This document shows, piece after piece, positions 1-64,000 of a stretch of DNA of 64,000 nt. How positions within the stretch are numbered: position 1 is the first letter of the stretch; the number at the start of each line of letters is the position of its first letter. The translations under genes were made by a program, and so were the position numbers. This DNA is from Escherichia coli (lineage in GTDB: Bacteria; Pseudomonadota; Gammaproteobacteria; Enterobacterales; Enterobacteriaceae), in NCBI RefSeq assembly GCF_003334355.1, contig NZ_QOWP01000001.1, one strand, 5' to 3'. The notes below the pieces were generated by a model. That model was not told where the DNA came from. It ran no database searches and saw only the letters and a program-made list of their open reading frames with translations.

Positions 1-578
1 ATCATCAGCGACCCCATTGAAGACTGGTGCATGGTCGGCAGCAGCGCACCGAGCGCGATGATGAAGAACATCACCTTGTTTAGTCGCTGTAGCGACACCT
101 TCCACCCCAGACGTTCAAACAGTGCCGGAGCAAACTCCAGTGCCATCACGCCGATATAGATGGTCATACAGACCGCCGTCTCGAACAGTACCGAGTTCAC
201 GTTGAAGTGACCCGGAATGTAGAAGTACGGCAGGTTCCAGTAGCGACCCACGTCGATAGTGATCGACAAGCCACCCAGTGAGTAACCAAACAGACTCGCC
301 AACAGCGCCGGACGCACCAGCGGATGGTATTGCCCACGGTTAAAGACGTATACCGCCCACGCCAGCGCCCAGCCGCCACAGGCAAAGCCGGTGCCAATCA
401 GCAGGTCAAACGCGATCCACACGCCCCACGGGAAGCCGCCGTTCAGGTCAGAGACAGAGCCCAGACCGAACACCAGACGCTTCACAATCAGGAGCATACA
501 GATGACGATTAACGGTCCAAAAATCATGACCGGTTTACTGATGATTTTGCCGCCCAGCGGTTGTGGATCATGACTCAT
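1..578 (-). CDS. hybB: Hydrogenase-2 membrane cytochrome b subunit HybB, N-terminal part (gene continues past window start)
   Basis: Minus-strand ATG at 578..576 followed by codons for S-H-D, matching the remembered HybB N-terminus MSHD...; lies directly downstream of hybA in the hyb operon; absent from the ORF track because it runs off the window edge. Only the first four codons were translated by hand. Confidence 0.75.
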
Positions 579-1554
579 GATCGTCTCCTCCGTCGTGATG
601 GTCGTTTTTGGTGTTGCGACGAACCAGCACGGTTAAGCCCGCCAGCACAGCCAGTGGTAGCATCATGCCTTTATACAGGGTGTGTTGAATATTTTCGGAA
701 CGCGCACCGGTAGAAAGATCGTCCAGTTTCGGCAGGTCGAGATTTTCATAAGGCACACCCGTCAGTACCAGAACCTGAGTACCGCCGCCCTCTTTCTCGC
801 CGTACAGATGCGGATAATATTTCGGCACCGTATGCAGGTAAGTGTCGCCAGATTTCAGCGTCTGACGCGGATAGTGGTATTCGCTGCCAGGCTTCAGCGC
901 CAGACGTTTTTTCGCCTCCGCCATCAGCTCTTCACGCGTACCGAAAATCACCGCGCCCGCCGGGCACACTTCTACGCAGCCAGGTAGACCGCCTTTATCG
1001 AGACGTTCCACACCTTTCTGGTTGCACAGCTCGCACTTATGCAGCGCACCAAACGGGTTGTTGTAGTCGTACTTCGGCACGTTGTACGGACAGGCGACCA
1101 TGCAGTAACGGCAGCCGGTGCACACGTCTTTGTCGTAATGGACAATGCCGGTTTTCGGATCTTTTTTCAGTGCAGAGACCGGGCACACAGAGACACAGTT
1201 CGGATCGACGCAGTGCATACACTGTTTCTTAATGTACGCGTAGCCGTTCTCCTCCTGGTCTTTGTTGACCCCTGTGCCGCTGGTCCACACCTGAATGATG
1301 TTATTGGTATACGGCGACAGTTTGTCGTTGTTCGACCAGGTCTGTTCCCCTTGCGGGTTACGTTCAGGGAAGTTGATATCCTGACACTTGGTGACGCAAG
1401 CCTGGCAGCCTACGCACAAGGTCGAGTCGTACAACATCCCCAGCGATCCCGGAATTGGCGGGCGGTTTTCAGCAGCCGCATGACTGACAGACGGCAGCGC
1501 GCCCGTCAGCAATGCCCCGCAGGAGGCTGCTTTAATAAAATTACGTCTGTTCAC
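568..1554 (-). CDS. hybA: Hydrogenase-2 ferredoxin-type electron-transfer subunit HybA
   Basis: 328-aa ORF with GTG start; N-terminus [11 protein letters not shown] with Tat-like RR motif; several CxxCxxCxxxCP iron-sulfur motifs visible ([33 protein letters not shown]). Confidence 0.95.
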
Positions 1555-1556
1555 GG

Positions 1557-2675
1557 TTATTCTCCCCGTGAGTCAGCGTTATCTTTCTTTTGCTGACGAC
1601 CCAGTTCACGCACCGCCATCACGCTGACACCGGCAACGAGCCCAACCACACCGCCGAGCAAACCAATAGCGCCTGCAGAGACGTTGCCGCCCTCTTTAGC
1701 GTTAACATCCGGTTTCTGTGAACGCGGAGTCTGATTTTCGACGTTGGCAAGCTGATGGATGCCTTTATGGAAGCCGATACCTTCTTCGTTACAGCCATAG
1801 CACGGGTGACCAATCGCCACCGGCCACACACCGCCAACATCGCAGAATTGCAGCGTTGAGCAGTTGCCATAAGTTTCTGGCCCTTTACAGCCGAGGTGGT
1901 ACAGGCACCAGCCTTCGCGGTGGCCTTCATCACCGAACTCTTTGGCAAAACGACCAGCATCGAAGTGCGGGCGACGTTCGCAGTGTTCGTGAATCAGACG
2001 GCCATAGGCGAAGGTCGGACGGTTTTTGTCATCCAGTTTCGGCGGTTTGCCGTAAGTGATGATGTGCGCAACGGTCGCGAGGAAGTTGTGCGGGTTCGGC
2101 GGGCAGCCCGGAATATTGATAACGGTTTTGCCTGGCAGAACTTCTTGCAGGCTGACTGCGCCAGTTGGGTTAACTCCAGCTGCGGCAACACCGCCCCACG
2201 CAGAGCAGGAACCGATAGCGATAATCGCTGCTGCGCCTTCTGCCGCTTTGCGGATGTGATCCACAATCGGCTCACCAGCAACCATGCAATAAATACCGTT
2301 ATCTTTTAATGGGATGGAACCATCCACAACCAACACATACTGCCCTTTGTACTTCTCAAGTGCGTTATGTTTGTTCTCTTCGACCTGATGACCGAAGGCG
2401 GCGGAAAGCACTTCGTGATACTCCAGAGAGATAGTCTCCAGCACGAGGTTTTCTACCGTTGGATGCGTTGCACGAAGCAGAGATTCCGTACAACCGGTGC
2501 ACTCCTGCGCGCCAATCCAGATAACTGGCGGACGCTGCGGGTTAGTAACCGATTCGGCCATCTCTGCAGCGGCTTTGCTACTTAACCCCATGGTGGCGGC
2601 TAATGCTGCACAAAGCTTCATGAAATCACGACGGTTAATGCCGTGAGAATGGATGAGGGTGTTATCTCCAGTCAT
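1557..2675 (-). CDS. hybO: Hydrogenase-2 small subunit HybO
   Basis: 372-aa ORF; N-terminus [27 protein letters not shown] (Tat signal); length and sequence match remembered HybO; sits 2 bp upstream of hybA. Confidence 0.95.
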
Positions 2676-2863
2676 TTATAGTTATTCCGTTGCGAAGACC
2701 TGGCATATATTTTGCCTCAATCGCAAAATCAATAATGCGATCGATGCGCCATTTACCACACATTTATTATGGTTATCGATATCATGATACTGCGGCGGGG
2801 CGCTAAAACGAAGGGAAGAAGCATTAGTGTAATTAATTAAAGCAAGATAATACGTATGTTTGA

Positions 2864-3151
2864 TCAATTTTCGAGGCGATAACCGGCCATAAAAAAGCGC
2901 AACGTAGAACAGGAATTATTCTCACGAAAGAAATCCATTACCATCTCTTTATCCAGTCCATAGCGGCGCGTCAGAATACCCGCTTCCCAGGCGCTAAGCT
3001 GGCGATCTCCGGTCTTTTCGTACATCCGGTGTGAGTAGCCTAATACAAAACCGCGTTTATAATCGGCACAGAATTTTGTCACATTAACCGCACTGTCGGC
3101 ATGCGTTGCTTTTAATCCCGCCATTAAGCCTTTACCAAAATGGTTATTCAT
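2864..3151 (-). CDS. yghW: Small conserved protein YghW (function unknown)
   Basis: 95-aa [30 protein letters not shown]...; length and position upstream of the hyb operon match remembered E. coli YghW. Confidence 0.8.
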
Positions 3152-3269
3152 CGTTCACCTCATTCGCTATATATCACCATATATAGCGATATTTTAGGCA
3201 AAGAACGACTTTTGCGCACGCTATTTTTTCATGCTTGTTTAAGACGTAATCCAGTAAGAGATAAACCTA

Positions 3270-4157
3270 TCAGGAGAGATATTTATCGAACCATTTCAGT
3301 GTCCTTTGCCAGGCAAGATCGGCGGCAGATTTGTCATAACGGGGCGTGGAATCATTATGGAATCCGTGATTAACCCCCGGATAGATATACGCCTCATAAA
3401 CCTTATTATTGGCTTTCAACGCCGCCTCGTAAGCAGGCCAGCCCTCGTTGATTCGGGTGTCCAGTTCCGCGAAGTGGAGTAGTAAAGGCGCTTCAATCTT
3501 CGCCACATCGGCAGTGGGTGCCTGACGACCATAAAACGGCACCGCGCAGGCCAGTTCCGGATACGCGACAGCCGCCGCGTTCGATACGCCACCGCCATAG
3601 CAAAATCCGGTAATACCCACTTTGCCTGCCGCTTGCGGATAGCGTTGCATAAACTCAATTGCGGCAAAGAAATCATTCATCAGTTTGGTTGGATCAACCT
3701 GCTGTTGCAGCTCACGACCTTTATCATCATTTCCCGGATAACCTCCAACGGAACTTAAGCCGTCAGGTGCCAGGGCGATATACCCCGCCTTCGCCACTCG
3801 CCGTGCCACATCTTCGATATACGGATTCAGTCCACGATTCTCATGCACCACCACCACGGCTGGCGTTTTGCCGCTCATTTTTGCGGGTTTCACCAGATAA
3901 CCCCGTACCTCGCCGTGACCATTTGGCGAAGGATACGTGATGTACTCAGCAACAATCTCCGGGTCGGTAAACTCTACCTGAGTCGCCAGCGCATAATTTG
4001 GCTTGAGCAAATCAAACAACGCTAATGCCGTCATCCCGCCCACCGCATACTTCGCCGCAAGGTTGAGGAACTCACGTTTCGAGATTTTCCCGTGAGCGTA
4101 ATAGTCGTAGTAATCCAACAACTCTTGTGGGAAATCTTTGGCGGTTAAACGCGGCAT
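3270..4157 (-). CDS. yghX: Dienelactone hydrolase family protein (YghX-like), uninterrupted frame
   Basis: Continuous ORF; chosen start is the ATG at 4157 (MPRLTAKDF...) preceded by GAGGAG about 7 nt upstream; alpha/beta-hydrolase-like GxCxG motif (GFCYGG) and HGF near the C-terminus. Confidence 0.8.
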   Translation of the reverse strand: MPRLTAKDFPQELLDYYDYYAHGKISKREFLNLAAKYAVGGMTALALFDLLKPNYALATQVEFTDPEIVAEYITYPSPNGHGEVRGYLVKPAKMSGKTPAVVVVHENRGLNPYIEDVARRVAKAGYIALAPDGLSSVGGYPGNDDKGRELQQQVDPTKLMNDFFAAIEFMQRYPQAAGKVGITGFCYGGGVSNAAAVAYPELACAVPFYGRQAPTADVAKIEAPLLLHFAELDTRINEGWPAYEAALKANNKVYEAYIYPGVNHGFHNDSTPRYDKSAADLAWQRTLKWFDKYLS

Positions 4158-4313
4158 CGTTGCACTCCTCAACTGGTGTTTTTTTAAGCAAAGCATAAGC
4201 ACGTGTTTTTGCCCAGTTTTTCGTCACTCTGTGAGCCAGACTACGGGATACGCGCTGGCGAATCGCTAAACTAGAAACATTGTTTCGAAATTGAACGGTG
4301 GAAAGGAGAGGTC

Positions 4314-5354
4314 ATGGTCTGGTTAGCGAATCCCGAACGTTACGGGCAGATGCAATACCGCTATTGCGGAAAAAGCGGTTTACGCCTGCCCGCGTTATCG
4401 CTCGGTTTATGGCACAATTTCGGTCACGTTAACGCGCTGGAATCACAGCGTGCGATCCTGCGTAAAGCGTTTGATTTGGGCATTACGCACTTTGATTTAG
4501 CCAACAATTACGGGCCGCCTCCAGGAAGCGCAGAAGAGAACTTTGGTCGCCTGCTGCGGGAGGATTTTGCCGCTTATCGCGATGAACTGATTATCTCTAC
4601 CAAGGCTGGCTACGATATGTGGCCCGGCCCTTACGGCTCTGGCGGTTCACGTAAATACCTGCTCGCCAGCCTCGACCAAAGCCTGAAGCGTATGGGGCTT
4701 GAGTATGTCGATATCTTTTACTCTCATCGCGTCGATGAAAATACGCCGATGGAAGAAACCGCCTCTGCGCTGGCTCATGCGGTACAAAGCGGTAAGGCGC
4801 TGTATGTCGGGATCTCCTCTTACTCGCCAGAGCGGACGCAAAAAATGGTCGAGTTGCTGCACGAGTGGAAAATTCCGCTTTTAATTCATCAACCTTCGTA
4901 CAATTTACTGAACCGCTGGGTGGATAAAAGCGGCCTGCTGGATACCCTGCAAAATAACGGCGTGGGCTGTATTGCCTTTACTCCTCTGGCTCAGGGATTG
5001 CTGACCGGAAAATATCTCAACGGCATTCCTGAAGATTCACGGATGCATCGTGAAGGGAATAAAGTTCGTGGCCTGACGCCGAAAATGCTCACCGAAGCCA
5101 ACCTCAACAGCCTGCGCTTATTGAATGAAATGGCACAGCAGCGTGGACAATCAATGGCGCAAATGGCGTTAAGCTGGTTGCTGAAAGATGATCGCGTGAC
5201 GTCGGTATTGATTGGTGCCAGCCGTGCAGAGCAACTTGAGGAGAACGTGCAGGCGCTGAATAATCTGACATTTAGCACCGAGGAGCTGGCGCAGATTGAT
5301 CAGCATATCGCCGATGGCGAGCTGAATCTGTGGCAGGCGTCTTCCGATAAATGA
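4314..5354 (+). CDS. gpr: L-glyceraldehyde 3-phosphate reductase (aldo-keto reductase)
   Basis: 346-aa ORF MVWLANPERYGQMQYRYCGKSGLRLPALSLGLW...; matches remembered Gpr/YghZ; GGAAAGGAGAGG Shine-Dalgarno upstream. Confidence 0.9.
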   Translation: MVWLANPERYGQMQYRYCGKSGLRLPALSLGLWHNFGHVNALESQRAILRKAFDLGITHFDLANNYGPPPGSAEENFGRLLREDFAAYRDELIISTKAGYDMWPGPYGSGGSRKYLLASLDQSLKRMGLEYVDIFYSHRVDENTPMEETASALAHAVQSGKALYVGISSYSPERTQKMVELLHEWKIPLLIHQPSYNLLNRWVDKSGLLDTLQNNGVGCIAFTPLAQGLLTGKYLNGIPEDSRMHREGNKVRGLTPKMLTEANLNSLRLLNEMAQQRGQSMAQMALSWLLKDDRVTSVLIGASRAEQLEENVQALNNLTFSTEELAQIDQHIADGELNLWQASSDK

Positions 5355-5393
5355 CCTGTTAATAACGGGCGCGAGAACCGCGCCCGAATCAGA

Positions 5394-5957
<564 letters not shown>

Positions 5958-6078
5958 TCAACATATACGTTAAACCTTTGTCGCATAATTCTGAGGTTTA
6001 GGGATCTTCCTGGTTCCCTTATCAACGCATCGAGAACGTCTACCCTTAAAGGACGTTGAACCTGAAGGGAGAAAAACG

Positions 6079-6963
6079 ATGTCTCATTTAAAAGACCCGA
6101 CCACGCAGTATTACACTGGTGAATATCCCAAACAGAAACAACCGACGCCAGGCATCCAGGCGAAGATGACACCGGTACCGGATTGCGGCGAGAAAACCTA
6201 TGTTGGTAGCGGTCGCCTGAAAGATCGTAAAGCACTGGTGACAGGGGGCGATTCCGGAATAGGTCGCGCTGCCGCCATCGCTTACGCGCGTGAAGGGGCT
6301 GACGTGGCGATCAGTTATCTTCCCGTGGAAGAAGAAGACGCTCAGGATGTGAAAAAGATCATTGAAGAATGCGGACGCAAAGCCGTTCTGCTGCCAGGCG
6401 ATTTAAGCGATGAGAAATTTGCCCGTTCGCTGGTTCACGAAGCGCACAAGGCGTTAGGCGGGCTGGATATTATGGCGCTGGTCGCCGGGAAACAGGTTGC
6501 CATTCCGGATATTGCAGACCTCACCAGCGAACAGTTTCAAAAGACCTTTGCCATTAACGTTTTCGCGCTGTTCTGGCTAACCCAGGAAGCGATCCCCCTG
6601 CTACCGAAAGGTGCAAGTATCATCACCACTTCGTCAATCCAGGCATACCAGCCAAGTCCGCATTTACTGGACTATGCGGCTACGAAGGCGGCGATTCTGA
6701 ACTACAGCCGTGGCCTGGCAAAACAGGTCGCGGAGAAAGGTATTCGGGTGAATATTGTCGCGCCAGGCCCGATCTGGACAGCACTGCAAATTTCCGGCGG
6801 ACAAACGCAGGATAAGATCCCGCAGTTTGGTCAGCAAACGCCGATGAAACGTGCGGGGCAACCGGCGGAACTGGCCCCTGTATATGTTTATCTGGCAAGT
6901 CAGGAGTCGAGCTACGTCACCGCAGAAGTGCACGGCGTGTGCGGCGGCGAGCATTTAGGTTAA
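6079..6963 (+). CDS. yghA: Short-chain dehydrogenase/reductase family NADP-dependent oxidoreductase YghA
   Basis: 294-aa ORF; Rossmann glycine motif [10 protein letters not shown] and SDR-type YxxxK region (YAATKAA). Confidence 0.9.
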
Positions 6964-6967
6964 AAAA

Positions 6968-6996
6968 ATGCCCGGTTGTGAAAAGCAACCGGGCAT
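6968..6996 (+). terminator. Hairpin downstream of yghA (candidate intrinsic terminator)
   Basis: Inverted repeat ATGCCCGGTTG / CAACCGGGCAT with a 7-nt loop immediately after the yghA stop, preceded by an A-run; the T-run after it is weak. Confidence 0.45.
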
Positions 6997-7012
6997 CATT
7001 GTGAATTCACTC

Positions 7013-7113
7013 TTACCTGATGTGGCGAAAACGCCTTATCCGCCTACAAACGCATGAAGATTCAACATGTTGCAATAGATTTTGTAGGCCTGATGAGCGT
7101 AGCGCATCAGGCA
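7013..7113. repeat. REP/BIME-type extragenic palindromic repeats
   Basis: Two REP-like palindromic units (..GCGAAAACGCCTTATCCGCCTAC.. and GTAGGCCTGATGAGCGTAGCGCATCAGGC) in the yghA-exbD gap, resembling the REP consensus GCCGGATGCGGCG...CCTTATCCGGCCTAC. Confidence 0.7.
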
Positions 7114-7121
7114 ATTCTACT

Positions 7122-7547
7122 TTACTTCGCTTTGGCGGTTTCTTCGCCGACCAGACCTATCTTCAGGTAACCCGCCTGATGCAGCGTATCCATTACCTTC
7201 ATCAACGTCTCGTAATCGACGGTTTTGTCCGCTCGGAAGAAGATGGTGGTGTCTTTCTTGCCTTCGGTTAACGCATTCAACGCCGTAATCATTGTTTCAT
7301 CGGTGACCGGATCGTTACCGATAAACATCGAGTTGTCTGCCTTCACCGACAAATAAACCGGTTTTTCCGGGCGCGGCTGCGGCGTGCTGGTAGAAGCAGG
7401 CAAATTCACCTTCACATCTACCGTCGCTAACGGTGCCGCCACCATAAAGATAATCAGCAGAACCAACATCACGTCGATAAACGGCGTCACGTTGATGTCA
7501 TGCATTTCGCCGTTATCGTCGAGGTTTTCGTTAAGATGCATTGCCAT
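7122..7547 (-). CDS. exbD: TonB-system energizer ExbD
   Basis: 141-aa ORF MAMHLNENLDDNGEMHDINVTPFIDVMLVLLIIFMV...; matches remembered ExbD. Confidence 0.95.
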   Translation of the reverse strand: MAMHLNENLDDNGEMHDINVTPFIDVMLVLLIIFMVAAPLATVDVKVNLPASTSTPQPRPEKPVYLSVKADNSMFIGNDPVTDETMITALNALTEGKKDTTIFFRADKTVDYETLMKVMDTLHQAGYLKIGLVGEETAKAK

Positions 7548-7553
7548 CGGATA

Positions 7554-8288
7554 TTATCCTGCGCGTAATTTTTGTGCGACACGAACCGGATGCGCAGCGG
7601 CGCTGGCTTCCAGATCCAGGTCACGGCTTTGCAGCAACAATACCTGCGCTGCAACATCACCCAGCATCGCTTTAAAGCCGCCAATCTGGCGTGCAAATAC
7701 GTTATAGATAACGACCGCAGGAATCGCTGCCACGAGGCCGATTGCCGTTGCTAACAGAGCTTCTGCGATACCCGGCGCAACGACTGCCAGGTTAGTGGTC
7801 TGCGTTTGCGCGATACCAATAAAGCTGTTCATGATGCCCCAGACCGTACCAAACAGACCAACGAACGGAGAAATCGCGCCGATGGTTGCCAGATAGCCGT
7901 TACCGCGGCCCATTTGACGACCCACTGCGGCGACCCGACGCTCCAGACGGAAGCTGGTACGTTCTTTAATACCTTCGTTATCGTCGCTGCCTTCTGACAG
8001 TTCCAGCTCATTCTGCGCTTCATTGAGCAAATGCAGGCTTAAGCTTTTGCTACCAAAATCAGCGGCGATATCGTTGGCCTGGTTTAAGGAACGCGCTTCA
8101 GCCAGCAGTTGCTGCTCGCGCTTAAGGCGACGCTTCTGATTGAAGAACTCTACGCTCTTACTGAAGAAGATTGCCCAGGTGACTACGGAGGCCAAAATAA
8201 GCCCAATCATCACGCACTTAACGACAATATCGGCGTGCTGATACATACCCCAGACGGAAAGGTCCGTCTGCATTAAATTATTACCCAC
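7554..8288 (-). CDS. exbB: TonB-system energizer ExbB
   Basis: 244-aa ORF (GTG start) MGNNLMQTDLSVWGMYQHADIVVKCVMIGL...; immediately upstream of exbD. Confidence 0.95.
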   Translation of the reverse strand: MGNNLMQTDLSVWGMYQHADIVVKCVMIGLILASVVTWAIFFSKSVEFFNQKRRLKREQQLLAEARSLNQANDIAADFGSKSLSLHLLNEAQNELELSEGSDDNEGIKERTSFRLERRVAAVGRQMGRGNGYLATIGAISPFVGLFGTVWGIMNSFIGIAQTQTTNLAVVAPGIAEALLATAIGLVAAIPAVVIYNVFARQIGGFKAMLGDVAAQVLLLQSRDLDLEASAAAHPVRVAQKLRAG

Positions 8289-8351
8289 TGTGTATCTCCA
8301 GGACGCAAGTCACAAAATCTGCGCATAATAATATCAAAACGACGTCGAATT

Positions 8352-8370
8352 GATAGTCGTTCTCATTACT
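8352..8370. promoter_or_regulatory. Fur-box-like sequence upstream of exbB
   Basis: GATAGTCGTTCTCATTACT matches about 12 of 19 positions of the Fur consensus GATAATGATAATCATTATC; exbBD is an iron-regulated operon (established knowledge). Weak match. Confidence 0.35.
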
Positions 8371-8505
8371 ATTTGCATACTGCCGTACCTTTGCTTTCTT
8401 TTCCTTGCGTTTACGCAGTAAAAAAGTCACCAGCACGCCATTTGCGAAAATTTTCTGCTTTATGCCAATTCTTCAGGATGCGCCCGCGAATATTCATGCT
8501 AGTTT

Positions 8506-8521
8506 AGACATCCAGACGTAT
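8506..8521 (+). promoter_or_regulatory. Tandem MetJ met-boxes upstream of metC
   Basis: AGACATCC-AGACGTAT, two adjacent 8-bp units close to the met-box consensus AGACGTCT, about 20 bp upstream of the metC ATG. Confidence 0.55.
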
Positions 8522-8539
8522 AAAAACAGGAATCCCGAC

Positions 8540-9727
8540 ATGGCGGACAAAAAGCTTGATACTCAACTGGTGAATGCAGGACGCAGCAAAAAATACACTC
8601 TTGGCGCGGTAAATAGCGTGATTCAGCGCGCTTCTTCGCTGGTATTTGAGAGTATGGAAGCCAAAAAGCACGCGACGCGCAATCGCGCCAATGGCGAGTT
8701 GTTCTATGGACGGCGCGGAACGTTAACCCATTTTTCCTTACAACAAGCGATGTGTGAACTGGAAGGTGGCGCAGGCTGCGCGCTATTTCCCTGCGGGGCG
8801 GCAGCGGTTGCTAATTCGATTCTTGCTTTTGTCGAACAGGGCGATCATGTGTTGATGACCAACACCGCCTATGAACCGAGTCAGGATTTCTGTAGCAAAA
8901 TCCTCAGCAAACTGGGCGTAACGACATCGTGGTTTGATCCGCTGATTGGTGCCGATATCGTTAAGCATCTGCAGCCAAACACTAAAATCGTGTTTCTGGA
9001 ATCGCCAGGCTCCATCACCATGGAAGTCCACGACGTTCCGGCGATTGTTGCCGCCGTACGCAGTGTGGTGCCGGATGCCATCATTATGATCGACAACACC
9101 TGGGCAGCCGGTGTGCTGTTTAAGGCGCTGGATTTTGGCATCGATGTTTCTATTCAAGCCGCCACCAAATATCTGGTTGGGCATTCAGATGCGATGATTG
9201 GCACTGCCGTGTGCAATGCCCGTTGCTGGGAGCAGCTACGGGAAAACGCCTATCTGATGGGCCAGATGGTCGATGCCGATACCGCCTATATAACCAGCCG
9301 TGGCCTGCGCACATTAGGTGTGCGTTTGCGTCAACATCATGAAAGCAGTCTGAAAGTGGCTGAATGGCTGGCAGAACATCCGCAAGTTGCGCGAGTTAAC
9401 CACCCTGCTCTGCCTGGCAGTAAAGGACACGAATTCTGGAAACGAGACTTTACAGGTAGCAGCGGGCTATTTTCCTTTGTGCTTAAGAAAAAACTCAGTA
9501 ATGAAGAGCTGGCGAACTATCTGGATAACTTCAGTTTATTCAGCATGGCCTACTCGTGGGGCGGGTATGAATCGTTGATCCTGGCGAATCAACCAGAACA
9601 TATCGCCGCCATTCGCCCACAAGGCGAGATCGATTTTAGCGGGACCTTGATTCGCCTGCATATTGGTCTGGAAGATGTCGACGATCTGATTGCCGATCTG
9701 GACGCCGGTTTTGCGCGAATTGTATAA
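8540..9727 (+). CDS. metC: Cystathionine beta-lyase MetC
   Basis: ORF trimmed to the ATG giving 395 aa ([37 protein letters not shown]...); PLP-enzyme region around ...[10 protein letters not shown]... Confidence 0.95.
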
Positions 9728-9866
9728 CATTGCCACTTTTGGACAATTTTGCAGACATTTAATTGTGAAAAGTCTTAAATTGTTGCGTCCGGGATCAAGG
9801 CGTCCCGGACGAATCAGGAGTACAATAGGCAGATAAAGGCTTAAACGCTGTTCCACAGGAAAGTCC

Positions 9867-10526
9867 ATGGCTGTTATTCAAGATATCATCGCTGCGCTCT
9901 GGCAACACGACTTTGCCGCGCTGGCGGATCCTCATATTGTTAGCGTTGTTTACTTTGTCATGTTTGCCACGCTGTTTTTAGAAAACGGCCTGCTGCCCGC
10001 CTCATTTTTGCCAGGCGACAGCTTGTTGATACTGGCAGGAGCATTGATTGCCCAGGGGGTTATGGATTTTCTGCCTACGATTGCGATTCTGACCGCCGCA
10101 GCAAGTCTGGGCTGCTGGCTAAGTTATATTCAGGGGCGCTGGTTAGGGAATACCAAAACGGTGAAAGGCTGGCTGGCACAGCTTCCTGCTAAATATCACC
10201 AGCGCGCCACCTGCATGTTTGACCGCCACGGTCTGCTGGCGCTGCTGGCTGGACGTTTTCTTGCATTTGTCCGTACGCTGCTGCCAACCATGGCGGGAAT
10301 TTCCGGTCTGCCAAACCGCCGTTTCCAGTTTTTCAACTGGTTAAGCGGATTGCTGTGGGTCAGCGTGGTAACCAGTTTCGGCTATGCCTTAAGTATGATT
10401 CCGTTCGTTAAACGCCATGAAGATCAGGTAATGACGTTCCTGATGATCCTGCCAATTGCCTTGTTAACCGCTGGCTTGTTAGGCACGCTGTTTGTGGTGA
10501 TTAAAAAAAAATACTGTAACGCCTGA
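9867..10526 (+). CDS. yghB: DedA-family inner membrane protein YghB
   Basis: 219-aa [47 protein letters not shown]...; DedA-like hydrophobic profile. Confidence 0.9.
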
Positions 10527-10565
10527 CGATTTTCCCTGTTCCCGGTTGCTGTACCGGGAACGTAT

Positions 10566-11522
10566 TTAATTCCCCTGCATCGCCCGCATTCTTGCCGCAT
10601 CTTCCCCCGGCGTCACACCGAAGTAACGTTTAAACTCACGGCTAAATTGCGATGCGCTTTCATAGCCGACGCGCATCGCTGCTGCGCTGGCCTTCATGCC
10701 GTCATGGATGATCATCATCCGCGCCTTATGCAGACGGTAATTCTTCAAATACTGCAACGGCGAGGTACTGGTGACAGACTTAAAATTATGGTGGAACGCC
10801 GATACGCTCATGTTGGCTTCTGCCGCCAGTTGCTCGACGCTCAGGTTTTCGGTGTATTTATTCTCAATCCGTTTCAGCACGCGGCTAATCAGACTGAAGT
10901 GAGTCTGGCGACTGACCAGCGCCAGTAACGCGCCGCCGCAAGGTCCGGTCAGCACGTAGTACAGAATTTCGCGGATGATCTGTTTGCCGAGAATACGCGC
11001 ATCCAGTGGTCGCTCCATCACGTCGAGTAACCGCTCCGCCGCGCATAAAATCTCTTCTGATAACGTGGCGGAGTTAATCCCGCTGGCTGCCATCGACGGC
11101 TGGAAATGCTCATCTTCGCCAATGTCCATCAACAGTTCCTGTAACTGCAAAATATCGACATTGAGACGCAACCCTGCCAGCGGCACCTCTGACGTGGCAT
11201 AGGTTTCGCACTCAAACGGCAACGGCACCGTCAGCAGCAGGTATTCATTGGCATCATAACGAAACACGCGTTCATTGATATAACCGATTTTATGCCCGGA
11301 AAAGAGAATTATGATGCCAGGCTCGTACATCACCGGTGTACGTGCGAAAGGCGTCTCGCCATACAACAAACGCACATCGGGCAACAGTTCTGACAAACTA
11401 TTTTCTTTATTTTTCAGTTTATTAACTTTATCCGCCAGCAAGCGGCAAATCTCTTCACGTTTCATATCGCGTAATTTCTTAGGAATAATGCGGCAATTTG
11501 ATTGTGCGCAATTTTGTAGCAT
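10566..11522 (-). CDS. yqhC: AraC-family transcriptional regulator YqhC
   Basis: ORF trimmed to the ATG giving 318 aa ([25 protein letters not shown]...); C-terminal AraC-type helix-turn-helix region. Confidence 0.9.
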
Positions 11523-11544
11523 TTCTCCAGCACTCTGGAGAAAT
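11521..11544. promoter_or_regulatory. 24-bp palindrome in the yqhC/yqhD divergent region (candidate YqhC operator)
   Basis: ATTTCTCCAG-CACT-CTGGAGAAAT, a perfect 10-bp inverted repeat with a 4-bp spacer overlapping the yqhC start codon; a palindrome of this kind is reported as a YqhC binding element for yqhD-dkgA activation (recalled from literature). Confidence 0.6.
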
Positions 11545-11658
11545 AGGCAAGACATTGGCAGAAATGAGCATTGAGAGCCAGGGCGCTGGCGATCACAATG
11601 AAAAACATCAGGCAGATCGTTCTCTGCCCTCATATTGGCCCAGCAAAGGGAGCAAGTA

Positions 11659-12822
11659 ATGAACAACTTTAATCTGCACACCCCAACCCGCATTCTGTTT
11701 GGTAAAGGCGCAATCGCTGGTTTACGCGAACAAATTCCTCACGATGCTCGCGTATTGATTACCTACGGCGGCGGCAGCGTGAAAAAAACCGGCGTTCTCG
11801 ATCAAGTTCTGGATGCCCTGAAAGGCATGGACGTGCTGGAATTTGGCGGTATTGAGCCAAACCCGGCTTATGAAACGCTGATGAACGCCGTGAAACTGGT
11901 TCGCGAACAGAAAGTGACTTTCCTGCTGGCGGTTGGCGGCGGTTCTGTACTGGACGGCACCAAATTTATCGCCGCAGCGGCTAACTATCCGGAAAATATC
12001 GATCCGTGGCACATTCTGCAAACGGGCGGTAAAGAGATTAAAAGCGCCATCCCGATGGGCTGTGTGCTGACGCTGCCAGCAACCGGTTCAGAATCCAACG
12101 CAGGCGCGGTGATCTCCCGTAAAACCACAGGCGACAAGCAGGCGTTCCATTCTGCCCATGTTCAGCCGGTATTTGCCGTGCTCGATCCGGTTTATACCTA
12201 CACCCTGCCGCCGCGTCAGGTGGCTAACGGCGTAGTGGACGCCTTTGTACACACCGTGGAACAGTATGTTACCAAACCGGTTGATGCCAAAATTCAGGAC
12301 CGTTTCGCAGAAGGCATTTTGCTGACGCTAATCGAAGATGGTCCGAAAGCCCTGAAAGAGCCAGAAAACTACGATGTGCGCGCCAACGTCATGTGGGCGG
12401 CGACTCAGGCGCTGAACGGTTTGATTGGCGCTGGCGTACCGCAGGACTGGGCAACGCATATGCTGGGCCACGAACTGACTGCGATGCACGGTCTGGATCA
12501 CGCGCAAACACTGGCTATCGTCCTGCCTGCACTGTGGAATGAAAAACGCGATACCAAGCGCGCTAAGCTGCTGCAATATGCTGAACGCGTCTGGAACATC
12601 ACTGAAGGTTCCGATGATGAGCGTATTGACGCCGCGATTGCCGCAACCCGCAATTTCTTTGAGCAATTAGGCGTGCCGACCCACCTCTCCGACTACGGTC
12701 TGGACGGCAGCTCCATCCCGGCTTTGCTGAAAAAACTGGAAGAGCACGGCATGACCCAACTGGGCGAAAATCATGACATTACGTTGGATGTCAGCCGCCG
12801 TATATACGAAGCCGCCCGCTAA
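11659..12822 (+). CDS. yqhD: NADPH-dependent aldehyde reductase YqhD (iron-type alcohol dehydrogenase family)
   Basis: ORF trimmed to the ATG giving 387 aa ([27 protein letters not shown]...); GGGSVLD motif. Confidence 0.95.
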
Positions 12823-12926
12823 GCTTTTTACGCCTCAAACTTTCGTTTTCGGGCATTTCGTCCAGACTTAAGTTCACAACACCTCACCGGAGCCTGCTCC
12901 GGTGAGTTCATATAAAGGAGGAACGT

Positions 12927-13754
12927 ATGGCTAATCCAACCGTTATTAAGCTACAGGATGGCAATGTCATGCCCCAGCTGGGACTGGGCGTCTGGCAAGC
13001 AAGTAATGAGGAAGTAATCACCGCCATTCAAAAAGCGTTAGAAGTGGGTTATCGCTCGATTGATACCGCCGCGGCCTACAAGAACGAAGAAGGTGTCGGC
13101 AAAGCCCTGAAAAATGCCTCAGTCAACAGAGAAGAACTGTTCATCACCACTAAGCTGTGGAACGACGACCACAAGCGCCCCCGCGAAGCCCTGCTCGACA
13201 GCCTGAAAAAACTCCAGCTTGATTATATCGACCTCTACTTAATGCACTGGCCCGTTCCCGCTATCGACCATTATGTCGAAGCATGGAAAGGCATGATCGA
13301 ATTGCAAAAAGAGGGATTAATCAAAAGCATCGGCGTGTGCAACTTCCAGATCCATCACCTGCAACGCCTGATTGATGAAACTGGCGTGACGCCTGTGATA
13401 AACCAGATCGAACTTCATCCGCTGATGCAACAACGCCAGCTACACGCCTGGAACGCGACACACAAAATCCAGACCGAATCCTGGAGCCCATTAGCGCAAG
13501 GAGGGAAAGGCGTTTTCGATCAGAAAGTCATTCGCGATCTGGCAGATAAATACGGCAAAACCCCGGCGCAGATTGTTATCCGCTGGCATCTGGATAGCGG
13601 CCTGGTGGTGATCCCGAAATCGGTCACACCTTCACGTATTGCCGAAAACTTTGATGTCTGGGATTTCCGTCTCGACAAAGACGAACTCGGCGAAATTGCA
13701 AAACTCGATCAGGGCAAGCGTCTCGGTCCCGATCCTGACCAGTTCGGCGGCTAA
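12927..13754 (+). CDS. dkgA: 2,5-diketo-D-gluconate / methylglyoxal reductase DkgA (aldo-keto reductase)
   Basis: 275-aa ORF MANPTVIKLQDGNVMPQLGLGVWQASNEEV...; AGGAGG Shine-Dalgarno upstream. Confidence 0.95.
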   Translation: MANPTVIKLQDGNVMPQLGLGVWQASNEEVITAIQKALEVGYRSIDTAAAYKNEEGVGKALKNASVNREELFITTKLWNDDHKRPREALLDSLKKLQLDYIDLYLMHWPVPAIDHYVEAWKGMIELQKEGLIKSIGVCNFQIHHLQRLIDETGVTPVINQIELHPLMQQRQLHAWNATHKIQTESWSPLAQGGKGVFDQKVIRDLADKYGKTPAQIVIRWHLDSGLVVIPKSVTPSRIAENFDVWDFRLDKDELGEIAKLDQGKRLGPDPDQFGG

Positions 13755-13953
13755 CATGCAAATTCTCCCGGTGGCGGTAATGTTCCGCTACCGGACTTTT
13801 CAGAAATCATTTATTCCCCTCGCGTCCCGCCCGTTGTTACTCTTCCTTGTTCAGGAATGCCAAATATAAGGACATCATCATGCAGAGCCGGAAGCTCTTA
13901 AAAGAACAACTCATCTATATCCGGGATAAACGCAACGGAGAGGTGAAAAACAG

Positions 13954-14880
13954 ATGAAAATAATACTTCTGTTTTTAGCAGCCCTGGCAAGTTTTACCGT
14001 ACACGCACAGCCCCCCTCACAGACCGTAGAACAAACAGTCCGGCATATTTATCAGAACTATAAATCAGATGCCACTGCCCCTTATTTTGGTGAAACCGGA
14101 GAGCGGGCGATAACTTCTGCGCGTATTCAACAGGCGCTTACCCTGAACGACAATCTTACGCTGCCGGGCAATATTGGCTGGCTGGATTATGATCCGGTTT
14201 GTGATTGTCAGGATTTTGGCGATCTGGTGCTAGAAAGCGTTGCGATAACCCAAACTGACGCCGATCATGCCGATGCCGTTGTGCGCTTTCGTATCTTTAA
14301 AGATGATAAAGAAAAGACCACGCAGACACTGAAAATGGTGGCGGAAAATGGTCGTTGGGTCATTGACGATATTGTCAGCAATCATGGCAGCGTCTTACAA
14401 GCAGTTAATAGCGAGAATGAAAAAACGCTGGCCGCTTTAGCTTCGTTGCAAAAAGAACAGCCGGAAGCCTTTGTTGCCGAACTCTTTGAACATATTGCTG
14501 ATTATAGCTGGCCGTGGACGTGGGTGGTTTCCGACTCTTACCGCCAGGCGGTTAATGCCTTCTATAAAACCACCTTCAAGACGGCCAATAATCCCGATGA
14601 AGATATGCAAATAGAACGGCAATTTATTTACGACAATCCGATCTGTTTTGGCGAAGAGTCGCTATTTTCACGCGTTGATGAAATTCGAGTCCTGGAGAAA
14701 ACCGCCGATTCCGCCCGCATTCATGTTCGTTTTACGCTGACCAATGGCAACAACGAAGAGCAAGAACTGGTTTTACAGCGGCGCGAAGGCAAGTGGGAAA
14801 TCGCTGATTTTATCCGCCCGAACAGCGGCAGCCTACTTAAGCAGATTGAGGCAAAAACTGCCGCCAGATTAAAGCAATGA
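13954..14880 (+). CDS. yqhG: Secreted protein YqhG (function unknown)
   Basis: 308-aa ORF with N-terminal signal peptide MKIILLFLAALASFTVHAQ. Confidence 0.85.
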   Translation: MKIILLFLAALASFTVHAQPPSQTVEQTVRHIYQNYKSDATAPYFGETGERAITSARIQQALTLNDNLTLPGNIGWLDYDPVCDCQDFGDLVLESVAITQTDADHADAVVRFRIFKDDKEKTTQTLKMVAENGRWVIDDIVSNHGSVLQAVNSENEKTLAALASLQKEQPEAFVAELFEHIADYSWPWTWVVSDSYRQAVNAFYKTTFKTANNPDEDMQIERQFIYDNPICFGEESLFSRVDEIRVLEKTADSARIHVRFTLTNGNNEEQELVLQRREGKWEIADFIRPNSGSLLKQIEAKTAARLKQ

Positions 14881-14930
14881 GCTGAATTAAATAACAATTA
14901 GCCGGAACAATAAATAAAAGGGAACACTAT

Positions 14931-15188
14931 ATGAAAACGATTTTCACCGTGGGAGCTGTTGTTCTGGCAACCTGCTTGCTCAGTGGCTGCGTCAATGAGC
15001 AAAAGGTCAATCAGCTGGCGAGCAATGTGCAAACATTAAATGCCAAAATCGCCCGGCTTGAGCAGGATATGAAAGCACTACGCCCACAAATCTATGCTGC
15101 CAAATCCGAAGCTAACAGAGCCAATACGCGTCTTGATGCTCAGGACTATTTTGATTGCCTGCGCTGCTTGCGTATGTACGCAGAATGA
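14931..15188 (+). CDS. yqhH: Small lipoprotein YqhH (Lpp-like)
   Basis: 85-aa ORF; lipobox LLSGC in signal peptide [20 protein letters not shown]; coiled-coil-like body. Confidence 0.8.
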
Positions 15189-15189
15189 T

Positions 15190-15232
15190 AAAAAAATCCC
15201 CGGTAGCGTGTCAGTTGCCGGGGATATTTTTT
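15190..15232. terminator. Bidirectional intrinsic terminator between yqhH and ygiQ
   Basis: A-run, stem ATCCCCGG / CCGGGGAT with a 14-nt loop, then ATTTTTT; located between the convergent yqhH and ygiQ ends. Confidence 0.7.
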
Positions 15233-17450
15233 AACGTCCAACCGCCGCTTTAGGCCGTTTCTTCGCACCAGCATTCACCGGACGAGATTGCGTAGACGAC
15301 GCTTTTTTTGCCGTAGCAGGCGTCTGACGCTGGGTCGCCATCGGCGTATGTTTCGTCAACGCCGGACGGGTATTGCGGTTCTGGCGACGAGCTTCACGCA
15401 TCTCTTCAATGGTTGGCGCAGGCACTAAGCAATCGCGACGGCTACCAATCAGATGCTTTTTACCCATCGCTTCCAGCGCCTGGCGGATTAACGGCCAGTT
15501 TGCCGGATCGTGGTAACGCAACAACGCTTTATGCAAACGACGCTGCTTGTCGCCCTTCGGTACGAAGACGTCTTCACTCTTATAACCAATCTTCGCCAGC
15601 GGGTTTTTCCCGGTGTAATACATGGTGGTTGAGTTCGCCAGCGGCGATGGGTAGAAGTTCTGTACCTGGTCGAGACGGAAACGATGCTTTTTCAGCCACA
15701 GCGCCAGATTCACCATATCTTCATCACGCGTACCGGGGTGCGCGGAGATGAAATAGGGGATCAGATACTGCTCTTTACCTGCCTGTTTTGAGTAAGTATC
15801 GAACAGCTCTTTAAAGCGGTCATAGCTGCCCATGCCCGGCTTCATCATCTTCGATAACGGCCCTTCTTCGGTATGTTCCGGGGCAATCTTCAGATAACCG
15901 CCGACGTGATGGGTCGCCAGCTCTTTGATATAGCGTGGATCTTCCACGGCGATGTCATAACGTACGCCTGAGGCAATCAGGATCTTTTTAATGCCTTTCA
16001 GATCGCGAGCGCGGCGATAGAGGTTGATCGTCGGTTCGTGGTTAGTGTCCATATGCGGACAAATATCCGGGTAAACGCAGGACAAACGGCGACAAGTTTG
16101 CTCTGCGCGTGGCGATTTGCAGCGCAACATATACATGTTGGCAGTTGGCCCACCGAGATCGGAAATCACGCCCGTAAAACCTGGAACGGTGTCGCGGATC
16201 GCTTCAATCTCATTAATGATCGAATCTTCCGAACGGCTCTGAATAATGCGCCCTTCGTGCTCGGTGATAGAACAGAAAGAGCAGCCGCCAAAGCAGCCGC
16301 GCATAATGTTGACCGAGAAACGGATCATTTCGTAAGCCGGAATACGGGCATTGCCATAGGCCGGATGCGGCACGCGCTTGTACGGCAGCGCAAAGACGCT
16401 GTCCATCTCTTCGGTAGAAAGCGGAATAGCAGGCGGGTTGATCCACACATAGCGGTCGCCATGTTTTTGCATCAATGCGCGGGCGCAGCCTGGGTTAGTT
16501 TCGTGGTGCAGAATACGCGAAGCATGGGCGTACAGCACTTTATCGCCCTTCACTTTCTCGAAAGAAGGCAGCAACACGTAGGTTTTTTCCCACGGTTTCG
16601 GGCGCGGCGGCTGCACGGTTACGGCTTTGGCTTCCTGCTTTTTCGGCATCACCGGTTTGTTATCCGCACACGGCAAATCTTCGCCATACGGATGCGGTAT
16701 CGGGTCGATTTTCCCAGGAGTATCAAGACGAGTAGAATCCACGCCGCTCCAGCCTAGCAACGCCTCTTTTACGATAATCGCAGTATTACGCACATCGCGG
16801 ATTTCGCTAATTGGCTCGCCCATCGCCAGACGATGCGCCACTTCCACCAGCGGACGCTCACCGTTACCAAACATCAGCATGTCGGCTTTCGAATCCACCA
16901 GCACGGAACGGCGCACGGTATCGGACCAGTAATCATAATGCGCGGTACGGCGCAGACTAGCCTCAATACCGCCGAGGATCACCGGTACATCTTTCCACGC
17001 CTCTTTACAACGCTGGGTATAAACCAGTGTGGCGCGATCCGGGCGCTTACCCGCGACGTTATCCGGCGTGTAGGCATCGTCATGACGTAAACGGCGATCG
17101 GCGGTATAACGGTTGATCATCGAATCCATGTTGCCAGCAGTAACACCGAAAAACAGATTCGGTTTACCCAGACGCATAAAGTCGTCTTTGCTGCTCCAGT
17201 CCGGCTGGGCGATGATCCCGACGCGAAAGCCCTGCGCTTCCAGCATACGACCGCAAATCGCCATCCCGAAGCTTGGGTGATCGACATACGCGTCGCCAGT
17301 AACCAAAATGATGTCGCAGCTATCCCAGCCAAGTTGATCCATCTCTTCACGAGACATCGGCAAAAACGGTGCCGGTCCAAAACAGGCGGCCCAGTACTGC
17401 GGCCAGGAGAACAGGTCGCGATCCGGTTGGATCAGGGAGATAGAGCTCAT
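15231..17450 (-). CDS. ygiQ: Radical SAM family protein YgiQ (UPF0313)
   Basis: 739-aa [26 protein letters not shown]...; CxxxCxxC motif (CFGGCSFC) visible; Lys/Arg/Thr/Ala-rich C-terminal tail. Confidence 0.9.
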
Positions 17451-17560
17451 TTTGCTTCCAGAAATGATAAAAAAATAATCAAAGGCCGGGGATTATAAGC
17501 CGGAACGAAAGAGAAATCGAAAGGTATTCCATACTCGCCCTCCTCGGGCGAGTATGAAGA

Positions 17561-18973
17561 TTACGGTACCGGATTGACCAACAGTTGCCCAATCGAGCCA
17601 CGGTCCGCCATTTCCAGCGTCTGACTGTTGAAGTAGAACGGGAAGTGCGCCCAGGAAGGCTGACCGAAATAAACAAGCAGCTCCACTTGTCCGTCAACCC
17701 AAACGGTATCTTTCCAGCCTCTGTCTTCCGGGAACGGCATCGCGCCATTCACGTTACGGATCTGGAACATTACGCCTTCAATATGGAACGCTTGCGGCTC
17801 GTCCGCGCGTACCGTCCAGCGTTCCCACGTTCCTTGCTGCGCGGTGACATCAATACGGTTGACGTCCCACAGCTGTCCATTAATACCCGGGTCATCACCC
17901 AGACTGATATCGCGACTGCGAATTGGCGAACCAGCCATGATTTCAGTTGGCAGCAAGCGCATCGGAAGACTGTCTGTGACCAGCGGCAGAAGGCCGGTTG
18001 GGCGCAGCGTTAGCACCAGGGTAGAAACCAGAATACTGGATGGCTCAAAGAAGCCACGAATACGATCAACAATGCTCGCCGCTTCGCCACAGGTGATCGA
18101 CACTTCATCGCCGTTGCTCATATCCACCAGAATCTCGCGGCGCTCGCCCGGTGCCAGCGAAAGTTGCTTCACCGATACAGGAGCAGGCAGGAATCCCTGA
18201 TCGCCAGAAATCACATGTAACGGGCGACCATCGTTCATCTGTAGTTGATAGCGACGAGAGTTCGACGCGTTCAGCAGTCGCAAGCGCACCCAGCCACGCG
18301 AGACTTCAACGTACGGGCTTTGTACACCGTTAACCAGCAGCGTATCACCAACAAAGCCGCCGCTTCCCGGTTCGTTGTATTCTGGCGTACCAAAGTTATC
18401 CAGCCGTTTATCCTGGATAATGACCGGAAAATCATCCACACCATAATGGTTGGGGATAGGCAGCGACTTGCTGACTTCATCTTCCACCAGCCACATTCCG
18501 GCAAGGCCGTTATAGACCTGCTGAGCCGTGCGGTTGGGAGTATTGGCGTGATACCACAGAGTAGCTGCGTTCTGGCGAATGGGCAGTACGGGTGCCCAGT
18601 CAGCGTTTGGCGACATCATCCGTGCCGGACCGCCCATCAGCGGGCCTGGTACCTGTAGCCCGGCCACCGTCATTGAGACATTTTCTGTCAGGCGGTTGCT
18701 GTAAATAAGCTTAACATCGTCGCCCTTCCAGACGCGGATAGTCGGCCCCAGGTAACGACCATTGATTCCCCAGACCGACGCGCGTGTCCCTGGCGTAAAT
18801 GACCAGTGCGCACGTTGTACAGTCATAAACAGCGGTTGCCCACGGCGAGATTCAAGTAGCGGCGGAACGGGTAGCGGTTGCTGTTGCCCGGCTGCGCTGG
18901 CCTTCAGGGGAACAGCGCCTGCACAAAGTGCAATCCCCGATGCCTGAATGAACTGACGCCGACTGAGTGACAT
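17561..18973 (-). CDS. ftsP: Cell division protein FtsP (SufI), multicopper-oxidase fold, Tat-exported
   Basis: 470-aa ORF MSLSRRQFIQASGIALCAGAVPLKASA (Tat signal); matches remembered FtsP/SufI. Confidence 0.95.
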   Translation of the reverse strand: MSLSRRQFIQASGIALCAGAVPLKASAAGQQQPLPVPPLLESRRGQPLFMTVQRAHWSFTPGTRASVWGINGRYLGPTIRVWKGDDVKLIYSNRLTENVSMTVAGLQVPGPLMGGPARMMSPNADWAPVLPIRQNAATLWYHANTPNRTAQQVYNGLAGMWLVEDEVSKSLPIPNHYGVDDFPVIIQDKRLDNFGTPEYNEPGSGGFVGDTLLVNGVQSPYVEVSRGWVRLRLLNASNSRRYQLQMNDGRPLHVISGDQGFLPAPVSVKQLSLAPGERREILVDMSNGDEVSITCGEAASIVDRIRGFFEPSSILVSTLVLTLRPTGLLPLVTDSLPMRLLPTEIMAGSPIRSRDISLGDDPGINGQLWDVNRIDVTAQQGTWERWTVRADEPQAFHIEGVMFQIRNVNGAMPFPEDRGWKDTVWVDGQVELLVYFGQPSWAHFPFYFNSQTLEMADRGSIGQLLVNPVP

Positions 18974-19047
18974 ATTTGCTCCATGTAAAACTGGCTAAAG
19001 TAATACCGTGCAGGAAAGTGTTCCCCGCAAAAATACAGATTGCCGAC

Positions 19048-19785
19048 TTAAACTTTTCCGGCGGCTTCGCGTTCTGCGACTTCTTTATCGAGCTCGGCGA
19101 TTTTTTGTTCCATTATCGAACGACAATGGGCAGCCAGCTCACGAACCTGATCTTTGCCATACTGACTGACGTCAATTGGCGGCAGCATTTCGACAATCAC
19201 CAGACCGTTGTGCAGTCGATTAAGATTAATCTTATTCGAAGTTGTAGAGACGCACACGGGAATAATCGGGACGCCCGCCGCAATTGCCGCGTGAAATGCT
19301 CCAGTCTTGAACGGTAGCAGGCCGCGACCACGGCTGCGGGTTCCTTCCGGGAACATCCAGATGGAAATACGGCGTTTTTTGAAATGATTCACGACTTCCG
19401 CAATGGTGCCGTGAGCTTTAGTGCGATTGTTTCTGTCGATCAATAAGTTGCCGGTTAACCAGTACAACTGCCCGAAGAAGGGGATCCACAGCAAGCTCTT
19501 TTTACCTACCGTCACCGTCGGCGGTTGCACAATGTTCGATGCTGTCACCATGTCATAGTTGTTCTGGTGGTTAGCGATATAGATAGCATTGCCGTAGCTT
19601 TCAGCATCTGCAGGTTTGCGGCACTCAACTTTCAGGCCGAACAGCGGCGCAAGACGGCCAAACATATGCCCAAAGGTGGCCACATGTTTCGGGTTACGCG
19701 GGCTGAAAAGGCAGTAAATGGAGCCGAATACACAGACTAAGATGCTGTAAATCACGGTAATAATAAGACGAAAGATATATAGCAT
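19048..19785 (-). CDS. plsC: 1-acyl-sn-glycerol-3-phosphate acyltransferase PlsC
   Basis: 245-aa ORF MLYIFRLIITVIYSILV...; acyltransferase HxxxxD motif (NHQNNYD) and FPEGTR motif. Confidence 0.95.
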   Translation of the reverse strand: MLYIFRLIITVIYSILVCVFGSIYCLFSPRNPKHVATFGHMFGRLAPLFGLKVECRKPADAESYGNAIYIANHQNNYDMVTASNIVQPPTVTVGKKSLLWIPFFGQLYWLTGNLLIDRNNRTKAHGTIAEVVNHFKKRRISIWMFPEGTRSRGRGLLPFKTGAFHAAIAAGVPIIPVCVSTTSNKINLNRLHNGLVIVEMLPPIDVSQYGKDQVRELAAHCRSIMEQKIAELDKEVAEREAAGKV

Positions 19786-20018
19786 AACACCCTCTGAAGG
19801 TCTGAGAGACTGGCATTGTACGTCACCTGAAATCAGGTTAGGGCATTGTTAAAAGCCGCTCTCTGGAAAAGCGTATTGTTAATCGCAACGCATGAATAAA
19901 CAACGGTTTCAAGGGAATTTTTATCGTTTCCGGGGGTTGAATACGCTGCCGGATGACGACTTAACGTTTCATCCGGCGTTCCTTGCAAGCGGGAGGAAAC
20001 AGCGCCCTCCCCGGCATA

Positions 20019-22277
20019 TTACTCTTCGCTATCACCGCTGCTGGCACGGCGAGGAGAGTCGATCTCAACACGATCGATACGCTGCAAACCGCGCATCAAC
20101 GTACCGCGGCGTCCACGTTCGCCAGTGACTTTCTGTAGCTCTTCCGGACGCAGTTTAATTTTGCGTTTCCCAACATGAATGGTCAGCGTGCTTTGCGGCG
20201 GCAGAACGTACAGTTGCGCCAGACCATCTTCTCCACGTGCGGCTTCTGCCGATGGAATGTTGATAATCTTGTTGCCTTTGCCCTTCGACAGCTGCGGCAG
20301 ATCGCTTACCGGGAACATCAACATACGGCCTGCCTGAGTGATTGCCAGCAGCATATCGGAAGCATCTTCAATCACCACCGGCGGCATAACATGGGCATTT
20401 TCCGGTAAAGTGATCAAAGCCTTACCTGCACGGTTACGCGCCACCAGATCGTTAAAGGTGCAGACGAAACCGTAACCCGCATCGGAAGCCATCAGCAGTT
20501 TCTGATCGTCGCTTTCCATCAGCATATGGTCAACGGTCGCCCCAGGCGGCAACGTTAATTTGCCGGTGAGCGGCTCGCCCTGACCACGCGCCGACGGCAG
20601 CGTAATCGGGTCAATGGCATAGCTACGACCGGTGGAATCAACAAACACTACCGGTTGGTTGCTCTTACCTTTCACCGCCGCTTTGAAGCTATCACCCGCT
20701 TTATAATTCAGGCCCGGCGCGTCGATATCATGGCCTTTAGCGCTGCGTACCCAGCCCATCTGCGACAGCACAATGGTGACAGGTTCAGACGGCAGCATGT
20801 CGTGCTCGCTCATCGCTTTCGCTTCTTCGCGTTCCTGCAACGGCGAACGACGATCGTCACCGTAGGCTTGCGCGTCTGCCTGCAGTTCTTTCTTCAGCAG
20901 GTTATTCATTTTACGCTCGGAAGCCAAAATGCCCTGCAACTGGTCGCGCTCTTTTTCCAGTTCACTCTGCTCACCGCGAATCTTCATCTCTTCCAGTTTG
21001 GCAAGATGACGCAGTTTCAGTTCGAGGATCGCTTCCGCCTGGGTTTCCGTAAGGCCAAACCGCGACATCAGCGCCGGTTTCGGTTCATCTTCATTACGAA
21101 TGATCTCAATCACTTCGTCGATATTGAGAAACGCCACCAGCAAACCTTCGAGGATATGCAGGCGCTTGAGGACTTTCTCCAGACGATAGTTCAGTCGGCG
21201 GCGCACGGTATCGCGGCGGAACACCAGCCATTCGGAGAGGATTTCCAGCAGGTTTTTCACCGCCGGACGACCATCCAGACCGATCATATTAAGGTTAATA
21301 CGATAGCTCTTTTCCAGATCGGTGGTAGCGAAGAGGTGGTTCATCACCTGATCCATATCCACGCGGTTGGAACGCGGCACAATCACCAGGCGGGTCGGGT
21401 TCTCGTGGTCAGATTCATCGCGCAGATCGTCAACCATCGGCAGCTTTTTGTTGCGCATTTGCGCAGCAATTTGCTCCAGTACGCGCGCACCTGAAACCTG
21501 ATGCGGCAATGCGCTGATAACCACCGCGCCATCTTCTTTCTTCCACACCGCGCGCATACGCACTGAACCACGTCCGTTCTCGTAGATTTTACGGATCTCG
21601 GCGCGCGAAGTGATAATTTCCGCTTCAGTCGGATAATCCGGCCCCAGCACGATATCCAGCAGCTGATCGAGCGTGGTTTTCGGCTGGTCGATTAATGCGA
21701 TTGCCGCCTGAGCCACTTCACGCAGGTTATGCGGTGGAATATCGGTCGCCATGCCGACGGCAATACCGGTGGTGCCGTTAAGCAAAATGTTTGGCAGACG
21801 GGCAGGTAGCATTTTCGGCTCCTGCAAAGTGCCGTCGAAGTTTGGCACCCAGTCAGCCGTCCCCTGCCCCAGCTCGCTCAATAGCAGCTCGGAATATTTC
21901 GACAACCGGGATTCGGTGTAACGCATTGCCGCGAACGATTTCGGATCGTCCGGCGCGCCCCAGTTCCCCTGACCATCAACCAGCGGATAACGGTAAGAGA
22001 ACGGTTGCGCCATCAGGACCATCGCTTCATAACAGGCGCTATCGCCGTGCGGATGGTATTTACCCAGTACGTCACCGACGGTACGGGCCGATTTTTTAAA
22101 TTTGGCGCTGGCATTCAGGCCCAGTTCAGACATCGCATACACAATGCGGCGCTGAACAGGTTTCAGACCATCACCAATAAACGGCAACGCACGGTCCATG
22201 ATCACGTACATGGAGTAGTTTAAGTAGGCGTTTTCCGTAAATTCATGTAGCGCAAGGCGCTCTGCCATATCGCTCAT
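20019..22277 (-). CDS. parC: DNA topoisomerase IV subunit A ParC
   Basis: 752-aa [47 protein letters not shown]...; type IIA topoisomerase A-subunit hallmarks. Confidence 0.97.
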
Positions 22278-22414
22278 TAATTCTGATTCCTCAACTTATT
22301 CGCCAGCCTTCAAAGGGGCAATATTGCCGGAGATACTACATTATCTGCCGCGTCGAGTCACAGGAGATCAGCGTGAATAGCGCCGCCGGACGTGCTCCGA
22401 CGGCGATAAAGGCA

Positions 22415-24022
22415 TCAATGTGCCTTGATATACAACTCTTTGCTGTAGACATAATCCTGGGGATTATGCAGCGGAAAACCGCCAACGTAGGGTTTAAGCA
22501 GTTTGATTAACGGCTGATAGTAGATAGGAATCAGCGGTGCCTGTTGGTTGATGATCACTTCTGCCTGCTGATACAACGCATTACGCTTTGTCGCATCAGT
22601 GATCTGCGTGGCCTGGTTTAGTAAGGCGTCATACTGCGCATTTTTCCAGTGACCGACGTTTTCTTCACTATCGCTTTTGAGCGTGTTCAGGAAGCTGGAA
22701 GCATCATTGTACGTCGCATCCCACGACTGCCGAGACAGCATGAAATCACCGGCTCGTCGGGCATCAAGATAGGTTTTCCACTCCATTGTGCGCAGCGTCA
22801 CCTGTGCACCCAGCCATTTTTTCCATTCGGAAGACAACGCTATCGCGGTCTTTTCATGCAGATCGTACTTGTTGTAGAACAGCTCAAAGCGTAGCGGATG
22901 AGAGGCGTCGTATCCCGCCTGTTTCAGCAAGGCTTTTGCCATCGCGACGCGCTCACTCATTGGCTTTTGCAGTTCATCGAACGTCGTCGCGCTAAAGCCT
23001 TTTACCTCTGGCGGCGTCAGCGTGGTTGCGGGCGTTCTCAACCCCAGTACCTTTTGCGCAATAAGCTGTCGATCAACCGTAAGATATAGCGCCCGACGCA
23101 CTCGCACATCGTTAAATGGCGGTTTCTCAAGGTTGAAGTTGTAATATTCGCTGTTCAGACGCGGAATAATTCGTAGCTCGCCAGGCAGTGATTTTTCAAT
23201 GGCGGGAATTTGCTGCGCCGGAACCCAGGTGAGATCGACCTCTCCCGCGCGATAGCGGTTATAGCCGGTGACCGAATTATCTAGCGCCAGATACTCAACC
23301 TGTTGCAATACTGTATGTTGCGCATCGCGGTACTTTGGATTTTTGCGTGCAGTAATCTTTTCGTTAACTACCCACTGATCAAGCACAAAGGCACCGTTGT
23401 AAACCATGTTCTCTGGCTTACTCCAGCTATCGCCATGTTTAGCGATGACATGATGAGGAACCGGGAACAGCGTCGGCCAGGCGAGCATCGTCGTGAACCA
23501 AGGAACCGGCTGCTCAAGCGTAACTTCAAGAGTACGATCATCCGTCGCTTTGACACCCAGCGATGTAACATCTGCTTTACCCGCAACAATAGCTGCGGCA
23601 TTGTTAATGTGCGCCTGTGCCAGATAGCCAGCAAAAGGGCTTGCCGTTTTCGGGTCAACCGCGCGCTGCCAGCCGAGGACAAAATCCTCTGCCGTCAGAG
23701 GCTGACCGTCGGACCACTGCAAACCGCTACGCAGATGGAAAATATAGCGCTTGCCGCCGTCCAGTATCTCCCAGCGTTCAGCCTGAGCGGGCTGCACCTG
23801 GCCTTCACCGTCCATCCATACCAGACCTTCAAACAGATCCAGCACAATCTGCGCGGCAGTATTCTCCTCCACCTTTTGCGGGTCGAGCGTACCTGGGTCG
23901 CTATGATTGTTGTAACGAAAGACTTGTTGCGGGGCGAGCGGTGTGTTGGCGGGAACGTCAGCAGCGTAGAGAGGAGCCGCACTTACCAGGCTGACCAGCC
24001 ATAATAAATTTCGCGTATACAT
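22415..24022 (-). CDS. ygiS: Periplasmic solute-binding protein YgiS (peptide/oligopeptide ABC-type, family 5)
   Basis: ORF trimmed to the ATG giving 535 aa (MYTRNLLWLVSLVSAAPLYAADVP..., signal peptide). Confidence 0.9.
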   Translation of the reverse strand: MYTRNLLWLVSLVSAAPLYAADVPANTPLAPQQVFRYNNHSDPGTLDPQKVEENTAAQIVLDLFEGLVWMDGEGQVQPAQAERWEILDGGKRYIFHLRSGLQWSDGQPLTAEDFVLGWQRAVDPKTASPFAGYLAQAHINNAAAIVAGKADVTSLGVKATDDRTLEVTLEQPVPWFTTMLAWPTLFPVPHHVIAKHGDSWSKPENMVYNGAFVLDQWVVNEKITARKNPKYRDAQHTVLQQVEYLALDNSVTGYNRYRAGEVDLTWVPAQQIPAIEKSLPGELRIIPRLNSEYYNFNLEKPPFNDVRVRRALYLTVDRQLIAQKVLGLRTPATTLTPPEVKGFSATTFDELQKPMSERVAMAKALLKQAGYDASHPLRFELFYNKYDLHEKTAIALSSEWKKWLGAQVTLRTMEWKTYLDARRAGDFMLSRQSWDATYNDASSFLNTLKSDSEENVGHWKNAQYDALLNQATQITDATKRNALYQQAEVIINQQAPLIPIYYQPLIKLLKPYVGGFPLHNPQDYVYSKELYIKAH

Positions 24023-24154
24023 GGTATTCCTTACCGGAGAAATTATAAGCCCAACAACAATACGCCTGTGGCATTGTTCGCTCAAACTTATCGCGAGTGA
24101 TTTGGCTCACACTCCGGTAAAGAAAAAAGCGAGTTGCCCCCGCTTTTCCATTAA

Positions 24155-24550
24155 TTAACGGATTTCATTCAATAGTTCTGGATGCTTATCCAGAACACGT
24201 AAAAGTTTGATTGTGGAAGGATGAGGTTGGGCATTGCCTTTTTCGTAACGCGAAAACGCATTTACACCTCCCCCAAAAATTTCGCTTGCCTCTTTTTGGG
24301 TAAGAGAGAGCTTTTTTCGAACCTTCACTATAAATTCAGGTGCCACTGTTTCGGCATTCACCGAAGCCCGAAATGCCTTTACTTGCGCCATGAAAGCATC
24401 TGACTCTTCTTTATTCATGATGCTCTCTTCGCAATGGACACAATATAAACCGTGGATACCTTTCAATACTGTTTTTCGTCCACGGAAGGTGTATGGAATA
24501 TCTTTAATGCCAGAAACCATTTCTCCCTGGTGGCAAACCGGACATTTCAT
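24155..24550 (-). CDS. mqsA: Antitoxin MqsA (zinc-ribbon plus HTH-XRE)
   Basis: 131-aa ORF MKCPVCHQGEMVSGIKDIPYTFRGRKTVLKGIHGLYCVHCEES... (CxxC...CxxC zinc ribbon); 1-nt gap after mqsR. Confidence 0.95.
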   Translation of the reverse strand: MKCPVCHQGEMVSGIKDIPYTFRGRKTVLKGIHGLYCVHCEESIMNKEESDAFMAQVKAFRASVNAETVAPEFIVKVRKKLSLTQKEASEIFGGGVNAFSRYEKGNAQPHPSTIKLLRVLDKHPELLNEIR

Positions 24551-24551
24551 A

Positions 24552-24848
24552 TTACTTCTCCTTAAACGAGACGATCAGTACGTCATGAATTACCGTAATT
24601 TTAAGATAAACCTGGCCTGTAACAAGCCTGGGTCTGTAAACATCCTGCCAGATAGTATGATCAGAGTAGGTGGTCATGCTTTTATAAAAGTCGCTCTCTG
24701 ATAATCCAATGATAACATTACACATACCATCAAAATCCAAACCTAACTCATCTGCATTTAACAGGGCACTACGTGTTGTACGAACTTGCCCGGCATTGAC
24801 AAGTTTTTTAACCTGACTCAAACGTGTATATGGTGTGCGTTTTTCCAT
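24552..24848 (-). CDS. mqsR: mRNA interferase toxin MqsR (RelE-like)
   Basis: 98-aa ORF MEKRTPYTRLSQVKKLVNAGQVRTTRSALLNADELGLDFDGM...; toxin gene precedes antitoxin, the reversed order typical of mqsRA. Confidence 0.95.
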   Translation of the reverse strand: MEKRTPYTRLSQVKKLVNAGQVRTTRSALLNADELGLDFDGMCNVIIGLSESDFYKSMTTYSDHTIWQDVYRPRLVTGQVYLKITVIHDVLIVSFKEK

Positions 24849-24878
24849 AACCCCCGCCTCCCTGTTACTTTAGTTATA

Positions 24879-24921
24879 ACCTAAAAGGTTAATTACAGCA
24901 ATGAAAAAGCACCTAAAAGGT
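24879..24921. promoter_or_regulatory. Two MqsA operator palindromes in the mqsRA promoter
   Basis: ACCTAAAAGGT occurs twice (24879..24889 and 24911..24921), fitting the MqsA operator form ACCT-N3-AGGT, about 31 and 63 bp upstream of the mqsR start. Confidence 0.75.
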
Positions 24922-25052
24922 TAGTTAGATGTACGGAGATAGTGACCACACAAAACGTATTCTTTAAGGAAAGTGATTGACCATATAAGAAAGTGGCGCA
25001 TTAGTAGCGCCAGTTTGAAGCAGGAATTTATAAGGGAAGCTGGAGTCAGGCA

Positions 25053-25535
25053 TCACGCCAACGGCACATAAACATCCGTTTCCAGTCGCTGCTCTGTCAC
25101 CCCTTCGGCAAGATTGGTGTAGTGAAACAGAATCGGTGCTTTACGCATTTTCTCGCCGCTTGCAGGCAGCCAGTGGCGAATGATGCCCCATACCGTGTGT
25201 GAAATATCGTCCAGCTCGCCAACGTGGCGGGCCACGGCATAACGTCCACCGGTAAGTTCACCATTGCTCACACCATAACGATTATCGGGAATCGGTTCGC
25301 TAACGCTGCCGCAGATATCAAAGCGAAACGCTTCCGGTGCGGTGGTGGCAGGGTCGTCCCAGGCGACGCCAAAAGTCTGGCTTTGGTTAACAGGAGAAAG
25401 CCCCGTCTCTTTACGCCACATGATAAATTTCGCCACGCTGTAGTTGAGCAATTCAGGGCTACAGCGGTGCGGCAACATCGCCACAGGTATTGATGGGAAA
25501 TCGATAATGTTTACATCCAGTGTCAGGTTTGTCAT
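25053..25535 (-). CDS. ygiV: GyrI-like effector-binding domain protein YgiV
   Basis: 160-aa ORF MTNLTLDVNIIDFPSIPVAMLPHRCSPELLNY...; matches remembered YgiV. Confidence 0.85.
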   Translation of the reverse strand: MTNLTLDVNIIDFPSIPVAMLPHRCSPELLNYSVAKFIMWRKETGLSPVNQSQTFGVAWDDPATTAPEAFRFDICGSVSEPIPDNRYGVSNGELTGGRYAVARHVGELDDISHTVWGIIRHWLPASGEKMRKAPILFHYTNLAEGVTEQRLETDVYVPLA

Positions 25536-25587
25536 TTTGCCTCCCTGCGAAATTATTCCCGGGAACGCGTCCCGGGAGCGGTAACAA

Positions 25588-25980
25588 TTACGGATTTACT
25601 TTGCGGATCTGTTTGACGTCAATTTCAACAGAATTCCAGTCTTTATCGACTTCACCCTGAATCTCAACCGTATCTTTCGGCGTCACCGTCACGCCGTTCC
25701 AGCGTTTGTGGTCGATATCAACATTGATAGTACCGCTGGCATCTTTGAACACGTAGAGATCGTCAGAGATGCGTTCAACGATATTGCCGCGCAGGGTTAC
25801 CCAGGTGTCGTCACGCAGGGATTTTGCGCTTTCTACAGTCGTTACGCTGCCGTTCGGCCCCTGGAATCCTCCGGCCTGACTTTGCGTTGCCGATGGGCCA
25901 GAAAAACCGCCCTGCTCTGCTGCCATCACCGGTGCGCTGCACAGGGCCATTACTGCGATTACTGCTGCGAATTTTTTCAT
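25588..25980 (-). CDS. ygiW: Periplasmic OB-fold (BOF family) stress protein YgiW/VisP
   Basis: ORF trimmed to the ATG giving 130 aa (MKKFAAVIAVMALCSAPVMA signal peptide); divergent from qseBC. Confidence 0.85.
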   Translation of the reverse strand: MKKFAAVIAVMALCSAPVMAAEQGGFSGPSATQSQAGGFQGPNGSVTTVESAKSLRDDTWVTLRGNIVERISDDLYVFKDASGTINVDIDHKRWNGVTVTPKDTVEIQGEVDKDWNSVEIDVKQIRKVNP

Positions 25981-26131
25981 GTTTATTACTCCCTTTAATG
26001 TCTGTTTCCGAGCATTTAACAAGATAGTCCTTAACAACTTCTTAAGGGAAAAAAATAAAATTTAGTGCTGTACAGAGCGCGTTACAACACGGTTTACTGG
26101 CAGCAAATACGGTTATCGCAGGGATGAAAAA

Positions 26132-26791
26132 ATGCGAATTTTACTGATAGAAGATGACATGCTGATTGGCGACGGCATCAAAACGGGCCTTAGTAAAATG
26201 GGTTTTAGCGTCGACTGGTTTACACAAGGTCGTCAGGGAAAAGAGGCGCTTTATAGCGCACCTTATGATGCGGTGATCCTGGATTTAACCTTACCAGGCA
26301 TGGATGGTCGCGATATTTTGCGCGAATGGCGAGAAAAAGGTCAGCGTGAGCCGGTGCTGATCCTGACCGCGCGCGATGCGCTGGCGGAACGTGTAGAAGG
26401 GCTGCGTCTGGGAGCTGACGATTATCTGTGTAAACCTTTTGCGTTGATAGAAGTCGCCGCCAGGCTGGAAGCTCTGATGCGCCGAACCAACGGCCAGGCC
26501 AGCAACGAGCTGCGCCACGGTAACGTCATGCTCGACCCCGGCAAACGTATCGCCACGCTGGCTGGCGAACCCTTAACACTGAAACCAAAAGAATTTGCCC
26601 TGCTGGAATTACTGATGCGTAACGCTGGTCGGGTACTGCCGCGCAAACTGATTGAAGAGAAACTGTATACCTGGGACGAAGAGGTCACCAGTAATGCCGT
26701 TGAAGTGCATGTGCATCATCTGCGACGCAAACTCGGTAGTGATTTTATTCGTACCGTGCATGGTATTGGCTACACATTAGGTGAGAAATGA
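26132..26791 (+). CDS. qseB: Two-component response regulator QseB (OmpR family)
   Basis: 219-aa [23 protein letters not shown]... with receiver-domain aspartate context; stop overlaps the qseC start (ATGA). Confidence 0.95.
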
Positions 26792-28137
26792 AATTTACCC
26801 AACGTCTTAGTCTGCGCGTCAGGCTGACGCTAATCTTTTTAATTCTGGCCTCGGTGACCTGGCTGCTTTCCAGCTTTGTCGCCTGGAAACAAACAACGGA
26901 TAACGTCGATGAATTGTTCGACACCCAACTGATGCTGTTTGCCAAGCGGTTAAGTACGCTCGATCTCAACGAAATCAACGCGGCGGATCGCATGGCACAG
27001 ACGCCAAATAGATTAAAACACGGTCATGTTGATGACGATGCGCTGACCTTTGCCATCTTTACCCACGACGGCAGAATGGTCCTTAATGATGGCGATAACG
27101 GAGAAGATATTCCCTATAGCTATCAACGGGAAGGTTTTGCTGACGGGCAACTGGTCGGTGAAGACGATCCTTGGCGTTTTGTCTGGATGACCTCACCTGA
27201 TGGCAAATATCGCATCGTTGTTGGCCAGGAATGGGAATACCGTGAAGACATGGCGCTGGCGATTGTTGCCGGGCAATTGATCCCGTGGCTGGTCGCACTG
27301 CCGATTATGTTAATCATCATGATGGTACTACTGGGTCGTGAACTCGCGCCGCTGAACAAACTGGCGCTGGCACTACGTATGCGTGACCCTGACTCGGAAA
27401 AACCACTAAACGCGACTGGCGTACCCAGCGAAGTGCGGCCACTGGTTGAGTCGCTAAATCAACTGTTCGCCCGCACACATGCGATGATGGTTCGTGAACG
27501 ACGCTTTACCTCCGACGCAGCTCACGAACTTCGTAGCCCGTTAACGGCGCTGAAAGTGCAAACCGAAGTTGCGCAGCTCTCTGACGATGATCCGCAGGCG
27601 CGGAAAAAAGCACTGCTCCAATTACATTCCGGGATCGATCGCGCTACTCGTCTGGTTGATCAACTGCTCACGCTATCGCGGCTGGACTCACTGGATAACC
27701 TTCAGGACGTCGCGGAGATCCCGCTTGAAGATCTCCTGCAATCGTCGGTGATGGATATTTACCACACGGCGCAGCAGGCGAAAATTGACGTGCGACTGAC
27801 ACTCAATGCCCACAGCATCAAACGCACCGGGCAACCGCTATTGCTAAGTTTGTTGGTGCGAAATTTGCTGGATAACGCCGTGCGCTACAGTCCACAGGGC
27901 AGCGTGGTAGACGTCACGCTGAATGCTGATAATTTCATCGTGAGGGATAACGGCCCCGGTGTGACACCAGAGGCACTGGCGCGAATTGGCGAACGCTTCT
28001 ATCGCCCACCCGGACAAACCGCTACCGGCAGCGGGCTTGGGCTATCGATTGTCCAGCGAATCGCCAAATTGCATGGCATGAATGTTGAATTTGGGAATGC
28101 GGAACAAGGTGGATTTGAGGCGAAGGTAAGCTGGTAA
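26788..28137 (+). CDS. qseC: Sensor histidine kinase QseC
   Basis: 449-aa ORF; two transmembrane segments; H-box AAHELRSPL; 4-bp overlap with qseB. Confidence 0.95.
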
Positions 28138-28145
28138 CTTCTCTG

Positions 28146-28181
28146 TCTATGAGAGCCGTTAAAACGACTCTCATAGATTTT
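28146..28181 (+). terminator. Intrinsic terminator after qseC
   Basis: Stem TCTATGAGAG / CTCTCATAGA with a 12-nt loop followed by TTTT, in the 45-bp gap between convergent qseC and ygiZ. Confidence 0.6.
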
Positions 28182-28182
28182 A

Positions 28183-28515
28183 CTAATAGCAAAATATAAA
28201 CCGTCCCCAAAAAAGCCACCAACCACAAACCAGACAAATACCGAGCGAGAATACATATACCCAAAACTCGAACATTTCCCGCATAAAGAGTTTTCTTAAG
28301 ATAAGAATAATAAGTGGCGTAAGAAGAAAAAATGCTGCAATCATTGCTTGCAATATACGATCTTCGCCTGAAACGGAAGGTATACTGCAAATATTTCCTC
28401 CCGACTCAAGCATCCAGTCATACTTATTGAAAGCAAAAAAAGAATCTATTAACCAATAAGTAAGCATTATATATAGCAATGCTTCAAATATTGTTTTAAT
28501 TTTCTGCTTTAACAT
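28183..28515 (-). CDS. ygiZ: Small inner membrane protein YgiZ
   Basis: 110-aa ORF MLKQKIKTIFEALLYIMLTYWLIDSFFAF...; very hydrophobic; gene visibly AT-rich. Confidence 0.8.
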   Translation of the reverse strand: MLKQKIKTIFEALLYIMLTYWLIDSFFAFNKYDWMLESGGNICSIPSVSGEDRILQAMIAAFFLLTPLIILILRKLFMREMFEFWVYVFSLGICLVCGWWLFWGRFIFCY

Positions 28516-28833
28516 ATATCAGTACGCTCATAAAAATCCATTTATAATTATCAACATGACACGTTGATACTTTCATCTTTTACTTATTCAAAGCCATATT
28601 TTCAATCCCCAAAAAAACCGAACCAAACGTGTAAATTATTCCGGTGCGAGTAAGAATTATGAGGAATGGCTATCAGTATTGTCATTTTCAGAAAATATTT
28701 ATCCTGCATCGGTGAGTCAGAGCTAGATCAGACTTTTGCTAAATTCGCAAAAGACTTTGCACATTTTGCTAATTTCACCGTACCGCTCTGTGACGTACTA
28801 TAGTCGGCAAACGTCTCACTTTGAGGTTAAAAA

Positions 28834-29415
28834 ATGAGCAACACCCTGATTATCAACGGCGCGAAAAAATTCGCCCACTCCAATGGTCAACTGAACGACA
28901 CCCTGACCGAAGTCGCGGATGGCACACTGCGCGACCTCGGGCATGATGTTCGCATCGTTCGCGCCGACAGCGACTACGATGTCAAAGCGGAAGTACAAAA
29001 CTTTCTCTGGGCTGATGTGGTGATCTGGCAGATGCCAGGCTGGTGGATGGGCGCGCCGTGGACAGTGAAAAAATACATTGATGATGTATTCACCGAAGGT
29101 CACGGGACGCTGTATGCCAGCGATGGTCGTACCCGCAAAGATCCGTCGAAAAAATACGGTTCCGGCGGCCTGGTACAGGGCAAAAAATATATGCTTTCTC
29201 TGACCTGGAACGCACCAATGGAAGCCTTCACCGAAAAAGATCAGTTCTTCCACGGCGTTGGCGTTGACGGTGTGTATCTGCCGTTCCATAAAGCAAACCA
29301 ATTCCTCGGTATGGAACCGCTGCCGACATTTATCGCTAATGACGTGATAAAAATGCCTGATGTTCCCCGCTATACTGAAGAATATCGCAAGCATCTTGTG
29401 GAAATTTTTGGTTAA
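28834..29415 (+). CDS. mdaB: NADPH:quinone oxidoreductase MdaB
   Basis: 193-aa ORF MSNTLIINGAKKFAHSNGQLNDTLTEVADGTL...; matches remembered MdaB. Confidence 0.95.
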   Translation: MSNTLIINGAKKFAHSNGQLNDTLTEVADGTLRDLGHDVRIVRADSDYDVKAEVQNFLWADVVIWQMPGWWMGAPWTVKKYIDDVFTEGHGTLYASDGRTRKDPSKKYGSGGLVQGKKYMLSLTWNAPMEAFTEKDQFFHGVGVDGVYLPFHKANQFLGMEPLPTFIANDVIKMPDVPRYTEEYRKHLVEIFG

Positions 29416-29445
29416 CTAGAGCTCAGGCTTTAGAAGGAGTTAACC

Positions 29446-29760
29446 ATGCTTACCGTAATCGCAGAAATCCGTACTCGTCCTGGTCAACATCACCGTCAGG
29501 CGGTATTGGATCAGTTTGCTAAAATCGTTCCAACCGTACTGAAAGAAGAAGGTTGCCACGGCTATGCGCCAATGGTGGATTGCGCTGCTGGCGTGAGTTT
29601 CCAGTCTATGGCACCGGATTCTATCGTGATGATTGAGCAGTGGGAAAGCATCGCGCACCTTGAAGCGCATCTGCAAACCCCGCACATGAAGGCGTATAGC
29701 GAAGCCGTAAAAGGCGACGTGCTGGAGATGAATATCCGTATTCTGCAGCCAGGGATTTAA
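29446..29760 (+). CDS. ygiN: Quinol monooxygenase YgiN (ABM domain)
   Basis: 104-aa ORF MLTVIAEIRTRPGQHHRQAVLDQFAKIVPTVLKEEGCHGY...; AGGAG Shine-Dalgarno upstream. Confidence 0.9.
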   Translation: MLTVIAEIRTRPGQHHRQAVLDQFAKIVPTVLKEEGCHGYAPMVDCAAGVSFQSMAPDSIVMIEQWESIAHLEAHLQTPHMKAYSEAVKGDVLEMNIRILQPGI

Positions 29761-29807
29761 TCCTGCCTTGTTTGCCCGGCCATCCTGACCGGGCAATGTT
29801 CTTTCCT

Positions 29808-31703
<1,896 letters not shown>

Positions 31704-31728
31704 TTAAGTTAGCAATTCGAGTTGATCG

Positions 31729-32310
31729 TCAGAGATGGTGCAGACCAAGAAAATCGACGATCGGGTTGAAATAATCTTCGAAGCCCGTGAATGCGTGGTT
31801 GCCGCCTTCTATGACAGTCTGGCGGCAGGAAGCGTAGTACGCCACCGCCTGGCGGTAATCCAGCACTTCATCTCCCGTCTGTTGCAGCAGCCAGATCAAA
31901 TCCGGCGCTTCCAGCGGGTCAATCTGCATGACTTTGAGATCGTAAATATGGCGTGACTCTAGCACATATTGCTGCCCGGTGTAGGGGTTCTCGTTCTGAC
32001 CGAGATAGTCCGTCAGCAGTTCAAACGGGCGCACCGCCGGGTTTACCACCACTGCGGGCAGCATAAAACATTGTGACAACCAGGTGGCGTAATATCCCCC
32101 CAGTGACGAACCGACAATACCCAGCGAATCGCCGCCATGTTCCAGGACAATGGATTCCAGCAGCTCTGCCGCGTCGGAAGGATACGGCGGCAACTGCGGA
32201 ATGATCATCTCAACGTCAGGGTGATGTTCCGCCAGCCAGTTTTTTAACAAGCTCGCTTTTGCAGAGCGCGGCGAGCTGTTGAAACCGTGTAAATAAAGAA
32301 GCGTAGACAT
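31729..32310 (-). CDS. yqiA: Esterase YqiA (alpha/beta hydrolase)
   Basis: 193-aa [22 protein letters not shown]...; GxSxG serine motif (GSSLGG); start overlaps the cpdA stop by 1 nt. Confidence 0.9.
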
Positions 32311-33137
32311 CAGTAGCCTTCTGAAGCGGTATCAGGTTGGAAACGTGTGTCCGCCAGGCGATGCACCTCGGTGGTCAGCGTGCCATCAGCATGTAACTCG
32401 AGAGTACGCCAGCCGGGCGCGATGGTGTCCAGCGTAAAGTTGGAACAGTGCGGCTTAAACTGCACACAGGTCGACGGCGTTGCCAGCAGGCGGCGACCGT
32501 TCCAGTCGAGATCCAGCTCCTGATGAATATGACCGCACAGCAAGTATTTGACGTGCGGAAACTTCGCCAGCACGGTATCCAGTTCGCCCGCGTTACGCAG
32601 ACTGTGTTGATCGAGCCAACTACAACCCGCAGGTAGCGGATGATGATGCAGCAGCAGCAACGTATGGCGTTCTGGCGCATCGGCCAGTTTACGTTCCAGC
32701 CACTCAAGCTGAAACTCGCTCAGCTCACCGTGCGGCACGCCAAACACCTGGCTATCCAGCAACAGGATTTGCCATTGCTCACCAATAAACACGCGCTTCG
32801 CCGGGGAGATACCCGCATCCTGTAACGCGCTGTACATCGCGGGCTGGAAATCGTGGTTGCCAGGCAGCCAGACGCAGGGCGCACGAAAACTTGCGATGCC
32901 TTCAGCGAAATGCTGATAGGCCGCAGAGGATTGATCCTGCGCTAAATCACCTGTCGCGACAATCAGGTCGAATTCGTGCTGGTGTGGACGAATCGCCTCC
33001 AGCACCGCCTGGTAGCTTTCCCAGGTGTTTACCCCTAACAGGGCTTCGTGCTTTTGTGCAAACAGGTGAGTATCGGTAATTTGTAAAATCCTGACTCTGG
33101 CCTCACCAGCCAGAGGAAGGGTTAACAGGCTTTCCAA
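32310..33137 (-). CDS. cpdA: 3',5'-cyclic-AMP phosphodiesterase CpdA (calcineurin-like metallophosphoesterase)
   Basis: 275-aa ORF; metallophosphoesterase motifs DTH, GDL, GNHD, GHIH visible. Confidence 0.93.
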
Positions 33138-33161
33138 ATGGTGTCCTTAGGTTTCACGACG

Positions 33162-33584
33162 CTAGTAAACCGGAATCGCCATCGCTCCATGTGCTAAACA
33201 GTATCGCAACCAGTCCGCTAAAAACTGGTTAATTTGATGCTTTTCGTCGCGTTGATGCAACTTTTTATTAGGATAATCATACCGCGCTTTGAAGCGAAAA
33301 ATCTGCTGGCTTGAACACACTTCAGCCACCATCGCGTCATGATACAGACGCACCGTCATTGACGGAAGGCTCCAGTAACTGATCGCGGGCGCAGTCTGTT
33401 CTATTGTCACCAGGGTAGTGTATCGGGTCGATTCCACAATCGTCAGCCGATATTGTGCGTTTGCCACCTGATAGCTTACAGTTTCGCCGGGTGCGTCATT
33501 GCGCGGTAACAAACGGCGCAATTGTGAAAAGTTCATCTCGCACAGGCGCATCATTTCAGGAAAGTCAGGTGTGTAACGCTTCAT
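33162..33584 (-). CDS. yqiB: DUF1249 family protein YqiB
   Basis: 140-aa [30 protein letters not shown]...; abuts the nudF stop. Confidence 0.85.
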
Positions 33585-34214
33585 TTATGCCCACTCATTT
33601 TTTAACGCTTGATGATGCAGCTGCAGCCATTGCAAAGCGATGACCGACGCTGCGTTGTCGATTTTCCCCTCTTCTACCCACTGGTATGCCTGTTCCCGGC
33701 TTACCACATGAACGCGAATATCTTCGTTTTCATCAGCCAGACCATGAATACCGCTTGCGGTCGTGGCGTCCACTTCGCCCACCATAATTGACGAACGCTC
33801 ACTGGTGCCTCCCGGGCTTGCCAGGAAACTTAACACCGGTTTGGTCCGTTTGACTATCAGTCCCGCCTCTTCAATCGCTTCGCGACGGGCAACATCTTCC
33901 ACACTTTCACCCTCTTCAATCATCCCGGCAACCATCTCCAGTAGCCAGGGGGTTTCACTGGTGTCGTATGCGGCAATCCGAATCTGCTCAATCAGCACAA
34001 CTTCATCACGCACTGGGTCAAAGGGTAGCAAGACTGCGGCGTGACCGCGCTCAAAAATTTCCCGCCGTACCTCATGACTCATTTGCCCGTTGAATAAACG
34101 ATGACGAAATCTATAAAGATCTAATGAAAAAAAGCCGCGATAAAGTGTTTCTCGTGCAATAATTTCTACATCGTTTTTGCCAAATGTAACGGGCAGGCTG
34201 TCTGGCTTAAGCAT
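33585..34214 (-). CDS. nudF: ADP-ribose pyrophosphatase NudF (Nudix)
   Basis: 209-aa ORF; Nudix-box region (...[19 protein letters not shown]...). Confidence 0.93.
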
Positions 34215-34315
34215 TGTTAATGTCCTGGCACTAATAGTGAATTAAATGTGAATTTCAGCGACGTTTGACTGCCGTTTGAGCAGTCATGTGTTAAATTGAG
34301 GCACATTAACGCCCT

Positions 34316-34336
34316 ATGGCACGTAACGCCAACCTT
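34316..34336 (+). promoter_or_regulatory. Candidate MarA/SoxS/Rob box upstream of tolC
   Basis: ATGGCACGTAACGCCAACCTT fits the marbox pattern AYnGCACnnWnnRYYAAAY reasonably; tolC is a known mar/sox/rob regulon member (established knowledge). Confidence 0.45.
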
Positions 34337-34418
34337 TTGCGGTAGCGGCTTCTGCTAGAATCCGCAATAATTTTACAGTTTGATCGCGCTAAATACTGCT
34401 TCACCACAAGGAATGCAA

Positions 34419-35900
34419 ATGAAGAAATTGCTCCCCATTCTTATCGGCCTGAGCCTTTCTGGGTTCAGTTCGTTGAGCCAGGCCGAGAACCTGATGCAAG
34501 TTTATCAGCAAGCACGCCTTAGTAACCCGGAATTGCGTAAGTCTGCCGCCGATCGTGATGCTGCCTTTGAAAAAATTAATGAAGCGCGCAGTCCATTACT
34601 GCCACAGCTAGGTTTAGGTGCAGATTACACCTATAGCAACGGCTACCGCGACGCGAACGGCATCAACTCTAACGCGACCAGTGCGTCCTTGCAGTTAACT
34701 CAATCCATTTTTGATATGTCGAAATGGCGTGCGTTAACGCTGCAGGAAAAAGCAGCAGGGATTCAGGACGTCACGTATCAGACCGATCAGCAAACCTTGA
34801 TCCTCAACACCGCGACCGCTTATTTCAACGTGTTGAATGCTATTGACGTTCTTTCCTATACACAGGCACAAAAAGAAGCGATCTACCGTCAATTAGATCA
34901 AACCACCCAACGTTTTAACGTGGGCCTGGTAGCGATCACCGACGTGCAGAACGCCCGCGCACAGTACGATACCGTGCTGGCGAACGAAGTGACCGCACGT
35001 AATAACCTTGATAACGCGGTAGAGCAGCTGCGCCAGATCACCGGTAACTACTATCCGGAACTGGCTGCGCTGAATGTCGAAAACTTTAAAACCGACAAAC
35101 CACAGCCGGTTAACGCGCTGCTGAAAGAAGCCGAAAAACGCAACCTGTCGCTGTTACAGGCACGCTTGAGCCAGGACCTGGCGCGCGAGCAAATTCGCCA
35201 GGCGCAGGATGGTCACTTACCGACTCTGGATTTAACGGCTTCTACCGGGATTTCTGACACCTCTTATAGCGGTTCGAAAACCCGTGGTGCCGCTGGTACC
35301 CAGTATGACGATAGCAATATGGGCCAGAACAAAGTTGGCCTGAGCTTCTCGCTGCCGATTTATCAGGGCGGAATGGTTAACTCGCAGGTGAAACAGGCAC
35401 AGTACAACTTTGTCGGTGCCAGCGAGCAACTGGAAAGTGCCCATCGTAGCGTCGTGCAGACCGTGCGTTCCTCCTTCAACAACATTAATGCATCTATCAG
35501 TAGCATTAACGCCTACAAACAAGCCGTAGTTTCCGCTCAAAGCTCATTAGACGCGATGGAAGCGGGCTACTCGGTCGGTACGCGTACCATTGTTGATGTG
35601 TTGGATGCGACCACCACGTTGTACAACGCCAAGCAAGAGCTGGCGAATGCGCGTTATAACTACCTGATTAATCAGCTGAATATTAAGTCAGCCCTGGGTA
35701 CGTTGAACGAGCAGGATCTGCTGGCACTGAACAATGCGCTGAGCAAACCGGTTTCCACTAATCCGGAAAACGTTGCCCCGCAAACGCCGGAACAGAATGC
35801 TATTGCTGATGGTTATGCGCCTGATAGCCCGGCCCCCGTCGTTCAGCAAACATCCGCACGCACTACCACCAGTAACGGTCATAACCCTTTCCGTAACTGA
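34419..35900 (+). CDS. tolC: Outer membrane efflux channel TolC
   Basis: ORF trimmed to the ATG giving 493 aa (MKKLLPILIGLSLSGFSSLSQA signal, then ENLMQVYQQARLSNPELRKS...). Confidence 0.97.
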   Translation: MKKLLPILIGLSLSGFSSLSQAENLMQVYQQARLSNPELRKSAADRDAAFEKINEARSPLLPQLGLGADYTYSNGYRDANGINSNATSASLQLTQSIFDMSKWRALTLQEKAAGIQDVTYQTDQQTLILNTATAYFNVLNAIDVLSYTQAQKEAIYRQLDQTTQRFNVGLVAITDVQNARAQYDTVLANEVTARNNLDNAVEQLRQITGNYYPELAALNVENFKTDKPQPVNALLKEAEKRNLSLLQARLSQDLAREQIRQAQDGHLPTLDLTASTGISDTSYSGSKTRGAAGTQYDDSNMGQNKVGLSFSLPIYQGGMVNSQVKQAQYNFVGASEQLESAHRSVVQTVRSSFNNINASISSINAYKQAVVSAQSSLDAMEAGYSVGTRTIVDVLDATTTLYNAKQELANARYNYLINQLNIKSALGTLNEQDLLALNNALSKPVSTNPENVAPQTPEQNAIADGYAPDSPAPVVQQTSARTTTSNGHNPFRN

Positions 35901-35907
35901 TGACGAC

Positions 35908-35927
35908 GACGGGGCTTCGGCCCCGTC
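35908..35927 (+). terminator. GC-rich hairpin after tolC
   Basis: GACGGGGC-TTCG-GCCCCGTC directly after the tolC stop; no strong T-tract follows, so it may be a stabiliser or weak terminator. Confidence 0.45.
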
Positions 35928-36047
35928 TGAACGTAAGGCAACGTAAAGATACGGGTTATCTGCCGCATTCTTCCCCCTTCTCGCTTCAATTTCGACCAGC
36001 CATCCTCTATTCTGATGGGTATTTACCACTGGTCCCGGAAGACAAAA

Positions 36048-36719
36048 ATGAAACGGACAAAATCCATACGCCACGCATCGTTCCGCAAAAACTGGAGCGC
36101 ACGCCATCTGACACCAGTCGCTCTCGCGGTTGCCACTGTTTTTATGCTGGCTGGCTGTGAAAAGAGTGATGAAACAGTGTCTCTCTATCAAAATGCTGAC
36201 GACTGTTCAGCTGCAAACCCAGGCAAAAGCGCCGAATGTACCACCGCGTACAACAATGCGCTGAAAGAAGCCGAACGTACTGCGCCGAAATACGCCACCC
36301 GTGAAGACTGTGTTGCTGAATTTGGTGAAGGTCAGTGCCAGCAGGCACCAGCCCAGGCTGGCATGGCACCAGAAAACCAGGCGCAGGCCCAGCAATCCAG
36401 CGGGAGTTTCTGGATGCCGCTGATGGCCGGTTACATGATGGGGCGTCTGATGGGCGGCGGCGCGGGATTTGCACAGCAGCCGCTGTTCTCCTCGAAAAAC
36501 CCAGCCAGTCCGGCTTACGGTAAATATACCGACGCGACGGGTAAAAACTATGGCGCAGCCCAGCCAGGCCGCACCATGACCGTACCGAAGACGGCAATGG
36601 CACCAAAACCGGCGACCACCACTACCGTTACCCGTGGCGGTTTTGGTGAATCTGTTGCCAAACAAAGCACTATGCAGCGTAGTGCAACCGGTACCTCTTC
36701 TCGTTCAATGGGTGGCTGA
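36048..36719 (+). CDS. ygiB: DUF1190 family lipoprotein YgiB
   Basis: ORF trimmed to 223 aa ([37 protein letters not shown]..., lipobox LAGC); low-complexity Gln/Ala/Gly/Met-rich middle. Confidence 0.85.
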
Positions 36720-36724
36720 TACCG

Positions 36725-37885
36725 ATGGAAAGAGTCAGTATTACCGAGCGCCCGGACTGGCGTGAGAAAGCCCACGAATACGGTTTCAATTTTCACACCA
36801 TGTACGGCGAGCCGTACTGGTGTGAAGATGCTTACTACAAGTTGACCCTCGCCCAGGTTGAAAAGCTGGAAGAAGTCACCGCCGAACTGCACCAGATGTG
36901 CCTGAAAGTGGTGGAAAAAGTGATCGCCAGCGATGAGCTGATGACCAAATTCCGCATTCCAAAACACACCTGGAGTTTTGTGCGCCAGTCATGGCTGACG
37001 CACCAGCCATCGCTTTATTCTCGTCTTGATCTGGCGTGGGATGGCACTGGTGAACCTAAACTTCTGGAAAATAACGCCGATACGCCAACGTCACTATACG
37101 AGGCGGCGTTCTTTCAGTGGATCTGGCTGGAAGATCAGCTTAACGCCGGTAACTTGCCGGAGGGCAGCGACCAGTTTAACAGTCTGCAAGAAAAACTGAT
37201 CGATCGCTTCGTTGAGCTGCGTGAACAGTATGGCTTCCAGTTGCTGCATCTCACCTGCTGTCGCGACACGGTGGAAGATCGCGGAACCATTCAGTATTTG
37301 CAGGACTGCGCAACGGAAGCTGAAATTGCTACTGAGTTCCTCTACATCGATGATATCGGGTTAGGTGAAAAAGGTCAGTTCACGGATTTACAGGATCAGG
37401 TTATTTCCAACCTGTTCAAGCTGTATCCGTGGGAGTTTATGCTGCGTGAGATGTTCTCCACCAAGCTGGAGGATGCAGGCGTACGCTGGCTGGAACCGGC
37501 GTGGAAGAGCATTATCTCCAACAAGGCACTTCTACCGCTGTTGTGGGAGATGTTCCCGAATCACCCGAACCTGCTGCCCGCTTATTTTGCGGAAGATGAT
37601 CATCCGCAAATGGAAAAATATGTGGTTAAGCCGATCTTCTCCCGTGAAGGCGCAAACGTGTCGATCATTGAGAACGGCAAAACCATTGAAGCAGCGGAAG
37701 GTCCGTATGGCGAAGAAGGAATGATTGTTCAGCAATTCCACCCGTTACCGAAATTCGGCGACAGCTATATGCTGATTGGTAGCTGGCTGGTGAACGATCA
37801 ACCCGCCGGAATTGGCATTCGTGAAGACCGTGCATTGATCACCCAGGATATGTCTCGGTTTTATCCACATATTTTTGTTGAATAA
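36725..37885 (+). CDS. ygiC: Glutathionylspermidine synthetase-like ATP-grasp protein YgiC
   Basis: 386-aa [43 protein letters not shown]...; starts 6 bp after ygiB. Confidence 0.9.
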
Positions 37886-37922
37886 GCCACGATACCGGAT
37901 GGCACTCGCCATCCGGTAATTG

Positions 37923-38711
37923 TTAGCCTATCTGCACCGACAGCATACTCAGGCTGCCCATTTCTATACCCTCAACCGGAATGGTAATTGGCTCCTGCCC
38001 ATCCCACGCACCTAACACATACAACAACGGCAAATAATGCTCTGGCGTTGGGTTCGATAACGTGCCACCTTCATGGTCGAGGTAATTCACCAGAGGATGT
38101 TGTTCCACTAGCCCTTGCCACGTCAGATTCGCTTTCACATACTCATTAAACGACGTCGCCCACGGATACGGTGAACTATCACCGTGCCACTTCACTGTGC
38201 GCAGGTTATGCACCACGTTACCGCTGGCGACCAACATTATTCCTTCATCTCGCAGCGCTGCCAGTTTGCGCCCCATTTCGAAATGCCAGGCGGCAGGTTT
38301 GCTACTGTCGATACTCAACTGCACCATCGGGATATCAGCGTCAGGATACATCTTAATCAGCACGCCCCACGAGCCGTGGTCAAAGCCCCAGGCTTCTTTA
38401 TCCAGCGTCACCGGGATCGGCGCTAACAGCTCAACCAGACGCTGTGCCAGCGCAGGCGAACCCGGAGCAGGATAATGCGTATCGTACAGCGCCTGCGGGA
38501 AGCCACCAAAGTCATGAATCGTGGGCGGCGTCTCCATCGCGGTCACTCCTGTTCCACGGGTAAACCAGTGAGCCGAAACCACCACAATCGCTTGCGGGCG
38601 TGGCAATGTCATCCCCAACTTCTGCCAGCTGCGGGTATACAAATTATCTTCCAGCACGTTCATCGGACTACCGTGACCTAAAAACAATGCTGGCATACGT
38701 GTTGAAGACAT
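37923..38711 (-). CDS. ygiD: Extradiol ring-cleavage dioxygenase family protein YgiD (DOPA dioxygenase-like)
   Basis: ORF trimmed to the internal ATG giving 262 aa (MSSTRMPALFLGHGSPMNVLEDN...); a start 9 codons upstream (MTPLVKDII...) is also possible. Confidence 0.85.
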   Translation of the reverse strand: MSSTRMPALFLGHGSPMNVLEDNLYTRSWQKLGMTLPRPQAIVVVSAHWFTRGTGVTAMETPPTIHDFGGFPQALYDTHYPAPGSPALAQRLVELLAPIPVTLDKEAWGFDHGSWGVLIKMYPDADIPMVQLSIDSSKPAAWHFEMGRKLAALRDEGIMLVASGNVVHNLRTVKWHGDSSPYPWATSFNEYVKANLTWQGLVEQHPLVNYLDHEGGTLSNPTPEHYLPLLYVLGAWDGQEPITIPVEGIEMGSLSMLSVQIG

Positions 38712-38853
38712 GATGATATCCTTAACTAAAGGTGTCATTTTGATATCCTCACAATACGCTTGTTCGGCGGAGTAAGAACCCGGATAACAATGATGATGAT
38801 CATCAGTTATTTTGACGATCTGCCTGAAGGTGAAGATTTATAAGGAGTTGTCG

Positions 38854-39627
38854 ATGTCAGTACCTCTCATTCTGACCATACTGGCGGGGGCAGCCACGTT
38901 TATTGGCGCGTTTCTCGGCGTTCTCGGGCAAAAACCCTCGAACCGCTTACTGGCGTTTTCGCTAGGTTTTGCGGCGGGGATCATGTTGCTCATCTCATTA
39001 ATGGAAATGCTTCCTGCCGCACTAGCAGCTGAAGGAATGTCGCCTGTGTTGGGTTATGGAATGTTTATCTTCGGTCTGCTTGGCTATTTTGGCCTGGACC
39101 GCATGTTGCCACATGCTCATCCGCAGGATTTAATGCAAAAATCGGTGCAGCCGTTGCCAAAATCGATCAAGCGCACAGCCATTCTGCTCACTCTCGGCAT
39201 CAGTCTGCATAACTTCCCGGAAGGGATTGCCACCTTTGTCACGGCGAGCAGCAACCTGGAGCTGGGATTTGGCATCGCACTGGCCGTCGCGTTGCACAAT
39301 ATTCCTGAAGGTCTGGCGGTTGCAGGCCCGGTTTATGCAGCAACGGGTTCTAAACGCACGGCAATTCTGTGGGCGGGGATTTCTGGATTGGCAGAAATTC
39401 TTGGTGGTGTGCTGGCGTGGTTAATCCTCGGTAGCATGATTTCCCCGGTGGTCATGGCGGCAATCATGGCGGCGGTTGCAGGAATTATGGTGGCGCTCTC
39501 GGTTGATGAATTAATGCCGCTCGCCAAAGAGATTGACCCTAATAATAACCCCAGCTATGGCGTACTATGTGGAATGTCAGTGATGGGATTCAGTTTAGTG
39601 CTGCTACAAACGGCGGGAATTGGTTAA
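38854..39627 (+). CDS. zupT: Zinc transporter ZupT (ZIP family)
   Basis: ORF trimmed to 257 aa ([23 protein letters not shown]...); AAGGAG Shine-Dalgarno 7 nt upstream; ZIP-like HNxPEG motifs. Confidence 0.93.
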
Positions 39628-39684
39628 AAACAACATCAGAAGTTGTCCAGCACATGGACAACTTCTGCCAGCTTCACGAAAGCC

Positions 39685-39855
39685 TTATTCTACCTTTTCG
39701 GCTGTCTCTTCTCTCGTACTGTTTAAGTATTTGTTCCGCGCTTCAAGCAGTGCGTCTCTGTCCTGGCGAAACGCCCGACAATAACGTTTCAAATGCAGGA
39801 AATAACCCACCACAACCAGAGCAATCAATACAATCCAGTACCAGGCGATAAACAT
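39685..39855 (-). CDS. Candidate small single-pass membrane protein (56 aa), unassigned
   Basis: ATG at 39855 preceded by AAGGG about 6 nt upstream; MFIAWYWIVLIALVVVGYFLHLKRYCRAFRQDRDALLEARNKYLNSTREETAEKVE: one hydrophobic helix then a charged tail. No homology assessed. Confidence 0.35.
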   Translation of the reverse strand: MFIAWYWIVLIALVVVGYFLHLKRYCRAFRQDRDALLEARNKYLNSTREETAEKVE

Positions 39856-40056
39856 CCTTTTACCCTTAATATTTAACAATACTAAACATTTAGCGCATAA
39901 ATTTCACATATCCTTTTTCGGATATATTCATATGGTCGCATAATAACGGAACAATTATATGATTTTGATCATAATGAAAAAGAATGCCTGATATTAATGA
40001 AATTTTCTCATAGAAAGAGAAGCGGAATTAACATCTTGCATAGCAGGGAAAAATAA

Positions 40057-40084
40057 AAACCGAAGCCTGCTACAACTTCGGTTT
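40057..40084. terminator. Bidirectional intrinsic terminator downstream of ribB
   Basis: A-run, stem AAACCGAAG / CTTCGGTTT with a 10-nt loop, then T-run; lies about 35 bp past the ribB stop. Confidence 0.6.
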
Positions 40085-40116
40085 CTTGATTAAGGCAGTA
40101 AATTAAGCAGCGGTTT

Positions 40117-40770
40117 TCAGCTGGCTTTACGCTCATGTGCCTGACGGTATGCCACCAAGTCTTCAATAGTCACGAGCGCCATGTTGTGTTTATTGGCAAA
40201 CTCAATGCACTCTGGTGCACGCGCCATCGTGCCATCGTCATTAGTCAGCTCACACAGCACACCAGCCGGTTTAAAGCCTGCCAGCGTCATCAAATCAATA
40301 GTCGCTTCAGTATGACCGCCACGCGTCAGTACACCACCTGCCTGCGCGCGAAGTGGGAAAACGTGGCCCGGGCGATTCAGATCAGAAGGTTTTGCGCCAT
40401 CGGCAATCGCTGCGCGAACGGTCGTAATACGATCAGCGGCAGAAACACCGGTAGTCACACCTTCAGCCGCTTCAATGGTCACGGTAAAACCGGTGCCATA
40501 GGCGCTGGTGTTATTTTCTACCATCATTGGCAGATCAAGTTGTTTACGGCGATCTTCAGTGATGCACAGGCAAACAATACCGCTACCGTGGCGAATGGTC
40601 AGCGCCATCTGCTCAACGGTCATGGTTTCTGCCGGGAAGATCATATCGCCTTCGTTTTCACGGTCTTCATCATCAAGCACCATTACACCGCGTCCTTCAC
40701 GCAGCGCAGCCAGTGCATTTTCAACACGTTCGAAAGGCGTACCAAAAGAGGAAAGTAGCGTCTGATTCAT
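40117..40770 (-). CDS. ribB: 3,4-dihydroxy-2-butanone 4-phosphate synthase RibB
   Basis: 217-aa [48 protein letters not shown]... Confidence 0.95.
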
Positions 40771-40869
40771 GGTAAAAAAACCTCACTAAAATTATGGTTA
40801 CCAGAATCAGGGCAGTCTTAGGAGTGGCGGCATATAGCCAAAATAACGTGAGCGGGTCCATGCCCGACA

Positions 40870-41025
40870 GAATCGTTACTCTCTCCCATCCGGACTCTAA
40901 CCGTCGGCCCCGGAATTACACCGGATCTGCTGTCCTTTGAGTTCGCACTCAAAGCGCTCGCGGGCTTTCAACCAAGTTGATTTACCGCCGGTGGGGAATT
41001 TCGCCCCGCCCTGAGAATAAGCGGA
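40870..41025 (-). promoter_or_regulatory. FMN riboswitch (RFN element) in the ribB 5' leader
   Basis: Minus-strand leader contains the conserved RFN blocks ...GGGGCGAAATTCCCCACCGGCGGTA...AGCCCGCGAGCG...GGACAGCAGATCCGGTGTAATTCCGGGGCCGACGGTTAGAGTCCGGATGGGAGA..., upstream of the riboflavin-pathway gene ribB. Confidence 0.85.
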
Positions 41026-41143
41026 TTCACTATAACGCTAATGATTAGCGGCAGCAACGCATAGCTTCACATAATTCTGGTTTATGACTTACCCTTATCG
41101 CACTACAATGGCACTCAACACCTATCAGTACAGGGAAACTACA

Positions 41144-41434
41144 ATGATTGACCCGAAAAAAATTGAGCAAATCGCTCGCCAGGTTCACGAATCAATGCCT
41201 AAAGGAATCAGGGAGTTCGGGGAAGATGTGGAGAAAAAAATCCGCCAAACCCTACAAGCGCAGCTGACGCGCCTCGACCTTGTAAGCCGTGAAGAGTTCG
41301 ACGTCCAAACGCAAGTCCTGTTACGGACTCGTGAGAAACTGGCGCTGCTTGAACAAAGAATCAGCGAACTGGAAAATCGCAGTACTGAGATCAAAAAGCA
41401 GCCAGATCCAGAGACTCTCCCCCCAACGCTGTAA
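41144..41434 (+). CDS. ubiK: Ubiquinone biosynthesis accessory factor UbiK (YqiC, BMFP family)
   Basis: ORF trimmed to the ATG giving 96 aa ([35 protein letters not shown]...); coiled-coil character. Confidence 0.85.
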
Positions 41435-41450
41435 ACATTTGTCTTTAATG

Positions 41451-41496
41451 CACTGTAAATTATGAATTAATCCTCTAATTTACAGTGTTTTCTATT
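41451..41496 (+). terminator. Hairpin plus T-tract after ubiK
   Basis: CACTGTAAATT / AATTTACAGTG perfect 11-bp inverted repeat with a 15-nt loop, followed by TTTTCTATT; AT-rich stem, so it could instead be a protein-binding palindrome. Confidence 0.45.
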
Positions 41497-41717
41497 ACAT
41501 TATCGCTTAATCCCATTCAGAGTATCATCACAAAAATGAATGATTGCAATTGAAAATATAATTGTTATGTATTCTTTAAGTTTTACTTAATCGATATTTA
41601 GATAAACTAATTTTATAAAAATCACAAAACAAAATATAATATTTTAATGATTGGTAGTCCTTAAATAACAGTTACTAATCATTCTCTTTTTTACTTATCT
41701 TTATATAAAGGAATATT

Positions 41718-42269
41718 ATGTCTGCTTTTAAAAAGTCACTTCTTGTTGCTGGTGTAGCAATGATTCTTTCCAATAACGTGTTTGCTGATGAAGGTCACGG
41801 TATTGTTAAATTTAAAGGTGAAGTTATCTCTGCTCCATGTTCTATTAAACCAGGTGACGAAGATTTAACTGTAAATCTGGGTGAAGTAGCAGATACCGTA
41901 CTGAAAAGCGATCAGAAATCTTTGGCGGAACCTTTCACTATTCACCTGCAGGACTGCATGCTGAGTCAGGGTGGAACTACTTATTCAAAAGCGAAGGTTA
42001 CTTTCACTACAGCAAATACCATGACGGGTCAGTCTGATCTTCTGAAAAATACCAAAGAAACTGAAATCGGCGGCGCCACTGGCGTTGGCGTACGTATTCT
42101 GGACAGCCAGAGCGGCGAAGTAACTTTAGGTACTCCGGTAGTAATTACGTTCAACAATACCAACAGCTATCAGGAACTGAATTTCAAAGCTCGTATGGAA
42201 TCCCCAAGCAAAGATGCCACCCCGGGCAACGTTTACGCTCAGGCTGACTACAAGATTGCTTACGAGTAA
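41718..42269 (+). CDS. ygiL: Fimbrial major subunit (type 1 pilin-like) YgiL
   Basis: 183-aa ORF with signal peptide MSAFKKSLLVAGVAMILSNNVFA; AAAGGA Shine-Dalgarno; AT-rich upstream region. Confidence 0.85.
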   Translation: MSAFKKSLLVAGVAMILSNNVFADEGHGIVKFKGEVISAPCSIKPGDEDLTVNLGEVADTVLKSDQKSLAEPFTIHLQDCMLSQGGTTYSKAKVTFTTANTMTGQSDLLKNTKETEIGGATGVGVRILDSQSGEVTLGTPVVITFNNTNSYQELNFKARMESPSKDATPGNVYAQADYKIAYE

Positions 42270-42319
42270 TCGCATTTGGCCGGGTTCACCCGGCCACATC
42301 ATTAACGGATTAATGATAA

Positions 42320-44827
42320 GTGGATCAGATGTATAAAAAATTAAAATTAACCACAATAAGCGAATTGATTAAAAATATTTATTGTTCATTATCCGTTATC
42401 ATCATTGGTTGTGCGTCAGCTTATGCCGTTGAATTCAACAAAGATTTAATCGAAGCCGAAGATCGTGAAAACGTTAACCTTTCCCAATTTGAAACTGATG
42501 GCCAATTACCCGTCGGCAAATATTCACTAAGCACTCTGATTAATAATAAGAGGACGCCAATCCACCTTGACCTCCAATGGGTATTAATTGATAACCTAAC
42601 TGCAGTTTGCGTGACACCAGAGCAATTAACATTATTAGGCTTTACTGATGAGATTATTGAAGAGGCTCAGCAAAACCTGATCGATGGTTGTTACCCTATC
42701 GAAAAAGAAAAACAAATTACAACTTATCTCGATAAAGGGAAAATGCAATTATCCATATCTGCACCTCAGGCATGGTTAAAATACAAAGATGCAAACTGGA
42801 CGCCTCCTGAACTTTGGGATCATGGTATTGCTGGGGCATTTCTTGACTACAATTTATATGCCTCTCATTATGCACCACATCAGGGCGATAATTCACAAAA
42901 TATAAGTTCCTATGGGCAGGCTGGGGTTAATCTTGGGGCCTGGCGCCTGCGTACTGATTACCAGTACGATCAGTCATTTAACAATGGCAAAAGCCAGGCG
43001 AACAACCTGGATTTTCCGCGTATTTATTTGTTTCGCCCAATCCCAGCAATTAATGCAAAACTAACTATAGGTCAATACGATACTGAATCCTCTATTTTCG
43101 ACTCTTTCCATTTTTCTGGCGTTTCGTTGAAAAGCGATGAGAATATGTTGCCGCCTGATCTACGTGGTTACGCACCGCAAATCACGGGTGTTGCACAAAC
43201 GAATGCAAAGGTCACTGTCTCACAGAACAACCGTATTATTTATCAAGAAAACGTTCCTCCAGGCCCATTTTCTATTACCAATTTATTCAATACATTACAG
43301 GGGCAACTGGACGTCAAGGTTGAAGAAGAGGACGGGCGCGTCACGCAATGGCAAGTTGCATCTAATAGCATTCCTTATCTGACGCGTAAAGGGCAGATTC
43401 GCTACACTACTGCAATGGGGAAACCGACCAGCGTTGGCGGCGATTCCTTACAACAGCCCTTCTTCTGGACCGGTGAATTCTCATGGGGTTGGCTGAACAA
43501 TGTATCCCTGTATGGTGGTTCAGTATTAACAAACCGTGATTATCAATCCCTGGCTACCGGAGTTGGTTTTAACCTTAACTCGTTGGGCTCATTATCCTTT
43601 GATGTCACGCGATCTGATGCTCAGTTACATAATCAGAATAAAGAAACGGGTTATAGCTACCGTGCTAACTATTCAAAACGTTTTGAATCTACCGGTAGCC
43701 AGCTCACTTTCGCTGGCTACCGTTTCTCTGATAAAAACTTTGTGTCGATGAATGAATATATCAATGACACTAACCATTACACGAATTATCAGAATGAAAA
43801 AGAGAGTTATATTGTCACGTTTAACCAGTATCTTGAATCATTGAGATTAAATACATACGTAAGTCTGGCTCGTAATACTTACTGGGACGCCAGCAGTAAT
43901 GTGAATTATTCATTATCACTTAGCCGCGATTTTGATATCGGCCCATTAAAAAACGTATCCACCTCACTAACATTTAGCCGAATAAACTGGGAAGATGACA
44001 ACCAGGATCAACTGTACCTAAATATTTCAATTCCCTGGGGAACCAGTAGAACATTGAGCTATGGTATGCAACGAAATCAGGATAACAACATTTCGCATAC
44101 TGCTTCGTGGTATGACTCTTCCGATCGAAATAATTCCTGGAGCGTTTCTGCTTCAGGCGACAATGACGAATTTAAAGATATGGAGGCGTCACTGCGCGCC
44201 AGTTATCAGCATAATACCGAGAACGGTCGTCTCTATCTCTCCGGTACATCACAGCGGGATAGCTACTATTCTCTGAATGCCAGTTGGAACGGTTCATTCA
44301 CTGCAACTCGCCACGGCGCCGCTTTCCATGACTATAGTGGTAGTGCTGACTCGCGTTTTATGATCGACGCAGACGGCGCTGAAGATATTCCGTTGAATAA
44401 TAAACGCGCGGTAACTAATCGGTATGGCATCGGAGTTATTCCATCAGTCAGCAGTTACATAACAACATCATTAAGCGTTGATACCCGAAATCTTCCAGAA
44501 AATGTGGATATCGAAAACTCGGTTATCACCACCACCTTAACCGAAGGTGCTATTGGCTACGCCAAACTTGATACCCGCAAGGGCTATCAAATCATGGGGG
44601 TTATTCGCCTGGCAGATGGTAGTCACCCACCACTGGGGATTAGCGTAAAAGATGAAACCAGCCACAAAGAATTAGGACTTGTTGCTGATGGCGGCTTTGT
44701 ATACCTCAACGGCATTCAGGATGACAGCAAACTTACTTTACGCTGGGGTGACAAATCTTGCTTTATTCAACCACCCAAGAGCAGCAACTTAACCACCGGA
44801 ACGGTGATTTTACCGTGTATTAGCTAA
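42320..44827 (+). CDS. yqiG: Fimbrial outer-membrane usher YqiG, uninterrupted
   Basis: 835-aa ORF from a GTG (first ATG at 42329); usher-sized with usher-like conserved region; continuous frame with no inserted element. Confidence 0.88.
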   Translation: MDQMYKKLKLTTISELIKNIYCSLSVIIIGCASAYAVEFNKDLIEAEDRENVNLSQFETDGQLPVGKYSLSTLINNKRTPIHLDLQWVLIDNLTAVCVTPEQLTLLGFTDEIIEEAQQNLIDGCYPIEKEKQITTYLDKGKMQLSISAPQAWLKYKDANWTPPELWDHGIAGAFLDYNLYASHYAPHQGDNSQNISSYGQAGVNLGAWRLRTDYQYDQSFNNGKSQANNLDFPRIYLFRPIPAINAKLTIGQYDTESSIFDSFHFSGVSLKSDENMLPPDLRGYAPQITGVAQTNAKVTVSQNNRIIYQENVPPGPFSITNLFNTLQGQLDVKVEEEDGRVTQWQVASNSIPYLTRKGQIRYTTAMGKPTSVGGDSLQQPFFWTGEFSWGWLNNVSLYGGSVLTNRDYQSLATGVGFNLNSLGSLSFDVTRSDAQLHNQNKETGYSYRANYSKRFESTGSQLTFAGYRFSDKNFVSMNEYINDTNHYTNYQNEKESYIVTFNQYLESLRLNTYVSLARNTYWDASSNVNYSLSLSRDFDIGPLKNVSTSLTFSRINWEDDNQDQLYLNISIPWGTSRTLSYGMQRNQDNNISHTASWYDSSDRNNSWSVSASGDNDEFKDMEASLRASYQHNTENGRLYLSGTSQRDSYYSLNASWNGSFTATRHGAAFHDYSGSADSRFMIDADGAEDIPLNNKRAVTNRYGIGVIPSVSSYITTSLSVDTRNLPENVDIENSVITTTLTEGAIGYAKLDTRKGYQIMGVIRLADGSHPPLGISVKDETSHKELGLVADGGFVYLNGIQDDSKLTLRWGDKSCFIQPPKSSNLTTGTVILPCIS

Positions 44828-44848
44828 AATTAATTCAGGATGAAACTA

Positions 44849-64000: not shown

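Follow-up and report, generated by a model that had tools for sequence, protein, structure and literature searches.

The ribB FMN riboswitch of an Escherichia coli genome with a minority aptamer allele: aptamer, expression platform and predicted flanking promoters

The closest described system is the FMN riboswitch in the ribB leader of Escherichia coli K-12 (RF00050, sroG leader). The full-length transcript used by Eschbach 2024 is 282 nt long and consists of the riboswitch plus 10 codons, and FMN binding to nascent transcripts of the K-12 allele is known, with Kswitch values of 23-206 nM (PMC11571811). According to that study, FMN protects P1 (RNase H probe 137, Kswitch 176 nM) and the 5' strand of a sequestering stem at nt 215-227 (probe 218, 206 nM), sensing is efficient at pause 175 (23 nM) and poor at pause 247 (7.7 μM), which defines a transcriptional window, and mutations of C175 and G176 together with probing implicate a competing helix, anti*-P1. 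In Bastet 2017 (PMC5499598), control of the ribB mRNA was lost in a rho R66S mutant of K-12, for which ChIP gave a termination score of 3.1, and ribB was classed as being under direct Rho control, citing Hollands 2012. For a ribB template, single-molecule assays with purified components and no ribosomes are reported to give more Rho termination when ribocil-C is present (PMC10085680). The view that rut sites lie in the riboswitch and the expression platform is taken from the same literature (PMC11571811, PMC5499598, PMC10085680).

Two further groups of leaders are related by architecture or by mechanism. The Bacillus subtilis ribD (ribDG) leader carries the same six-helix aptamer family and shares kinetic, cotranscriptional sensing with pauses, but it works through an intrinsic terminator and antiterminator, whereas the ribB leader described here has none and would instead use sequestration of the Shine-Dalgarno (SD) sequence and AUG, together with Rho. 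The Salmonella mgtA Mg2+ leader and the E. coli thiM, thiC and lysC leaders likewise show ligand-dependent Rho termination in the leader and pauses near the start codon, although their aptamers and ligands are different; moreover, Rho acts on thiM indirectly, through lost translation, whereas direct rut exposure has been reported for ribB (PMC5499598).

We analysed a 64,000-nt stretch of E. coli DNA (contig NZ_QOWP01000001.1), hereafter the window, in which the locus, promoter, aptamer, platform and start site are the same as in K-12. The gene order zupT-yqiD-ribB / ubiK-ygiL is also the same, and all the published helices are found. The element is thus already known: it is the FMN riboswitch of E. 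coli ribB, and the SroG RNA derives from the same leader. As a discovery it is of little weight, being a textbook riboswitch that is annotated automatically by RefSeq and has been dissected experimentally for more than 20 years. What is gained concerns the annotation of the window: a 373-bp gap is explained, and the ribB +1, its promoter and the regulatory helices are placed in window coordinates (Table 1).

A reading of the sequence alone had located RFN blocks on the minus strand between ribB and ubiK, assigned them to a known RNA class in the 5' leader of ribB, divergent from ubiK, and offered the riboswitch as the reason for an unusually long intergenic region of 373 bp. Each of these points was borne out. 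The gap is exactly 373 bp (40771-41143), from the ribB ATG at 40770 to the ubiK ATG at 41144, and RefSeq places an "FMN riboswitch" between both genes. The leader, running from +1 (41022) to 40771, measures 252 nt and takes up 68% of the gap, 149 nt of the gap being aptamer. Promoter DNA and the ubiK 5' UTR make up the other 121 bp (41023-41143). RNA positions are numbered so that position n equals window position 41023 - n, which puts the AUG at nt 253; with +1 at 41022, the published C175, G176, U181 and G149 are the same bases here.

Table 1. Features of the ribB leader and its surroundings in window coordinates (published pauses from PMC11571811; hexamers and candidate helices are predictions).
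Feature	Window position	Strand	RNA positions and basis
FMN aptamer (RFN element), P1-P6	40874..41022	minus	RNA 1-149; RF00050; RefSeq "FMN riboswitch", same 149 nt
P1, 5' strand UUAUUCUC	41013..41020	minus	RNA 3-10; pairs 8/8 with RNA 140-147
P1, 3' strand GAGAGUAA	40876..40883	minus	RNA 140-147
anti*-P1, 5' strand	40874-40882	minus	RNA 141-149; overlaps P1 3' strand
anti*-P1, 3' strand CGUUAUUUU	40840..40848	minus	RNA 175-183; pairs 9/9 with RNA 141-149
Hairpin H1, expression platform	40853..40866	minus	RNA 157-160 / 167-170
C-rich, G-poor rut-like stretch	40793..40862	minus	RNA 161-230; C/G 1.6-2.0; includes ACUCCUAAGAC; composition scan
Conserved block ACUCCUAAGAC	40815-40825	minus	RNA 198-208
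anti-P1 candidate, 3' strand CUGCCCUGA	40807..40815	minus	RNA 208-216; pairs 9/9 with RNA 9-17
anti-P1 candidate, 5' strand UCAGGGCGG	41006-41014	minus	RNA 9-17
Sequestering stem, 5' strand CUGAUUCUGGUAA	40798..40810	minus	RNA 213-225
Sequestering stem, 3' strand UUACC-AUG-AAUCAG	40762..40775	minus	RNA 248-261; ribB start codon 40768-40770
Shine-Dalgarno GAGG	40781..40784	minus	RNA 239-242; enclosed by sequestering stem
Published pause sites	175 = 40848; 247 = 40776	minus	PMC11571811
ribB -35 TTGCTG	41052..41057	minus	Predicted, relaxed sigma-70 scan; 17 nt from -10; TTG (CAA on plus) conserved in 13 taxa
ribB -10 TATAGT	41029..41034	minus	Predicted, relaxed scan; ACTATAAC on plus strand invariant across 13 enterobacterial taxa; ends 7 nt upstream of +1
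ribB +1	41022	minus	Implied by published numbering; first base of Rfam match
Candidate ubiK promoter (-35 TTTATG 41081-41086; 17-nt spacer; -10 TACAAT 41104-41109)	41081..41109	plus	Predicted, relaxed scan
ribB CDS (3,4-dihydroxy-2-butanone-4-phosphate synthase, 217 aa), regulated gene	40117..40770	minus	ORF list and RefSeq; ATG at 40770
ubiK CDS (96 aa), divergent neighbour	41144..41434	plus	RefSeq annotation mapped onto window; ORF list
ribB intrinsic terminator	40055..40086	minus	Terminator scan; 13-bp stem, then T run

The aptamer was identified with cmscan and Rfam 15 over window positions 38000-44000. This covariance-model scan of the minus strand, which the sequence-only reading had proposed as its own check, gave a significant RF00050 match at 40874-41022, scoring 121.4 bits against a gathering threshold of 66.2. 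The match is 149 nt long and covers model positions 1-138 of 138 without truncation, with an E-value of 7.3e-29 in the 6-kb search and 7.8e-28 in a search of the whole window; the whole-window Rfam scan at gathering thresholds returned the same match. In the alignment all helices P1-P6 are paired and the upper-case consensus blocks are matched. One non-canonical closing pair is flagged in P3, and it is unpaired in all 25 species compared below (column 93/135). Read along the minus strand, the ribB ATG follows the 3' end of the aptamer at a distance of 104 nt, and this cis layout is the same in 24 other species. In strain 504239, which is 100% identical, RefSeq annotates a 149-nt "FMN riboswitch" whose limits coincide with those of the Rfam match. 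The score, the six helices with their core blocks and the cis position before a flavin gene place the element in RF00050. Two sub-threshold Rfam matches, one to AdoCbl-II (22.3 against 36.5 bits) overlapping the FMN aptamer and one to snoZ105, were treated as chance.

Downstream of the aptamer, the leader holds the pairings that a translational platform needs, and these, like the aptamer match itself, their conservation and the lack of an intrinsic terminator, are shown in the present work. The sequestering stem is made of nt 213-219 with 255-261 (7/7) and nt 221-225 with 248-252 (5/5), so that the AUG (253-255) lies within the stem, and an inner pairing of nt 230-235 with 239-244 (6/6) contains the SD sequence GAGG. 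Of the segments complementary to the leader's 5' end, the longest gives the 9/9 pairing of nt 9-17 with 208-216. It overlaps P1 at nt 9-10 and the sequester at nt 213-216, as a switch requires, and it is, in this putative register, our candidate for the published anti-P1 (PMC11571811). Mutually exclusive pairings thus link P1 to the helix that occludes the SD sequence and the start codon.

We then turn to relatives. Scanning species-representative genomes with a pattern of the conserved 3' aptamer block gave at least 120 loci in many phyla; among the matches listed, 26 loci are followed 102-225 nt downstream by the start of a ribB homologue (65-99% identity) in the same orientation. An alignment of 24 gammaproteobacterial ribB leaders with that of the window (25 species) shows the riboswitch in other Enterobacterales and in Vibrio as well. 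Beyond the aptamer it contains three near-invariant blocks separated by variable hairpins: GAGAGAGUAACG ... CGUUAUUUU, then ACUCCUAAGAC-UGCCCUGAUUCUGGUAA, and finally UUACCAUGAAUCAGAC, which includes ribB codons 1-3. Across the 25 species the OFF structure is paired in 95.3% of cells, compared to 35-55% when the partners are slid. For the individual helices, the proportion of paired cells is 99.7% in the sequester (10 of 12 pairs never vary), 93% in P1, 100% in the candidate anti-P1 (6 of 8 pairs invariant) and 83.5% in anti*-P1.

Compensatory changes were observed in P5 and in H1, where three of the four pairs change on both sides; H1 is the only platform helix to show them. For the sequester, anti-P1 and anti*-P1, essentially no covariation was detected among the 25 species, both strands being near-invariant, and for this reason the switching helices are backed by conservation of both strands and by the published experiments rather than by covariation. 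Such conservation is compatible with these helices and is not proof of them, invariant pairs being neutral evidence. From Escherichia to Vibrio, the start-codon block of the sequester 3' strand keeps every nucleotide, a pattern that fits ribB codons 1-3 being constrained by their role as one strand of the sequestering stem. AUGAAUCAG, which spans these codons (40762-40775, minus strand), is also kept in Vibrio and in the alphaproteobacteria Thalassospira and Kiloniella (loci L087, L088 and L097).

No intrinsic terminator was found by the terminator scan between the aptamer and ribB (40771-40874, minus strand); the only minus-strand terminators in the scan are the one after ribB (Table 1) and one at 41165-41177, antisense inside ubiK. 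The absence of a leader terminator fits the published FMN-dependent translational repression and Rho-dependent termination. It is accompanied by a C-rich, G-poor tract, the combination looked for in a Rho attenuator, and the assignment of rut to RNA 161-230 is plausible, its exact location being judged from composition. Taking these data together, we consider it almost certain that the element is a functional ribB FMN riboswitch acting through sequestration of the ribosome-binding site and Rho termination.

By analogy with the K-12 allele, which differs at 3 nt and supplied the experiments on FMN binding, switching, pauses and Rho dependence, the switch would operate as follows. A sigma-70 promoter (TTGCTG, 17 nt, TATAGT) would set the start of the minus-strand transcript at 41022, and the first 149 nt of RNA would fold into the six-helix aptamer. 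FMN bound cotranscriptionally, up to about the point at which the polymerase leaves the nt 175 pause, would lock P1 (3-10 / 140-147) and so block both anti*-P1 (141-149 / 175-183) and anti-P1 (around 9-17 / 208-216). Nucleotides 213-225 would then be free to pair with nt 248-261, burying the SD sequence GAGG and the ribB AUG and blocking translation initiation. The ligand-bound fold would also expose the C-rich rut of the leader, and Rho would end transcription ahead of ribB or soon after the gene is entered. If FMN is absent, the anti-P1 helices would be the first to form, leaving the start site open, so that ribosomes load and full-length ribB mRNA is made.

Folding predictions were compared with this scheme. 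In ligand-free nascent RNA the predicted probability of P1 falls from 0.79 in a 150-nt transcript to 0.48 at 163 nt and to 0.06 at 175 nt, while anti-P1 has a predicted probability of 0.82 in transcripts of 218-255 nt; these values reproduce a sensing window. Once nt 255-261 are included, the nearest-neighbour model gives a ligand-free sequester probability of 0.92-0.97 and an anti-P1 probability of 0.04-0.13, and the full-length ligand-free RNA has values of 0.97 and 0.04, respectively. An ON fold with anti-P1 enforced lies 5.4 kcal/mol above the minimum free energy (MFE). Since the equilibrium fold of the full-length RNA favours the sequester even without ligand, the model predicts an ON state only of a kinetic kind, reached during transcription. 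Folding of the aptamer and platform, also suggested by the sequence-only reading, had a divided outcome: P1 (8/8), anti*-P1 (9/9) and the sequester (12/12) all pair, but at equilibrium the full-length RNA is not predicted to adopt the ON state. The equilibrium prediction conflicts with published RNase H probing of the full-length RNA, in which nt 215-227 are accessible when no ligand is present (PMC11571811). One explanation is an error in the energy model; the other is that the ON state is a kinetic trap, captured in vivo when ribosomes load at the 247 pause. We favour the second explanation, by inference. Folding of the whole leader showed no significant excess stability (z = -1.18), a measure that is uninformative for a multi-state RNA.

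The ON state may include one more pairing. The CUCCU (199-203) of ACUCCUAAGAC, a block that may thus have a role besides that of rut sequence, could pair with the invariant GGGAG (136-140) of the aptamer core and stack on anti*-P1, giving a 14-bp interrupted helix, an idea that we put forward tentatively and think less likely to be right than wrong. In the models the GGGAG/CUCCU pairing is present in the ligand-free MFE structure with a probability of 0.5-0.75, and it is paired in 96% of cells across the 25 species, with no compensatory change. The extension does not appear in the text of the 2024 study, where nt 150-210 of the ON state are left uncharacterised (PMC11571811). If it is true, this helix would pull the FMN pocket apart and, in the ON state, surround the C-rich tract, a point of specialist interest only.

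Another arrangement, which we regard as improbable, is that the riboswitch directly controls translation only, and that Rho termination follows indirectly from ribosome-free ribB mRNA, as in thiM. The sequester is indeed the most strongly conserved feature of the platform, a second stretch with C in excess over G lies just inside the ORF (RNA 241-310), and Bastet 2017 shows the thiM route and ties translational control to Rho in general (PMC5499598). However, the same paper classes ribB as direct on the authority of Hollands 2012, ribocil-C raises Rho termination without ribosomes (PMC10085680), and the conserved C-rich block at RNA 161-230 is enclosed by the ON-state helices.

A different view of the leader is that its main product is the trans-acting small RNA SroG, cis control of ribB being secondary. 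SroG does come from the ribB 5' leader, with its function stated to be unknown (PMC7456131, citing Vogel 2003), and the aptamer is a compact and stable 149-nt structure. Against this, PMC7456131 reports no target or trans function, the cis mechanism has been shown experimentally, and the best-conserved sequences outside the aptamer are the cis-acting sequester strands. We therefore judge a primarily trans-acting leader to be very unlikely. A trans role of SroG could coexist with the cis switch and would not replace it.

Turning to the allele, 5426 of 5426 complete E. coli genomes carry a match that covers at least 80% of a 501-bp query spanning the gap. In 5418 genomes its identity is 99% or more, and the annotation of the matched stretch reads "riboswitch | ribB | ubiK". 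The ribB-leader segment occurs at 5429 places in the 5426 genomes; it is present twice in at least one genome, and one place is on a plasmid. The sequence-only reading had ribB under flavin feedback control "in this strain". The flavin control stands, but not as a property of the strain, the riboswitch being present in all 5426 E. coli genomes and in other taxa.

Compared to K-12 MG1655, 408 of 411 aligned bases are identical, and the aptamers are 98% identical. Two of the three differences, at RNA 49-50 (UG in the window, CA in K-12), lie in the triloop that caps the P2 extension. The third, at RNA 74 (A in the window, G in K-12), turns a G-U into an A-U pair in the P3 extension. In the Rfam consensus all three columns are variable, being lower-case or loop positions. 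When the aptamer alone was searched, 470 of 5426 complete genomes (~9%) were at least 99% identical to the window, the rest being mostly at 98.0%, the K-12 type. With the aptamer pairs enforced, both alleles adopt the same structure, at -42.9 kcal/mol here and -42.0 in K-12 (0.9 more stable).

The small share of such genomes (470 of 5426) might be taken as a sign that the aptamer has decayed or changed its specificity, a suggestion we find hardly credible: the three differences are confined to the P2 triloop and a P3-extension pair, at positions of low conservation in the Rfam model, the score is 121 bits, the A74 is shared with the E. albertii aptamer and the predicted aptamer fold is unchanged. 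Nothing in the minority allele suggests altered function, the U49 G50 A74 haplotype should, on the modelled structures, be functionally neutral, and no functional difference from K-12 is expected. Because the FMN riboswitch is an antibacterial target (roseoflavin, ribocil), its natural allele variation is of some practical interest.

A mechanism like that of B. subtilis ribD, in which FMN lets an intrinsic terminator hairpin form, shares the aptamer family and could point to the seven-U run after the SD sequence (RNA 243-249), but it can be dismissed for practical purposes, since the terminator scan of the minus strand at 40771-40874 detected no T run preceded by a G+C-rich stem, the U run is inside the sequester loop after a weak A/U-rich stem, and E. 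coli riboswitches are reported to make no use of intrinsic terminators (PMC11571811).

The ribB switch shares its intergenic region with two predicted promoters. A default sigma-70 scan found no promoter in 40000-41500, and a relaxed scan, accepting at least 3 of 6 matches in the -35 element, was needed to detect the ribB and ubiK candidates. We aligned the 121 bp from the ribB +1 to the ubiK ATG across 13 enterobacterial taxa. On the ubiK strand, TACAAT/TACACT and a GGTTTAT block are conserved across these taxa, which makes TACAAT/TTTATG our candidate for the ubiK promoter. The expectation of the sequence-only reading that this promoter must share the gap agrees with that prediction. CATAAT (41070-41075) was considered as the ubiK -10 and set aside, as it is not conserved across the 13 taxa, whereas TACAAT is. 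The candidate ubiK -35 and the ribB -35 stand back to back, 23 bp apart, and both promoters lie outside the riboswitch. No published ubiK transcription start site was found in literature searches. A 116-aa form of UbiK beginning at an in-frame ATG at 41084 (41084-41143, plus strand) was likewise rejected: this ATG is upstream of the conserved -10 TACAAT, which makes it unlikely that the extension belongs to the ubiK transcript, and the annotated start is 41144.

Other candidates in and around the leader were discarded. One was a possible leader peptide, a 46-aa ORF (40721-40861) whose ATG (RNA 162-164) falls within the variable loop of H1; most related species lack this ATG. A match to the STnc240 sRNA at the 3' end and terminator of ribB (40048-40118, minus strand) reached 29.1 bits against a gathering threshold of 55 and probably reflects resemblance to the terminator.

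Several observations concern the wider window. The small ORF at 39685-39879 (minus strand), between zupT and ribB, is the annotated 56-aa YqiD; with an upstream TTG as its start, the mechanical ORF has 64 aa. An intact fimbrial usher gene, yqiG, is present as an 835-aa ORF (42320-44827, plus strand), whereas IS2 splits the K-12 MG1655 copy, a pseudogene. Further Rfam matches above gathering were the ES173 sRNA at 12825-12888 (plus strand, 99 bits) and naRNA4 at 58161-58231 (minus strand, 79.3 bits). Two tandem full-length SIB_RNA (RF00113) matches, at 49717-49866 and 50092-50241 on the minus strand (147.7 and 141.5 bits), are presumably the sibD/sibE antitoxin RNAs opposite ibs toxin ORFs.
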